From Flavobacteriales bacterium (lineage in GTDB: Bacteria; Bacteroidota; Bacteroidia; NS11-12g; UBA955): DNA of 64,000 nucleotides. How positions within the stretch are numbered: position 1 is the stretch's first letter; each line of letters starts with the position of its first letter. The notes under the pieces are model-generated. The model searched no databases. It was not told the DNA's origin and was given only the letters and a program-made list of their open reading frames with translations. Positions 1 through 64,000 of this stretch are shown here, piece by piece. The translations under genes and the position numbers were made by a program. The stretch covers positions 1,243 to 65,242 of the forward strand of contig CANHQZ010000008.1 in the NCBI GenBank assembly GCA_947463125.1, read 5' to 3'.

Positions 1-557
1 GCTAAGGTCAGATTGAACACGTCGGGTTCGCTTCCAAATGCTTTACGAAAAGCTTCCCTGTATCTGGGAATGGCCGATAAGCGCTTCCGCAGATACGGCA
101 AGGTCATGGCCATTTCGTTGTGGGCCTGTATGGGCTCCAGCACAAGCTCACGCAAGGTTTTCTGGCGACCGTCCCAAAAGAACACCCTGCTGTACGCCAG
201 ATTGAACAACGGCTGGGCATTGCGGTTGGTGGTAAGACCGAAAATACCCTTTGAAAATTGTCTGGGTTCTGCAAAAGCATATTCCTGGGAGTGGCATGTG
301 GCACAGGAAATGGTGCTGTCTATTGACAATACAGGATCGTAGAACAGCATTCTGCCCAGGTAAACGCCCTCTTCCGTAAGGGGATTGTCGGCGGGCAAGG
401 CCGGCATACCGTATTTATCAGGAAATATGCTCTTGGGATTGATATAGGTAATGGAATGGGGTGTTTTCTCCTCAGGAAGCGACGGATCTTTGCGGCAGGC
501 GTTGAACAATACCGCTGCGGCAATAAGAATACATAGTCCAACAACACCCTTTTTCAT
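1..557 (-). CDS. Di-haem cytochrome c peroxidase family lipoprotein (MbnH/MauG-like), truncated by the window edge
   Basis: Not in the ORF track. Manual translation from ATG 557 gives MKKGVVGLCILIAAAVLFNACRKDP...DNPLTEEGVYLGRMLFYDPVLSIDSTISCATCHSQ...FFWDGR...EPIQAHNEMA, with a lipobox, CxxCH and the FWDGR motif. It lies directly downstream of the MbnP-like gene. Confidence 0.9.
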   Translation of the reverse strand, partial: MKKGVVGLCILIAAAVLFNACRKDPSLPEEKTPHSITYINPKSIFPDKYGMPALPADNPLTEEGVYLGRMLFYDPVLSIDSTISCATCHSQEYAFAEPRQFSKGIFGLTTNRNAQPLFNLAYSRVFFWDGRQKTLRELVLEPIQAHNEMAMTLPYLRKRLSAIPRYREAFRKAFGSEPDVFNLTL

Positions 558-558
558 A

Positions 559-1332
559 TCAATTCACGCTTTTTACTGAAAATGCATCAGCGGCGTTGCC
601 TATAAGCTTATTCATCAATGAGATATCTTGATTGCCCGTACTGTGAGAAACCGACTTATCCTTGAAGTGCAGTTCGGTGGGATTTTTGAAAAATTCATCT
701 GCTTTAAACTCTAAAACTGCGGTCTTGTGGGTTCCAGCCAGTTCGAAATTGTAAGGCATGAAAAACGTCTCATTGTACACATTTCCTGCGGTATGGAAGG
801 AGAAACCTTTGATTACCGTAGATGCGGCATTATCCTTGAATTCGCCGTCGAAGGCCTGAAACACATAACCTCCGGCCCAACCCCAGTGCAGGCCTGTCAG
901 GTTGCCGTTGAGCGGATGACTCGCCGGCCAGATGGTGGGATCACCGTGGTTTACGGCAGAATCCGGGCCCAGCTGAAACTGAATGCCCTTGTAGGTTCCC
1001 GCAGGGGCATCAGGATAGTTGAAAGACAAGCGGCCACTTGCCACATCTACCCACTGATAGCCATCGCCCAGCAACACAAGCGAGTTGTCATCTTTCACCA
1101 AAGCAAGTTTAGCGAGGATCATCCCCCAGGTGCGAAGCTGTAAAACCTCTCCGTCAGGCTTGTTATACTGCATTTTACCGGTTACCATGGTGGCACCTTC
1201 CCAGGTCGGCAACACCGTAAGGGTAAGTCCTTTTTGCACTTTGGGTTCCTCCTGTTTTGGCGGATCTTTTTTGCATGACTGCAAACCGAGTGCGAAGCCG
1301 AACAGAAGAAGCGTATACAGCGTGTTTTTCAT
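559..1332 (-). CDS. MbnP-family copper-binding lipoprotein
   Basis: Lipobox LQSC; HPLN..LHWGWAGGYVF (WxW motif) and FSFHTAG; adjacent to a CCP/MbnH gene. Start moved to ATG 1332 (MKNTLY). Confidence 0.85.
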   Translation of the reverse strand: MKNTLYTLLLFGFALGLQSCKKDPPKQEEPKVQKGLTLTVLPTWEGATMVTGKMQYNKPDGEVLQLRTWGMILAKLALVKDDNSLVLLGDGYQWVDVASGRLSFNYPDAPAGTYKGIQFQLGPDSAVNHGDPTIWPASHPLNGNLTGLHWGWAGGYVFQAFDGEFKDNAASTVIKGFSFHTAGNVYNETFFMPYNFELAGTHKTAVLEFKADEFFKNPTELHFKDKSVSHSTGNQDISLMNKLIGNAADAFSVKSVN

Positions 1333-1333
1333 C

Positions 1334-3280
1334 TTATAGTTTAACAAAAGTTAGTGTTGTTTGTTGGTTGTTTCCGGCGATTTTAGCCATATAAGTACCT
1401 GCCGCAAGACGGCTAATATCAAATATAGCATTTTTCCCGGGAATATGCAAGAAATCAGAACCGGTTTCCATGCACTTTTGACCGCCGATATTGAAAATTT
1501 CCAGTTTCTCAATCTTCATGTTCAGCGTCACCAGTTCCAGTTTTTCACCTCTAACAGGATTTCCCTTGATAACTACCCAGTCTTTGATAGTTCTGTCCTG
1601 ATTCATGCCGCCAAGCGAAGCTTTGGCAAGCACTTCCACCTCAGGATCAAACAGGGCGGTATCTGCGGCAAACGGGAGCAGGAAAGAAAAAGTTTGTTCC
1701 AGTTTTTCCGGGTAAAGCGTAATCAGGGTATCGCCATTTTTGCCCTGAAACAGGATGGGCAAAGGGATTTGGAAGAAGGGTACTGAAGGATGAGAGGGTC
1801 TTTGCTTAACAGTAACCTGCATGGAAGCCCCTTTTTGCAACCAGTTGATATTCAGATAAGGGAAACCCTCACCCATGTACCAGCGCAGGAAAAACGTATC
1901 CAGATTTTGTCCGGACTCCTGTTCCATGAGTTTTTTCAAATCCTGTGTAGTGGCGAAAGCATAGGCCCTGGGGGCGTCATTGAGGTATTTTCGGCAGGCC
2001 CTGTAAAAAGCCTGATCTCCCACTTTCGCGCGCAGCATGTGCAGCACAAAAGCCGCTTTGTTGTAGGTAAGGCGCCCGCTAAAAAGGCGGTTTACCTGAA
2101 CGGTATCTTTGGGAAACACACTGCCATCGTCAACGCCTGTCACTGCATCCCTGATTTCACGCATGATGCGCAGGTATTCGCTGCGGGGTTTCAGGTACTT
2201 GTAGCTGAGTGCTGTTAAATACGTAGCAAACCCTTCGTTCAGCCACAAATCGCGCCAGCTGCCACAGGTAACCTTATCACCAAACCACATGTGTGCAACC
2301 TCATGAGCCATTAGGTCGAAACTGAAATTGACCATAAAACTCATGGTTTGGTGCTCCATACCGCCACCCCAGGTAAACTGGGCATGTCCGTATTTTTCCT
2401 TCATAAAAGGATATTCGCCAAACAGGCTGTCAAACAGGCGCAGCATGGGCAAAATGGGCTCGGCATCGCGCATCAGTTCTGTTTTGCTTTGCGGAAAAAC
2501 ATAATTCTGCACCAGCAGCGAATCAGATCTATTGTGAAACTTAGCGTATTGATTGAACTCCTCGTAGTTGGTAATGGCAGTGGCAACGAGATATGTCGCA
2601 ATGGGATAGCGGTGTTTCCAGTGAAAAATCCGGGTGGTGTCATTGATTTTCCGGTCCTGCACCAGCATTCCGTTTCCGGCCACCTTGAAATCTGAATGGG
2701 TGCTTACAACCATATCCAGGGAATCTATTTTGTCGGACAAGGTTTGCTTGCACGGCCACCAGTAATAGGCACCATAAGGCTGACTGAGGGTGTGAACACT
2801 TGGACCGGTAGCATGAAAATCATATACATAATAACCCAAGCCGCCACCAAATACAGCCGGATTTCCCTGGTAGAAAACAGTTATTGAATCGGTTGTGCCG
2901 GCTTTCCAGCCGCCCGGTTTATACACGTACAAAATATCCGCATTGCGGGTAAAACGGGTATTTGTTCCATGATACTTTACGCTGTCGGTTTGCAGAAAGA
3001 ACTTCATATCAAATCCAATGCTGTCTGCGTCTTTTTCTATGGTAAAATAACTAAATACAGAACCTTTGATATACCCGTTTCGCTTGGGATTGACACGAAA
3101 ACTGAGTCGGTGGTAATGAATATTATATCCGTGGTAAATATTGGGATTAACACGAAAACTCAGCCGATTTTGGAGGCGCTGTTTTTCGGCACACAGCAAG
3201 GCATCCGGCACAATACCCTGTGCAGATACACAGGCAATACCTGATAACAAAATCAATATGCTGCAAACCAAACGATGCAT
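1334..3280 (-). CDS. M1 family zinc aminopeptidase with T9SS C-terminal sorting domain
   Basis: GGMEH, HEVAH...WLNEGFATY and YNKAAFVLHMLR motifs; signal peptide; C-terminal LAAGTYMAKI...TFVKL. Confidence 0.92.
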   Translation of the reverse strand: MHRLVCSILILLSGIACVSAQGIVPDALLCAEKQRLQNRLSFRVNPNIYHGYNIHYHRLSFRVNPKRNGYIKGSVFSYFTIEKDADSIGFDMKFFLQTDSVKYHGTNTRFTRNADILYVYKPGGWKAGTTDSITVFYQGNPAVFGGGLGYYVYDFHATGPSVHTLSQPYGAYYWWPCKQTLSDKIDSLDMVVSTHSDFKVAGNGMLVQDRKINDTTRIFHWKHRYPIATYLVATAITNYEEFNQYAKFHNRSDSLLVQNYVFPQSKTELMRDAEPILPMLRLFDSLFGEYPFMKEKYGHAQFTWGGGMEHQTMSFMVNFSFDLMAHEVAHMWFGDKVTCGSWRDLWLNEGFATYLTALSYKYLKPRSEYLRIMREIRDAVTGVDDGSVFPKDTVQVNRLFSGRLTYNKAAFVLHMLRAKVGDQAFYRACRKYLNDAPRAYAFATTQDLKKLMEQESGQNLDTFFLRWYMGEGFPYLNINWLQKGASMQVTVKQRPSHPSVPFFQIPLPILFQGKNGDTLITLYPEKLEQTFSFLLPFAADTALFDPEVEVLAKASLGGMNQDRTIKDWVVIKGNPVRGEKLELVTLNMKIEKLEIFNIGGQKCMETGSDFLHIPGKNAIFDISRLAAGTYMAKIAGNNQQTTLTFVKL

Positions 3281-3383
3281 TACAATGCAGACAGCAAATT
3301 TCGGGATAAAAAGCTCAGGTATTTGTCAGATTTTATTTTATTCGCCGGGAAAGATAATCTGGAGTGTACGTTACTTTTGCAAG

Positions 3384-4316
3384 GTGAAGAAATCCTGGTG
3401 GCCTGTTTTTATCATTTTCCTGCTTGGCGGAATCTGGGGAAGTTCGTTTATACTTATTAAAAGAGGTCTTGAGGTTTTTCAGCCGATACAGGTAGCCGGT
3501 TTGCGGCAATTTCTGGCAGGTGTGGTTTTGCTCCCGTGGATATTTCAATACAGCCTGGGCACTTCGCGAAAAGATGCTGAACCGGACGCTGCCACCAGGC
3601 TCACATCGGGCGATTATTATTTTTTGTTTATGTCAGGCCTCATCGGTAATGGTATTCCGGCTTTTCTGTTCAGCTACGCCGGAACCCTCATACCCAGCGG
3701 CCTCAGCGGCATTATGAATGCATTTACGCCCATGTTTACCCTCCTGCTGGGCGTAGCTTTTTTCAAAGACAAATTCACCGGCAACGGCCTGATTGGGGTT
3801 ATTCTGGGCATTCTGGGTGCCGTTATATTGCTGGCACCGGGATTCATCTTCCACAGCGGGGCGCAAATAAACGGCCTTGGTGTTATTATGGTTACCTGTG
3901 CCGCCATGATGTACGGATACAACATCAATCTTATCAAACATAAACTGAGTCACCTGCCCGCGATGGTTAAAACAGCCTATCCCTTTTTCTTTATGGGCAG
4001 CCTGTATTTGCTGGTACTGATGATGACCGGCATTATGAACCACTGGAATACGGCACCCGAAAAAGCATGGACAGCGCTGGGCTATCTTACCATACTGGGC
4101 GTGGTGGGCAGCGCGCTGAGTATGATTGCATTTAACATTCTCATCAAACACACCACTGCGCTGGTTGCCAGCACTAACACCTTTATTATTCCTGTGGTGG
4201 CTGTGGCCTGGGGTATTGTAGAAAACGAACCCATTACCTGGAATATGATAGTGGGATTGCTGTTTTCTCTTGCGGGTATTTACCTGATTATCAATAAACC
4301 TGCCGCAAAGGCATAA
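3384..4316 (+). CDS. EamA/DMT family transporter
   Basis: IWGSSFILIK motif, about 10 hydrophobic helices, two EamA repeats. Start moved to GTG 3384, just after a TACTTTTG box. Confidence 0.9.
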   Translation: MKKSWWPVFIIFLLGGIWGSSFILIKRGLEVFQPIQVAGLRQFLAGVVLLPWIFQYSLGTSRKDAEPDAATRLTSGDYYFLFMSGLIGNGIPAFLFSYAGTLIPSGLSGIMNAFTPMFTLLLGVAFFKDKFTGNGLIGVILGILGAVILLAPGFIFHSGAQINGLGVIMVTCAAMMYGYNINLIKHKLSHLPAMVKTAYPFFFMGSLYLLVLMMTGIMNHWNTAPEKAWTALGYLTILGVVGSALSMIAFNILIKHTTALVASTNTFIIPVVAVAWGIVENEPITWNMIVGLLFSLAGIYLIINKPAAKA

Positions 4317-4317
4317 A

Positions 4318-4341
4318 AAAAGCCCGGATGACCGGGCTTTT
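4318..4341. terminator. Bidirectional intrinsic terminator between the convergent EamA and hup genes
   Basis: AAAAGCCCGG-ATGA-CCGGGCTTTT, a perfect hairpin with A/T tails on both sides. Confidence 0.85.
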
Positions 4342-4359
4342 AATGTCTTCAAGTAAGAA

Positions 4360-4635
4360 TTACTTGTTTACGGTAGTAGCCAGGGTGGCGCCAGCCTTAA
4401 ACTTAGCAACTTTCTTAGCTTTGATCTGGATGCTCTTACCAGTCTGGGGGTTGCGACCGGTGCGGGCAGCACGCTTGCCTACTGAGAAGGTACCGAAACC
4501 TACGAGGGTTACGCTGTCACCTTTTTTCAGAGATTTGCTGATGGCGTCGATAGCGGCGTCAAGAGCTTTGCCTGAGTCAGCCTTGGTCAGTTTTGAACCG
4601 GCTGCGATTGCGTCGATGAGTTCTGATTTGTTCAT
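4360..4635 (-). CDS. hup: DNA-binding protein HU
   Basis: [11 protein letters not shown]...LVGFGTFSV...GRNPQTG signature; 91 aa. Confidence 0.98.
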
Positions 4636-4822
4636 GATATTTTGTTAATTAAAGGTTGTGCCGCTAAATAAGACATGAATAACCCATCACAGCAAGTGTT
4701 TTGATCATTTTGCATATAGATGTAATCCACATTTTATCCGCATTTCAGGATTTTAACCCCCTTGAAACCCTTTATCATGGCTGTTTTTTGCTTAAAATCA
4801 TGGCTGAATTGCCTATAAACAC

Positions 4823-4830
4823 TAACTTTG
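4823..4830 (+). promoter_or_regulatory. Bacteroidota housekeeping promoter -7 box (TAACTTTG)
   Basis: Exact match to TAnnTTTG, 7 nt before the ALDH start codon. The same motif precedes many genes in the window. Confidence 0.75.
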
Positions 4831-4837
4831 CATTATA

Positions 4838-6373
4838 ATGGACATCAAACCCGTACTGAAATCGCTGGGTATAGGCCCGCAACTGGAAAGCGCCTCTACA
4901 GGCACACAATGGCTAACAGCGCTGGGCACCGGAACCCGCGACATCATCAGCCCCGTGGATGGAAATAAAATCACCACGCTGGTCTATGCAGGCGAAACCG
5001 AATACGAAGCAGTGATGAAGCGCGCCGAGACAGCATTTCCGGTTTGGCGTGCCATGCCGGCTCCCGCCCGCGGCGAAATTGTGAGGCAAATAGGAGAAGC
5101 GTTTCGTGAGAATAAGAAAAATCTGGGCGCCCTGGTGAGTTATGAAATGGGAAAAAGCCTGCAGGAAGGCCTGGGTGAGGTACAGGAGATAATAGATATC
5201 TGCGACTTTGCCGTGGGATTGAGCCGTCAGCTGTACGGATTGACCATGCAAAGCGAAAGACCTGGCCACCGCATGTTTGAACAGTGGCATCCGCTGGGCG
5301 TGGTAGGAATTATATCCGCGTTCAACTTTCCGGTAGCCGTATGGAGCTGGAATGCCATGCTGGCTGCTGTATGTGGTAACGTATGCATTTGGAAACCCAG
5401 TGAGAAAACACCTGCTTCCGCAGCAGCCGTGCAGCATATCATACGTAAAGTTCTCATGGCCAACCAGTTGCCCGAAGGGATTTTCTGTATTGTACAGGGC
5501 GACAAGGAAATTGGGGAAACCATGGCAGCAGACAGGCGCGTGGCACTGGTAAGCGCTACAGGCAGCACACGCATGGGCAAGCGCGTAGCTGAAGTGGTGG
5601 GAGCCCGCCTGGGCAAAACCCTGTTGGAACTGGGCGGAAACAATGCCATCATCGTGAGTGAAAAAGCGAATCAGGATCTGGCTCTGCGTGCAGTATTGTT
5701 TGGTGCAGTAGGCACGGCCGGACAGCGCTGCACAACCACACGCCGGGTTATTATACACAGCTCCATCTACAAAAACTTCGTTGATAAACTGAAAAAAGCC
5801 TATGCACAGGTTACCATTGGCAGCCCCTTGCTGGAAACCAACCTAATGGGGCCACTCATTGACGAGCATGCCGTAAAAGCCTATACCAGTGCACTTACCC
5901 AGCTGGAAAGCGAAGGTGGTAAAATATTGTATGGAGGTAAGATACTCAATGGTTCCGAGCATGCAAGCGGTTGCTATGTGCAGCCCACACTGGCCGAAGC
6001 CCAAAACCATTACCGCATTGTGCAGGAAGAAACGTTTGCGCCCATACTATATGTAATGTCATATGAGACCCTGGAACAGGCCATCACCATGCAAAACGAC
6101 GTGAAGCAGGGATTGAGCAGCGCCATATTCACAGAAAGCCTTTCTGAAGCGGAAATGTTCCTTTCGGCGGCAGGCAGCGATTGCGGCATTGCCAATGTAA
6201 ACATTGGAACCAGCGGAGCAGAAATTGGCGGAGCTTTTGGCGGTGAGAAAGAAACCGGCGGCGGACGAGAGAGCGGCAGCGATTCCTGGAAAAGCTACAT
6301 GCGCAGACAAACCAATACTGTAAATTACAGCGGAAAAATGCCGCTGGCGCAGGGTATTAAGTTTGATATCTGA
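4838..6373 (+). CDS. Aldehyde dehydrogenase, family 7 (L-piperideine-6-carboxylate / aminoadipate semialdehyde dehydrogenase-like)
   Basis: SAFNFPVAVW, LELGGNNA, GTAGQRCT, EETFAP and GAEIGGAFGGEKETGGGRESGSD motifs typical of ALDH7. Confidence 0.92.
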   Translation: MDIKPVLKSLGIGPQLESASTGTQWLTALGTGTRDIISPVDGNKITTLVYAGETEYEAVMKRAETAFPVWRAMPAPARGEIVRQIGEAFRENKKNLGALVSYEMGKSLQEGLGEVQEIIDICDFAVGLSRQLYGLTMQSERPGHRMFEQWHPLGVVGIISAFNFPVAVWSWNAMLAAVCGNVCIWKPSEKTPASAAAVQHIIRKVLMANQLPEGIFCIVQGDKEIGETMAADRRVALVSATGSTRMGKRVAEVVGARLGKTLLELGGNNAIIVSEKANQDLALRAVLFGAVGTAGQRCTTTRRVIIHSSIYKNFVDKLKKAYAQVTIGSPLLETNLMGPLIDEHAVKAYTSALTQLESEGGKILYGGKILNGSEHASGCYVQPTLAEAQNHYRIVQEETFAPILYVMSYETLEQAITMQNDVKQGLSSAIFTESLSEAEMFLSAAGSDCGIANVNIGTSGAEIGGAFGGEKETGGGRESGSDSWKSYMRRQTNTVNYSGKMPLAQGIKFDI

Positions 6374-6637
6374 TCGTTTATTGGTTTAATGGTTTATTTG
6401 AAAGAGTCGGCTGTATTCGAGAAGCACGGCGCAAAATAGCAAGACCAATACAACTTCTTCATTTGTTCATTCCTTCATTAAAAACTGTCAACTTTTTCAA
6501 GGGATGGGACAGACTATTAAACGATTAAACGAATAAACCATTAACGCCAGTCAAATACTGACATGGAGTTACGCAGAGTGACACAGAGTTGCGCAGAGGG
6601 TAAAACTGCACTATTAAACCAATAAACGATTAAACGA
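6374..6637. repeat. Intergenic array of 8-bp (WTAAACSA) direct and inverted repeats plus four 10-bp (ACRCAGAG-like) repeats
   Basis: tcgtttat-tggtttaa-tggtttat at 6374-6397; ttaaacga-ttaaacga-ataaacca at 6517-6540; ttaaacca-ataaacga-ttaaacga at 6614-6637; acatggagtt-acgcagagtg-acacagagtt-gcgcagaggg at 6561-6600. Confidence 0.8.
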
Positions 6638-6648
6638 AGAACCCACCA

Positions 6649-9222
6649 TCAGAACTGCTGCCCGATAAAGAAGTGCACCTGTCCGGGTTTTCCGCTCCGC
6701 GGTACCTGCCGGTAGTCAAATCCGTAGGCAAAGTCAAGACCAATCAAACCAAACATGGGCATAAACAAACGCATACCCACACCGGCAGCTCTTTTAAGCT
6801 GAAAAGGATTGTACTGACGTACACTGTTCCAGGCATCGCCGGCCTCCAAAAACGCAAGAGCATAAACAGTGGCCGTTTGTCCTGTGGTGATGGCATAGCG
6901 CAGCTCTGTTGTGAATTTATTAAAGATCGGCGCCCCTGCTTCACTGCCGGTGGCTGTGGCGGATATAGAAAAATTATCATAACCACGCTGTGAAATAATT
7001 TCAGCAGCTGCGATGTTGAAACCAAAGATACCGGCGCCACCCAGTTGAAAACGCTCGAAAAAAGTAGTTCCCATGGCGCGGTTGTAATACCCCAAAAATC
7101 CGAACCTGGCCCTGTTCATCAACACCAGTTTCTTGGTGATGGGAGTATACCACTCCATATCCGCCTTCCACTTATAAAATTCAGCCCATTTATATTTCTC
7201 CTGCTGGGTCAACTGCGAAACATCCCTGTTACGCAAAAGTGAAAAAGGCGGTGTACCTTGTGCGCTCAGCGTAAGAGTGCTTCCATTGGTTGGAAAAATG
7301 GGATCTGATACCGAACTGCGGGTAAGAATAATCTGCAGTGAGGGGTTGTAACTGGTGCCGTTGAAACCACCGGGGAATCCATAAAAACCACCGGTCATAT
7401 TCTGCATCTTATACTCCTGAAAGCTGAAAATGTACTGCAAGTTGAAGAAGTCATCCGGCCACTTCAAACGCTTGCCCAACATCACGCTCATACCTGTGTT
7501 CATGAAATACTGACGTTTAGGATCATTGCGCTGCCTAAAATCGAAGGCATTAATATTTCTGAAAAGATTAACAGAAAATGAATTCGGCTTTCGTCCACCA
7601 AACCAGGGTTCCGTGAAACTGAAATTATATGCCTGAAAATTAGATCCGTTACTTTGTGCGCGTACAGAAAGCTTCTGACCATCACCTGTAGGCACAGGAT
7701 TCCAATTTTTTGGGTGCATTATTTGCCTTGTACTGAAGTTATTGAGAGAAATACCGGCAGTACCTATGAGTGTTGCCCTGCGCGTGAAAGCATTTCCACC
7801 CCAGCCACCCGATAATTCAATCTGATCAGATGGTTTTTCAACCAGCTTATAATCAATATCCACCGTGCCATCCGCAGGGTTGGGCTTGGGGTTCACATTC
7901 AACTGCTGGGGATCAAACAAGCCGATAGCGGCCAAATCGCGCATTGTTCGCTGTATCTCAGCCCGGGAAAAAATATCTCCCGGTTTGGTTCTGATTTCCC
8001 TGAGTATAACCTTGTCCGTGGTTTTGGTATTTCCGGTCCATGAAATTCTTCCTACCTTGGCCTGTGTTCCCTCATTGATGCGGATTTCAATATCAATGGA
8101 ATCATTGGAAACACCTGTTTCTACCGGTGTCATCTGAAAAAACAGATAACCATCATCCATGTAAAGACTCTGAATATCCAGAACACCTGTTGTGTTTACG
8201 GTTCCAAGCCGCTCATCCAGCAGCGTCTGATTGAAGACATCCCCTCTTTTAATACCCAGAACAGTATCGAGAAAACCTGTGCGGTATTTGGCATTGCCTT
8301 TCCAAACAATATTGCGGAAATGGTATTTACTGCCTTCGAACAAATCTACATGAACAACAACCCGCTTCGGATTGATAAGTTCTACACTGTCCCTTACGAT
8401 TCTCGCATCCCTGAAACCTTTGGACAGATATCGGGTAATAATATTCAGTTTTTCTTCCTCAAACTTGCTCTCAATGTATTTGGAAGAAGCAAAAATATTG
8501 ATCTTATGGTATCTGCGTTTCAGCTTTTTTATCGACTGGCGCAGCTGTTTATCGGTGAGTTGTTCATTTCCGTGAAAGGCAAAATCATACACCTTCACTT
8601 TTGGACCCTTGTCCACGATGATATCAAAATTTTCAAAGCCGGGCATCGCTTTACCGGTCTTTTCATCAAAGGCAGGAAGGCGGTTAAACTTCACGGTGGC
8701 GTTGTAGTATCCTTTATCGCGGTAATACAGAATAATTTTAGCCCTGGTTTTGTTGATGAGGTTCGGGGTAATATACATGCCCCTTTTCAGTCCGGCTTCC
8801 TCTTTCAGGTTTTTCGCCTGTGAATTGCTCAGGCCGGGAAAACGGTGACCATTGATACGTAGCTGCTCCCTGACCACAAAGTTCAGCACGGCATTCTTCA
8901 CCCCATTGTTGTCGGTGATGCGCGTGTAAACCTGTATATCACTATAATAACTGAGCTTCCAGAGATTATCGATGGCGTTGGGAATATCGTTTCCTGGAAT
9001 TTTTATTTTTTGTCCTATACTCAGCCCTGAATACACCACCACCAGTGACTTCTGTATGGGTTTATTTTCGGCTTCTTCCACCAGTATGTTTTTAATCACA
9101 AACTCTTGCGGCTCGGTGAAGTTATAGGCGTACCATTTGTAGAAACGGGAAGTGTCGGTACTTTGGGCGCACAGGCCACCAAAAACCATAAAGGCTAAAA
9201 GAATTAACCAAAACTTTCTCAT
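6649..9222 (-). CDS. bamA: Outer membrane protein assembly factor BamA
   Basis: POTRA repeats (GNTKTTDKVILREIRTKPGDIFSR), Omp85 barrel (FTEPWFGG, QRGY, GVGMRLFMPMFGLIGLDFAYG), C-terminal Phe; downstream of uppS. Confidence 0.95.
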   Translation of the reverse strand: MRKFWLILLAFMVFGGLCAQSTDTSRFYKWYAYNFTEPQEFVIKNILVEEAENKPIQKSLVVVYSGLSIGQKIKIPGNDIPNAIDNLWKLSYYSDIQVYTRITDNNGVKNAVLNFVVREQLRINGHRFPGLSNSQAKNLKEEAGLKRGMYITPNLINKTRAKIILYYRDKGYYNATVKFNRLPAFDEKTGKAMPGFENFDIIVDKGPKVKVYDFAFHGNEQLTDKQLRQSIKKLKRRYHKINIFASSKYIESKFEEEKLNIITRYLSKGFRDARIVRDSVELINPKRVVVHVDLFEGSKYHFRNIVWKGNAKYRTGFLDTVLGIKRGDVFNQTLLDERLGTVNTTGVLDIQSLYMDDGYLFFQMTPVETGVSNDSIDIEIRINEGTQAKVGRISWTGNTKTTDKVILREIRTKPGDIFSRAEIQRTMRDLAAIGLFDPQQLNVNPKPNPADGTVDIDYKLVEKPSDQIELSGGWGGNAFTRRATLIGTAGISLNNFSTRQIMHPKNWNPVPTGDGQKLSVRAQSNGSNFQAYNFSFTEPWFGGRKPNSFSVNLFRNINAFDFRQRNDPKRQYFMNTGMSVMLGKRLKWPDDFFNLQYIFSFQEYKMQNMTGGFYGFPGGFNGTSYNPSLQIILTRSSVSDPIFPTNGSTLTLSAQGTPPFSLLRNRDVSQLTQQEKYKWAEFYKWKADMEWYTPITKKLVLMNRARFGFLGYYNRAMGTTFFERFQLGGAGIFGFNIAAAEIISQRGYDNFSISATATGSEAGAPIFNKFTTELRYAITTGQTATVYALAFLEAGDAWNSVRQYNPFQLKRAAGVGMRLFMPMFGLIGLDFAYGFDYRQVPRSGKPGQVHFFIGQQF

Positions 9223-9977
9223 ACCACTTGCTTTATTTGATCGCCGGTTTTTCCAAAGCGCCTTTCCCTGCCCTGATAGTCAAGGATGGCCTTGTAAAAA
9301 TCTTCGGTAGAAAAATCGGGCCACAATACTCCGGTGAAATGGATTTCGCTGTAGGCTATTTCCCAGAGCAAAAAGTTGCTAATACGCTGTTCTCCACTGG
9401 TTCTGATGAGTAAATCCGGATTTGGATATCTTGCAGTATTCAGGGCAGCATTCAAATCAGCCTCTCCAATGGATTCAGGATCCAGCAGTCCGCTCTTTAC
9501 GTCAGAGGCAATTTTACGCACGGCTTCAATAATATCCCAGCGGCCGCTGTAACTTAAAGCCAAAATCAGGGTCATGCGTGTATTGCCTTTTGTAGCTTCA
9601 ACGGTTTCGCTAAGGGTTTTGTTACAGCCCTTAGGCAACTGTTCCACATTTCCTATGGTTTCCAGGCGAATGCCGTTTTGCATCAGCCGGGGCGTCTCTT
9701 TCCTGATGCTGTCTACCAGCAATTCCATGAGTGCGTTTACTTCTGTCTTGGGCCGGTTCCAGTTTTCTGTAGAAAAGGCATACAGGGTGAGGTACTTAAC
9801 GCCTAATTCGGCAGCGGTTTCCACTACATTTCTCACCGTATCCACGCCCTGCCTGTGACCAAAAATCCTCAGAAAGCCTTGCTTCTTTGCCCAGCGGCCG
9901 TTGCCATCCATGATGATAGCCACATGCTCCGGAATCCGGTTCGGATCAATCTGATTCAAAAGCTCTTTTTCTGCCAC
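9219..9977 (-). CDS. uppS: Undecaprenyl diphosphate synthase (isoprenyl transferase)
   Basis: HVAIIMDGNGRWA, YAFSTENWNRP and LIRTSGEQRISNFLLW motifs. Confidence 0.97.
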   Translation of the reverse strand: MAEKELLNQIDPNRIPEHVAIIMDGNGRWAKKQGFLRIFGHRQGVDTVRNVVETAAELGVKYLTLYAFSTENWNRPKTEVNALMELLVDSIRKETPRLMQNGIRLETIGNVEQLPKGCNKTLSETVEATKGNTRMTLILALSYSGRWDIIEAVRKIASDVKSGLLDPESIGEADLNAALNTARYPNPDLLIRTSGEQRISNFLLWEIAYSEIHFTGVLWPDFSTEDFYKAILDYQGRERRFGKTGDQIKQVV

Positions 9978-9984
9978 GCTGAAA

Positions 9985-10833
9985 TTACCTGCAAATTAAG
10001 GGTGTAAAACGATAAGATGCCGTAAATCCGATGAAATAAAACCAATCGTTGAAATGTTTGTCACCACGCATGGTACCCGCCGGTGTAAAAGGCTGTCCAT
10101 TCAGGGTTTGGGCATGGCTATACTGTGCCGAGGCGAGGCCTTGCTTATCGACCATGGTTTTATAATCGGGATACAATCCGCCCACGTCATCGAGATAATC
10201 GGTAAAGGTTTTGCGCCAGCAGCCTTCAACGCCTAAAATCCACACGCCACGGTTGCGTTTGGGATTCAGCATGGTTTTTAGGCCAAAACCAATGGGTATG
10301 GAGGGCTGCAGCCTAGAATAAGGCTTGCTTTGTCCTTCTGTTCTCAGTTTGCGGAGGTTAATATCTTTGTTCTCCAGACGGGAAGGATCAAACACAAAGA
10401 AGCTCAAACCAGAGTAAAAGTATGGTGTCCAGCGCTCATCATTAACGTTGGTACCGAAGGCCTGGAAGTTAAACTCAAAGGTGCTGCTCAGTTCCCAGAT
10501 ATCAGACTGAAAGGTGAAATTGCGGTTGGAATAGGCCTTTACACCTTCATCAGAGCCACTTATTTTCAAATAAGAAAGCTGATTTCTCCAGGAAAAATAA
10601 CTGCTGAGATTGTACCTGCTAAACAGCATTCCTGAAGGATGAAAATGCTTGAGGAAAGTGCCGTGTTCCAAATCGCCGTGGTAGTTTGAAACACCCGCTC
10701 CGAGCCCCATTTCGAATCTGCCGCTGAAATATTTCTGGCAAAATAAGGAGCTGCTCGCAAGGCATGCTGCGAAAAAGAATATGATTTTTTTTCTTCCAGC
10801 TTTAGAACTGGAAACAAACGGTCTTACCACCAA
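9985..10833 (-). CDS. DUF6089/PorG-like outer membrane beta-barrel protein (start uncertain)
   Basis: GVSNYHGDL, TEGQ, RKTFTDYLDDV and NDWFYFIG motifs; position upstream of uppS-bamA matches PorG-type genes. Confidence 0.75.
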   Translation of the reverse strand: MVVRPFVSSSKAGRKKIIFFFAACLASSSLFCQKYFSGRFEMGLGAGVSNYHGDLEHGTFLKHFHPSGMLFSRYNLSSYFSWRNQLSYLKISGSDEGVKAYSNRNFTFQSDIWELSSTFEFNFQAFGTNVNDERWTPYFYSGLSFFVFDPSRLENKDINLRKLRTEGQSKPYSRLQPSIPIGFGLKTMLNPKRNRGVWILGVEGCWRKTFTDYLDDVGGLYPDYKTMVDKQGLASAQYSHAQTLNGQPFTPAGTMRGDKHFNDWFYFIGFTASYRFTPLICR

Positions 10834-11716
10834 CGATTTTTCTTGTAATGGTAAAGTTTAGAAACATATACCAGTCTTTATTGGCCGAATTTCCACGGCC
10901 AAGGCCATTGTCAAAATTCTGATAACCCAGTTCCGGACCCCTGTCTTTCAGGGCTGCAGCCAGTGCTCCGCTGTTGCCACCCACAATCTGATTATCTACG
11001 TAGTCCAGGCTCACATCATCCAGGTAATCGGTGAAAGTTTTGCGAACGCCCAGTTCCACACCCCAGGCCCAGATACCGTTAAACTGCTGCTTATAACCCA
11101 TACCAATCGGAATGCTTATCTGGGTAAGGGCATAACGGCGTCTGTCATTAAATTTGGTTGTTTCCTGTCCCTCGGTTCCCAGCGGCTGTAATTCTATCCA
11201 CTGGTTATCGTATTTCTGAAGGTCAGAGCCGTGCAAAGCTTTGCCATTCGGATCGGTAGGCATGTAATTAAAGAGGGTTTTGGGATTGAACTTAAACACG
11301 GCAACCCCACCGAACAGATATGGCGAATGCGGATTGAAAGTTTGGGTTTCACCAAATCCCCTAAAGTTCCACTCGATAGTTCCTCCAAACTCAACAATAT
11401 TGCTTTTGAAATTCAGGTTGCGCTGTTTGCGGAATGCATCCACATCCGCATAATTTTTGTCATCAGCACTGATTTGGCCGAACAGAGCGTTGCCGCGCAG
11501 TGTAACCCAGTCCGACAGGTTAAAACGACAAATCAGCCCACCCATGGGATTAAACTCCTGCACCGCCACCGACTTGGACAAATCGCCCATGTAGTTGGCT
11601 GCGCCAAGGGTTACACCAAACTCAATGGGCTTGCCCTTGAATAGCTTTTTCTGGGCCTGCGCAGGCGCAAGCAACACGAAAAGGGTGCAAAAAGAAATGA
11701 TTCTGGCTGTTCTCAT
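10802..11716 (-). CDS. DUF6089/PorG-like outer membrane beta-barrel protein (paralogue)
   Basis: GAANYMGDL, GTEGQ, RKTFTDYLDDV and NKDWYMF motifs; signal peptide. Confidence 0.8.
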   Translation of the reverse strand: MRTARIISFCTLFVLLAPAQAQKKLFKGKPIEFGVTLGAANYMGDLSKSVAVQEFNPMGGLICRFNLSDWVTLRGNALFGQISADDKNYADVDAFRKQRNLNFKSNIVEFGGTIEWNFRGFGETQTFNPHSPYLFGGVAVFKFNPKTLFNYMPTDPNGKALHGSDLQKYDNQWIELQPLGTEGQETTKFNDRRRYALTQISIPIGMGYKQQFNGIWAWGVELGVRKTFTDYLDDVSLDYVDNQIVGGNSGALAAALKDRGPELGYQNFDNGLGRGNSANKDWYMFLNFTITRKIVGGKTVCFQF

Positions 11717-11786
11717 GACCGCTGTTAAAAGGCAAATATAATACTTGGCAATGATTTACCTTGATAACAATAACGAAAAATAGCAA

Positions 11787-12596
11787 TTATTCGTTTGCGG
11801 GCGGTGATGGCTTTACCACAAAATACACGCCCATAGTCACAAAATCCCGCAGCCACGGAATGGACGCGATAATGGCGTTTTGCCTGCGTGGCTTAATACC
11901 AAACTTGTATTCATACACCGGATTGAAAAGGTAAAAACGGCGGGCATGTTCCTTAAAACACGCTTTTTTGCAGATACGCAAAAACCGGTTGATCGAAATA
12001 CCGGTAGCGCGGATTTCCTTCATGGTTCTGATACCGGACGCATTCACACCGAACAGCTTTAGCGCAAGCGGATAGAGAGGACCGGGCAGCAAATGGTACC
12101 AGGGCATCCGTGATGCCAGCTTGCCCGGCAGCACCTGCTGATGGCCGCCAAAAGGCATGCACCATGGCGGAAATGCAAAGAAGACGCTTCCGCCGGGTGC
12201 CAGAAATTTATGAAGTTGGGGCATAAACTTTTCCTGGTTAGGAATATGCTCAATCACATCTTTCAATATGACCAGATCAAAGGTGGCTCCGATGTCCTTT
12301 TCCACGTCCACATCATAAATATCCTTGTTCAGAAATGCGACTTTACCTGACTGCAATTCGGGCTGCATAAATTGCCTTGCATATTCAAGCCGGGATTCCT
12401 CCAGCTCGATGCCAAAAGCCGTGCAGCCCAGATCGGTAAATGCTTTCAGCACGCCTGCTTCACCACAGCCGATTTCCAGCACACGCATGCCTTCCCGGAA
12501 GACACCATGCTCCTTTAAAAACGGTATCACATGAAATTCGGTAACCTTGCGGGTAAGTTCAAAATAGCGCGATTTATCACCGTGAAACTCATACAT
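11787..12596 (-). CDS. Class I SAM-dependent methyltransferase
   Basis: VLEIGCGEAG motif I, FDLVILKDVIEHI and FPPW.MPFGGH. Confidence 0.9.
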   Translation of the reverse strand: MYEFHGDKSRYFELTRKVTEFHVIPFLKEHGVFREGMRVLEIGCGEAGVLKAFTDLGCTAFGIELEESRLEYARQFMQPELQSGKVAFLNKDIYDVDVEKDIGATFDLVILKDVIEHIPNQEKFMPQLHKFLAPGGSVFFAFPPWCMPFGGHQQVLPGKLASRMPWYHLLPGPLYPLALKLFGVNASGIRTMKEIRATGISINRFLRICKKACFKEHARRFYLFNPVYEYKFGIKPRRQNAIIASIPWLRDFVTMGVYFVVKPSPPANE

Positions 12597-12711
12597 GCTG
12601 CCGCAAAGAAAACCACAAACAACGGATTGGGCAATACATAAGTTTTAGAACAGAAACAAAGCCTGATTGTCTCATTAAACTTTTTGGCCGAACTTGCGTC
12701 TATCTATTTGT

Positions 12712-13998
12712 ATGCGCAAACTAATATTCGCTTTTGTATTGCTATCGTTTACCTTCAATGCAAGCGGACAAAACACCTACTATCCGCCCATCAGCCAAAC
12801 GGCTTTCTGGGACACCCTTTCGCCCAAATCACAAGGCTGGTGCAATGACAGTATCAACAGTCTGTATCAATACCTGGCCAAAGAAAACTCCAAAGCATTT
12901 ATTTTGCTGGTTGACGGTAAAATTGTGCTGGAAAAATATTTCGGCACCTTTACCCAGGACAGCATCTGGTATTGGGCGTCGGCAGGAAAAACCCTCACTG
13001 CTTTTCTGGTGGGAAAAGCCCGGGATGAGGGCAAACTGGCACTGACCGACAAAACTTCCGATTACCTTGGCAGCGGCTGGAGCAGCCTAACGCAGGCACA
13101 GGAAGATGCCATTACCGTGCGGCATCAGTTCACCATGACCACAGGGCTTGATGACGGCGTTCCGGATCTTTATTGCACCCTAAAATCCTGCCTGCAGTAC
13201 AAAGCAGCACCCGGCACCCGCTGGGCTTATCACAACGCACCTTACACCTTGCTGGACAAAGTGATAGAAACCGCTACAGGTTCCACCATGAATTTATACA
13301 CCCAGCAATCCTTATCATCCAAAACCGGCATCAATGGTCTATGGTTTAAATCGGGATACAACAATGTATTTGCCAGCAAAGCACGCAACTTTGCCCGGTG
13401 GGGTTTGCTCGCGCAAAACGGCTTTAAATGGAATGGCGTTCAGCTGATCGATACCGGCTACGCCAGACAATCGGTGAATACCTCCCAAAACCTAAACCTC
13501 AGTTACGGCTACCTATGGTGGCTGAATGGGAAAAAGTCGTTTATGGTGCCCACATTACAAACGGTTTTCCCGGGCAGTTTTATTCCCAATGCACCGGCTG
13601 ATATGTTCGCTGCCATTGGCAGCAAAGGACAGATAGCCAGCATTTCGCCTTCGCGAAAAATCGTATGGATTCGCATGGGTGAGAACCCAACCGGACAACT
13701 TAGCGATGTGCCCTTTTTACTGGCCGATAAAGTTTGGAGGCGCATCAACACCCTTACCTGCAATAGCACAGCCACACATGACGTACAACCCAAACAAACG
13801 GGGATATACCCAAATCCTGCTGCGGACCGCCTGTTTGTTTACAATGCAGGGACCTATCAGGTGCTGGAATTAACCGGAAAAACACTGCAATCAGGCTATG
13901 CGGATAGCCACAATGGCATTGACATCAGCGGTCTGAAGCCCGGAGTTTATCTGTTGAACGGACCAAAGGGCTCTTTCCGCTTCGTGAAACAGCCTTAA
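12712..13998 (+). CDS. Serine hydrolase (beta-lactamase class C-like) with T9SS C-terminal domain
   Basis: WASAGKT (SxxK), WAYHN (YxN), YGYLWWLN; C-terminal IYPNPA...LKPGVYLL...FVKQ. Start moved to ATG 12712. Confidence 0.9.
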   Translation: MRKLIFAFVLLSFTFNASGQNTYYPPISQTAFWDTLSPKSQGWCNDSINSLYQYLAKENSKAFILLVDGKIVLEKYFGTFTQDSIWYWASAGKTLTAFLVGKARDEGKLALTDKTSDYLGSGWSSLTQAQEDAITVRHQFTMTTGLDDGVPDLYCTLKSCLQYKAAPGTRWAYHNAPYTLLDKVIETATGSTMNLYTQQSLSSKTGINGLWFKSGYNNVFASKARNFARWGLLAQNGFKWNGVQLIDTGYARQSVNTSQNLNLSYGYLWWLNGKKSFMVPTLQTVFPGSFIPNAPADMFAAIGSKGQIASISPSRKIVWIRMGENPTGQLSDVPFLLADKVWRRINTLTCNSTATHDVQPKQTGIYPNPAADRLFVYNAGTYQVLELTGKTLQSGYADSHNGIDISGLKPGVYLLNGPKGSFRFVKQP

Positions 13999-14735
13999 AG
14001 CTTGCTTTTAATGGCCGCTCTCAGCGCATCTGATTCGATGTAGCCGCTTTGCTGCCATAGGGATTTGCCGTTTTTGTACAAAAACAGGTAGGGCACATTG
14101 TCAAGTGACAGTTCCTTCACCAGGCGTGGATTGTCGTCATAGTTGATTTTTACTACCTTCAATTTACCTGTATATTCTTTCTCAATTTCAGGTAAATAGG
14201 CCATGATTTTCCTGCAGGGAGCGCACCACTTAGCCCAGAAATCTACCAGCACGAGGGTGTCTTTGATGCCGGTCATCATGGCTTCAAATTCGGCTTTTTT
14301 CATGCCTTTCTCTGCGGCTCCTGCAGGGCTCTCCACGGCACGGTTTTCGTAGGTCCAGCGGCTCATGCCTCCTTCCAAATTATAAACGGCAGGAAATCCC
14401 ATGTCTTTCAGTATCTCTGCGGCCCTGGCGCTGCGTCCGCCGGCCAGGCAATACACAAATACGGGCTGGGTGGTATCCAGCTGCTTGAGGCGATCGCCGA
14501 AGGAAGGATCATTCACATCCATATTGATGGCGCCTTGCAGATGTCCGCCGTTAAACTCTTCATCGGTGCGCACATCCAGCACAATTTTGGCTGGCGTATT
14601 TTTCATACTGCTTTCAAAAGCTGCTGTCGTGAGGTTTTCCACCGCTACCGACTTACCCCCGGTTTTGGCAGGCTGCTGCGAACAGGCACCCACAGCCAGA
14701 AAAACAAGGGCCGAGAACATCATTGTTTTCATCAT
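13995..14735 (-). CDS. Rhodanese-thioredoxin fusion lipoprotein
   Basis: Lipobox VGAC; rhodanese LDVRT.EEF..GHL.GA and YCLAGGRS; thioredoxin VDFWAKWCAPC. Confidence 0.88.
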   Translation of the reverse strand: MMKTMMFSALVFLAVGACSQQPAKTGGKSVAVENLTTAAFESSMKNTPAKIVLDVRTDEEFNGGHLQGAINMDVNDPSFGDRLKQLDTTQPVFVYCLAGGRSARAAEILKDMGFPAVYNLEGGMSRWTYENRAVESPAGAAEKGMKKAEFEAMMTGIKDTLVLVDFWAKWCAPCRKIMAYLPEIEKEYTGKLKVVKINYDDNPRLVKELSLDNVPYLFLYKNGKSLWQQSGYIESDALRAAIKSKL

Positions 14736-14863
14736 GCGGCAAAGTTGCAGCAAATATTTTGGCCGGAAGGTGATTTAGGTTGCAAAAAAATTTTACTTTT
14801 TTTAAAACAATTACAAACCGTGGTGGTTTATTGTGTGGGGTAGATTAAGTTTTCATAGCAGAT

Positions 14864-14888
14864 AAAGTCCGGGCTTGTCCCGGATTTT
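14864..14888 (-). terminator. Intrinsic terminator downstream of dut
   Basis: On the minus strand: AAAATCCGGG-ACAAG-CCCGGACTTT. Confidence 0.65.
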
Positions 14889-14908
14889 GTCTTTTTACAG
14901 GGTTCTGT

Positions 14909-15343
14909 TTATTTGCCGCTGCTACCGTATCCGCCTGCACCGCGGGCAGTTTCGGTAAGTTGTTCGGCCACCATCCATTTCACCGTTTCATGGCGCGCCA
15001 CCACCATTTGGGCAATACGTTCGCCATTGGCTATTTCAAAAGGCTCCTGACCCAAATTAATAAGCAGCACCTTGATTTCACCGCGGTAATCCGCATCGAT
15101 GGTGCCGGGTGAGTTGAGCACGGTAATACCGTGTTTCAGGGCAAGTCCGCTGCGCGGCCTGATTTGTGCTTCATAACCTTCGGGCAGTTCTACAATCAAG
15201 CCGGTAGGAATCAGTTTTCTTTCACCGGGAGCTATAACTATGGGTTCAATAAGGCTGGCATGCAAATCCATACCCGCGCTGTGGCTGGTTTGGTATTGCG
15301 GCAAAGGGTTGCCTGATTCATTGATGATTTTTACGAGCAGCAT
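14909..15343 (-). CDS. dut: dUTP diphosphatase (trimeric dUTPase)
   Basis: [30 protein letters not shown] and [10 protein letters not shown] motifs. Start moved to ATG 15343. Confidence 0.97.
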
Positions 15344-16802
15344 TCCTGGGAGCCTCTGCCAGCCATACGGCAAGCAGGTAAGCGGGGATGGTTAGATATG
15401 CAATATAGGGAATTATTTCCTGATATACAAGTGACATGTACCCCAGAACGGCCGCAAACAGCATAATGCTGACCAATGTCATGCTTTTGTATGGAATGGG
15501 ATAGTGTCGCTGCCCCCAGAAATAACCCAGCAACACCATGCCACCGTAGGCCGCCAGGGTGGTCCATGCGCTGCTTACAAAGGAATACTGCGGTATGAAA
15601 ATGCCGTTCCCAAGCAGGGTAATGGCCGCACCGAACAAGGCAGTGTAGGCACCCAACATGGTTTTGTTACTGAGTTTGTACCAGATGCTGAGGTTGTAGT
15701 ATATACCCAGCAACCAGTTGGCCATCAGCAATACAGGCACAACCTGCATACCGCGAACATCGGCAAAATACATGTGCTTGCGGATGAGCAGTGGCGCCAG
15801 CCAAGGCAAACAGGCGATGGTACACACATAAATAAAGCCACATACATACACGAAGATGGTCATGACCTGCGCATACGTTTGAGGTGCCTTGTCGCTCTCG
15901 GCCTGTTTGAAGAAAAAAGGTTCCGCTGCAAAGCGAAATGCCTGCACAAACAAAGTCATTACCATACTAAGCTTGTAGAAAGCGCCGTATATACCGGCAG
16001 CATAATCGCCCTGGCCGTCGGGTAACATTTGCTTCAGCAAAATGCGGTCGAGGGTTTCGTTGATCATGCCGGCCAGCCCTACAATCACCATGGGCAAACT
16101 GTACACCAGCAATTTTTTGAAAAGGCTAAAATCAAAGCCCCATTTCAGGTTAATCCACACACGGCCCAGCAAAGGCAGGGTTACAAGCGAAGCCACCAGG
16201 TTGCTGAGAAAAATGTATTCCAGTAACCGCGAAGGATCGTAAACCGAATTGACCCAGGTATAACCTTTGGAAAGCAAGAGCGGACAACCCCACAGAAAAA
16301 ACAGGTTCAGACCCACATTCACGGCAATGTTGATGGAACGCACCAACACAAAGCGCCAGGGCCTTTCAGTAAACCTGAGCCAGGCAAAGCCCAGCGAGGA
16401 TAGGGCATCAGCGGCCAGAATGGCTGTGAACCAAATGGCATAATGCGGTTTGGAAGGATAGCCTGCCATTTGCATCAGCCCCTCCGAATACAAGTTGCCC
16501 AGCAAAATCCACAGAAAGCCTGTAAACAACAGAGCTATTACCGCGGTAGAAAAAACCTTCTCGGGTTTGTATTCCTCTTTTTTGCGGGCAAAATTGAAGA
16601 ACCCGGTTTCCAGACCCAAAGCAGCAATGACAGCAATAAAAGAAGCGTAGCTGAACATCACATTTACCTGCCCGTATTCATCCACCTTACCAAGGGTGGC
16701 TGTATAAAGCGGCACAAGCAGAAAATTCAACAGCCTGCCCACCATGGTTGTTAAACCATAGATGGCGGTTTGCGATGCCAGTTTTTTAATGAGCGGATTG
16801 AT
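15318..16802 (-). CDS. Polysaccharide flippase (Wzx/MATE-like superfamily)
   Basis: 12 or more TM helices; [13 protein letters not shown] and [12 protein letters not shown]. The frame stays open upstream of ATG 16745 through [16 protein letters not shown], so the true start is probably a non-AUG codon at about 16790-16805. Confidence 0.85.
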
Positions 16803-16857
16803 GATGCAAATATTTTTATATTATCGTAATATTACGATTTAGCTTTACAGTAGGATT

Positions 16858-17331
16858 TTACAGCCTGTTCTTTAGTATATTAAATGTGCGCTGTACACGG
16901 TTATCGTGCAAAATAGTAAGTTGATAATTTCCGGGGACAGAGGAAGCCATGTTTAATGTGCCTTTACCATTTTTTAGTTTGCCTTTCTGCACCATTTTGC
17001 CCGTGGCATCCCGCAATTCATAGCGAAGGTTTCCGGCATTTCCTGCATCAATCTGCAAAAGATCGGTAGCGGGATTTGGATATACTTTTATTGGATAGCC
17101 GTAAACGATCTGCGCTGTACCTGTGGGGGTAACCACATAGGCCTGCTGCACCCCTGCACTGCTGCTGCCTCCTGTTCCGTCAGACACGGTAAATGTGGAT
17201 TGACCCGTCGTGAAAGTGACTACACCCCCGGCACCCGTGGCCGTGCCACCACCCGAATTAATGGATTCCTGGGCTGTGAGCAGGTTTGCGAAAATTAAAA
17301 ACAGCATGATTAAGACTATGCGGTATCTCAT
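16858..17331 (-). CDS. Small T9SS type A sorting domain-containing protein
   Basis: Signal peptide, Gly-rich SGGGTATGAGG...GVQQAY region, then VYPNPATD...GNYQLTI...FNILKN. Confidence 0.85.
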   Translation of the reverse strand: MRYRIVLIMLFLIFANLLTAQESINSGGGTATGAGGVVTFTTGQSTFTVSDGTGGSSSAGVQQAYVVTPTGTAQIVYGYPIKVYPNPATDLLQIDAGNAGNLRYELRDATGKMVQKGKLKNGKGTLNMASSVPGNYQLTILHDNRVQRTFNILKNRL

Positions 17332-17399
17332 GGTTATTCAAATAAAATGCTTTTTATCCAAAAACAGAAAATGCGGCGCTATATTGCTTCAGTATTTCC

Positions 17400-18473
17400 A
17401 TGAACACATTGTTTTTTCGATGTATTTTGTTGCTGACAGGATGGATGTTTTCAACAGGTCTGTTCGCATCCGGGCAGAATTTGCGCCTTATTGTGCGGCT
17501 GGACGACTGCTATTTGTCCGGCGATCCGAAAACGGAGAGAATAATTCAACTATTCACCAAATACAAAACACCCATCAATGTCGGTATTATACCTTACAGG
17601 AATGAGGATGATACGCTCAATCCGATGTACCTGAATCCATACACGGAAATTTTCGTTCACGGCTACAGGCATAAGAAAGAAGGCACCGATGAGTTTTCAG
17701 GTCTGTCCTACCAAAAACAATGGGAAAAAATTCAGCGCGGTAAGCTGATGCTGGAATCGAAAGGCATTTATCCTTGTTGCTTTGCACCGCCCTGGAACAG
17801 CTATGATGAGATTACATTAAGTGTGTTGAAAGATGTGGGTTTTTTGGTTATTTCCGGTAATGAATTTGGTCCTAAAAACAATCTCAGTATAAAATATATA
17901 CCTTCAACCTGTTATTCAGTTAAAGATGCTTTGCATTTAATTCAAAAAGGTTCCATATTTAATGGCATAGTTGTATTGCTGATTCATCCCTATGAGTTTA
18001 CATCAGAAAATGATTTTTTATTACTTGAAAAACTTATACTGAATATTCGTAATAACAAAATAAAAAACCTTTATTTTTCGAATCTTACCTCCCTTGATGA
18101 AAACATCACCGGTAAAAGACTTGAATACCATCATTACCCACTTTTATATTTATTAAGAAGTAACAATATGTTGGGTTTTAATAAAAATGTTTATTATGAA
18201 ATGGGTTTGCTAATATTTATAAATATAATAGAATGGTTTTTGCTGATAGCGGTCATCATTTATTTACACCTTAAAAAGCTTCTAAAATTAAAGTATTATC
18301 AAACTTTAATTGTTGGTGTTTTATTATTTATATTACTCCTGGTTTCTTATATAAATAAATACGATAGTTATCGCTGGGTTTTATTATGTAAAACCGCTGT
18401 TATTATCTTTTTTATCTGGCTTAATAACAGGTTAATGCTCAGAAAGCAACTCAAAGAAGCGCAGGCCAGGTAA
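17400..18473 (+). CDS. Polysaccharide deacetylase (NodB/DUF2334-like) with C-terminal membrane helices
   Basis: RLDD, HGYRH, FAPPWN and LIHP CE4-type motifs; three hydrophobic helices at the C-terminus; AT-rich. Confidence 0.75.
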   Translation: MNTLFFRCILLLTGWMFSTGLFASGQNLRLIVRLDDCYLSGDPKTERIIQLFTKYKTPINVGIIPYRNEDDTLNPMYLNPYTEIFVHGYRHKKEGTDEFSGLSYQKQWEKIQRGKLMLESKGIYPCCFAPPWNSYDEITLSVLKDVGFLVISGNEFGPKNNLSIKYIPSTCYSVKDALHLIQKGSIFNGIVVLLIHPYEFTSENDFLLLEKLILNIRNNKIKNLYFSNLTSLDENITGKRLEYHHYPLLYLLRSNNMLGFNKNVYYEMGLLIFINIIEWFLLIAVIIYLHLKKLLKLKYYQTLIVGVLLFILLLVSYINKYDSYRWVLLCKTAVIIFFIWLNNRLMLRKQLKEAQAR

Positions 18474-20859
18474 CCGGATCGGTTTCGTGCATCATGGCAT
18501 ACACCTTCATGAATATTTCATCAACACCGGGTTTGCTGAAATAGTCACCATCAGTGCCATAGGCCGGCCTGTGGGGCTGCGCGGCGATGGTGAGCGGAGC
18601 GCTGTCGAGGTAGCGGTAACCGCCCTGTTTTTCCAGTATCTGCTGCAATATAAACGCCGATGCACCGCCGGGCACATCTTCATCCAGCACCACCAAACGG
18701 TTGGTTTCTTTCAGGCTCTCCACAATCAGGTGGTTCACATCAAAGGGCAGCAAGGTCTGCACATCGATAATCTCCAAACGAATGCCATGTTCGGCCAGCA
18801 TATCTGCTGCTTCCAGGGCTATGCGGCAACAGCTGCCGTAGGTTACCAGCGTGGCATGTTCGCCGTAGCGCAATGTATCCGGACGGCCCAGCGGCACGGT
18901 AAACTCGTCCATATTCTGGGGCAGTTTTTCCTTGATACGGTAACCGTTCAGGCATTCCACCACCAGGGCGGGTTCGTCGCTTTTCAGCAGGGTATTGTAC
19001 ATGCCTGCAGCCTGGGTCATGTTGCGGGGCACACACACGTGCATGCCGCGCACCGCATGGATGATGGTTCCCATGGGGCTTCCGCTGTGCCATATGCCTT
19101 CCAGCCTGTGGCCACGGGTACGGATAATCACCGGTGCTTTTTGTCCGCCTTTGGTGCGGTATTGCAGCGTAGCTATATCATCGCTCATCACTTCCAGCGC
19201 ATAGAGCAGGTAATCGAGGTACTGTATTTCGGCGATGGGGCGCAGGCCGCGCATGGAAGCGCCGAGGCCCTCTCCTACTATGCTCCACTCACGGATGCCT
19301 TTATCGGTCACGCGAAGTTCGCCGTATTTCTCCTGTAAACCACTGAATCCCTGGTTCACATCTCCGATTTTTCCCACGTCTTCGCCGAAGGCAAATACAC
19401 GCGGATCGCGCTGCATAGCCGCATCGAAGCATGCGCGCACCACCATGTAGCCATCCACGGTTTCATCGCTGAATTGGGGCGGCACTTCGGGCACCGAAAG
19501 CGCGCTGCCGGGGCCCTGGCTGTGCAGGTGGCTGCTGTAGCGGTTGTGGTTCAGTTCGGTAAAACGGCTGTAATAATACAGCAGGGGTTGCTTTTGCGCC
19601 GCATCCAGAGAAGCGGTGAGGCGCAACGCCTTGTGCAGTGCGTTTCCTATGTCTTTGCGCAAAGGATCGGATTTGCTTTGCAAACCTGCGCTGATTTCGG
19701 CAAACTCGGCGGTGGCAACACCCTGCGCGGCCATGTTGTTTATGATATCGCAAAAACCGGCCACCTCCGATTTGATGGTGCCCAGAAATGCGTTCCACGC
19801 GGCCTTTTGGGCGTCGCGCACGCTTTGCGTGGCTTCTTGTTCAATGGCATCGGCCTCTTCGGCAGTAGCCAGGTCATTGGCGATAAGCCATTCGCGCATT
19901 TTGGCAATACAATCATAATCCTGTTCCCATTCCAGGCGATCTTTGCTTTTGTAGCGCTCGTGGCTGCCGCTGGTGCTGTGGCCCTGGGGCTGGGTCACTT
20001 CGGTAACGTGCACCAGCACGGGGGTGTGCTTTTGGCGGCAAACGTCTGCGGCCTGTTTATACACTTTGCAGAGCTCGGCATAATCCCAGCCCTTCACGGT
20101 GAATATTTCCATGCCCTGCCCGAATTTGTCGGTCTGGAAGCCGCTGAGCAGGCGTGATATGTTTTCTTTGGCTGTTTGGTATTTGGCAGGCACGGAAATG
20201 CCGTAGCCATCGTCCCACACGCTCATCAGCAGGGGCACCTGCATCACGCAGGCGGCGTTCATGGTTTCCCAGAAGATGCCTTCGCTGGTACTGGCGTTGC
20301 CGATGGTGCCAAACGCGATTTCATTGCCTTTCAGCGAAAAATCGGTGTAGGCGTGCAGGGCGGGGTTTTCGCGGTATAACTTGCTTGCGAGTGCCAATCC
20401 CAGCAGGCGCGGCATTTGGCCTGCAGTGGGTGAAATATCGGCGCTGCAGTTGGGGCGATCGGTTTGGGGCAGCCAGTTGCCCTGCTCATCGAGCAGGCGG
20501 GTGGCAAAGTGCCCGTTCATGCTGCGGCCGCCGCTGGCGGGTTCGCGGTCGGTGTTGGGGTCGGCGTAGAGCTGGGCAAAGAATTGCTGCACGGTGCTCA
20601 TGCCGCGGGCAAACATGAAGGTTTGGTCGCGGTAGTAGCCGCTGCGCCAGTCGCCATTTTGAAACACTTTGGCCATGGCAATCTGTGCCACTTCTTTTCC
20701 ATCGCCGAAAATGCCGAATTTGGCTTTTCCGGTCAGCACTTCCTTTCGGCCCAGGAGACTTGCCTGACGGCTCTCACAGGCCATGCGGAAATCGTGGAGC
20801 ACCTGTTTGCGAAAGTCTTCCCTTGTTAGGGCTGCGGGGGCGTTGGCAGCATCTTCCAT
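18451..20859 (-). CDS. 2-oxoacid (branched-chain type) dehydrogenase E1, fused alpha/beta subunit
   Basis: GKAKFGIFGDGKE, SGYYRDQ, GNASTSEG, GHSTSGSH, FGEDVG and RPIAEIQY motifs; 802-aa TPP-dependent fusion. Confidence 0.93.
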   Translation of the reverse strand: MEDAANAPAALTREDFRKQVLHDFRMACESRQASLLGRKEVLTGKAKFGIFGDGKEVAQIAMAKVFQNGDWRSGYYRDQTFMFARGMSTVQQFFAQLYADPNTDREPASGGRSMNGHFATRLLDEQGNWLPQTDRPNCSADISPTAGQMPRLLGLALASKLYRENPALHAYTDFSLKGNEIAFGTIGNASTSEGIFWETMNAACVMQVPLLMSVWDDGYGISVPAKYQTAKENISRLLSGFQTDKFGQGMEIFTVKGWDYAELCKVYKQAADVCRQKHTPVLVHVTEVTQPQGHSTSGSHERYKSKDRLEWEQDYDCIAKMREWLIANDLATAEEADAIEQEATQSVRDAQKAAWNAFLGTIKSEVAGFCDIINNMAAQGVATAEFAEISAGLQSKSDPLRKDIGNALHKALRLTASLDAAQKQPLLYYYSRFTELNHNRYSSHLHSQGPGSALSVPEVPPQFSDETVDGYMVVRACFDAAMQRDPRVFAFGEDVGKIGDVNQGFSGLQEKYGELRVTDKGIREWSIVGEGLGASMRGLRPIAEIQYLDYLLYALEVMSDDIATLQYRTKGGQKAPVIIRTRGHRLEGIWHSGSPMGTIIHAVRGMHVCVPRNMTQAAGMYNTLLKSDEPALVVECLNGYRIKEKLPQNMDEFTVPLGRPDTLRYGEHATLVTYGSCCRIALEAADMLAEHGIRLEIIDVQTLLPFDVNHLIVESLKETNRLVVLDEDVPGGASAFILQQILEKQGGYRYLDSAPLTIAAQPHRPAYGTDGDYFSKPGVDEIFMKVYAMMHETDPVTWPALL

Positions 20860-20895
20860 TTGTGGTGCAAAAATACGGCTTTTTCTATTACGGGA

Positions 20896-21015
20896 TTACT
20901 TCTTGCGGCGCAGCCACCATGCCAGGCCTATTCCCATGATGGCGCCGAAGAGAATGGGCAGCCAATAGTTGGGTTCACGAGACTGAGTTTGCAGGATGAT
21001 GGCGGTTAGGGGCAT
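20896..21015 (-). CDS. Small single-pass membrane protein (39 aa)
   Basis: Manual translation MPLTAIILQTQSREPNYWLPILFGAIMGIGLAWWLRRKK; TACCTTTG box 4 nt upstream; TM helix followed by a basic tail. Confidence 0.65.
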   Translation of the reverse strand: MPLTAIILQTQSREPNYWLPILFGAIMGIGLAWWLRRKK

Positions 21016-21064
21016 GGTGCAAAGGTAGGGCGGAGCGTATTTAATAGAACAATGCCTTTTGGGA

Positions 21065-21450
21065 TTATTCTATCCATTCAAACAGGTAATTGTCCTCAAA
21101 TTCAACATTGAATTTCTGCAACATTTCGTGGTATTCATCGTTTGAATTTTGTTTGGCTGTGATGTTTCTCCTGGTTGTTAATGTAATTTATGATGGTAAC
21201 GCATTGGGAATGGGCGTAGGGAAAAGCCCCAAAACCGCTCTGCCATTGAAATTTGCCGGGTATTCATTTTTTTATTGATCCATTTGGAAGAATTGGCTTT
21301 GATGTCTTTCACAATTTCTGACAAGCATTTATCGGGACTCAGGCTGAGCAATATGTGAATGTGGTCTGCTACCCCACCGATGGCATATATCTTTTGATTT
21401 TTGCCGTTTACCGTACCGCAGATGTATTTATACAATTCGTAAACCAAGGA
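21065..21450 (-). pseudogene. IS200/IS605-family (Y1 HUH) transposase pseudogene
   Basis: Frame 1 has ELYKYICG...DHIHIL...IKANSSKWIN. After a frameshift comes FQWQSGFGAF...NYINNQEKHH, and after a second one DEYHEMLQKFNVEFEDNYLFEWIE*. The N-terminus is missing. Confidence 0.88.
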
Positions 21451-21588
21451 ACGGAACCTACATTTGCAGGTATCATTCTGTTATTTCTGTTCTATTCATC
21501 ATGGGTATAATAAAAATGCCGGGAGCATTGCAGTTATCAAGGCCTCCGTTTTTTTATGCATCTTTGCAGGCAATAAAAAGTAGCAGGA

Positions 21589-22233
21589 TTGGAGCCAACA
21601 TTTCACATAATCGAAAATATTCATTCCGCTAATTTCCGCGCGGCAACAGACATTTACATACAGTCCTTTCCTGCCAATGAAAGGCAGCCATTGTCGGTAA
21701 TTGAACAGCGGGTGAAAGATGGATTATCGCTCATGTTCACCGCAGAACTCGAGAATAAAACCCTGGCATTTGGATTGCTCTGGCCATTTCAAAACAGCCA
21801 ATTTATTTTGCTGGATTACCTGGCAGTTGCCCCGGGTAACAGGCAAAGCAATTTGGGCTCGGCCCTTTTCAGATACATGGCAAAATTGGTAAATGACCAA
21901 GGAAAAACCCTGGTTATTGAAACAGAGCATCCTGCTTATGGTGATAACCGGGAAGAACGACAGAAACGCCTGGCTTTTTATTTTAAAAATGGCTGTTACC
22001 TACTTAAAGATGTTCCTTACATATTGCCACCTTTGGATGGTTCTATGCCCACAGAAATGTGCATTATGGTTCATCCGCCTCATGGCCGGCACAATTTCCC
22101 CCCTGAGGAAATCAAAGTTCTCATTATACGTTTGTATGAAGAGTTGTACGGAAGGGATGAAAATGATGCCATTCTGCAAAATTTTATTCATAAATTGCCG
22201 ACCGAAATAATCCTCTCAAAAAGCATATCATGA
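21589..22233 (+). CDS. GNAT-family N-acetyltransferase
   Basis: SFPANERQP, LLDYLAVAPGNRQSNLGSALF (acetyl-CoA motif A) and RLAFYFKNG. Confidence 0.85.
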   Translation: MEPTFHIIENIHSANFRAATDIYIQSFPANERQPLSVIEQRVKDGLSLMFTAELENKTLAFGLLWPFQNSQFILLDYLAVAPGNRQSNLGSALFRYMAKLVNDQGKTLVIETEHPAYGDNREERQKRLAFYFKNGCYLLKDVPYILPPLDGSMPTEMCIMVHPPHGRHNFPPEEIKVLIIRLYEELYGRDENDAILQNFIHKLPTEIILSKSIS

Positions 22234-22664
22234 CCACGGTTGAGTTACTGAACTTTATTGTCACTTCGCTATCTACACTTTTATCGGCCATAGCTATATT
22301 TTTATATATCGTTTTATGGTATAAAGACAAAACACATAGCAATTATGATGTTTTTGATGCCACCTATCTTGATATATTAAAAACGGGCATGGACAATCCT
22401 GAATTCAGAAATCCAACTTACACCAAAAACTACAAAAATCTAGCGGATAACGAAAGAATCCGTTACGAAACCTATGCGTTTATTTGCTGGAATTTTTGTG
22501 AAACAATTGTAGATAAGGGCGATAAAAACTTAATGAAAACATGGGGCGTGGTAATTGAAGCTGAAAACGCGCTTCACCGCACCTGGTTTGACAGTCCGGA
22601 AAATAAAAGCAAGTTTAAGGAAGAGTTCATAACCTACATTGCAAACAATTACAAGGCAGTGTAA
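22230..22664 (+). CDS. Hypothetical protein with an N-terminal TM helix and a helical domain
   Basis: 144-aa ORF overlapping the GNAT stop (ATGA); hydrophobic residues about 5-31; no recognisable catalytic motif. Confidence 0.7.
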   Translation: MTTVELLNFIVTSLSTLLSAIAIFLYIVLWYKDKTHSNYDVFDATYLDILKTGMDNPEFRNPTYTKNYKNLADNERIRYETYAFICWNFCETIVDKGDKNLMKTWGVVIEAENALHRTWFDSPENKSKFKEEFITYIANNYKAV

Positions 22665-22756
22665 CTGCATTGGCATAGTCCCCAAACGAATTAAATAAAC
22701 ATTGGTTTAATTATTATTGGGTGAATTACAATATCTACAACGCCCAAAGGTGATAC

Positions 22757-24949
22757 CTAACGTTTATAATTTATATCGTTTCCAATAACTTTTATAAAAA
22801 CACCAACCACCTTTAAGTTTATAGTTCCTTCATCACGTAAAATAATTGGAGGATAATAATTACTTGACCTGGGCAGCAAAGTTATTTCCTCATGTTTCCA
22901 TCCTTCTTCAGAGACCGTCTTCTTGCTTGTGTATTCTTTAACAGTATAATTTGATCCTGTATCAGAATCATTAAAATCCGTCATTTCCACCAATACTATT
23001 TTACCATTTCTGCTTCCACCGATGTACCGTTCAAATAAACAAACTGAATTATTGGGAATAATCTTATTCATGGACTCACCAATGACCTTACAAGCAAAAT
23101 AATCTTTACCTAAATCAAAATCCTCTGTGAGTTCAATATATTTAGTGCTTTCAACTTGTTGCAACGAAGAAAATGAACCTGCAGCAATTTTAAGGTCATA
23201 ATACGGAATTGTGCGTTCAGTGGGAGCATCGACGATACTTATGACAGGAACATCTTTAACTTTTGTTTGTAACGGTATAAACTGTGTCAAATAATTTTTT
23301 AAATTATCATTCACTGCATAAATAAAGGTACCCTTTATACCTCTGAGTAGGATAGTTTTATAAATATTGACAATATATTCCTTTAAAATACTCTCGGCTG
23401 ATATGGTATTTTTACCAGCTTTATCTTTATAACGATCTTTATAAATAATAAACTGGTTGTTTTCAAAATCATAATCTATTTCAGGCCCTATAATCACACC
23501 GGTATAATTTAGATCATATCCCTGAGTGGTATGAATGCAACCAACCTCATTAATGGAATTGGGAGAATTTACCCAATCTACTGCCACACTATTCCATTTT
23601 AGCTTGACATTACTGATTTCTATATCAAATTTATTTTTATCTTTTTTAGAAACCCACTCCCACGCATAACCCGCAACAAGCCTTGAAAGTCCTTCTTTAT
23701 TTTCTTTTTCTGATATTTCATTGACTAAATCATCAATATTATCAAACAATTTTAATTCAAAATCTATTGCTTTAAAGGGATTTAAATTGTTTGTCTTAGC
23801 ATCAAATAAATTGTGTATAAAATTGACATAATTAACACCCCCTTTTGATCGAAACTGTGTTCTCAGAGTTTCAATCCGAGTTGATTTATTTTTTTCGAGA
23901 ATTATAAACCTTTCCCTCGGAACATCCGATGGTTTTATAGATTGAAACCGATCATAAAATATTAAACTTTTTTTTGACTGATGCAGCACCCAATCTAATT
24001 CAGTACAGGTAAATTTATCCATGCCGAATTTTTCTGATGTAATATCAAAAGGTTTAAAATATGGACCCAAATTAACCCGTTGTCTCAACCTATGACCTTC
24101 ATCCACAATAATCAAATCATACTTTTTCTTTGCTAAGTCAGATGGTCCTATTACCATGTCGCCTGACAGTCCCTTTATGTTTTTAAAAACCTTGGAAATG
24201 GTTTTACGGAATGATGCCATGGGAATAACCAGCGCCATGTTAAGATTAGAGTACTTCCTTTTAACCTTTTCAATTAATGTAAAAAGTTCTTCATCCTCAT
24301 CAAAATCTGATGTGTTAAAATCATCAAGATTGGTCTTTAAAAGTTTAAAAATGAAAATAGCGAGAATGGATTTACCTGTTCCGGCACCACCTTGTATAAG
24401 ACTGGTTTTGGCTTCCTCATCCAAAAGGCAGTTAAGAATCATTTTTAAGCTAGAAATTTGTTCTTGGGACAACGATTTATATGGAGAATATTTAAAAAGA
24501 TCTGAATTATCAATATGCTCTAGTGAATGACGTGCGATACCGAGACTTCTTAATTCATTCCAGATTTCTTTAAAAATATTCCAGTAAATTTCTTTTTGCT
24601 GATAATACCGGTGATTGGTAATGCCCAAATTTGCATTCTGCAAGGTGTAAATTCCATCAGCAGATATGTATCTGATTAGGTAAGATTCAAGGTCCAGTGC
24701 TACAGACTTGTTAAAGAGACTGCTTAAAACTAGATGTACTTTGGTGTTTTTCTGTTTCTGATGGTTCTTAACATGGGCCTTAAGCCTACTAACAACATCT
24801 GTTGTTTCTCCAACATATGCTTCTTGCGATTTTTCATTGTTAAGAAAATAAACTATAGGCCATGATAAAAATCCTCTATGATTTTCAGTTATTTCAATTT
24901 CTGTATTTGAATTGAAATCATATTGAAAAATAGAAAATTCTTTGTCCAT
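22757..24949 (-). CDS. GIY-YIG nuclease + DUF2075 (Schlafen group 3-like) helicase/ATPase + S24 (LexA-like) peptidase fusion protein
   Basis: N-terminal IVYFL..EAYVGET..SRLKAH..LESYLI..LQNAN; Walker A GGAGTGKS; Walker B IIVDEGHRL; HTTQGYDLNY and LLRGIKG; C-terminal IPYYDLKIAAG, VIGESMN and YTVKEY. Confidence 0.88.
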   Translation of the reverse strand: MDKEFSIFQYDFNSNTEIEITENHRGFLSWPIVYFLNNEKSQEAYVGETTDVVSRLKAHVKNHQKQKNTKVHLVLSSLFNKSVALDLESYLIRYISADGIYTLQNANLGITNHRYYQQKEIYWNIFKEIWNELRSLGIARHSLEHIDNSDLFKYSPYKSLSQEQISSLKMILNCLLDEEAKTSLIQGGAGTGKSILAIFIFKLLKTNLDDFNTSDFDEDEELFTLIEKVKRKYSNLNMALVIPMASFRKTISKVFKNIKGLSGDMVIGPSDLAKKKYDLIIVDEGHRLRQRVNLGPYFKPFDITSEKFGMDKFTCTELDWVLHQSKKSLIFYDRFQSIKPSDVPRERFIILEKNKSTRIETLRTQFRSKGGVNYVNFIHNLFDAKTNNLNPFKAIDFELKLFDNIDDLVNEISEKENKEGLSRLVAGYAWEWVSKKDKNKFDIEISNVKLKWNSVAVDWVNSPNSINEVGCIHTTQGYDLNYTGVIIGPEIDYDFENNQFIIYKDRYKDKAGKNTISAESILKEYIVNIYKTILLRGIKGTFIYAVNDNLKNYLTQFIPLQTKVKDVPVISIVDAPTERTIPYYDLKIAAGSFSSLQQVESTKYIELTEDFDLGKDYFACKVIGESMNKIIPNNSVCLFERYIGGSRNGKIVLVEMTDFNDSDTGSNYTVKEYTSKKTVSEEGWKHEEITLLPRSSNYYPPIILRDEGTINLKVVGVFIKVIGNDINYKR

Positions 24950-25279
24950 TTATAACTCATTATATTTTTTTGCTGTTCCTTTTGCTTTTTCAACTGGATA
25001 CTTCTCACCATTTTTTCTAACTTTTTCTAATACAATATCCTTTACATCAAGATTATATTTATCGGCTAACAAAAACGCATAGGCAAAAACATCTGCTAAT
25101 TCTTCTTTTATTTTTTCAGGATTAGCCTCCCCGGCATTTTTCCAAAGAAACAACTCCAATAATTCTCCTGCTTCGACATTAACCGCGAGCGCTAAATCTT
25201 TGGGATTATGAAACTGTTCCCAGTCTCTTTCATTTCGAAATTTTATTAATGCCTCAGTTATTTGTGAAAAATCACTCAT
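24950..25279 (-). CDS. MazG-like nucleotide pyrophosphohydrolase
   Basis: FRNERDWEQFHNPKDLA, EAGELLE...EELADV (ExxE...ExxD) and KNGEKYP. Confidence 0.93.
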   Translation of the reverse strand: MSDFSQITEALIKFRNERDWEQFHNPKDLALAVNVEAGELLELFLWKNAGEANPEKIKEELADVFAYAFLLADKYNLDVKDIVLEKVRKNGEKYPVEKAKGTAKKYNEL

Positions 25280-25284
25280 ACACG

Positions 25285-25292
25285 CAAAAGTA
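25285..25292 (-). promoter_or_regulatory. -7 promoter box (TACTTTTG) for the MazG-helicase operon
   Basis: Exact TAnnTTTG, 5 nt upstream of the MazG ATG. Confidence 0.7.
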
Positions 25293-25454
25293 ATGAAGTA
25301 GTTGCTATACCTTAGCGAATGTTTCTCTTAAAATAATAAACGATACTTCACTCAGTTACACCACATACCCAAAAATTAACTCGGGCTTGGCGAAGGGTTC
25401 ATGCTTCGGCGGGCTCGGCAGGACAATTTCGGTGGGCAATCGCTCAAAATCAGG

Positions 25455-25499
25455 CTTGTTGGTCTCGCCCCGCGCAGGCCTTCAGCAAAGACCAACAAG
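25455..25499. repeat. REP-like hairpin with an 11-bp perfect inverted repeat
   Basis: CTTGTTGGTCT (25455-25465) ... AGACCAACAAG (25489-25499). Confidence 0.7.
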
Positions 25500-25527
25500 G
25501 GGAATCTAAAAGATCACCGGCAACAAA

Positions 25528-25689
25528 CGGTCCCCTCTGGAGAGGGGTAATTGTGAGGTAATCGAAATCAGTGGCAATGTCTGGGGTGTGTTTTTCTGCA
25601 TTTACAATCACACGCCCACCGCACACACACCCCAGCGGGTGAGCACCGGCAGCGCGTATGGCGCATTTACCCCTCTCAAGAGGGGACCG
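25528..25689. repeat. Nested palindromic REP/MITE-like element
   Basis: 23-bp terminal inverted repeats with 1 mismatch: CGGTCCCCTCTGGAGAGGGGTAA and TTACCCCTCTCAAGAGGGGACCG, each itself a hairpin. Inner IR CTGGGGTGTGT / ACACACCCCAG. Confidence 0.85.
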
Positions 25690-25783
25690 GTGAAGCGCAA
25701 AAGCAATGTATTACAGCGGGTTTATGTTACAATCTGAGATGCACAATGGTGCGTCTTTACAGGGGCAGGTTATTCAACACTCC

Positions 25784-27049
25784 TCACAGCATCATCCGCA
25801 CCGAAGCATAGGCTCCGAAACCGTTCAGCCTGCCGGGCAGTACCAGGCTTTCCAGGCCTTCCAATCGCAGGTTTGCAAACAAGCCGCCGCGCTGCATGGC
25901 TTTCCAGCTCCAGCTGCTCAGCAACCCAATATTCCAGGTATCAAACCCGCCCAACGATACGCAGGGATAAAACCGCAGATTACCCACTCCCAGCCTGGTA
26001 TTGGGCTGCCAATCCAAGCGGGGCACGTAGCCGGGCAAGTTCCTGTAGCTGAGCGATAACCAGCCCAAATGCTTGTGCAGCGCGCCTACACTCACTTCAA
26101 ACGGCGCAAACAGGGTTTTGCTACTTCGGCTGCTGTCGAGACCAAGCTGCTGTTTTACGGTGTCTACGCGGTCGCCAAACCAGTCGCCGCGGAATATTTT
26201 GTTGAGGGATGTGGTAGCTGCTTCCAAACGCACCGTGCTGCCGGCCATGCCGGGCAAGCGGCTGTAGGTGGTGAGCCCGCGGGTGTAATACAATCCTGCA
26301 TTATCGACATTCAGGCTTATCAACTGCCAGGGACCCTTGGTAAAATCATACATGAGCCCCGCATTGACAGTAAGGCCAAAACCGCCTGTGGCACGCTGCA
26401 CACTTCCGCCCCACATTACGTTCACGTTCTGGGCCAGTGTATCGGTAAACACCTGCGCCCTGAAATCATTCACTGCGCTATAGGATCGCAACCACCCGGG
26501 ATTGATGCTGCCATTAAGGATTACATTGCCTTTGCCGCTCTTCAGCCTCCGGCCTTTCTCAAACCCAAAGCCAAATTCCACCACATCCCACTGCACAGCC
26601 TTGCGGATGCGGGCATCCAGGGTTTGGCCCATGTAAGCCCCATTGCCTTGAAAAACCAGGCGGAAGGCATCATCGTTAAAACGAATACCGCCCATCTGGT
26701 GGCGACGCACATAGAACTTGTCCGCCACATTCAGTTTCATGGTGGAAGCCAGTCCGCCACGCACATTCGCTTTCAGGCGCTCTTCTGTTTCAGCAATGCG
26801 GTCCGTGGGAATATAACCGCCCAGCAGAAAACGGCCTGTAATGGCCAGCGGCATGCCCGGAGAACCGCTTTCGCTGTAGAAAGAAACCCCCAACGTTTTG
26901 CGGCGAATGGTAAAAACGGTGTCCCTGGTTGGCAACTGAACGGTCGGAACCACTTCCGGCGGCCGCATGGCCGTGCTGTCATCGATCTGTGCCTGCAGGG
27001 ATTGGGCTGCCAATAGCAATCCCATTAAACATTTAAAACTGTGCTTCAT
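25784..27049 (-). CDS. Hypothetical outer membrane beta-barrel protein (possibly DUF5723-like)
   Basis: Signal peptide; alternating amphipathic strands; LVFQGNGAYMGQT segment; C-terminal GFGAYASVRMML. Confidence 0.6.
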   Translation of the reverse strand: MKHSFKCLMGLLLAAQSLQAQIDDSTAMRPPEVVPTVQLPTRDTVFTIRRKTLGVSFYSESGSPGMPLAITGRFLLGGYIPTDRIAETEERLKANVRGGLASTMKLNVADKFYVRRHQMGGIRFNDDAFRLVFQGNGAYMGQTLDARIRKAVQWDVVEFGFGFEKGRRLKSGKGNVILNGSINPGWLRSYSAVNDFRAQVFTDTLAQNVNVMWGGSVQRATGGFGLTVNAGLMYDFTKGPWQLISLNVDNAGLYYTRGLTTYSRLPGMAGSTVRLEAATTSLNKIFRGDWFGDRVDTVKQQLGLDSSRSSKTLFAPFEVSVGALHKHLGWLSLSYRNLPGYVPRLDWQPNTRLGVGNLRFYPCVSLGGFDTWNIGLLSSWSWKAMQRGGLFANLRLEGLESLVLPGRLNGFGAYASVRMML

Positions 27050-29063
27050 ATTCGGCTTGCAGGCTGGTTTTAACTTTCAGTTTGTAGGTATTGTAAATCT
27101 TTTGCTGTGTGCCATTGCCTGTCACACGGGCTTTGATGGCCACGGCGTGCGCCTTTCTTAGCGATTCAATCCGCTCTTTGGGAATGGTAGCCCGCAAAAC
27201 GGTTCTGGAGGCGACCAGGGGCTCACCGCTAGGGGTGGTTTTTCCCGGCATAATGGTTCCCGGCGTTAATGTCACATCGCCGAGTGCGTTTCCATACTGA
27301 TCCAGCAGTGCAAAGTCCATATCCACTTCAAACGGATAATCGTTTTCCACGTCAAAAATCACAGTGGCGCTCTTCACGCGTTGCACCTGCGGAAGGCTGG
27401 CTGCTTCAATGCCCTGGGTATCGCGCAGGTTCAGTCCGCCTACCGTAAAGCTCACCGGGGCTTCCAGCCGCAGGTAAATTTCAGCACTGGAGTTATCAAA
27501 CACAAAGTCTTTCCAGTTGCTCACATTCCCGTTGGGGTTGGTTTCAATATCTATATCGTAATTGATGTACTGGGGCAAGTTCTCCACAAAGGCTTTGATG
27601 TTGGAATTACTGCCGTCCAGCACCACCTGTTTGTCGGTGGTTTGTCCGTAAACAAAGGGCGCCGGACCGATGAAAACATCGCCGTTCAGGGGTGTGGCAC
27701 TTAGTTTTACCTTGTTGCCGCTGAAGATGTTTTCGCTCTCCAGCGATTTCACACGCACCCGGCCCTCGGCGCCAATGCTGTTTTTCACCAGAACCGATGC
27801 TTTGAAATCCTTGAACAGGATATTGCCGTCGGCGCCTTTGAACAGGGCAAACGGAGCTTTGCCCACTGAGTTATTCAGTGTTTGGCCCATGTAGCCGGTG
27901 GCATATTCAGGCAACAGCCCTGTGAGAGCATAATAAATACGCAGGCTGTCATTGAGTGTTACCTGCACTTTTCGGCCGCTGCTGTCTAAAGACACTATCA
28001 TGATTTGGTGAAAAGTGTTCACGGTGTCTTTTACCGTAGGGTTTTTGCCGCGGTAATCGAGGAGATATCCGCTCATATCTACGGTTTCTTCCTTGCGCTC
28101 GGTCACACCGGGTTTGGCACCGGGCATTTTTACCACGCGCTCCAGCGGCACGCCATTCAGGCTGGCCGACGGAATCTTCAGCACCATGGTCATGTTTTCC
28201 TGAATGGTCGATTCCACGCGCAGTTTCAGCGAACCTTGCTTCACCTTGAAAAATTTAACCTGCGGTCCGCCCATATCCAGCACCAGGGCTTCATCCTGCT
28301 CTATTACATTTTGGTTTGGGAAAGCCGCAATGGCGTCGCGGGGTCGGAGGTTGCGCACAGTAAGGGTTACTTCCACCCCTTTGGAGGCATCGATCAGCAC
28401 AGGCCCGTTGCTGGGCTCGGTAATCAGGCGGCGGATAACGCCTTTCAGGCTTTTGCTCACGGTTTTGTTGCGCAGGCTGATGCTTTTGGTGGCGCTGCTG
28501 CCTTGGTCAATGTTGAGGAAAGAATCTTTGGCCACCACAGATCCGTCCGAAGCATTCTGCAGTTCGAATACCAGCAGGGTAACCTTTACGGGCAGTTCGT
28601 TGTTGATAGAAATATCCAGAAACCCGGAATCCAGCGTGGCGGTTTCGAAGAAGGCCGAAGCGTCAATATCCACTGGGTTCAGGTTGGTTTGGTTTTGGGC
28701 CGGAACGGCAATGGTTTGTCCGTCAAGCAGGCGAAAGGTAGGGTTGATCTGGGCCAGGGTGATGCGCTGCACAATGCTGCGATCGCTGAGTTTGAGGCGG
28801 CGCAGGGTAAAAGCAGTGTTGAGGCTGGTGTCGGGAGCCGTGACGCGCAAGCTGCGGGCATTGTAAACCAGGTTATCATACACCAGGGTGTAGCTGCTAT
28901 CGGTAAGGTTATTCACCAGGTAGCGTTTGTCAATATCGTTCAGCGTCATTTCGGTGCTGAACAGCGGCACAGCCACGTTGTTGTCCCAGCGGGCGGCCTT
29001 TCGGCTGCAGGCGCTAAGCACCAAGGCTGTGAGTACTAAGATGTATGCAAGATTTCGCACCAT
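27033..29063 (-). CDS. Large hypothetical beta-rich lipoprotein
   Basis: Lipobox LSAC followed by W...VAVPLF; 676 aa; overlaps the downstream barrel gene. Confidence 0.75.
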   Translation of the reverse strand: MVRNLAYILVLTALVLSACSRKAARWDNNVAVPLFSTEMTLNDIDKRYLVNNLTDSSYTLVYDNLVYNARSLRVTAPDTSLNTAFTLRRLKLSDRSIVQRITLAQINPTFRLLDGQTIAVPAQNQTNLNPVDIDASAFFETATLDSGFLDISINNELPVKVTLLVFELQNASDGSVVAKDSFLNIDQGSSATKSISLRNKTVSKSLKGVIRRLITEPSNGPVLIDASKGVEVTLTVRNLRPRDAIAAFPNQNVIEQDEALVLDMGGPQVKFFKVKQGSLKLRVESTIQENMTMVLKIPSASLNGVPLERVVKMPGAKPGVTERKEETVDMSGYLLDYRGKNPTVKDTVNTFHQIMIVSLDSSGRKVQVTLNDSLRIYYALTGLLPEYATGYMGQTLNNSVGKAPFALFKGADGNILFKDFKASVLVKNSIGAEGRVRVKSLESENIFSGNKVKLSATPLNGDVFIGPAPFVYGQTTDKQVVLDGSNSNIKAFVENLPQYINYDIDIETNPNGNVSNWKDFVFDNSSAEIYLRLEAPVSFTVGGLNLRDTQGIEAASLPQVQRVKSATVIFDVENDYPFEVDMDFALLDQYGNALGDVTLTPGTIMPGKTTPSGEPLVASRTVLRATIPKERIESLRKAHAVAIKARVTGNGTQQKIYNTYKLKVKTSLQAEYEAQF

Positions 29064-29099
29064 ATTGCGAAGATAGGGTTTTACGATAAAAACCGAATA

Positions 29100-29549
29100 T
29101 TATCGCTTGAGGTATTGCACAATGTTGACATCAAAAAATGCTAAAGACCCAAATATCAAGGTGCCCCAGAAGGCAATGCTGATGCTTTGCCAGAGGATAA
29201 TTTTATGTTTTTCGTGGATGAAGGTGGTGCAGAGCAGGGTTCCAACAGGAATGCTGAGAATGAGGGGTGTGAGCAGGGCAATCAGGGGTAATCCGCCGTG
29301 CAGTCGCAGCCAAACCAGCCTGCGCTTGGTTTTGGTAAACCGCTTTTTGGATTTGATTAGTTTTTGGAGGTACCCTTCCAGCCAGAACTCACTGTAGGTA
29401 AACAAAACCACGCCGAGGAAAGCCCCTGCCGAAGTGAAAAGCCAGCCGTAAAAAGGGTTGTGAAAACCGGCCACTGCCACCCCCACACCAATCAGGTATT
29501 TTACAGTGGACCACAGAAAACTGAGCAGGGCAGCGGTGGTGAAAGACAT
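29100..29549 (-). CDS. Hypothetical membrane protein (small multidrug export-like)
   Basis: About 4 TM helices; GGLPLIALLTPLILSIPVG. Start moved to ATG 29549. Confidence 0.7.
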   Translation of the reverse strand: MSFTTAALLSFLWSTVKYLIGVGVAVAGFHNPFYGWLFTSAGAFLGVVLFTYSEFWLEGYLQKLIKSKKRFTKTKRRLVWLRLHGGLPLIALLTPLILSIPVGTLLCTTFIHEKHKIILWQSISIAFWGTLIFGSLAFFDVNIVQYLKR

Positions 29550-29652
29550 TATCGCAAATGTATGGTTAAACGTGAACCTTTTGGCTGACGTATTTTGGGG
29601 TTCATCGGTGAAAACCGCAATAAAGCCGAAAAAATCCTGCAATTTTGCACCC

Positions 29653-31587
29653 ATGTTGCGTTTGGCGGTATTGTTTCTGATATCGGTTTCCGGGCTTGGC
29701 CTGCATGCCCAGATAATGGGTGGAATGGGCCGCATAGAACGTGAAACGCCGCAGGGCCGCACAGACAGCCTGCGCAGACCCACAGGCGCCAAAAGCGATC
29801 CCGGAATGGCCCGATACACAGACCTCAGCGCAGGCCGCGACTCTTTCACCCGCTGGGACAGCACCCTGCCCATGGCGCAGCGCTATGACATTGCCCGGGC
29901 AACAGGGCAGCCCATCGTAGATTTGGGGCATTATGCCTCACCCCAAAAAAGCCTGGTGCTGCAACCCTTTGTTCAGTCGGGACTGCAGTCGGGTTTTAAT
30001 CCGTACGCTTTCCAAAATGTAAATCCCGAAACATTCTCCTTTTACAGGGCCAAAGTGCCTTTCACCCGCTTTAGCTACCAGCAGGGCGGCAGCGGTTTTA
30101 TTGCCCTGCAGGCGCAGCATACACAGAATATCCGCAAAAACTGGAATATCGCGCTGGATTACCGCAGTGTGAACAACAAGGAATATTACATCAACAGCAA
30201 GCAGGACCACCTGCACCGCGGCACCTCGCTGGGGAGCTATTACACTTCCAAAAATGGAAAGCTGAAACAGTTCACCATCCTTACCTGGAACCGCGCAAGG
30301 CGGCTTGAAAACGGGGGTCTCGAAGATGATTCACTGCTGTTTCAGGACAAAGCCATTAACAAGCAGGAACGTTTCAGTATTAATACCCGAGGGGTTTACA
30401 GGCCCATACTCAGCGCCGCACAGTCGGTGTATGCAAGCAGGCACCATTTATCAGAATCGCAGTACAACTTGGGCAAAGGCAAACCTTACCTTTTCCACCG
30501 CGCAGACTGGACCCGCACGCTCTACCGATACCTCGACCCCCGCAAAGATACGGGTTTTTACGGTGCTCAAACCTACCGCAGCACAGACAGCCTGAATGAC
30601 AGCAGCGTCTGGAACGGGCTAAGCAACCGGCTGGGCCTTGCCCATCACATCAAAACCGATCGCATGCAAATGGGCCTTCGGGCCTGGTACAGCTACGAAT
30701 GGATGAGCTATGGCGCCAAATATTTTTTATCGGGCAAAGATGAAAACGTATCGCAAGGCCTGCACGCCGATGCCTACGGACAGGGCAAAAGCTGGCTGTG
30801 GCAGGCTGAAGTAGCATCGTATCTGAACGGCTACAATAAAGGCGATTATAACCTGGTGTTGAACGGACAATGGAATCCGTTGAAAAGATGGACCCTTTCC
30901 GGACGTTATCAGGCGCAAAAGGCCACCCCGGGGCTGTTTCAACAGCGGTTTTTCAGCAACCAGTTTCGTATCAGCAACAGCTGGCCGGCCGTGAAGAGCA
31001 CTGCCGCTGAACTGGGCATTGCCTACCGCGGGAAGCGCACGAGGATTGAGCTGGCCTACATATCCGGCAACACCCAAGGGTTGATATACAACAGCGGCGA
31101 TGCCTTATTTAGGCGGGCGTCTGAACTTACCTACAGCCAAATCCGCGGTCATATTCATTTGCAGGCGGGCAAGCTGCACACCGACCACATTTTCTATCTG
31201 CAAAACATCTCAGAGGAAACGGTTTGGTCGGCACCAAGGTTTAGCACTCTAAGTAGCCTGTATTTGCAGGGATATATGTTCAAAAAGGCGCTGCACGCCC
31301 GTTTTGGGGTAGATGTGGCCTGGCAAAGCGAGCACAGCGCCTGGGCTTACAGACCTGATTTGGCCACGTTTTATATTCGGAATGCAGGCCGGCCCGGTGG
31401 CAATTATCCCGTTGCAGATGTGTTTTTTACCGGTGAAATTAAAACGGTCATCGTAACCTTCAAAATGGCACACATCAACAATTACCTGGTGAATTACGGC
31501 GTTTCCAACGCATTTATGTCAGCGCAGGGTTATGCCATAGAGCCGCAACGCTTTGTGCTGGGGCTGGTGTGGCGGTTTCATTATTGA
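29653..31587 (+). CDS. Putative porin (Bacteroidota outer membrane beta-barrel)
   Basis: Signal peptide from ATG 29653; HTQNI, ENGGL, GNYPVADVF and a C-terminal LGLVWRFHY, typical of the putative-porin family. Confidence 0.85.
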   Translation: MLRLAVLFLISVSGLGLHAQIMGGMGRIERETPQGRTDSLRRPTGAKSDPGMARYTDLSAGRDSFTRWDSTLPMAQRYDIARATGQPIVDLGHYASPQKSLVLQPFVQSGLQSGFNPYAFQNVNPETFSFYRAKVPFTRFSYQQGGSGFIALQAQHTQNIRKNWNIALDYRSVNNKEYYINSKQDHLHRGTSLGSYYTSKNGKLKQFTILTWNRARRLENGGLEDDSLLFQDKAINKQERFSINTRGVYRPILSAAQSVYASRHHLSESQYNLGKGKPYLFHRADWTRTLYRYLDPRKDTGFYGAQTYRSTDSLNDSSVWNGLSNRLGLAHHIKTDRMQMGLRAWYSYEWMSYGAKYFLSGKDENVSQGLHADAYGQGKSWLWQAEVASYLNGYNKGDYNLVLNGQWNPLKRWTLSGRYQAQKATPGLFQQRFFSNQFRISNSWPAVKSTAAELGIAYRGKRTRIELAYISGNTQGLIYNSGDALFRRASELTYSQIRGHIHLQAGKLHTDHIFYLQNISEETVWSAPRFSTLSSLYLQGYMFKKALHARFGVDVAWQSEHSAWAYRPDLATFYIRNAGRPGGNYPVADVFFTGEIKTVIVTFKMAHINNYLVNYGVSNAFMSAQGYAIEPQRFVLGLVWRFHY

Positions 31588-31731
31588 GGATTCTTATTCA
31601 AAATACATTTTGGATTGATTGGCCTACTTACATGGGAGTATTTTGGCAAAGCCATTCTTAAACAAAAGTTGTTTTTAACTATACATTTTGCATAAAGAAG
31701 TATTATCTGTAAATTTGGAATAAATAAACAC

Positions 31732-31929
31732 ATGGAAACGGTTGTTATTAATGCAAAAACCAAGTCGGAAGCCGCTTTGCTTTTAAGCCTTGCCAAAAAG
31801 ATGGGCTTAACCGGGAAAACGCTCACACGCAGTCAGGTTGAGGATTGGGAATTTGCACAGAAGATTGATAAAGGAATGAAGTCAGAATCAGTAAGCCGCA
31901 GCGATGTCATGAAGGCTTTGGGTAAATGA
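31732..31929 (+). CDS. Putative antitoxin (DUF2683-like)
   Basis: 65 aa; overlaps the toxin start (ATGA); typical Bacteroidota antitoxin size and layout. Confidence 0.7.
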   Translation: METVVINAKTKSEAALLLSLAKKMGLTGKTLTRSQVEDWEFAQKIDKGMKSESVSRSDVMKALGK

Positions 31930-32192
31930 AAACTGCTTTTAAGAAATCCTTTCTAAAGGAAATTGAAAAACTTAAAAGTAAAAAACTAAAGGAATCTATT
32001 GCCGATATTATCAATCAGGTAGAAATATCTTCAAACATTATTGCTGTTAAAAATATTAAAAAGCTTGCGGGTTATGACTGTTATTACCGCATTAGAATTA
32101 GAGATTATCGGATTGGATTAAAGATTGAGGACGAAATTGTTCATTTCGTCATCCTGGAACATAGGAAAAACATTTATAAGGTTTTTCCTTAA
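31926..32192 (+). CDS. Type II toxin-antitoxin RelE/ParE family toxin
   Basis: KKSFLKEIEKL...IKKLAG...YRIRIRDYRIG...HRKNIYKVFP; basic, 88 aa. Confidence 0.9.
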   Translation: MKTAFKKSFLKEIEKLKSKKLKESIADIINQVEISSNIIAVKNIKKLAGYDCYYRIRIRDYRIGLKIEDEIVHFVILEHRKNIYKVFP

Positions 32193-32205
32193 AATATTGA
32201 TTTTA

Positions 32206-33222
32206 TCACCCCTCCAGCGGCTGCTTTTTCAGCGCCAAAATACTGAAATCGGAGTTTTCCCTGCGGATGGTGTTGTGCAGGGTTCCCAGCCCGTCGATGG
32301 TCAGTACCACTTCATCGCCGTCCTGCAGCCACTGCTCTTTGTAATTGGCATCGTTTAACTTGCCTGTTCCGTTCAGTTCCAAGAAGCATCCTGTGCCCAC
32401 GGTGCCGCTGCCAATCACATCGCCGGGGTGGATATCCACGCCATAAGCGCAACGCTCGATAATTTCGGCAAAAGTCCAGTCCATATCGCCCATGTTGCCT
32501 TCGCTCACCTGAATCCCATTGACGGTGCAGGTCATACGCAGGTTGTAGTTGGCGCCCGTGTGTCCGGGTTTGGCCGGAATGCGATAGGGTTCCAGTTCAT
32601 CAGGAGTAACCAGCCATGGACCAATCACAGTGCTGAAATCCTTTCCCTTGGCAGGTCCCAGGTTCAAAAGCATTTCTTCCATTTGCAGGCGTCGGGCGCT
32701 CATGTCGTTCATAATCATGTAGCCGGCAATGTAGTTGTCTGCTTCAGCGGCTTTGATGTTGCGTCCTTTTTTACCAATCACAACGGCAGCTTCCAGTTCA
32801 AAGTCCAGTTTTTCGAAATGATCGGGCATGCAAAAAATATCGCCGGGGCCCTGAATGGCCTGGTGGTTGGTGAAATAGAAAATCGGATACATGTCAAACT
32901 CCGGAATCATGGGCACTCCACGGTTGCGGCGCGCTGCCGCCACATGCTGGCGAAAAGCGTATCCGTCTCTGCAGCTGGTGGGATTGGGAACAGGTGCCAG
33001 CAAAGCCGAAGGATTGTAAGCAACGGCAACCGATGCATGTTTGCCTTCGGCTATTTCCTGCTGAATGCTGCGGGCTGCTGCGCTGTTGCTTTCCCAGTCT
33101 TTCAAAAAAGTTGCCATGTCTTTGGGCAAAGCCGCACTGATAGCGTTCAGCGAATAGACAGCATTGGCGGTATAAAGTCCTACGGATGTTTCACCGTTGT
33201 GTGCAAAGGTTACCAATTTCAT
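32206..33222 (-). CDS. Fumarylacetoacetate hydrolase family protein
   Basis: LDFELEAAVVIG, MNDMSAR, KGKDFST.IGPWLVTPDE and PGDVIGSGT motifs. Confidence 0.92.
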   Translation of the reverse strand: MKLVTFAHNGETSVGLYTANAVYSLNAISAALPKDMATFLKDWESNSAAARSIQQEIAEGKHASVAVAYNPSALLAPVPNPTSCRDGYAFRQHVAAARRNRGVPMIPEFDMYPIFYFTNHQAIQGPGDIFCMPDHFEKLDFELEAAVVIGKKGRNIKAAEADNYIAGYMIMNDMSARRLQMEEMLLNLGPAKGKDFSTVIGPWLVTPDELEPYRIPAKPGHTGANYNLRMTCTVNGIQVSEGNMGDMDWTFAEIIERCAYGVDIHPGDVIGSGTVGTGCFLELNGTGKLNDANYKEQWLQDGDEVVLTIDGLGTLHNTIRRENSDFSILALKKQPLEG

Positions 33223-33297
33223 GGTGCAAAAATACGAAATGATTTAGGCTTACATCATGGTTAACAAAAGCAAATCTCCTGTTACTTTTGCACTGTC

Positions 33298-34203
33298 ATG
33301 ATTATCATCACCGGATCCAACGGCCTGCTGGGCCAAAAGCTCACCGATTTATACCTAAAACACCCGGAAACGGCTTTTGTGGCAACGGGTAAAGGCCCCA
33401 ACCGCCACCCTGTTAAAAGCGGATATGTCTATGAAGAAGCCGACATTACCGACCATGCCGGCATGCGGACACTGATAGAAAAATATAAGCCGACAGCGGT
33501 GATCAATACCGCCGCCATGACCAATGTGGATGCCTGTGAGTCGGACAAGGAAGGCTGCGATGCCATGAATATTGGTGCAGTGGAAAATCTTGCCCGATTG
33601 TCTGCGGAACTTGGCTTTCGGCTCATCCACCTCAGCACCGATTTTATTTTTGACGGCACCCACCCCATGTATACCGAAGAGGAAAAGCCCAACCCGCTCA
33701 GCTATTATGGCAGAAGCAAATGGGAGGGAGAAAAAAGGGTGATGCAGTATGCAAAAAACTGGGCCATATTGCGCACCGTGCTGGTGTATGGTGTGGTGCA
33801 GGACATGAGCCGCAGCAACATTGTTTTATGGGCCTACAACACGCTGAAAAACGGAACTCCGGCTAAGGTGGTAAACGATCAGTACCGAACACCCACGCTA
33901 GCTGAAGATTTAGCCATGGGGTGCTTTCTGGCTGAACAAAAAGAGGCACAGGGCTTGTACAATATCGCCGGGCCGGATTATTTCGGTATACATGAGCTGA
34001 TGGAGCGTGTGGCCCAATATTTTGGTTTTCAGCTGGATAATATTTCATTGGTAAACAGTGAAACCTTGAATCAGCCCGCCAAAAGACCACCTGTTACAGG
34101 ACTGGACATCCATAAAGCGATGAAAGAACTTGGCTATACCCCCCACAGCTTTAATGAAGGTTTATCCATTGTGTCCAAACAAGCCGGCTGGGAAGCCTGC
34201 TGA
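33298..34203 (+). CDS. dTDP-4-dehydrorhamnose reductase family SDR (RmlD-like)
   Basis: TGSNGLLGQ, HLSTDFIFDG, YGRSK (YxxxK) and DQYRTPT motifs. Confidence 0.88.
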   Translation: MIIITGSNGLLGQKLTDLYLKHPETAFVATGKGPNRHPVKSGYVYEEADITDHAGMRTLIEKYKPTAVINTAAMTNVDACESDKEGCDAMNIGAVENLARLSAELGFRLIHLSTDFIFDGTHPMYTEEEKPNPLSYYGRSKWEGEKRVMQYAKNWAILRTVLVYGVVQDMSRSNIVLWAYNTLKNGTPAKVVNDQYRTPTLAEDLAMGCFLAEQKEAQGLYNIAGPDYFGIHELMERVAQYFGFQLDNISLVNSETLNQPAKRPPVTGLDIHKAMKELGYTPHSFNEGLSIVSKQAGWEAC

Positions 34204-34271
34204 TCTTCGTCATAATAATTAAAACCGGTAATTTATCTTGTAAAAGCGCAAATTGGACGTACTTTGCACCC

Positions 34272-35252
34272 ATGTCGACTTTGGATGTTCGAATGGAGGT
34301 GATGCAGTCTCTGGAAAAGGAAGTTGTAGGATTTACAGAAAAATACCTGATACCGGTTGAGCAAATATGGCAACCTGCCGATTTTCTCCCCGATTCCCGC
34401 GAGGAGAATTTTATCCCAAAAATTAAGGAACTGAAAGAGGCTGCTATGGAGCTGGATTATGATTTCTGGATTGTTCTGATTGGCGACATGATAACCGAAG
34501 AAGCGCTTCCAACCTATGAAAGCTGGTTGATGAATGTTCGCGGTGTGGATCAGGAGCATGGAAATGCCTGGAGTAACTGGATTCGGCAGTGGAGTGCCGA
34601 AGAAAACCGGCACGGTGACTTATTAAACAAATACCTGTATCTGAGCGGGCGGGTGAACATGCGGGAAGTGGAAATCAGCACGCAATACCTCATTCTCGAT
34701 GGTTTTGACCTGGGTCTGGACAGAGACCCCTATCGCAATTTTGTGTACACCAGTTTTCAGGAACTGGCCACGCATATTTCGCATAAAAGGGTGGGTGAAC
34801 TGGCCAGAGAAAAAGGCAATCACCACCTGGAAAAACTTTGCAGAACCATCGCCGGCGATGAAATGCGCCACCACCTTGCCTATCGGGAATTTATCAAGAA
34901 GATTTTAGAAGTAGATGCTTCGGAAGTGCTGACGGTATTTGCCGATATGATGAAGCGCAAAATAGCCATGCCTGCCAATTTGCTCAGGCAGTCGGGTCAG
35001 GCCGTGGGTGAATCGTTTCAGGCGTTTGCCGATGCGGCCCAGCGATTGGGGGTTTACACGGCAGATGATTACATCCAGATATTAAAAACGCTGCTTGCAC
35101 ACTGGAACATAGAAGGTCTTGGCGGACTGAACGAAACCGCAGAAAAGTCCCGTGATTACCTTATGGCTCTGCCCGCCAGGCTGGAAAGATTGTCGGAAAG
35201 AATGAAAGTCCCAACTGCCTCTGTGCGCTTCAAGTGGGTAGATCCGCTGTAA
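34272..35252 (+). CDS. Soluble acyl-ACP desaturase (ferritin-like di-iron)
   Basis: WQPADFLP, GDMITEEALPTY, WSAEENRHGDLL, YTSFQELAT and DEMRHH motifs. Confidence 0.93.
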   Translation: MSTLDVRMEVMQSLEKEVVGFTEKYLIPVEQIWQPADFLPDSREENFIPKIKELKEAAMELDYDFWIVLIGDMITEEALPTYESWLMNVRGVDQEHGNAWSNWIRQWSAEENRHGDLLNKYLYLSGRVNMREVEISTQYLILDGFDLGLDRDPYRNFVYTSFQELATHISHKRVGELAREKGNHHLEKLCRTIAGDEMRHHLAYREFIKKILEVDASEVLTVFADMMKRKIAMPANLLRQSGQAVGESFQAFADAAQRLGVYTADDYIQILKTLLAHWNIEGLGGLNETAEKSRDYLMALPARLERLSERMKVPTASVRFKWVDPL

Positions 35253-35390
35253 TTATTTGCCTGATAAAAGAATACATCCGACCAATGACCTGATTGAACG
35301 GATTAAGGTTTGTTCTGTCCAATAATTGTTACAGTTCATGGACAAATCCGGTAACGAGCGCCACAGCCTCGGTATATTTGCCCTCGTTTC

Positions 35391-36251
35391 ATGAAAGGCA
35401 TCATTCTGGCCGGAGGTTCCGGCACACGTTTACACCCGCTGACATTGGCCATGAGCAAACAACTCATGCCCGTGTATGACAAGCCTATGGTGTACTATCC
35501 GCTGTCAACCCTGTTGATGGCCGGTATCAGAGAAGTGCTCATAATCTCTACCCCGCACGATCTTCCCCATTTTGAAAAATTGCTGGGTGACGGCTCACAA
35601 CTGGGTTGCCGGTTTGAATACTGCGTTCAGCCCAAACCAGAAGGTCTGGCCCAGGCATTTGTTCTGGGAGAAAAATTTATTGGTGATGACAACGTCTGCC
35701 TGATTTTGGGCGATAACATCTTCTTCGGTTCAGACCTGATGGAAACCCTGCAGCAATGCCGTAATCCTCAGGGAGGAATCGTATTTGCGTACCATGTTAG
35801 CGATCCTGAGCGATACGGTGTGGTGGAATTTGATGCTGAGATGAATGCTCTTTCCATTGAAGAAAAACCCGCGGTGCCCAAAAGCAATTTTGCTGTGCCC
35901 GGATTGTACTTTTACGATAATGAGGTAGTAGAAATCAGTAAAAACCTGAAGCCATCACCCCGCGGCGAACTGGAAATTACAGACGTAAACAGGACATATC
36001 TGGCCAACGGACGCCTGAAGGTGCAGGTGCTGAGCCGTGGAACCGCATGGCTGGATACAGGAACTTTTGCATCTCTCATGCAGGCAGGACAGTTTGTGCA
36101 GGTAATTGAGGAAAGACAAGGCCTCAAAATAGGCTGTATCGAAGAACTTGCCTGGCGCAATGGATTTATAGACAACGCGCAACTGGAGAAAATTGCCATT
36201 CCCTTGCAAAAAAGCGGTTACGGAAATTACTTAATCAATTTGTTAAAGTGA
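35391..36251 (+). CDS. rfbA: Glucose-1-phosphate thymidylyltransferase
   Basis: [36 protein letters not shown] and WLDTGT motifs. Confidence 0.97.
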
Positions 36252-39200
36252 AAAAGCGGATATTACTAGGTTTTATCATGTTTATGCTGGGTACAGGCAC
36301 AGCGAGTGCTCAGTTTATGTTTCCCATGATGCCCGGTATGATGCCGGGAATGATGCCCGGAAATAGCGCTCCGGCAGACACTTCAAAGCCTAAGATTCAA
36401 GCGCCCCAAGGCAATCAGCCCGCCCAGCCGGGTGATGATGAAAACGGAGATAATAAGGACGGAGATGACACCGACCCGGAAGAAAAAAAGAATGAACTGG
36501 AGCTGAAAAAAATGAGCCTGAAAAGCCAGCGCCTGAAACTGGAACAGGAACTCGCCTATCTTAAATCCAAAGACCCGGATCTACTTACCACAGAAGAAAA
36601 AGAGGTAATTCGTATCCAGACTGAAAACCTCAAAATGATTGCTTTACAGGAACGAGCTATCATTGAAGAACAGCAACGGGATATGGATAGATACCGCAAC
36701 AAGAAAAACTTCCCATCAGCCAGTGTATACGGGCACCAGTTTTTCCGCGACGGTAGTTTCAAGTTCTTTCAAAAAACCGATGAGATTGCTGTTACCGATA
36801 ATTATGTACTGGGAACAGGCGATCAGGTGCAGCTGGAAGTGTGGGGATACAGATACTGGAGTAAAACGTATGTGGTGAGCCAGTCAGGAAGTATTGATAT
36901 AGAAGGGTATCAGAAGATTTTCGTGAAAGGACTTTCACTGCAGAAAGCGCGTGCGATGATAGGATCGAGGCTGGGACTGGGCGGACAGGAATCTTCATTT
37001 TCTGTAACCGTTACACGGCCAAGAATGGTGAGTGTGAACATTTTTGGTGAAGTCTTTACCCCGGGAACCTACACCGTGCCTGCAACCAACAGTGCATTTA
37101 ATGTACTGGTAAGTATGGGCGGCCCTACCGACATTGGATCTGTAAGAAACATCTATATCAAGCGGGACGGAAAAATCCGTGATTCCTTTGATTTGTATGA
37201 GTATTATGCCGATGTAAAACATCAGCGGGATGTGTTCCTCCAAAATAACGACTATATCATTGTGGCACCGGTAGCCAATCTGGTAAATATTGGCGGAGCC
37301 GTAAGAAGACCCGGAAGGTATGAACTTAAAAACGGCGAAACCATGGCCGATTTGATTCGGTTTGCGGGCGGGCTTCAGCCCAATGCCTTCCTGAAGGATA
37401 TCCTGGTGCGCCGCATACGCAACAATGAATATGAAGTGATGTCGCTGAACTATGACAGCCTTCTGAAAGCAAAAAAGAACTTTGTGATGACCGGCGGTGA
37501 ATCTGTAGAAATAAAGTTTATTGGGGTTGACAACCAGTATATGGTGCAGATTTCAGGAGCCGTATCGGTACCGGGACACTACAAAGTCAAAAAAGGCATG
37601 CGCATAAGCAGCATGCTGAAAAACGCCAATGGCCTTACTTCAGACGCGTTTACCGAAAGAGGCTTTCTGGTAAGAACATCCAAATCACTGGAAAAAAAGT
37701 ACATCAGCTTCAATCCGGCCGAGGCGCTGGCTAAGCCGGGCACATGGGCGGATCTGGAACTGGAAGACAGAGATACCATCGTAATTTACAGGCTAACCGA
37801 CCTGCGTAAGTTCAATGATGTAAAAATATCCGGTTCCGTTCGCAAACCCTTCAAAAAACAATTTATAGCCGGGCTGAAACTGGGTGAAATGCTCTTTATG
37901 GCGGGTGGATTAACCGATGAAGCCGATGAAAAAAGCGGTTTCATTATGCGCACAGATGCCAATTTCAACCAGCGTTTGATTCCTTTCAAACCCGAAGATG
38001 TAAAGCCTGGTACTGAGTGGTTTGATTTTGAAATCATGCCCAAGGATGAGATTACAGTGTATTCAAAAACAGACTTCAAACGCAATTACACGTTGTCTGT
38101 GACAGGACCTGTAAAAGCAGGCGGCAAATTCCCATTCAGTGAAAACACCCGCGTTACAGACCTGATTAACCTGGCAGGCGGTATAGAAACGAATACCTTT
38201 AAATCCAGAGCCATTGTAGTTCACACAGATTTGGAAACAGGTTACCAGAGCCTGAAAACGGTAAATCTGGCTGAGGTGCTTGATAACCCGGACAGCAAGG
38301 AGAATTATGTTTTGCAGAAAAACGATGCACTGCAGCTTTTTGACCTCAGCGAGCTGAAAAACGATTTTGCTGTCTCAATTTATGGCCCAGTAAGACGTGA
38401 AGGCGAGTACGTGTATGCAGAAAACATGACCCTGCAAAACCTGATTGACGCTGCAGGCGGTCTGGAATTCATTACTGCCGGAACCACAGTGGAAGTGGTT
38501 CGAAATTTCTTCTTCAAAGATGGCAAATACCAGTTTTTAAACCCACAGGTTTTGAATACCACCATCACCAGCAGCCTGAGTTTTGATGACAGGCTGGTAA
38601 ACATGCAGCTGCAGCCATTTGATAAGGTATTTGTGCGCAAAAATCCCAATTTTGTTCCATTAAAACTCGTCTACATCGACGGTGCGATTAACTATCCCGG
38701 TTTCTATGCCCTGCAATCTGAAAACGATAAGTTGGCTTCAATCATCAAAAGAGCCGGTGGATATAAACCCAACGCCAACCCCAACGGAAGCACCTTACGT
38801 AGAGCTACGGCTCCCGGTGATACCATCGATATCGTACTGAAAACCCCAAAGGCTATGAGCGACCGTAAATCACGGTTCAATCACATCATGAAAGACGGGG
38901 ATCATATTTTCATTCCGTATACCGATAACTTGGTATACCTGACCGGAGATATAAATAAACAAACCCCAAATGATATTGGTACATACTATCTTCGGAATAA
39001 ACGCGCTAAGTTTTATATCAAGTTCTTTGGTGGTGGGTTTACCAACACATCAGACAGGAAAAAAGTGGTTGTGGTTTATAAAAACGGACGGAGAGCCGCA
39101 ACCAAAAATTATGTGCTTTTCAAAGTATATCCAAAAGTTAAACCCGGAAGCACCATTGTGGTAAACAACCGCTTCAAAACCGAGGAGCCCTATAAGCAGC

Positions 39201-39304
39201 GCAAACGTTTCAGTGTGGATGGCTTCCTCAACCAAACCATGATGAGGGCAACCACTGTGCTGTCAGTTCTTGGTATATATCGTCTGGCAATTGGAAGACA
39301 ATGA
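36248..39304 (+). CDS. Polysaccharide export protein with multiple SLBB domains (Wza/KpsD-like)
   Basis: [16 protein letters not shown] poly-export motif and repeated GxV..PG.Y...(L/I)..AGG SLBB units. Confidence 0.9.
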
Positions 39305-40341
39305 ACGTACCGGCAAAACAACCCTTTAATCTTTTCAGTTACCTTAAACTGATTAAGCCATACTGGCGGAAATTAGTGCGCAGATGGTATGTGCCTGTGA
39401 CATTAGCTTTGTTGTTAGGATTGTATTCCTGGTATAATGAAAGTGAGAAGTCTCCTTACTTCTCAGCCCAGATTACGTACATGCTGGAAGATGAAATCCT
39501 AAATGGTTCCACGGTGTCAAATCCACTGATGTCAGCCATTACTGGACAGTCGCCGACGAATAACAAAGACATCATGAATGACCTGGCTTTTAGCAATTTG
39601 CTAATTGAATATACTTTACTCAGAAACATATCAGAAAACGGTAAAAACATACCACTAGTCAACTATCTGCTTAAGAAACAGGGTGTTGATTCAGCAAATC
39701 CCGCATGGTTTGCCTCTGGCTACCAGATTGGCGAAAATCCCTCAAAGGATGAGATGCTGAGATCATATAGCAACGCTATAAAAAGAACCTTTAAAGCCAG
39801 TTCCAGGGAATCCGGATTATTGACCATGTCCTTTTCGTATGCCGATGCATTCTTCTGCAAGAGATTTCTGGAGCTTCACCTGCATACCATCTCCGATTTT
39901 TATATCGACAAGCGCATGGACAGGGCAAATATGATTATTAAGGCTACAATAAGGCGAAGAGACTCGTTACTTGCAGCACTTCAAGGAAAAGAATTTAGCT
40001 CAGCCTCTATACAGGACCAGGGATTTGGCACGGTAATGCGAAGAGCCAGCGTGCCGCAAACACAGCTGCAGCGTGATATTACCATGTTAAATGCGCAATA
40101 CGGGGAAAGCCTTGCTGCTCTCAATGCGGCAAAAATGGAGCTGGAAAAGAAACGTCCGTTTATTGCCGTGGTGGATGATATTCGGTTTCCTTTGGAGGCA
40201 ACCTATCCTGAACCCTATAAAAAGGGCGCTATCTTCGGTTTTGTTGGCCTGTTTCTGGGTACAGTACTTGTAGTTGGTTTTCATCTGGCAAAAGAGTTTC
40301 TGGTAAAACAGAAACAGGCTTTCCGTAAGATGAATCCCTAG
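39301..40341 (+). CDS. Polysaccharide chain-length determinant / co-polymerase (Wzz-like)
   Basis: Two terminal TM helices flanking a coiled-coil periplasmic region; directly follows the export gene. Confidence 0.75.
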   Translation: MNVPAKQPFNLFSYLKLIKPYWRKLVRRWYVPVTLALLLGLYSWYNESEKSPYFSAQITYMLEDEILNGSTVSNPLMSAITGQSPTNNKDIMNDLAFSNLLIEYTLLRNISENGKNIPLVNYLLKKQGVDSANPAWFASGYQIGENPSKDEMLRSYSNAIKRTFKASSRESGLLTMSFSYADAFFCKRFLELHLHTISDFYIDKRMDRANMIIKATIRRRDSLLAALQGKEFSSASIQDQGFGTVMRRASVPQTQLQRDITMLNAQYGESLAALNAAKMELEKKRPFIAVVDDIRFPLEATYPEPYKKGAIFGFVGLFLGTVLVVGFHLAKEFLVKQKQAFRKMNP

Positions 40342-41636
40342 TTAAGTTCAATTACAAAATAGTTCTTTTTGCCCTTTTGCACCAGCAGGTATTTTCCCTG
40401 TAACAGGAAACTGTTGTCAATACTGCCGTTGATGTCGGTATATTTTTCCTTGTTGATGGAAACCGCCTGTGCCTGCATCATCTTGCGCGCTTCGCCTTTA
40501 CTGGGGAAAATACTTGTGTGCTGTGCCAGTAAATCCAGCACGGGAACACCATCCGACAATAAAGTTGACTCTATTGTAAACTTCTCCATCCCTTCCAGGC
40601 TACTGCTTAGTGTTTCACTGTCCAACGCCAGCAAATCTTCACGGGTTCCGCCGCCAAAAAATACATGGGTAGCTTTTATCGCTAATGTAAGATCTTCGGC
40701 AGAATGAACCCGCTCAGTCATTTCTTCGGCAAGGGCTTTTTGCAAGGTGCGCATATGCTCCTGGCCTGTATGTGCGGCTATTACGCTTTCAATTTCACTG
40801 CGGCTTTTCAGCGAATAAATCTTCATAAAACGCACGGCATCTTCATCAGCCACATTCAGCCAAAACTGGTAAAAACGGTAAGGGGATGTTTTCTTTCTGT
40901 CGAGCCAAACATTGCCTCCTTCGCTTTTTCCAAACTTGGTACCATCGCTTTTGGTAATGAGCGGTGCTGTAATGGCATAGGCCTCACCGCCGGTCTTACG
41001 TCTTATAAGCTCAGTGCCGGTGGTGATATTTCCCCACTGATCACTGCCTCCAAGTTGTAGTTTACACCCTTTCTGGGTAAACAAATGATAGAAATCGTAG
41101 CCCTGCACCAGTTGATAGGAAAACTCCGTGAAAGACATGCCTCCGCCTTCAAGTCGGTTCTTCACGCTGTCTTTTCCCATCATATAATTGACGGTAATGT
41201 GCTTGCCCACATCCCTGATGAATTCCAGAAAACCGAATTTGCCAAACCACTCGTAATTGTTGACCATTTCAGCACGGTTCTCCCCTTTTTCGAAATCCAG
41301 AAACTTCATCAATTGCTGTTTCTGGCCGTTCAGGTTATGTTCAATCTGGGCAATATCCAGCAGTTTTCTTTCATCGCTTTTGCCACTGGGATCTCCAACC
41401 ATGCCCGTAGCGCCACCCACCAGTGCAATGGGCTTGTGACCCGCTTTCTGGAGAAGTATCAGCAAGGTAATAGGCACCAGATTTCCAATATGCAATGAAT
41501 CAGCAGTCGGGTCAAATCCGCAATAACCGGAAACCTGCTCACTGTTCAGCAATTCCTGTGTGCCCGGCATGGAGTCGTGCAATAAACCGCGCCAGCGCAG
41601 CTCTTCCACAAAATCAAAGTGGGGCCTGAAAGACAT
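40338..41636 (-). CDS. tyrS: Tyrosine--tRNA ligase
   Basis: GFDPTADSLHIGN, QLGGSDQWGNI, KFGKSE and a C-terminal S4 domain. Confidence 0.98.
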   Translation of the reverse strand: MSFRPHFDFVEELRWRGLLHDSMPGTQELLNSEQVSGYCGFDPTADSLHIGNLVPITLLILLQKAGHKPIALVGGATGMVGDPSGKSDERKLLDIAQIEHNLNGQKQQLMKFLDFEKGENRAEMVNNYEWFGKFGFLEFIRDVGKHITVNYMMGKDSVKNRLEGGGMSFTEFSYQLVQGYDFYHLFTQKGCKLQLGGSDQWGNITTGTELIRRKTGGEAYAITAPLITKSDGTKFGKSEGGNVWLDRKKTSPYRFYQFWLNVADEDAVRFMKIYSLKSRSEIESVIAAHTGQEHMRTLQKALAEEMTERVHSAEDLTLAIKATHVFFGGGTREDLLALDSETLSSSLEGMEKFTIESTLLSDGVPVLDLLAQHTSIFPSKGEARKMMQAQAVSINKEKYTDINGSIDNSFLLQGKYLLVQKGKKNYFVIELN

Positions 41637-41654
41637 GCTGCGAAAATACGATAA

Positions 41655-42083
41655 TTAAGGCTGAGATTCCTTGATGCGTTTGACCGTGTCTGAAATATAC
41701 CGTTTCAAATCCTCGGTCTGCTCATCTTCCAGTCCGCTGGTGGCAAAGCTCACCACCTGACGGCTTTCCTTTATCTGAAAGTTAATTTCGTATACGAGGT
41801 AATCCACCCGCAACATAAAATTCCAGGGTATAAAAATATACCGCGAAACAATACTTTGCCGCCAGGAAATTCCCTTTTCATCCACTTTTACGAAATAATC
41901 TCCCCGGAGTCTGAAGTACAGAAAAACGACTACTGAAAGCGCTAATATCAAGGAAATAAAACCGCCCAAAACACCAAATATGGCATAGTGTATCGACCAT
42001 ACAACAAAGCACAGAAAACCTGCCACAATCATTTGAGGCAATTCCGCCTTGGTCCGGGGAATACTAATAAATAATGGGTCCAT
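41655..42083 (-). CDS. Hypothetical membrane protein (two TM helices plus a PH-like domain)
   Basis: Two hydrophobic helices followed by VKVDEKGISW...FIPW. Confidence 0.6.
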   Translation of the reverse strand: MDPLFISIPRTKAELPQMIVAGFLCFVVWSIHYAIFGVLGGFISLILALSVVVFLYFRLRGDYFVKVDEKGISWRQSIVSRYIFIPWNFMLRVDYLVYEINFQIKESRQVVSFATSGLEDEQTEDLKRYISDTVKRIKESQP

Positions 42084-42087
42084 GCCC

Positions 42088-42798
42088 TTAAGGAACGAGC
42101 AGTTTGGTTTTCCTTTGGCCGTCGGTTACAATGTAAACGCCGGATTTCAATGCTGCTACCGAAATACGCACCCTGTTGGATGTTCTTTCCACCACATCAA
42201 TTGCTGCTTTTCTACCGGAAAGATCCGTAACGAACCAGTCTGCATTGGAATGGCTGTCCTCTATATCAACGATATCGTTGGCAGGGTTGGGTGATACACT
42301 GAATGATGCTGAAACCGGTTGCCAGACTGAAGCTGTGCTATTAACCACCTCCAGCGTGTAGGAGCTGATGGAATCATTCTGGGTAGTTGGGGTAAATCCG
42401 CCCACTTTGGCAAAGGCACGAACATGAATTTTTAGCGGATAAGAACCGGCTTGTGTTGCTGTTCCGTAAAAACTGATGCAACGCACGGTATCCCACAAAA
42501 ACACGCAGCGTGGATGCTGACATTTAAAATTGATTCCCGCAGGAAGTCCATTGATACGAAGCACCTTGATGGAATCAATTTTCACAGGAACATTTGCCCC
42601 CAAAACCTTTGTGAACGTATCTCTGAATGTGAGAACGGATATACCCTGGTTATAGGGAGTGTTTACTACCGCAGAAGGCAAAACAGCAGGAAGAAATCCT
42701 GCTTTTGTAAGGCTTTTGTCCGGAATGCAGGTTTGAGCCGACAGAGAAGCAGCACAGATTAAGGCTGTTGCAAAAAAGAAATTTTTAACCATTATCAT
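42088..42798 (-). CDS. T9SS type A sorting domain-containing protein
   Basis: Signal peptide; LPSAVVNTPY, GLPAGI and Cys-containing Ig-like domain; VSPNPAND...LKSGVYIV. Start moved to ATG 42798 (or 42792). Confidence 0.85.
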   Translation of the reverse strand: MIMVKNFFFATALICAASLSAQTCIPDKSLTKAGFLPAVLPSAVVNTPYNQGISVLTFRDTFTKVLGANVPVKIDSIKVLRINGLPAGINFKCQHPRCVFLWDTVRCISFYGTATQAGSYPLKIHVRAFAKVGGFTPTTQNDSISSYTLEVVNSTASVWQPVSASFSVSPNPANDIVDIEDSHSNADWFVTDLSGRKAAIDVVERTSNRVRISVAALKSGVYIVTDGQRKTKLLVP

Positions 42799-42817
42799 TG
42801 CAAAGTTGATTGCACGA

Positions 42818-45109
42818 ATGTACACAAAAAATCTTTTTGCCAAATGCCTCTCTTTGATTCTTATCTGCTTCAGCTGTATTCAAATAAACGGGCAGGTTAT
42901 CATTACACTCGCATCGGAAGATGGAACGGCTGTTCAACCGGATTCATTCTACGCATACAGCAGCATGGGGTTAATCCGGGCATTTTCTGTAAATGGGAAT
43001 ACCATTTCGGTTGAGAAGGATGTTCGCAGAATTCGCGTAACAGCCAGAAACCACTATCCTTTCGATTCCATATTTAATGAGGATCAAATGCCGGGCACAA
43101 AAATCGTTCTTACCCTCAAGGCAAAGTCCTTATTCATGGATGAGTTTATCATCAGCACAGACAAAACGCCTTCAAGACTGAGCCGCAGTTCGGTGAGTGT
43201 TTCGGTAATGAAACCCTATCTCATCAACAATAAAATTACGTCGGATATTTCCACGGCATTGGAGCAGATGCCGGGAGTTACCATCAGCGACGGGCAGGTC
43301 AACATACGCAACGGAAGCGGGTGGAGTTACGGGGCAGGAAGCCGTGTAATGGTCACCTTGGATGAATTGCCCATGATCAGTCCGGATGCGGGGCAGGTTC
43401 AATTTGGTTTTCTGCCCGTTGAAAACCTGGCTTCGGTGGAGGTGGTGAAAAGTGCGGGCAGCGTGCTGTATGGTTCCAGTGCCCTAAACGGCGTGGTAAA
43501 CCTGCGCAGTGCCGAACCCGAGAAACAGGCCAACGCAAGGGTTACGGGTTTTACCGGATTTTATGATTTTCCGCGCCGCGACAGCCTGCGCTGGAATGCA
43601 AGCAGACGCGGTGTGCATGGCACGAATGGCTTTTGGTCTCAAAGGATCGGTAATACAGGCATTACTGCCCAGTGGAATGCGCTGTACGATCAGGGTTACA
43701 GAAGAAATGAATATAACCACAGGGCCAGAGTGGGATTGCGGATAAAACATACTTCCGCCAAAATACAGGGGCTTAATTATGGCGCCAATACAGGTGTTCA
43801 GCAATCCAACAGCGGTTCTTTCCTGCTTTGGGAAAGCTATGCCCGGGGTTACGAAACATTTGATTCAGGATTTAATTACAACAAGGGGTTCCGGCTTCAC
43901 ATAGATCCTTTTGCAGAATGGAAGCGAAAAAAAGTCACCCATAAATTTCAATCCAGATACCTGGCGCTGGAGAATGATGCTACTGCCAACAATGCAGGTT
44001 CAGACCAAAGCAACGGCAGCAGTATGCTATATGCGGAATACCGCATGAGCAGGGATTTTCAGCATTTAAGTGTAACACTAGGAGCTGCGGGCATGCTTGC
44101 CGAAACTCACTCTCCCCTGTTTGGGGGCAAACAAACTGCTGAAAACCGGGCGGCTTTCTTTCAGGCCGAATACAAACGGGGAAGGCTGCAGCTTTCCGGA
44201 GGAGGACGCTATGAGACGTATGCCATTAATGATGCCGTCTACACCAAACCGGTTTTCAGGGCGGGAGTGAATTATGCCGCAGGACGGGCCACATTTCTTC
44301 GCGCCAGTGCCGGACAGGGTTTCCGCTTCCCGAGTATGGCAGAATTGTTTGTGACCACCTCCGTAGGTCCGCTAACGGTGTATTCCAATCCCGGTTTGAG
44401 GCCTGAATCGGGCAGTAATGCTGAATTGGGATTAAAACAGGGTTATAAAATTGGCGGTTTCAAAGGGTTTGCCGATGTGAGCCTGTTTCAAATGACCCTG
44501 ACCGATATGATGGAGTTTTCCTTTGGAAACTGGGACCCCAATACGGGTATAGGCCTAGGTTTCAAGAGCATCAACGTGGGTGTTGGGAAAGTGAGCGGTT
44601 TTGAATTTGAAACCATGGGCGAAGGCAAGATTGGCAATACACGCTGGCAGTTGCTGGGTGGTTACACCTACACTCAGCCCCGTGTAATCAATCCCGATTT
44701 TATTTATGCAAGAGACAGTGCCGGACTTCAGCTAAACTTTGTAAACACACGCAACGACACCAACAACCTCATGAAATACCGTTTTCAGCATTTGGTCAGG
44801 GCAGACATTCAGTGCGGATGGAAGAATCTGGAATTTGGACTCAGCTATCGTTATAACAGCCGCATGACCAATATTGACGGGGCATTTACCAAAGGCATTC
44901 TCGCATTTTTCATTACCGGTATTCAGTCTTCTATGGACCGTCTGGGTTCAGCGCACATTTTTGATGCCCGAGTGTCTTATAAGGTGAGTGACCGCTGGAA
45001 ACTGAATGCACAGGTAACGAACCTTTTCAACCGCGAGTTTGTAGGCCGTCCCTGTGATCTGCGTCCGCCCCGCAGCTTTCAGCTGCAAGCCGTGTGGACC
45101 CTCCGCTGA
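42818..45109 (+). CDS. TonB-dependent receptor
   Basis: Plug motifs LEQMPGV, NIRNGSG and VEVVKSAGSVLYGSSALNGVVN; NPGLRPES; C-terminal NLFNREF...PRSFQLQAVW. Confidence 0.93.
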   Translation: MYTKNLFAKCLSLILICFSCIQINGQVIITLASEDGTAVQPDSFYAYSSMGLIRAFSVNGNTISVEKDVRRIRVTARNHYPFDSIFNEDQMPGTKIVLTLKAKSLFMDEFIISTDKTPSRLSRSSVSVSVMKPYLINNKITSDISTALEQMPGVTISDGQVNIRNGSGWSYGAGSRVMVTLDELPMISPDAGQVQFGFLPVENLASVEVVKSAGSVLYGSSALNGVVNLRSAEPEKQANARVTGFTGFYDFPRRDSLRWNASRRGVHGTNGFWSQRIGNTGITAQWNALYDQGYRRNEYNHRARVGLRIKHTSAKIQGLNYGANTGVQQSNSGSFLLWESYARGYETFDSGFNYNKGFRLHIDPFAEWKRKKVTHKFQSRYLALENDATANNAGSDQSNGSSMLYAEYRMSRDFQHLSVTLGAAGMLAETHSPLFGGKQTAENRAAFFQAEYKRGRLQLSGGGRYETYAINDAVYTKPVFRAGVNYAAGRATFLRASAGQGFRFPSMAELFVTTSVGPLTVYSNPGLRPESGSNAELGLKQGYKIGGFKGFADVSLFQMTLTDMMEFSFGNWDPNTGIGLGFKSINVGVGKVSGFEFETMGEGKIGNTRWQLLGGYTYTQPRVINPDFIYARDSAGLQLNFVNTRNDTNNLMKYRFQHLVRADIQCGWKNLEFGLSYRYNSRMTNIDGAFTKGILAFFITGIQSSMDRLGSAHIFDARVSYKVSDRWKLNAQVTNLFNREFVGRPCDLRPPRSFQLQAVWTLR

Positions 45110-45185
45110 GCAAAGCTTCCTGTTATATTTTTAAAAGCTCCCAAAAAGCGGTAATTTTGCGGCACCAAATTTAAAATCTGAAACA

Positions 45186-46196
45186 ATGAGTACCGTAAAA
45201 GTAGCCATCAATGGCTTTGGCCGCATCGGCCGACTGGTTTTCCGCGAAATTTATAACATGCAGGGCATCGATGTGGTTGCTATCAACGACCTCACCAGCC
45301 CGCAGGTACTGGCACATTTGCTGAAATATGACAGCGCCCAGGGCCGTTTTAACGCAACGGTTTCTCATACCGAAAATAGCATCATCGTAAATGGTGAAGA
45401 AGTGAAAATCTATGCCCAGAAAGATCCGGCCCAGATTCCATGGGGTGCACATGGCGTGGATGTGGTAATCGAAAGTACCGGTTTCTTTACGGACAAGGCC
45501 AAAGCAGAAGCCCATATTACTGCAGGCGCCAAGCGTGTGGTAATTTCAGCTCCTGCCACCGGCGATCTGAAAACCGTTGTTTACAACGTAAACCACCATA
45601 TTCTGGATGGCAGCGAAACCATCATCAGCGGTGCCAGTTGTACCACCAACTGCCTGGCTCCCATGGCCAAGGTACTGAATGACAATTTCACCATTCTGGC
45701 CGGCAGTATGACCACCATTCATGCCTACACCAACGATCAGAATACCCTGGATGCACCGCACCCCAAAGGTGATTTGCGCCGTGCCAGGGCTGCTGCGCAG
45801 AATATAGTGCCCAACAGCACCGGTGCTGCCAAAGCTATCGGTCTTGTATTGCCCGAACTGGCCGGCAAACTGGATGGCGGCGCACAGCGTGTTCCCACCA
45901 TTACCGGTTCTGTAACCGAACTTACCGTTATCTGCGCAAAGAAAACCAGCGCTGCCGAAATCAACGCTGCGATGAAGGCGGCTGCCAACGATAGCTTTGG
46001 CTACACTGAGGAAGAGCTGGTGAGCACCGATATCATTGGCATATCCTATGGTTCATTGTTTGATGCTACGCAAACCAAAGTGGTAACTGTGGGCGACAGC
46101 CAACTGATCAAAGTGGTGAGCTGGTACGACAACGAAATGAGCTATGTGAGCCAGCTGGTGCGCACAGTTAAACATTTCGCCGGACTGATTTCTTAA
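45186..46196 (+). CDS. gap: Type I glyceraldehyde-3-phosphate dehydrogenase
   Basis: [26 protein letters not shown] and WYDNE motifs. Confidence 0.98.
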
Positions 46197-46215
46197 GTTC
46201 AATTAAATTATATTC

Positions 46216-46242
46216 AAAACCCCGGGTGTCCGGGGTTTTTTT
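46216..46242 (+). terminator. Intrinsic terminator after gap
   Basis: AAAACCCCGG-GTGT-CCGGGGTTTTTTT. Confidence 0.85.
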
Positions 46243-46270
46243 ATGGATTAACCCCCACATTTGTAAATCA

Positions 46271-46516
46271 ATGAAAAAGCTATTATCCGATACAATTTCG
46301 CCCGGCCGCTACCGCCACTACAAAGGCAAGGAATACGAGGTGCTGGCGATGGCGCTTCACAGCGAAACACTGGAAAGCTTGGTCGTGTATAAACCTTTAT
46401 ACGAAACTCCCGAGGTTCCGCCCGGAACACTTTGGGTGAGGCCTGCAGCCATGTTTTTGGAAACGGTGGAGACAGAGCAGGGAATTGTACAGCGATTTAC
46501 CCCCGTCCCTGCCTAG
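46271..46516 (+). CDS. DUF1653 domain-containing protein
   Basis: GRYRHYKGKEYEV..ALHSETLE.LVVY...LWVRPAAMFLE...RF. Start moved to ATG 46271. Confidence 0.9.
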   Translation: MKKLLSDTISPGRYRHYKGKEYEVLAMALHSETLESLVVYKPLYETPEVPPGTLWVRPAAMFLETVETEQGIVQRFTPVPA

Positions 46517-49500
46517 TCCCTTTTCACCCAAACAGCCTTGGCTTTTCCAGAAGCAAACTGCAGTTCCACGATGTAGATTCCCGCAGCCAGCGAGCCCATG
46601 GTGTAAGGACCTGAACCTGTTTCCATTTTAACAGTTTTACCCGACAAATCCCGCAGCACCATGGTTTTGACCGGTTCTTTGGCCGAAACCATCAGTCTGT
46701 CATTGCCCGGATTGGGGTACAGCACAAATTCGATTTGCGGATTCGTACTGACTGCATTGTAAACCACCCTGAAATGGGAGCGCAATGTGTCGTTTTCGGG
46801 GAAAAGATCTGTGAAGCGCTCCAGCACTGCATCGGCGCGGAAGCTGCCCGCAATCACAAATGGAAACACTCTGGCAGAGCTGGCAGTCAATGTCGTTCCC
46901 TTGCGCAGGTTGATAAAAACTCCGGTATCCGTGAAAATGGCTGTTCCACTACTGCTGTCCAGTACACGAAAAATGGCCTTGCCACTGTAAGCGGTGGTGT
47001 CTTCACCCGCCTGTACCAGTTTTGCCTTCAGCCTTGCATTGCCGGTGGTATTGAATAAAAGCTGCCCCTGCAAAGGCATTTCGAAGGCAACCCAGGCTAC
47101 ATCGTGCCGCCTGACGCCGCGTATAGTGCTTATAAGGGTGTCATTAAACGGATTCTGATCATCCTTACTGCTGATTCTGACGCGCAGGGTAAAAACTCCG
47201 GAGTCGGGAAGGGTAAGGTCTTTTAAAACCACTCTTTTTTCTATTTTGGCCAAGTGTAAGGTATCAAGACGGAATGCCTGACTCACGATATTGTTGTTTT
47301 TACCCAATACCTCAACTTCCGTGCGCACAGGGCCTAAAGCCTGTTTTGCGTTAGAACCGAGCGTGGCATGCACCTCGAAAAAAGTTTCCCTGGCATATAC
47401 TCTCTGATTTGTGAGCGGCGCATCAATGCTAAGCACACCGGCATCCTTACCCACCACCACCGTGAATGTGGCAAGCGCTGTATCGTTTTTACGGTTCACA
47501 TCCGATGCGTAATTGGTGTAAGCAATTACATTATACGTACCGGCATTGATGGGATTCAATGTTTTAAACATATTAAAATCCAGCGCCTGACCGGTATCCA
47601 GGGTTGTTGTCTTGATATCCTGATAAACCCGCTTGCCACCAAACCACACCTGACAAACAAACGGCACCATATCGGCATTCTTTACAAAACCCAGGTTGGC
47701 AATTCTCATCACCGGAGCGAAGGGACCGGTTCCTATGAGCAGTGTATCTTTACCAGTGGGATATTTCACTGAAACAGTGCCGTAGTCATAGGGCATTCCT
47801 ACAAAAAAATCCTGCACAAAACTGTCATTTGCACGCACATAATCCTGCGCAAAATAGGCCTTGAAAACAGCCCTGTATATTCCACGTTTTTGGGGAGTAA
47901 ATGCGCGAGGCATACTTACGGCATAACCGTCTTTACCTCCCAGCGGATAAACAAAGGTATCGTGGAACACCGTTGGAGTGTACGCTGAACTAATCCGCAC
48001 CGTAAGCCGTGTGTCACTGATGCCGAGAACCCCGTCATTGTATACCCGTGGCCTCAGCAAAATGGGCTTTGCAACAGAATAAAACACATTTTTGGCAGGC
48101 GATAAAACACTGTCAATTCCCAAATCGTATGCCTTTATAACAAACACATTCAGCTTCTGGGTATCATTAGGGAGAAACTTATCTCCCGGCATTTCTGTAG
48201 TAAATGTAAACGATAGCTTTCCCGTATCAAGGCAACGGTAGGTAGGCCATGTAACAATTCTGCTCTGAAATTTGGGCAGACTTAAGTTTGCGGTTCGGTT
48301 ATAAATGATATTCGTGCCTTTTCGAATAAGGCATCTTGCAACAAAAGAAACCGTATTGTCATATCCCAGATTCTGAATGGTAGCCGTGGGCATAACAGTA
48401 TCCTTAAAATAATCGTATACGGCGTTCCTGAAAGGATCAAAAACCGAAGAAACCATCACATCCTTTTTTACACCTACATAAAACCTTCGGGTTACCGTGT
48501 CGTTATCCCTGATCAAATCCCCCTTGGCCGAAACAATAATCCGCATCCGGTGCTCGCCAAAATCAAGCGGATAGAACTTTTTGGGGAAAGTATAGGTTCT
48601 GCGTCTTCCGGCAGACATCGTATCTTTCACTGATTCATTGTAGACTATTTTGCCAAAATAATCAATCACACAGCGCACAGTGAAGCTATCCTTCAGATTC
48701 CTGGCACCTATGTTGCCAATGGTACCTCTCGGAGCCATGGTATCCATGGTATACCTGTCAATGCTGTCCGAAGGAAAATCTGCCGATACGGCTACCATAT
48801 CCGTATCACCCTGCAGGCGCGGTTCAATCATAAACTTGAAAGGAGCATTTGGAGCGAAATCAACCCAGTTCGTATCGCCTGTGGGAGTGGCGTAAAAAAA
48901 AGTGTTGGGCCGAACGGGATTTTCGTCCTGGTATCCAAAGGCGACATTGGCTGTACCCATTTGCCTCACCCCAACATAAAAAGTTCCGTTTACCGAAACC
49001 GGAGTTGGCAGATCTAATATGTAATTTCCTGCTACTGTAGTTAAGAGATTGCTTTGATAGAGGAGTTTGCCGGGACGGCCAAGTCTGCCGCTATTATCCC
49101 AAATCCCCAGCCTAAAGGAACGCCCGGCAACCGCAAATGCAACTGTAATCTGGTTGATAGCCTTGCTGTTATTGGAAAAAAAGCGGGCTACAAAATCGCC
49201 TGTTGCGTTGTTAAAACCAATGCCTCCGGGGCCGGGTGGCTGCGTAACATCACGGTAACTGTATATGTTCTCATTATTTAGACGGTAGCTTCGGGCGGTA
49301 TTGTTCACGGTATTGTTATCTACTGTTACGGCAAAAACCGTATCCAGCCCTTTTTTGGAAGGCGACAGGCTTGGCAGATTGATAAATGCCTGATTGCCTC
49401 TGCCCAGGGAAAACAACATGCTGTCCAGGCCGTTGTTCGTGACTTTCAGATACGTCCTGATTTTTGTACCTGTCAGATTCTTCTTGCCTACATTGCGCAC

Positions 49501-50223
49501 CAGAAGCTTTACGCTGTCCGGATTTCCCAGCGGAACCGGAAGTTTGCCAAGGGTATACAATTTTATGGCAGCCGCATCAAAATCGATACGGGGATAATTG
49601 AAAATTACCGTAGGGTGGTATTCCGAAGAGGTTCCCAAACTATCCGCCAATGGCCATCCGGTAAAGCTCTTGGTCTGGTTGGCCATGTACCCGGGAACAG
49701 AAGTTGCACCCTCAAAATACCAGTTCACCAGACCCGGCTGAACAACGCTTTGGGTGTATTCAACCAAAACAACCAGGTTGGTGCCCTTGGTAGAATCAAA
49801 CATGAACTTTTGCAATAAAAACGGAAACCGGTAAAACCCGTCATTTGACCCAAGATCAAAAGCCGGCACGGCATTGTACACAAGGGTGGCAGAGGATGTT
49901 TCAGCAGAAAATGAAATTTTACCGGCACCAAAATCGCTGCGCGTGGTGTTTTTTAACCAGATTTTAAACTGTGTTCCGGTACCAATAGGCGCACCGCTGC
50001 TGCGCATAAACTCCATATTCTCAATGGTATCGGCGTGTTTTAAATTTCCGAGAACAGATGCCGGAAAAATGTAGGCAAAACGGCAGCCATGGCTGGCAGC
50101 GGTCGTGGAAATTACCATAGGACCTGCAGTCGTTCCCAGAAAATCACCCTCCCCTATTTGCACATATTGAGACAAGAGCGGACTGCATAATAAACCTATA
50201 ATAGCGGCAAGCGTTTTCCTCAT
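46513..50223 (-). CDS. Large secreted protein with CARDB/Ig-like repeats and a T9SS C-terminal domain
   Basis: Signal peptide; about 7 repeats ending in DxxxxN(D/N)[TS]; C-terminal LYPNPGND...LAAGIYIVEL...WVKR. Confidence 0.85.
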   Translation of the reverse strand: MRKTLAAIIGLLCSPLLSQYVQIGEGDFLGTTAGPMVISTTAASHGCRFAYIFPASVLGNLKHADTIENMEFMRSSGAPIGTGTQFKIWLKNTTRSDFGAGKISFSAETSSATLVYNAVPAFDLGSNDGFYRFPFLLQKFMFDSTKGTNLVVLVEYTQSVVQPGLVNWYFEGATSVPGYMANQTKSFTGWPLADSLGTSSEYHPTVIFNYPRIDFDAAAIKLYTLGKLPVPLGNPDSVKLLVRNVGKKNLTGTKIRTYLKVTNNGLDSMLFSLGRGNQAFINLPSLSPSKKGLDTVFAVTVDNNTVNNTARSYRLNNENIYSYRDVTQPPGPGGIGFNNATGDFVARFFSNNSKAINQITVAFAVAGRSFRLGIWDNSGRLGRPGKLLYQSNLLTTVAGNYILDLPTPVSVNGTFYVGVRQMGTANVAFGYQDENPVRPNTFFYATPTGDTNWVDFAPNAPFKFMIEPRLQGDTDMVAVSADFPSDSIDRYTMDTMAPRGTIGNIGARNLKDSFTVRCVIDYFGKIVYNESVKDTMSAGRRRTYTFPKKFYPLDFGEHRMRIIVSAKGDLIRDNDTVTRRFYVGVKKDVMVSSVFDPFRNAVYDYFKDTVMPTATIQNLGYDNTVSFVARCLIRKGTNIIYNRTANLSLPKFQSRIVTWPTYRCLDTGKLSFTFTTEMPGDKFLPNDTQKLNVFVIKAYDLGIDSVLSPAKNVFYSVAKPILLRPRVYNDGVLGISDTRLTVRISSAYTPTVFHDTFVYPLGGKDGYAVSMPRAFTPQKRGIYRAVFKAYFAQDYVRANDSFVQDFFVGMPYDYGTVSVKYPTGKDTLLIGTGPFAPVMRIANLGFVKNADMVPFVCQVWFGGKRVYQDIKTTTLDTGQALDFNMFKTLNPINAGTYNVIAYTNYASDVNRKNDTALATFTVVVGKDAGVLSIDAPLTNQRVYARETFFEVHATLGSNAKQALGPVRTEVEVLGKNNNIVSQAFRLDTLHLAKIEKRVVLKDLTLPDSGVFTLRVRISSKDDQNPFNDTLISTIRGVRRHDVAWVAFEMPLQGQLLFNTTGNARLKAKLVQAGEDTTAYSGKAIFRVLDSSSGTAIFTDTGVFINLRKGTTLTASSARVFPFVIAGSFRADAVLERFTDLFPENDTLRSHFRVVYNAVSTNPQIEFVLYPNPGNDRLMVSAKEPVKTMVLRDLSGKTVKMETGSGPYTMGSLAAGIYIVELQFASGKAKAVWVKRD

Positions 50224-50339
50224 AGAACAAATATACCGCCTTGACCTTAAATTTTATAGAAGCTCTTAACGATAATGGTCTAAAAATGACAATAAATATC
50301 GCCATATCCCACATGAAAAATACTCCGTAACTTCGCAAC

Positions 50340-51155
50340 GTGACCCGCGAAGAACTGGTATACCAAATCTTTTCCAAACACAGTTACCTGTGCACCGGCC
50401 TTGATACGGAAATGGGGAAATTGCCTTCGCATCTGCCCAAAAACGGCGATGCCATGGTGGAGTTTAACCGTCAGGTTATCAATGCTACATTGCCTTACAG
50501 CGTGGCATATAAAATCAATACGGCTTTTTATGAGCAATACGGAGCCCGCGGCTGGGAATGGATGGAGCAAACCCTTGATTATTTGCCATCATCCGTTTTT
50601 CGCATTGCCGACGCCAAGCGCGGCGATATCGGAAACACCAGCACCATGTATGCCAGGGCATTTTTTGAAACCCTGAATTTTGATGCCGTTACCGTAGCTC
50701 CTTACATGGGGGAAGACAGCCTGCGGCCCTTTCTGGAGTTCAAGGACAAATGGATCATTTGTCTAGCATTGACCAGCAACCCCGGCCATGCCGATTTTCA
50801 AATGAACGAATATGAAGGCAAAAAGCTGTATGAACGTGTAATAGAGACGGTTTGCAAGTGGGGAAACCCCGACAACCTGATGTTTGTGGTAGGAGCTACC
50901 CGCGCCGATTATGTCGCAGACATCCGCAAGATTATTCCCGATCATTTTCTGCTGGTGCCCGGTGTGGGTGCACAGGGCGGAAGTTTGGCCGATATCAGCC
51001 ATGCGGGACTGAACCAAGATGCGGGATTGCTGGTAAACAGTTCCCGGGGTATTTTGTACGCCTCCTCCGGCGAAGATTTTGCCGAAGCCGCCGCCACCGA
51101 AGCCCGAAAACTTCAGGCTGAAATGGCAGAACACCTCATCAACCTGAAACATTGA
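50340..51155 (+). CDS. pyrF: Orotidine-5'-phosphate decarboxylase
   Basis: LCTGLD, DAKRGDIGNTS, LTSNPG, VVGAT, PGVGAQGG and NSSRGI motifs. Confidence 0.96.
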   Translation: MTREELVYQIFSKHSYLCTGLDTEMGKLPSHLPKNGDAMVEFNRQVINATLPYSVAYKINTAFYEQYGARGWEWMEQTLDYLPSSVFRIADAKRGDIGNTSTMYARAFFETLNFDAVTVAPYMGEDSLRPFLEFKDKWIICLALTSNPGHADFQMNEYEGKKLYERVIETVCKWGNPDNLMFVVGATRADYVADIRKIIPDHFLLVPGVGAQGGSLADISHAGLNQDAGLLVNSSRGILYASSGEDFAEAAATEARKLQAEMAEHLINLKH

Positions 51156-51156
51156 T

Positions 51157-52098
51157 ATGGAAAACCGCATTACCCGGCTTCTGGGCATAGAATTTCCCAT
51201 TATACAGGGTGGAATGATCTGGTGCAGCGGCTGGGAACTGGCCTCAGCGGTGAGCAATGCAGGAGGCTTGGGTCTGATTGGCAGCGGCAGTATGTATCCC
51301 GATGTACTGCGCCACCATATTCGTCAGTGCAAAGCCCATACAGTTAAACCTTTCGGGGTGAACGTGCCTCTGTTGTATCCCAACATTGAAGAGCACATGA
51401 ATATTATTGCCGAAGAAGGCGTGAAAATTGTATTTACAAGCGCAGGAAACCCCGCCACCTGGACCCCATGGCTCAAAGAGCGCGGCATTACCGTGGTGCA
51501 CGTGGTGGCCAATACAAAATTTGCCAAAAAATGCGAAGCCGTGGGAGTGGATGCCATTGTAGCCGAAGGATTTGAGGCCGGCGGGCACAACGGGCGGGAA
51601 GAAACCACAACCCTTTGTTTGATTCCCATGGTGCGCGAGGTTTGCAGCCTGCCGCTGATTGCCGCAGGTGGCATCAGCACAGGAAAAGCTATGGCCGCCG
51701 CATTTTGCCTGGGTGCAGAAGCTGTTCAGGTGGGAAGTCGTTTTGCGGCAAGCGAAGAAAGTTCCGCACACGCAAGTTTCAAACAGGCAATCCTGCATGC
51801 CGGAGACGGCGATACCCAGCTTACACTGAAAGAACTCACCCCGGTTCGTTTGCTAAAAAACAAGTTTTACAAAGATGTAATGGAAGCCTATAACAAAGAT
51901 GCCTCTGCCGAAGAACTGGCTGCCCTGCTGGGCCGCGGAAGGGCTAAAAAAGGCATGTTTGAGGGCGATATGGATGAAGGAGAACTGGAGATTGGGCAGG
52001 TAAGCGCATTTATTCATCAGATTAAGCCGGCGGGTGATATTGTGCGGGAAATGATGGAGGAATACAGACAAACCCGCAGCAATTTGCCTGCTTTGTAA
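51157..52098 (+). CDS. Nitronate monooxygenase / FabK-like FMN-dependent oxidoreductase
   Basis: PIIQGGM, AVSNAGGLG, EGFEAGGHNG, IAAGGI and GQVS motifs. Confidence 0.9.
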   Translation: MENRITRLLGIEFPIIQGGMIWCSGWELASAVSNAGGLGLIGSGSMYPDVLRHHIRQCKAHTVKPFGVNVPLLYPNIEEHMNIIAEEGVKIVFTSAGNPATWTPWLKERGITVVHVVANTKFAKKCEAVGVDAIVAEGFEAGGHNGREETTTLCLIPMVREVCSLPLIAAGGISTGKAMAAAFCLGAEAVQVGSRFAASEESSAHASFKQAILHAGDGDTQLTLKELTPVRLLKNKFYKDVMEAYNKDASAEELAALLGRGRAKKGMFEGDMDEGELEIGQVSAFIHQIKPAGDIVREMMEEYRQTRSNLPAL

Positions 52099-52122
52099 CC
52101 CATTTTCTGTATTTTCGCACAC

Positions 52123-53418
52123 ATGCAGTGGATTTCTCAAATCCTTTTTGCCCTTTGCCTAGGAGCCGGTATCTGGTTTTTTGCAGGCAGGGTGCGTTTT
52201 ATACGCCGAAACATCCTTTTGGGAAAAGACGTAGACCTCTCAGACAATCCGGCAGCACGCTGGAAACAAATGTTCTGGGTGGCCATGGGACAGAGCAAAA
52301 TGGCCAAACGCCCGGTTGCTTTTGTTTTTCACCTGTTTGTGTATCTGGGCTTTGTGCTCATCAACATAGAAGTGCTGGAAATCTTGCTGGATGGGCTTTT
52401 GGGCACCCACCGCCTGTTTTCCTTTATGGGCGGACTGTACAATGCGGCCATCGGTTTTTTTGAAATTCTCGCTTTGCTGGTGCTGGTGGCCTGTGTGGTT
52501 TTCCTCGCCCGCCGTTTTGTGGTGAAAGTGCCACGCCTGAATGCGCCTGAACTCAAAGGCTGGCCGGTAAAGGACGCGACTACCATTCTCATTGTGGAAA
52601 TTGTATTGATGGCTGCCCTGCTGAAAATGAACGCAGCAGACCAGATTTTACAGGCCCGTGGTGCGGAACATTATACACAGGCAGGAAGCTTTCCGGTGAG
52701 CCAGTACCTGGTTCCTATGATGGATGGCTTCAGCACGGATTTTTTGGTAATTGCTGAACGCGGCGCCTGGTGGTTCCATTTTATCGGTATTCTGTTGTTT
52801 TTGAACTATGTGCCTTACAGCAAACACTGGCATATTATCATGAGTTTCCCGAATGTGTATTACACGCCGCTGAAACCCAAAGGGGCTTTCGCCAATATGG
52901 AAAGCGTCACCACCGAGGTAAAACTGATGATGGACCCTTCTGCCACTCCGCCCGAAGGCTATGAGCCGCCCGCCGGATTCGGTGCCCGGGATGTGCAGGA
53001 TTTGACCTGGAAAAACCTGATGGACGCTTACACCTGCACGGAATGCGGTCGCTGCAGCAGCGTTTGTCCCGCTAACCTTACCGGTAAAAAACTCAGTCCG
53101 CGCAAAATCATGATGGATACCCGCGACCGCCTGGAAGAAGTGGGTCGCAACCTGGATGCGGGCACTACCGATGATAAAGACCTGCACAGCTATATTTCGG
53201 CCGAAGAACTTTGGGCCTGCACCACCTGCAACGCCTGCGCAGAGGCCTGTCCGGTGAATATAAACCCGGTGGACATTATTGTGCAGATGCGCCAATATCA
53301 GGTGATGGAAAAGAGTGCCGCACCCGCCGAACTGAACAACATGTTTACCAACCTGGAAAACAACGGCGCTCCTTGGCAGATGAGCCAAATGGACAAGGCT
53401 AACTGGACCCAAAGCTGA
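52123..53418 (+). CDS. Membrane-bound Fe-S oxidoreductase (N-terminal half of a FadF/HdrDE-like protein)
   Basis: NarI-like TM region with conserved His residues; [12 protein letters not shown] and [12 protein letters not shown] 4Fe-4S motifs. Confidence 0.9.
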
Positions 53419-53996
53419 TGGAAAATTATACCGCACACCCTACTGCCGTAATTGATGACGGTTGCCAGATTGGCAAGGGCACACGCATTTGGCATTTTTC
53501 GCATATTATGCCGGGCTGTGTGATTGGCGAGAACTGCAACATCGGTCAGAATGTGGTGATCAGTCCGGAAGTGGTGCTGGGCAACAATGTGAAGATTCAG
53601 AACAATGTTAGTATTTACACCGGTGTTACCTGCGATGATGATGTGTTTCTGGGCCCTAGTTGTGTGTTTACCAATGTAACCAACCCACGCAGCGCGGTAA
53701 ACCGCCGCGGACAATACGCCAAAACCCATGTGGGGAAAGGCGCCAGCATTGGTGCCAATGCCACCATTGTTTGCGGGCACGACATAGGAAAGTTTGCCTT
53801 TATCGGTGCCGGTGCGGTGGTAACCAAAAATGTACCCGATTACGCCCTGCTGGTGGGCAATCCCGCCCGGCAAACCGGCTGGATGAGCGAATACGGCCAC
53901 AAGCTGCAGTTTGATGCGCAGGGTCATGCGGTTTGTCCCGAGAGCGAACAAACCTATCAACTGGAAAATGGTGTTGTAAGCCGTACCGACGCATGA
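53418..53996 (+). CDS. Hexapeptide-repeat sugar N-acetyltransferase (WbpD/WlbB-like)
   Basis: [36 protein letters not shown] and GNPAR motifs; C-terminal CPES. Confidence 0.9.
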
Positions 53997-54997
53997 AAAA
54001 TATCTTGGTAACCGGCGGACTCGGATTCATTGGCTCTCACACTGTGGTAAGCCTGCAAGAAGCAGGGTTTAACCCCGTGATTCTCGATAACCTCAGCAAT
54101 ACCCGCGAAACTGTGCTGGACGGCCTCGAAAAGCTCATGGGGCGCAGGCCTGTGTTTTTCAAGGGCGATGTAAATGATGCCGGTATTTATGACAGAATCG
54201 TATCTGAAACCGGCGAAATAGCGGCAGTCATTCATTTTGCGGCTTTCAAGGCGGTGGGTGAAAGCGTGGAACAGCCATTAAAGTATTACCACAATAATGT
54301 GCAGGGGCTGATTACATTGCTCACTGCCATGCAAAAACATGGTATCAACAACATCGTGTTCAGCAGCAGCTGCACCGTATACGGTGAGCCTGACCAAATA
54401 CCTGTAAACGAAGATTCGCCCATTAAACCTGCGGCCTCGCCGTATGGCGCTACCAAGCAGATGGGCGAAATCATTTTGCGTGATTGTGCCTGGCTGAACA
54501 CACAATGCCTGCGGTATTTTAATCCCATTGGTGCGCATCCTACAGGTTTGATTGGCGAACTGCCACTGGGTGTGCCCAGCAATTTAATTCCCTATCTCAC
54601 GCAATCTGTGGCGGGTTTAAGGCCGGCATTGACCGTGCATGGCGGTGATTATTCCACAACGGACGGAACCTGCATTCGGGATTACATTCATGTGTGCGAT
54701 TTAGCTGATGCCCATGTGGCAGCGCTGAACAGGCTTTTGGGTAAGAGTCAAACCTCAACATTTGAGGTGTTTAACATAGGTACCGGTGACGGAAGCTCCG
54801 TTTTACAAGTGCTGAATGCCTTTGAAGCGGCAACCGGCAAAAAAGCTGACTATCAGATTGGGCCGCGCAGACCGGGTGACGTAGTGGCAGTCTGGGCCGA
54901 TGCCACGCGTGCTGAAAAAGTATTGGGCTGGAAAGCCAAAAGAGGCCTGCCCGAAATGCTGCGCGATGCCTGGAACTGGCAGACCCGGCAGGTGTAA
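53993..54997 (+). CDS. galE: UDP-glucose 4-epimerase
   Basis: [32 protein letters not shown] and RDYIHV motifs. Start moved to ATG 53993. Confidence 0.95.
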
Positions 54998-55184
54998 AAG
55001 CGTCCATTTTTCAGGATTCCTAAAGGAATAATTCCGGTGGCTTGTCAACACTATCCACATTAAGTTCGGGTTTTGCATTGTGAATAATGTCCGATTTTCA
55101 ATGCTTTTCGGAGGTTCAAGCCTTTTTACAAGCGTTTATTTTGTGAATTAAAAAACTTTTTCCACATTTTTATCAACAGAAAAC

Positions 55185-55203
55185 ATACCGGTTGGTATAT
55201 TTG
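55185..55203 (+). promoter_or_regulatory. Palindromic operator overlapping the -7 promoter box of the TetR gene
   Basis: ATACC-GGTT-GGTAT (55185-55198) overlaps TATATTTG (55196-55203); the ATG is 9 nt later. Confidence 0.7.
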
Positions 55204-55212
55204 TAGCCCGAT

Positions 55213-55854
55213 ATGACAAAAATCACTCGAGAAAAGATTCTTAACCGTTGTTTTGAAGCCATCTGTGAAGGTGGTTTCATTAACCTTCGCACCGATAAGG
55301 AAATCAAGCGCCTGCGCATCACTAAAGGAGCGTTTTACCATTATTTCCCTGGAAAACTTGATTTAGGCTACGCTGTCATCGATGAGATTATCATGCCCAT
55401 GTACATGGAGCGCTGGGCAACGCTTGAAGAGAAAACACGTGGTGTTTCTGTAGCCTTGAATGACATCATTGAAAACATCAAAACCGGCAGCACAGATTTG
55501 TCCGTGAAACGTGGCGACGTATTAGCCAACCTAATGGTGGAAATGAGCAACGAAGACGAAACTTTCCGTCTAAAGCTGGAAGAAGTGCTGGAAGCGCAGG
55601 TTAAAATCATTCAGCGCGCCATTCTCAATGGAAAGGCAGCCGGTGAGATGAAACCCCAGATTGATGCCCGCAGCATGGCTTATAGTTTGATAGGTCAGTT
55701 GCAGGGCTGCTATGCAGTAGCCAAAACCCGCAACAGCCGCGATGTATTTACCCTGATGATGAACGCGATGCAGCGTCAGCTAAAAGAAGTTTTATTTGTA
55801 AGTGCAGCCACCGAACCTTCAGGAGGAACGGCATTTCAGCGCATGACCGCCTAA
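55213..55854 (+). CDS. TetR/AcrR family transcriptional regulator
   Basis: TREKIL...ITKGAFYHYFPGK HTH and a helical ligand-binding domain. Confidence 0.92.
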   Translation: MTKITREKILNRCFEAICEGGFINLRTDKEIKRLRITKGAFYHYFPGKLDLGYAVIDEIIMPMYMERWATLEEKTRGVSVALNDIIENIKTGSTDLSVKRGDVLANLMVEMSNEDETFRLKLEEVLEAQVKIIQRAILNGKAAGEMKPQIDARSMAYSLIGQLQGCYAVAKTRNSRDVFTLMMNAMQRQLKEVLFVSAATEPSGGTAFQRMTA

Positions 55855-55895
55855 TCGGAAAGTTCAGGCAGCGTAAGAAGTTAATTTTTTTTGGA

Positions 55896-56051
55896 TTATA
55901 CCCAATCCATGGCCATTACCAACCCGCCAAAGAAGGTAGGCAAGCCCAGCCAAAAGCCCTGAGGAAGGAAAATGGTCAGCAAAATCAGGGCCACTGCAGA
56001 TACTGCAGTAACTGCCCAGTACAATCCGGTTTTGCGCTTAGCGTCTGTCAT
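55896..56051 (-). CDS. Small membrane protein (51 aa, two short hydrophobic helices)
   Basis: Manual translation MTDAKRKTGLYWAVTAVSAVALILLTIFLPQGFWLGLPTFFGGLVMAMDWV; TAACTTTG box 7 nt upstream. Confidence 0.7.
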   Translation of the reverse strand: MTDAKRKTGLYWAVTAVSAVALILLTIFLPQGFWLGLPTFFGGLVMAMDWV

Positions 56052-56089
56052 AACACAGCAAAGTTACAAATTCAAATTCACAGTCACAA

Positions 56090-56218
56090 ATGCTTAGGTT
56101 TGCAACAGGTCCGCTTACAGTCTTTCCAACCTGCCTAATGATGGGCGGTAAGAAGAAAAAGTGCTGTAAAAAATACAAAACAGCCAAGCGTTGCAAGGAT
56201 TGTCCGAAAAAGAGATAA
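56090..56218 (+). CDS. Small Lys/Cys-rich peptide with a CC-x8-CxxCP motif
   Basis: Manual translation MLRFATGPLTVFPTCLMMGGKKKKCCKKYKTAKRCKDCPKKR; alternative starts at 56138 and 56141. Confidence 0.55.
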   Translation: MLRFATGPLTVFPTCLMMGGKKKKCCKKYKTAKRCKDCPKKR

Positions 56219-56273
56219 GGAACAGATTAAACCTTTTACCCCCAACAACATCTAATCTCTAAACACCCTGGCT

Positions 56274-57461
56274 ATGAAACGAAATACCCTTCTTATTATC
56301 CTATCCCTTTCAGCTGCTGTTATCATCGTGGTTTCTTCCTGCCGCAAAACCCCTTCAACAGATGACAAAAAACCCACGGCTGTTGAAAGCACGTTTAAGG
56401 GAAAAATTGACATCCATAATCCTCTGAACTATGCAACCCAGTTCATTCCGGGTTACATCACCAAATCCAATGGCATGTCCAATCCCATCAGCGACAAGGG
56501 CGCCACACTGGGCAGGGTGTTGTTTTATGACAAACAACTTTCGGTTAACAATACCATTTCCTGCGGTAGCTGCCACCGGCAGGAATTTGCCTTTAGCGAC
56601 ACTGCAGTAGCCAGTGCAGGGGTGAACGGAAAAACGGGCAGACACAGCATGCGGCTCATCAATGCCCGTTTTGGCCAGGAAGTGAAGTTCTTTTGGGATG
56701 AGCGCGCCAATACACTCGAGGAACAGACCACCCAACCCATTCAGGATCACGCCGAAATGGGGTACAGCGGACAAAACGGAGACCCCGGAATAGCCGATCT
56801 GATTGCCAAAATGAAAAGTATCGGATATTACAGGGAACTCTTTACATGGGTATACGGCAGCGAAGAAATTACCGAACAAAAAATACAATTGGCACTGGCA
56901 CAGTTTATTCGCAGCATAGTTTCCTTCGACAGCAAATACGATGCAGGTCGTAGTCTGGTAGCCAATGATGGTGCACCTTTCCCAAATTTTACCGCGCAGG
57001 AAAACAATGGAAAAAACTTATTTCTGGCCCCACCCACATTTGACCCTATGGGCGTGCGCACCGGCGGTGGTTTAGGCTGCGGCGGTTGTCACCGTGCACC
57101 TGAATTTGATATCGACCCCAACAGCCGCAGCAACGGTATTGGCGGGAGTATCAATGGCGGTCCAGATTTTACGGTAACAAGATCCCCCTCACTCAGAGAC
57201 CTTATCAATTCAAAAGGAAATATCAACGGCCCTATGATGCATACAGGCATTATCAAAGATTTGCAAGCTTCCGTTGGTCACTACGGAAATCTGATAAATG
57301 CTGCCATCAATAATCCAAACCTGGATCCCAGGCTAAAACCGGGCGGAAGAGGCCAGCAGCTAAACCTCAACGCAACTGAAGTGAATGCCGTTATCGCTTT
57401 CCTGAAAACCCTTTCCGGTACAGATGTATATACCAATGAAAAGTGGAGCAATCCGTTCTAA
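56274..57461 (+). CDS. Di-haem cytochrome c peroxidase family lipoprotein
   Basis: Lipobox VSSC; LGRVLFYD, CGSCH, FFWDER, CGGCH, SPSLRDL, MMHTG and FLKTLS motifs. Confidence 0.92.
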   Translation: MKRNTLLIILSLSAAVIIVVSSCRKTPSTDDKKPTAVESTFKGKIDIHNPLNYATQFIPGYITKSNGMSNPISDKGATLGRVLFYDKQLSVNNTISCGSCHRQEFAFSDTAVASAGVNGKTGRHSMRLINARFGQEVKFFWDERANTLEEQTTQPIQDHAEMGYSGQNGDPGIADLIAKMKSIGYYRELFTWVYGSEEITEQKIQLALAQFIRSIVSFDSKYDAGRSLVANDGAPFPNFTAQENNGKNLFLAPPTFDPMGVRTGGGLGCGGCHRAPEFDIDPNSRSNGIGGSINGGPDFTVTRSPSLRDLINSKGNINGPMMHTGIIKDLQASVGHYGNLINAAINNPNLDPRLKPGGRGQQLNLNATEVNAVIAFLKTLSGTDVYTNEKWSNPF

Positions 57462-57636
57462 TGGGGTGTAATACACCTTATAAAACTTACCCGGAACAAT
57501 AGTTTATTCCGGTGATTTAAGAAATATTTTAGTCCGCGGACTCATAAAATCGAAGCAACTCGGTTAGGGTAGTTTATACATTTAATTCCTAAATTCGTTT
57601 TGACGGTATGCTTCTCGTCAACAAAACCACAACCAA

Positions 57637-58353
57637 ATGAATAAACCCCAATCTCTCAACATAGATAACTATTTAACCCCGCACTACATTCACCGCAGCA
57701 ACTGGCTGAGAGCGGCGGTGCTGGGCGCGAATGACGGGATTATTTCCATTTCCAGCCTGGCCATCGGTGTGGCTTCCGCAGGAACAGAAAGAGATCCCAT
57801 TTTGCTGGCCACGGTGGCCGGTCTGGTGGCCGGAGCTTTGTCCATGGCAGCGGGCGAATACGTTTCGGTAAGTTCCCAAACCGATGTAGAGAAAGCCGAT
57901 ATCGAAAGGGAAAAACGGGAACTGGAAGAAATGCCGGAGGCAGAAATGCAGATTCTGGCGCAGATATATGAAAAACGTGGACTTTCGAGTGAAACAGCCC
58001 AACAAGTTGCCAAAGAACTTACAGAGGCAGATGCGCTGGGAGCACACATGCGCGATGAACTGGGCCTTAATGAGGTGAGCCAGGCCAAGCCCATTCAGGC
58101 AGCCTTGGCCTCGGGACTGGCATTCTCTGCAGGCGGAATTTTACCGCTGCTGGTAACCTTTCTGGCGCCCGTAAAAGGCATGGAATATTTCCTGTATGGA
58201 TTTACCATTGTTTCGCTGATTGTACTGGGCACAGTTTCAGCTAAAGCCGGAGGCTCAAGCGTGGCAAAAGCCATCGCCAGAATCGTTATCTGGGGAACGC
58301 TGGCCATGGGAATTTCGGGGCTGGTGGGGTATTTGTTTGGGGTGAATGTGTAA
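57637..58353 (+). CDS. VIT1/CCC1 family Fe/Mn transporter
   Basis: LRAAVLGANDG, AGALSMAAGEYVSVSSQ and HMRDELG motifs. Confidence 0.95.
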   Translation: MNKPQSLNIDNYLTPHYIHRSNWLRAAVLGANDGIISISSLAIGVASAGTERDPILLATVAGLVAGALSMAAGEYVSVSSQTDVEKADIEREKRELEEMPEAEMQILAQIYEKRGLSSETAQQVAKELTEADALGAHMRDELGLNEVSQAKPIQAALASGLAFSAGGILPLLVTFLAPVKGMEYFLYGFTIVSLIVLGTVSAKAGGSSVAKAIARIVIWGTLAMGISGLVGYLFGVNV

Positions 58354-58419
58354 GTTAATCACCCGGCATACTCATTTGGATGAAAGATTGTATTATTGAA
58401 TAATTAAAAATAAACAAAT

Positions 58420-59517
58420 ATGAAAAGGCTAAAATTTACCCGGGATGAGGGCAGTGCTTTTTATAAGGAATTAACAGAAAATATAGAAAAATATTTTACA
58501 GAAAAAGGAATTGAAAAAACAGGCAATTCCACTATGCTTTTTAAAATATTTCTCTATTTTGGTCTGGATATTTTATTCTATATTTTGATGATGAAAAGCT
58601 CCACCCCGGCGGAGTTTTATGCTTATTATCTTCTGATGGGCCTGTCTGTATTGCTCACCGCTTTCAACATCTCACACGATGCTGCACACGGGGTGGCCGT
58701 AAAAAGCAAGTTCTGGAATAAGGTACTGTTTTCACTCAGCTTCAACTTGCAAGGTAACAATGCCTATGTATGGGGTAAAAACCATAACGAATCGCACCAC
58801 TTATACACCAATATTGAAGGCAGTGATATTGATGTACTGAACAATCCGCTGTTTAGAATGACTGCAACCCAGCCCGCAAAATGGTTTCACCGCTATCAGT
58901 ATATATATGCGCCTGTGCTGTATTTGTTTTATTCACTAAACTGGTTTTTTATGCGCGACACCCTCATGCTATTCAATTACAGCAGCCGCACCATCAGCAT
59001 AAAAATTCCATTGAATGAAATTATTAAACTGATTTTTTTTAAATTTTTTTATATCGCCTATATGATTGTTTTACCCGCTATATTGTTGCCTTTTGGCTGG
59101 GGTGTGGTTTTGTGGGCATTTTTGCTGAATCATTTCATGGTTTCAATTATTTTTATTGGTGTTTTGGGTGTTTCTCATCTATCCGATTATGTAGCGCATC
59201 CTACACCCGATGAGAACCGTAAATTGTCAATGAGCTGGCCAAAACTACAAATGTGCACATCGGTGGATTACAATCCTGCAAGCGTGTTTTTTAACTGGAC
59301 ACTGGGTGGTTTTAATGCACATGCGCTTCACCATTTACTGCCTAATATTTCGCACGTACATTACCTCGATATTCTACCCATTTTCAGGGATACGGCTAAA
59401 AAACACGGAATAAAATACATGGAAATGCCTTATGCTGCCTCACTGGCATCACATTTTCGTTTTTTGAAACAGATGGGCGCTGAAACAAATTATTCTCCAA
59501 AACCCTATGAGGGATAA
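58420..59517 (+). CDS. Membrane fatty acid desaturase
   Basis: His boxes HDAAH, HNESHH and HALHHL; YTNIEGSDID; multiple TM helices. Confidence 0.9.
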   Translation: MKRLKFTRDEGSAFYKELTENIEKYFTEKGIEKTGNSTMLFKIFLYFGLDILFYILMMKSSTPAEFYAYYLLMGLSVLLTAFNISHDAAHGVAVKSKFWNKVLFSLSFNLQGNNAYVWGKNHNESHHLYTNIEGSDIDVLNNPLFRMTATQPAKWFHRYQYIYAPVLYLFYSLNWFFMRDTLMLFNYSSRTISIKIPLNEIIKLIFFKFFYIAYMIVLPAILLPFGWGVVLWAFLLNHFMVSIIFIGVLGVSHLSDYVAHPTPDENRKLSMSWPKLQMCTSVDYNPASVFFNWTLGGFNAHALHHLLPNISHVHYLDILPIFRDTAKKHGIKYMEMPYAASLASHFRFLKQMGAETNYSPKPYEG

Positions 59518-60568
59518 ACACATTCAAATACCCGCAGATGCTGAGCTTCTGAAATTACTGAACCGCAAGGTTGGTGAGGAACTTAATTTGGGTAAAAACC
59601 GGGTACAAATTCTGCTTTGGATAAAATTTATTTTTTATTTCGGCACATCGGTTTTTTTGTACTATTCATTATACCACATAACTAACCCGGTTTATTTTAT
59701 ACTTTGTTTTATTGCCTACGGTTTTATTTCCTTATTATTTGCCTTCAATTTTGCGCATGATTTTTCACACAATGCCATTTTTAAAAGCAAGTGGCTTAAC
59801 AATCTGTCCTATTCCATCATCTATACTTTAAAAGGGGCTCATGCCGAGGCATGGAAAAAAAGGCATATTCATTCACACCATTACGCACCCAATGTGGAGG
59901 CATATGATTCTGATTTAAAAATTGCAAAATTTATCCGAGTTACGCCCGGCAGTGAACAAAAATGGTATCACCGTTTTCAGCATATTTATGCGCCTTTTGC
60001 ATACACCACCTATTCCCTTTTCTGGGTATTTATAAAGGATTTTATCATATTATATTCTGATGATGAGTTCACAGAAAAAGAAGAAAAAGGATTTACGTAT
60101 CACCTCTCTTTTTGGATACAAAAATTAGTATATATATGTTATTTGCTGGTTTTTCCTGTTTTGTTTTCTGCAATGAACTGGCCTTGGGTAATTGCAGGAT
60201 TTTTATGCATGCATCTGGCTCAGTCCCTGTTTTTGTTGTTTACTTTTTTTATGACGCACCATGTAGAATCCACCGCCTATCCCACCACCGATGAACAGGG
60301 TTACATCAACACATCCTGGGTATTGAATCAGATTCGCAGCTCCAACGACATGCACCCGTTCAGCCCCATTGCCAATTTTATTTTAGGCGGATTTAACAAC
60401 CATATTGCACACCATTTATTTCCACACTATCATCACATATACTATCCGACAATCAATAAAATTATTTACCGCGTTTTGCGCGAACACAACATAGAACCAA
60501 ACCAAACCAGCTACTGGGGCGGAATTGTTTCGCATTTGCGCCTGCTAAGGCACATGGGCGGTGATTGA
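59507..60568 (+). CDS. Membrane fatty acid desaturase (tandem paralogue)
   Basis: His boxes HDFSH, HIHSHH and HIAHHLF; overlaps the upstream desaturase by 11 nt. Confidence 0.9.
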   Translation: MRDKHIQIPADAELLKLLNRKVGEELNLGKNRVQILLWIKFIFYFGTSVFLYYSLYHITNPVYFILCFIAYGFISLLFAFNFAHDFSHNAIFKSKWLNNLSYSIIYTLKGAHAEAWKKRHIHSHHYAPNVEAYDSDLKIAKFIRVTPGSEQKWYHRFQHIYAPFAYTTYSLFWVFIKDFIILYSDDEFTEKEEKGFTYHLSFWIQKLVYICYLLVFPVLFSAMNWPWVIAGFLCMHLAQSLFLLFTFFMTHHVESTAYPTTDEQGYINTSWVLNQIRSSNDMHPFSPIANFILGGFNNHIAHHLFPHYHHIYYPTINKIIYRVLREHNIEPNQTSYWGGIVSHLRLLRHMGGD

Positions 60569-60788
60569 GCTATGCTTTTGCTACCTTTTTAGCACCTTAA
60601 ATGCCATATTCCTTCCATGCCCCTGCATGATGGCGAGGTTAATCCATCTGAGGGCGAATTTTTCCAGCAGTTCTACTGTATCGAATTGGCCAATATTCAT
60701 ACAAAATAAACTCTTGCTGTTGCCTGAAAATCCATAAGACCATTAAACCTGAATAGGACTATCACATCTAATTCAGTAACATTGTAAC

Positions 60789-61646
60789 GTGAAACACCTG
60801 ATTATTGGCTTATTCCTATTGTTCGGCGCTACTGCCGCATGCAAGAAAAAACATCACCATACCGACCCCGTCATCAACGACAGCGCCTATCAAATTACCA
60901 AAACCATTATTGGCGACAGCCTTTCCGTGGAGGTGGTGATAGACAAACCCAAAGGCACTTCCTTTGACGTGCTGATGGTGTTTCACGGCACCGTAAGCTA
61001 TGACAGTTTGATATTGGATGCTGCCTATAATACCCTTGACGGCTTCAAACTCATACTGGACCGCAAGGACATGATGATCGTGAGTGTGGCCTACCCTGAA
61101 GAGAATTTGCTGTTTGGCGACAATGTAAAACATGCCGAAGCCGCGTTGCTCTGGGTTAAAAACAAAGCCGCTGCAGAACTGGGTATTCAAATAAAAAAAG
61201 TTTTTCTCGCAGGCCATTCGCAGGGCGGCTATGTGGTCACCCGCTTGAATACGATGCACGAAACCAATGGTGTCATTGCCAATGCTCCTGGTCCGCTGAA
61301 CCTGGTATTTCGCTGCCAGCTGGAGGAAGAAGGAAAAATTGCTGCCGGTGCGGTCTGCAATCTGCTGAAAACCAAATACGGCACCACCACCGTCAATCCG
61401 GCTGCCTACCAGGCGCGATCATTGCTGAAATTCACCACCGGATTTAAATCGGATATTCTGTTTGTGCAGGGGCTGGATGACACGCCCATTCAAATGACTT
61501 CATGGCCATTGTTTAAGCAAAAAGTAACAGAATGCACCGACTGCAAACAAGTGAAGGTGCATGAGGTTGCCGGTTTTGGGCATCAGTCGCTGTTTGAAAA
61601 CGCGGGTGCCAAGGCGGAATTTAATAAATTTATCGCGGAGCGGTAA
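60789..61646 (+). CDS. Alpha/beta hydrolase lipoprotein
   Basis: Lipobox AAAC; VFHG, GHSQGG nucleophile elbow, QGLDD and GFGHQ. Confidence 0.85.
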   Translation: MKHLIIGLFLLFGATAACKKKHHHTDPVINDSAYQITKTIIGDSLSVEVVIDKPKGTSFDVLMVFHGTVSYDSLILDAAYNTLDGFKLILDRKDMMIVSVAYPEENLLFGDNVKHAEAALLWVKNKAAAELGIQIKKVFLAGHSQGGYVVTRLNTMHETNGVIANAPGPLNLVFRCQLEEEGKIAAGAVCNLLKTKYGTTTVNPAAYQARSLLKFTTGFKSDILFVQGLDDTPIQMTSWPLFKQKVTECTDCKQVKVHEVAGFGHQSLFENAGAKAEFNKFIAER

Positions 61647-61767
61647 CATTCCTTACAGCACAAATACGCCATTCCAAACCAAGGATTTACTGCCATTTTC
61701 GGAGGCTGTTTCCTCCGTTATAGCCACAAAATACGCACCGTTAAAATTTCACTAACTTTGCAGTTCT

Positions 61768-63237
61768 ATGTCAGGCCTGCAGCTATACAACACCTTCGCA
61801 CGTAAAACAGAAACATTTACCCCGATTCACAAACAGCATGTAGGCCTGTATGTGTGTGGTCCTACCGTGTATGGCCCCCCGCACATGGGACATGTACGTG
61901 GTCCGGTGGTTTTTGATGTATTGCGCCGCTACCTGGAGTTTCTGGGCTACAAAGTTCGTCACGTGCGCAACATCACCGATGTGGGCCACCTGGTAGGCGA
62001 TGGTGATGAAGGTGAAGATAAACTGAGCAAACAGGCCCGGCTGGAACAAACCGAGCCCATGGAGATAGCACAGGCCTATACCGTGGCCTACAATGAAATG
62101 TGCCGGATCATGAATGTGCTGCCGCCCAACATAGAACCCCGTGCCAGCGGCCATATCATTGAGCAGATCGAAATGATTCAGTCCATCATACAGGCCGGAC
62201 TTGCCTATGAAGTCAACGGCAGCGTGTATTTTGATGTGCTGGCATACGCAAAAAGCAACGATTACGGCAAGCTCAGCGGACGCATTCTGGAAGATTTGAT
62301 TGCGGGAGCAGGCAATGAAGCGCGGGAACTCGAGGGACAGGAAGAAAAGCGAAACCCAAACGATTTCGCCCTTTGGAAAAAAGCCGCACCCGAACATATC
62401 ATGCAGTGGAGCAGCCCCTGGGGTAAAGGATATCCCGGCTGGCACATCGAATGTTCAGCCATGAGCCGAAAATACCTGGGAGATGTATTTGATATTCACG
62501 GTGGTGGCATGGACCTGCTTTTCCCGCACCATGAAAGCGAAATCGCGCAGAGCACGGCCTGCACAGGCCATAACCCTGCAAGGTTTTGGGTGCACCACAA
62601 CATGATTACCATTAATGGGCAAAAAATGGCCAAAAGCCTGAACAACGGCATCCTCGCCGATGAATTGTTCACCGGCAAGCATCCCCTGCTGGCCCAGGCC
62701 TACAGCCCCATGACCATTCGCTTTTTTATTCTGCAGGCACACTACCGCGGCACTCTCGATTTCAGCAACGAGGCGCTGCAGGCAGCAGAAAAAGGTTTGC
62801 AGCGATTGTGGAACGCCGCTGAAACCGCGGGCAAACTGCCGGTTTCGGATGTTTCTGAATACAACATTGCCGATATTGAAGATGCGTGCCGCAAAAGCAT
62901 GAACGATGACCTCAATACACCACAGGTGATTGCACACCTTTTTGAGGCCGTAAGAATCTGCAATTCGGTGGCCGATGGCAAAATGAAACTGGATCAAGGC
63001 AATGTTGATTCACTGAACACGCTGTTCAGCACCTGGCTATCACGCATATTGGGCATACAGCCCGAAAAAGAAACCAACGATGCCGCCCTGGACGGGGTGA
63101 TGCAAATGTTGCTGGAAATGCGTGCCCAGGCCAAAGCAGATAAAAACTATGCCCTGAGCGATGAAATACGCAACAAGCTTACCGCGCTGGGTTTTTCAAT
63201 TAAGGACGGCAAAGAGGGCAGCAGCTGGAGTTTGTAA
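61768..63237 (+). CDS. cysS: Cysteine--tRNA ligase
   Basis: [43 protein letters not shown] and KMAKS motifs. Confidence 0.98.
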
Positions 63238-63243
63238 TATCCC

Positions 63244-63828
63244 ATGAAACTGAGTATTGATTTACAGTGTGCATCGCCCAAAGCCTGGGCAGATGCTGTA
63301 ATGGCTGATTTTGATACCTTCCTGCAGGACCATGCTGATTGCGAACGCAAAGCCAATGGCATGATGATGAGCATGGTGGCAAAATATCCCGACAGGGTTG
63401 AGATTATACCGCTGCTGATTGAAACGGCACTCGAAGAACTGGAACATTTCCGCGATGTATATGATCTGATGCAAAGCCGCGGACTGAAACTGGAGAATCC
63501 GTTTGAAGAAGACCCCTACATCAAAGGGCTGATGAACTTTGTCCGCCCGGGCAGAGACGAACGCTTTCTGGACAGGCTGCTGCTGGCATCATTGTTTGAA
63601 ACCCGCGGAGCAGAACGTTTCAAGCTCATCTGGGAGCGTCTTCCGGACGGAGATCCTAAAAAATTCTATCACCGCCTATGGGCCTGCGAAGCCAAACACG
63701 CGCACATTTTTGTGAAAATGGCACTGCATTATTTTGATGAAAAAACAGTGTATGACCGACTGCAGGCTTTTGCCGCAGAGGAAGCGCGTATTGTCATGAA
63801 CATGCCCATCAGGGCTGCGCTGCATTGA
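63244..63828 (+). CDS. miaE: tRNA-(ms2io6A) hydroxylase family (ferritin-like di-iron)
   Basis: DHADCERKA, EELEHF, DRLL.ASLFETRGAERF, EAKH and C-terminal ALH. Confidence 0.85.
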   Translation: MKLSIDLQCASPKAWADAVMADFDTFLQDHADCERKANGMMMSMVAKYPDRVEIIPLLIETALEELEHFRDVYDLMQSRGLKLENPFEEDPYIKGLMNFVRPGRDERFLDRLLLASLFETRGAERFKLIWERLPDGDPKKFYHRLWACEAKHAHIFVKMALHYFDEKTVYDRLQAFAAEEARIVMNMPIRAALH

Positions 63829-64000
63829 TAGGATTGGGCTAAACTCAGGCGGGTTTTCTTGGCCCATTCTACCCTCTTTGTGCTTTTTACGCCGTAAAAT
63901 AGTACAAGGCAATGTGTGAATCCGTAACCACATCCGATGAAATATGGTCTACATCTGTCAGTCGGGTAGCATCAAAATGATATCCCATGTAAGTCAGTGC

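Follow-up and report, generated by a model that had tools for sequence, protein, structure and literature searches.

Nuclease-helicases of the DUF2075 family are known as bacterial defence proteins, and anti-phage activity has been proven for Nhi of Staphylococcus (Bari et al.), for Nhi-like proteins (Millman et al.) and for AbiO (10.1101/776245; 10.1101/2022.05.11.491447). These proteins combine an N-terminal nuclease with a DUF2075 (PF09848) helicase of the SF1B type, an arrangement shared by a 730-aa protein encoded in the 64,000-nucleotide stretch of DNA analysed here (the window, to which all coordinates refer). Nhi is a single-gene system with a PD-(D/E)XK nuclease and without a peptidase, whereas the present locus combines a GIY-YIG nuclease with an obligate MazG partner and a fused S24 domain. 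A defence function of this locus is probable; the fuller reading, that of a mobile two-gene defence cassette with an autoproteolytic switch, we consider about evenly balanced.

Gene organisation and domain content

Both genes lie on the minus strand: a MazG-like gene encoding 109 aa (24950–25279) is the upstream partner of the gene for the 730-aa protein (22757–24949, stop codon included), which unites a GIY-YIG nuclease, a DUF2075/SLFN-type SF1B helicase and an S24 peptidase. On reading of the sequence, the TAA stop codon of MazG directly abuts the ATG of the larger gene, and the original prediction was correct as to both reading frames and this junction. It had also pointed to a TAnnTTTG box, which we take to be the consensus of the Bacteroidota −7 promoter box. 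A match, TACTTTTG (25285–25292, minus strand), is indeed present 5 nt 5′ of the MazG ATG; as a candidate −7 box it would imply a near-leaderless transcript, and being a single 8-mer it carries no statistical weight. A sigma-70 promoter scan performed at chance level (12 sites found vs 12.1 expected), and the four terminator-like sites (1.8 expected) included none convincingly positioned 3′ of the operon.

A metatranscriptome contig of 199 nt from one RNA run covered part of MazG (25016–25214) with one difference, DNA carry-over being possible, and RNA cover of the remainder of the operon was zero. A separate observation from run X8 was a contig joint skipping positions 20946–22735, one side of which comprised only 21 letters.

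The GC content at 22–25 kb was 31–36%, against 47–57% on the flanks and 46.6% for the genome. Mobile-element debris had been noted on both sides of the module, and this is partly confirmed. The left edge of the island does carry a broken IS200-like Y1 transposase gene (21068–21447, minus strand; PF01797 on an 89-aa ORF, outside the module), the pieces of which lie in three frames and lack residues 1–29 by comparison with a 153-aa relative. At the right edge, the debris amounts to a dispersed repeat of ~260 bp with palindromic parts (25448–25705, strand undefined, likewise outside the module), of which blastn detected copies on five other contigs: C65 (89%), C36, C29 and C57 (78–80%), and C7. 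Two further genes, encoding a 144-aa transmembrane protein (22230–22664) and a GNAT protein (21589–22233), were considered as third components and rejected, each being present in 0 of 80 loci compared.

The MazG-like protein matched PF12643 with 75.5 bits (cut-off 27, E = 4e-21), and the closest solved structures were those of dCTP pyrophosphatase 1 (DCTPP1)/RS21-C6 (E = 1e-19). The metal-binding motif EXXE(12–28)EXXD is present as E36, E39, E60 and D63, all of which, together with R15, R18, W20, H24, K27 and W46, were invariant in 31–32 orthologues. With DCTPP1/RS21-C6 and small MazG proteins of the integron type it shares an all-alpha core of ~110 residues bearing this motif, and the block ERDWEQFH is identical in the DCTPP1/RS21-C6 chains; unlike DCTPP1, it occurs in bacteria on mobile DNA, and its translation is coupled to that of a nuclease-helicase. 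By homology, MazG is predicted to be a DCTPP1-like all-alpha NTP pyrophosphohydrolase acting on dCTP or 5-modified dCTP. DCTPP1 prefers 5-modified dCTP, and non-canonical dCTP of this kind is a possible, tentatively assigned substrate here as well. The MazG domain features in DefensePredictor as a predicted and so far unvalidated defence domain. Complex prediction for the two proteins (alignments A2 and A4) gave a score of 0.00 against a mark of 0.32, a result uninformative on binding either way.

At the N-terminus of the 730-aa protein, the GIY-YIG domain (aa 32–113; 24611–24856, minus strand) matched PF01541 over aa 32–93 with 29.1 bits (cut-off 22.6). It is followed by the DUF2075/Schlafen group-3 helicase core (aa 183–546; 23312–24403, minus strand), which matched PF09848 (SLFN-g3_helicase/DUF2075) with 202 bits (cut-off 24, E = 2e-59) and contains a Walker A motif GGAGTGKS at residues 187–194 and a Walker B DE pair at 283–284. 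As had been anticipated, these motifs are intact: Y34, Y45, G47, E48, R55, H59, E88 and N105/N107 of the nuclease, and G187–S194 and D283–E284 of the helicase, were invariant in 31 relatives (64–89% identity). Most of them were also kept in a 36-row alignment reaching 34% identity, with Y34, Y45, G47, R55, H59, E88 and N105 invariant throughout.

A sequence search of the PDB with profile A1 returned no matches at E ≤ 0.01, and a fold search was used instead. Foldseek best matches for the AF2 model (mean pLDDT 85, pTM 0.71) were UPF1, SLFN11, RecD/RecD2 and Dna2, with SLFN14 also among the best, and the helicase fold is of the SF1B type seen in UPF1, SLFN11, RecD and Dna2. In the 730-aa protein Pfam revealed neither a modified-base reader domain (DUF3427, SRA or PUA) nor an N-terminal Schlafen RNase of the AlbA_2 type, and no NCBIfam model scored above its cut-off for either protein. 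The PADLOC v2 run that had been proposed for both proteins yielded a full-length model for neither. The 730-aa protein reached neither Nhi nor AbiO in PADLOC at E ≤ 0.01, and its match to PDC-S14 was partial (aa 28–113 vs profile positions 60–149 of 301), corresponding to the GIY-YIG domain alone. A two-domain homologue from Bacillus did match PADLOC Nhi (1e-10) and AbiO (4e-9).

Distribution, mobility and neighbourhood of the pair

The family is large, with 6547 matches among 7999 candidates scored and with 3128 clusters at 50% identity, and Bacteroidota of fresh water and soil commonly carry it. MazG was located directly 5′ on the same strand in 80 of 80 Bacteroidota loci, with an intergenic gap of 0 nt in 22 and of no more than 23 nt in 78 of them; conversely, each MazG of the bacterial family with enough 3′ DNA was followed by a DUF2075 ORF. 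No third gene was conserved, as 705 flanking ORFs formed 527 clusters, the largest present in 6 of 80 loci. The module is a self-contained two-gene unit and its pairing is obligate. The claim that MazG and DUF2075 pairs recur in bacterial islands was borne out, plasmids of Bacillota included: MazG lay within 2.5 kb of the helicase in at least 46 of 60 listed records of Bacillus-group plasmids, two-domain relatives without S24 were paired with MazG on Bacillus megaplasmids, and the pair was also present on a phage-like contig. Forms without S24 are in the majority, most of 150 representatives ending near aa 560.

The module is patchily distributed. Matches were found in 25 of 125 genomes of the source family and in 4 of 12 genomes of the genus, source included (3 of the 11 others). 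Similarity was discordant with taxonomy, the best match within the genus being 49% identical and relatives at 80% residing in other families. One genus-mate (G072) carries another MazG and DUF2075 variant at this chromosomal site, and in three others the island is absent from that site. A clean empty site was not obtained, since in none of six genus-mates examined were the left-hand E1 dehydrogenase gene and the om421 orthologue neighbours, and the exact insertion boundaries cannot be drawn for that reason. The cassette is horizontally acquired and sits in a variable hotspot.

Raw PADLOC matches at E ≤ 1e-8 were found for 31 of 146 immediate neighbours and for 11 of 111 control genes (Fisher OR = 2.45, p = 0.017), a p-value that overstates significance because the loci are related, with a single genome as control. 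All 11 control matches were housekeeping look-alikes. The neighbours included type IV restriction endonucleases (724 and 736 bits), DRT UG5-nitrilase (697), DndC (477), RhuM/PDC-S05 (474) and SoFic (404), in addition to GmrSD-like, McrB-like (three), OLD/Gabija-like and AbiEii genes; many others were housekeeping genes (tRNA synthetases, PolA, MnmE, TonB receptors). The proposed enrichment in defence islands is present at a modest, roughly twofold level. The proposed two-component defence system is matched by a two-gene unit in a patchy, mobile hotspot context with defence genes nearby, subject to that modest enrichment.

The same data bear on an alternative in which the pair serves the response to DNA damage or its repair and has spread horizontally, with a damage-activated nuclease-helicase working at stalled forks or lesions and a MazG sanitising dNTPs as a house-cleaning enzyme. 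S24 domains are typical of SOS proteins, GIY-YIG domains occur in repair nucleases such as UvrC and Slx1, and DCTPP1 relatives are, by their molecule names, house-cleaning enzymes. Several loci adjoin housekeeping genes, and at 64–80% identity across orders the sequence is more conserved than is usual in defence genes, as could equally be the case for a transferred gene that serves housekeeping or repair. Against it stand the patchy and discordant distribution, the low GC content, the different variants at one site in genus-mates, neighbours such as type IV restriction endonucleases, DRT, Dnd and SoFic, the occurrence of the pair on megaplasmids and a phage-like contig, and an S24 module held in common with a bona fide restriction-enzyme family. 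On balance we regard a repair module as improbable.

The S24 domain and the direction of the predicted switch

The C-terminal S24 (LexA/UmuD-type) peptidase domain (aa 582–730; 22760–23206, minus strand) matched PF00717 over aa 582–717 with 31.9 bits (cut-off 23.3). Its catalytic dyad, Ser626 in GESM and Lys671 in TVKEY, was invariant in the 31 relatives; among 14 diverged three-domain representatives, 13 retain it. Alignment, together with a low-confidence loop in the model, places the predicted self-cleavage site at A589-A590|G591 (23177–23185, minus strand). Within the 31 relatives A590 was invariant and G591 was found in at least 90%. The site reads AAG or ACG in 12 of the 14 diverged representatives; the thirteenth (P0139) shows Cys-Gly within another sequence context, and P0136 has lost both the site and the lysine. 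Residues 587–600 form the sole stretch of the AF2 model with pLDDT below 50, and the site precedes Ser626 by 35 residues, the corresponding spacing in LexA being 34. The dyad and the LexA-like Ala-Ala|Gly site of the domain are kept, and from these the S24 domain is predicted to be competent for self-cleavage. The source genome contains recA; some S24 proteins are reported to self-cleave without RecA (PMC7101444).

Two variants of a simpler view deserve mention here, namely that S24 does not cleave and serves only for dimerisation or docking to RecA/ssDNA, or that the cassette behaves as a homing-type GIY-YIG element, selfish and of no benefit to its host. LexA-type C-terminal domains do dimerise, P0136 lacks site and lysine, and GIY-YIG gave weak below-cut-off matches to homing and group I intron endonucleases (PADLOC HEase, 2e-4; TIGR01453, 7.5e-3). 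Joint retention of Ser, Lys and an Ala/Cys-Gly site in 13 of the 14 diverged proteins, with an invariant dyad in the 31 close ones, is unexpected for a scaffold, however, while intron, intein and target-site features were not seen and an obligate MazG partner is atypical of homing endonucleases. Both variants are very improbable.

When other architectures were sought with the 730-aa protein's own S24 region, the best 120 of 771 matches all belonged to the same family; other S24-bearing architectures surfaced from a survey of the family genomes. The S24 portion that ends one SauUSI-like restriction enzyme proved 51.7% identical over 143 aa to that of the 730-aa protein, and among the best 120 of 2322 matches in an S24-region search almost all had the SauUSI-like PLD-helicase-DUF3427 architecture. 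All nine close homologues of the SauUSI-like kind (seven with S24, two without) had a NUDIX hydrolase as partner. Two of the 80 loci, and also a phage-like contig of faecal origin, carry a SauUSI-like gene directly 5′ of MazG. The link to type IV enzymes consists of the shared S24 module and gene neighbourhood only.

We tentatively favour a switch that turns the enzyme off. The cassette would act as a restriction-like nuclease-helicase system, comparable with Nhi, AbiO and SauUSI, with the 730-aa protein as effector, its SF1B DUF2075 motor loading on and translocating along invading DNA and its GIY-YIG domain cutting it. S24 would act as a LexA-type autopeptidase, cutting A590|G591 upon RecA-ssDNA filaments that signal DNA damage or stalled replication; a trigger of this RecA* type is, to our judgement, slightly the likelier case. 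Cleavage would free the catalytic body (aa 1–590) from the S24 (dimerisation) domain and inactivate the enzyme, as a built-in ‘restriction alleviation’ fail-safe against self-damage, and the new C-terminus ending in IAA might serve as a ClpXP-type degron, as in LexA. Co-translated MazG would be a constitutive DCTPP1-like pyrophosphatase clearing non-canonical (5-modified) dCTP, which would be denied to phages with modified cytosine or excluded from the host chromosome. As the 730-aa protein has no modified-base reader, the link to modified cytosine comes from MazG homology and the analogy with NUDIX-SauUSI. The preference for inactivation arises because the same S24 module is found on an unrelated restriction enzyme body and because S24-less forms are the majority.

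Cutting of DNA once switched by proteolysis had been proposed originally. The conserved dyad and cleavage site fit a switch as such; the activating direction is one of two readings, inactivation being the favoured one. If the switch were activating, S24 would hold the nuclease-helicase inactive until cleavage, triggered by RecA* filaments from phage replication or DNA damage, released it to destroy phage, and perhaps also host, DNA, with MazG as a second effector depleting dCTP and abortive infection as the outcome. UmuD exemplifies activation of a protein by S24 cleavage. In humans, ssDNA binding by the Schlafen helicase domain is reported to activate SLFN11 (PMC13056530). Depletion of dNTPs is an established theme in defence, and the role of an NTP-targeting effector has been proposed for a MazG-like phosphoesterase (10.64898/2026.01.15.699771). 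However, with the same S24 on two unrelated bodies, GIY-YIG/SF1B and PLD/SF2/DUF3427, specific autoinhibitory contacts are harder to imagine than lost dimerisation or an exposed degron. Both enzymes often occur without S24, SauUSI is described as active without S24 (PMC3141236), and MazG has no regulatory domain, so that dCTP depletion would be constitutive. We consider an activating switch doubtful.

A bolder extension of the inactivating switch, which we consider rather unlikely, would make S24 a portable RecA* sensor that, once the host chromosome is damaged, causes self-destruction of at least three unrelated Bacteroidota nuclease-helicase defence enzymes: GIY-YIG/DUF2075, another DUF2075 type differing in its N-terminus, and a SauUSI-like type IV enzyme. 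MazG or NUDIX, as obligate partner, would be a second guard against autoimmunity, hydrolysing modified dCTP from degraded phage DNA and so keeping the host genome from becoming a substrate. If true, restriction-like immunity would be governed by a regulatory principle that is new, and bacteria would have a counterpart to the sensing of replication stress by Schlafen helicases.

Comparison with described systems

A literature search found no published description, mechanistic or otherwise, of a MazG plus GIY-YIG/DUF2075/S24 module, in line with the original prediction; the DefensePredictor supplement (Table S4, Fig. 6F, figs S12–13) lay outside that search and possibly holds one. Three elements appear undescribed: the obligate DCTPP1-like MazG partner, the fusion of a LexA-type self-cleaving domain to the effector, and the presence of the same peptidase on SauUSI-like restriction enzymes with a NUDIX partner. 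If S24 responds to RecA filaments, restriction-type immunity would be wired directly and post-translationally to the DNA-damage signal, either as a trigger or as a safety cut-out.

With LexA, lambda CI and UmuD the 730-aa protein shares the Ser-Lys dyad (GESM...TVK), an Ala-Gly site in a flexible loop at a similar distance before the serine, and the layout of an N-terminal effector part followed by a C-terminal protease; its N-terminal part is a 590-residue nuclease-helicase, in contrast to the DNA-binding domain or polymerase subunit of those proteins. SauUSI-type type IV enzymes (PLD nuclease, SF2 helicase, DUF3427) are likewise ATP-dependent nuclease-helicases of defence islands, and their Bacteroidota representatives follow a parallel three-part logic, with the same S24 module and a nucleotide pyrophosphohydrolase (NUDIX) encoded 5′; their nuclease and helicase folds are unrelated to those of the 730-aa protein, which has neither DUF3427 nor a reader domain. 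Published work on bacterial Schlafen defence concerns the RNase domain and makes no mention of DUF2075, MazG or S24. The human group III Schlafens (SLFN11/5/13/14) have a helicase of the same Pfam family, SLFN11 and SLFN14 being structural matches, and both are tied to replication stress and ssDNA; the 730-aa protein lacks the Schlafen RNase (AlbA_2) and has the group-3 helicase alone in common with them. Through this helicase domain, the family connects bacterial biology with human Schlafen proteins that act against viruses and in replication stress. The two-gene cassette itself looks like an anti-phage module of bacteria into which a switch responding to DNA damage is built.

Cassette architecture and conserved residues

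Both open reading frames of the predicted anti-phage operon were recovered on the minus strand of the window, as a MazG-like protein of 109 aa (24950-25279) and a GIY-YIG/DUF2075/S24 protein of 730 aa (22757-24949), and the MazG stop codon (TAA) directly precedes the ATG of the larger ORF, as originally proposed. The smaller protein matched MazG-like PF12643 (75.5 bits) and the larger one GIY-YIG (aa 32-93), SLFN-g3_helicase/DUF2075 (aa 183-546, E = 2e-59) and Peptidase_S24 (aa 582-717), all above the curated Pfam cut-offs. The sequence TACTTTTG at 25292-25285 (minus strand), 5 bases upstream of the MazG ATG, fits TAnnTTTG, the -7 promoter box of Bacteroidota, and is a candidate promoter element; a sigma-70 promoter scan gave a result at chance.

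The GIY-YIG and Walker A/B residues described as intact in the original prediction were borne out by an alignment of 31 close relatives (64-89% identity), in which Y34, Y45, G47, E48, R55, H59, E88 and N105/N107 of the nuclease, G187-S194 (Walker A) and D283-E284 of the helicase, and S626 (GESM) and K671 (TVK) of the S24 domain were all invariant. Nuclease and ATPase residues remained invariant in a diverged alignment of 36 rows reaching down to 34% identity. Foldseek grouped the helicase motor with SF1B enzymes (UPF1, SLFN11, RecD/RecD2 and Dna2). In MazG, the EXXE...EXXD ligands E36, E39, E60 and D63 were invariant in 31-32 orthologues, and the nearest solved structures were those of dCTP pyrophosphatase 1/RS21-C6 (E = 1e-19), in which the ERDWEQFH block is unchanged.

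A candidate cleavage site (...DLKIAA|GSF) lies before the S24 serine, with A590 invariant and G591 present in at least 90% of the close relatives. Among 14 cluster representatives of diverged three-domain proteins (37-50% identity to the query), 12 carried AAG or ACG and a thirteenth, P0139, had Cys-Gly in a different context; G-x-SM and [TS]-x-K were present in all 13, and the remaining representative, P0136, had lost the cleavage site and carried Arg in place of Lys. The spacing of 35 residues between Gly591 and Ser626 corresponds to that from Gly85 to Ser119 of LexA, and the ACG variant resembles Cys24-Gly25 of UmuD. In the AlphaFold2 model of the 730-aa protein (mean pLDDT 85, pTM 0.71), the putative cleavage loop (residues 587-600) was the sole stretch with pLDDT below 50.

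Genomic island, gene pairing and neighbourhood

The cassette lies in an island with a GC content of 31-36% across 22-25 kb, compared with 47-57% on the flanks and 46.6% across the genome (2.34 Mb, 98.9% complete). At its left edge is a pseudogene of an IS200-like Y1 transposase (21068-21447, minus strand), spread over three frames and lacking residues 1-29. Contig C11 carries an intact paralogue of it, and the genus-mate G070 has an orthologue of 153 aa at the corresponding site. At its right edge is a dispersed repeat of ~180-260 bp (25448-25705) with copies on five other contigs (C65, 89%; C36, C29 and C57, 78-80%; and C7), which contains G+C-rich palindromes such as CCCCTCTCCAGAGGGG; this repeat is REP/MITE-like and may be kin of the Y1 (RAYT-like) transposase. 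The same low-GC island holds a GNAT gene (214 aa), whose stop overlaps the start of a gene for a 144-aa membrane protein (together 21589-22664, plus strand), the latter a weak PADLOC match to the Drt1b TM partner (E = 2.5e-5). These two genes may form a separate small cargo operon; considered as further components of the cassette, they were found at none of the best 80 of 165 related loci. Lake, river and freshwater metagenomes of several studies contain the cassette (90-100% word share with window positions 20500-26500), and one 199-nt metatranscriptome contig maps onto MazG.

Matches at E ≤ 1e-20 occurred in 25 of 125 genomes of the bacterial family and in three of 11 other genomes of the genus. 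The closest same-genus match was 49% identical, and relatives of 78-80% identity were found in other families, e.g. in Sediminibacterium and Saprospiraceae. The island adjoins a gene for a 421-aa outer-membrane-type protein, conserved in 10 of 11 genus-mates. Beside this gene lie a MazG (79% identical) and a distinct DUF2075 protein ('type B') in G072, different low-GC cargo including a Y1 transposase in G070, and genes of ordinary GC without an island in G069, G073 and G075, which makes this site a variable hotspot.

A scan of one genome per species produced 165 relatives, of which the best 80 loci (L001-L080) were retained, nearly all from Bacteroidota (Chryseobacterium, Sphingobacterium, Pedobacter, Flavobacteriales, Chitinophagaceae, Saprospiraceae and others). 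The proposed coupling of the two genes held throughout: MazG was located directly upstream on the same strand by tblastn in 80 of these 80 loci, with an intergenic gap of 0 nt in 22 and of no more than 23 nt in 78. Their 705 flanking ORFs fell into 527 clusters, the commonest seen at six loci, and no third partner gene was found among them; the pair is thus obligate and self-contained among the best 80 of 165 loci. Five of the 80 closely follow mnmE, which may be a favoured site. Conversely, MazG of the cassette type was present in 24 of the 125 family genomes, and every copy with enough downstream DNA was followed immediately by a DUF2075 ORF (19 recognised by similarity or Pfam); two further copies were followed only by the unannotated N-terminus of a second type, and three were truncated by contig ends.

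Over the 80 loci, the similarities of MazG and of the helicase to the window's proteins ran in opposite directions (Spearman −0.39, a descriptive value given the relatedness of the loci); some helicases of 80% identity to that of the window, for instance, had MazG partners of only 55% identity, and the opposite was also seen. Alleles of both genes therefore appear to have been reshuffled, which suggests recombination between them and fits two side-by-side enzymes better than a tightly co-evolving complex.

In the full library of relatives (3128 clusters at 50% identity, E ≤ 0.001), only ~17 of the best 150 clusters extended into the S24 region and most stopped near residue 560, so that the two-domain GIY-YIG plus DUF2075 form is the majority among those inspected. 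This form occurs on megaplasmids of the Bacillus cereus group (~34% identity), including pIS56-233, where an annotated 'nucleotide pyrophosphohydrolase' just upstream is 57% identical to the window's MazG. At least 50 of the 60 helicase-bearing plasmid records listed were also among the 60 MazG records listed, and in at least 46 of 60 the two genes lay within 2.5 kb, a lower bound drawn from interrelated plasmids; one Paenibacillus plasmid has a copy of the helicase without MazG. A gene string of SauUSI-like enzyme, MazG and GIY-YIG/DUF2075 protein, in this order, was found on an unverified human-faecal 'Bacteriophage sp.' contig (L182, MT836409.1, 3774-8632) and in two Pedobacter genomes (L039 and L042, 2431-8187).

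The predicted defence-island enrichment was seen in raw counts, with 31 of 146 immediate neighbours of the best 80 loci matching PADLOC models at E ≤ 1e-8 (146 of 151 scanned, five being omitted solely on size), as against 11 of 111 ORFs in a control set of seven 20-kb stretches, chosen arbitrarily from the genome of the window; the contrast was modest (odds ratio 2.45, Fisher p = 0.017), the loci being related and the control drawn from a single genome. Matching neighbours included type IV restriction enzymes (724 and 736 bits), DRT UG5-nitrilase (697), DndC (477), RhuM/PDC-S05 (474), SoFic (404), PDC-S02, -S13 and -S26, GmrSD-like proteins, three McrB-like ATPases, an OLD/Gabija-like ATPase and AbiEii. 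Three of the 31 were housekeeping look-alikes (PolA, and MnmE twice), as were all 11 control matches (among them RecQ, DnaQ, DprA, three glycosidases, FtsH, IscS, a GTPase and an ABC ATPase), and many neighbours were ordinary genes. We consider this context 'defence-island-like', short of proof.

The S24 module on unrelated nuclease-helicases

The survey of 125 family genomes also gave matches confined to the C-terminal 180 residues, and these formed two groups. Type B proteins (792 aa) have an unannotated N-terminus of ~260 aa (PADLOC PDC-S41, E = 9e-20) followed by DUF2075 and an S24 domain with AACG...GNSM (L107:3064-5768, L108 and L109; also G072:C91, L113). Their genes are preceded by a MazG 69-71% identical to that of the window (79% in G072, where the system sits at the chromosomal site corresponding to the window's cassette).

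Proteins of the second group (1128 and >900 aa) combine a PLD nuclease with SF2 helicase, DUF3427 and S24 domains, an arrangement that, by its domains, is the SauUSI architecture. Their first 948 residues matched the PADLOC model for type IV methyl-directed restriction enzymes over its full length (797 bits), with S24 as a C-terminal extension carrying AAAG...GESM. SauUSI-like enzymes of Bacteroidota, which often have such an S24 extension, were located at L105:2450-6224 (G013), L106 and L152-L160. A search with the S24 region returned 2322 proteins, and nearly all of the top 120 have the PLD-helicase-DUF3427 architecture and come from Bacteroidota and Ignavibacteria. SauUSI itself cleaves 5mC and 5hmC DNA (PMC3141236). 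The window's S24 domain was 51.7% identical to the SauUSI-like one over 143 aa and only 34.7% identical to that of type B, and no similarity was detectable between it and the HTH-S24 repressor encoded in the same genome. This 274-aa HTH_3-S24 protein is the genome's only other S24 protein and is encoded directly after a stand-alone 280-aa GIY-YIG protein (L092, G000:C54:5512-8781).

The 1128-aa gene is overlapped at its start by a gene for a 131-aa NUDIX protein (PADLOC PDC-S07), and in a phylum sample of 401 genomes NUDIX was directly upstream in nine of nine close SauUSI-like homologues, seven with S24 and two without. Two unrelated nuclease-helicases thus follow the same design: each is preceded by the gene of a small (d)NTP pyrophosphohydrolase (MazG or NUDIX), and each can end in an S24 module that is optional and exchangeable.

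Proposed working and relation to known systems

Kinship with Nhi and AbiO, together with the defence-island-like context, makes it probable that the cassette is a defence system. The Bacillus two-domain homologue matches both the Nhi and the AbiO PADLOC models, and Nhi and Nhi-like proteins are DUF2075 nuclease-helicases with proven activity (10.1101/776245; 10.1101/2022.05.11.491447).

Going by its motifs, the S24 domain would, on balance, be expected to cut its own chain at A590|G591, most simply on a RecA-ssDNA signal; recA is present in the genome, and some S24 proteins are RecA-independent (PMC7101444). The original prediction had proteolysis switching the nuclease-helicase on, which we regard as somewhat less likely than inactivation: one S24 module serves unrelated enzyme bodies, so that a general mechanism is easier to accept than an autoinhibition fitted to each of them, and enzymes lacking S24 are the usual form and function without it. 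Inactivation is our tentative preference, also because restriction enzymes need the DNA-damage-induced 'restriction alleviation' established for EcoKI and ClpXP. In an inactivating switch, cleavage could remove the S24 dimer or expose a C-terminal -IAA/-VAA tail, comparable to the ClpXP signal that LexA cleavage is said, after Neher et al. in 2003, to uncover.

DCTPP1 prefers 5-modified dCTP and E. coli NudG acts on 5-methyl-dCTP; by homology to the former, a non-canonical, 5-modified dCTP is a possible substrate of MazG. The enzyme might starve modified-cytosine phages, or it might prevent modified C from entering the host chromosome and so spare the host from neighbouring type IV enzymes. 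The lack of a regulatory domain in MazG and the freely reshuffled alleles both fit a constitutive sanitiser.

The literature search found no description of the MazG plus GIY-YIG/DUF2075/S24 architecture (the DefensePredictor supplements, outside the search, might contain it) and no paper joining MazG with DUF2075. One paper mentions a DUF2075 fusion to GIY-YIG and nothing further on the architecture; the DefensePredictor paper includes MazG in its list of defence domains that are predicted ('none ... experimentally validated'); and a 2026 paper on bacterial Schlafens concerns an RNase domain and makes no mention of DUF2075, MazG, S24, GIY-YIG or LexA. Nhi, AbiO and SauUSI resemble the cassette in proposed working, but the 730-aa protein belongs to none of them, because its nuclease differs, the PADLOC Nhi and AbiO models were not reached and Pfam found no modified-base reader domain in it. 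The cassette is a real, widespread and apparently uncharacterised variant of nuclease-helicase immunity, with two unusual additions to that plan: an obligate DCTPP1-like partner and a putative LexA-type autoproteolytic switch, the latter also found on type IV restriction enzymes.
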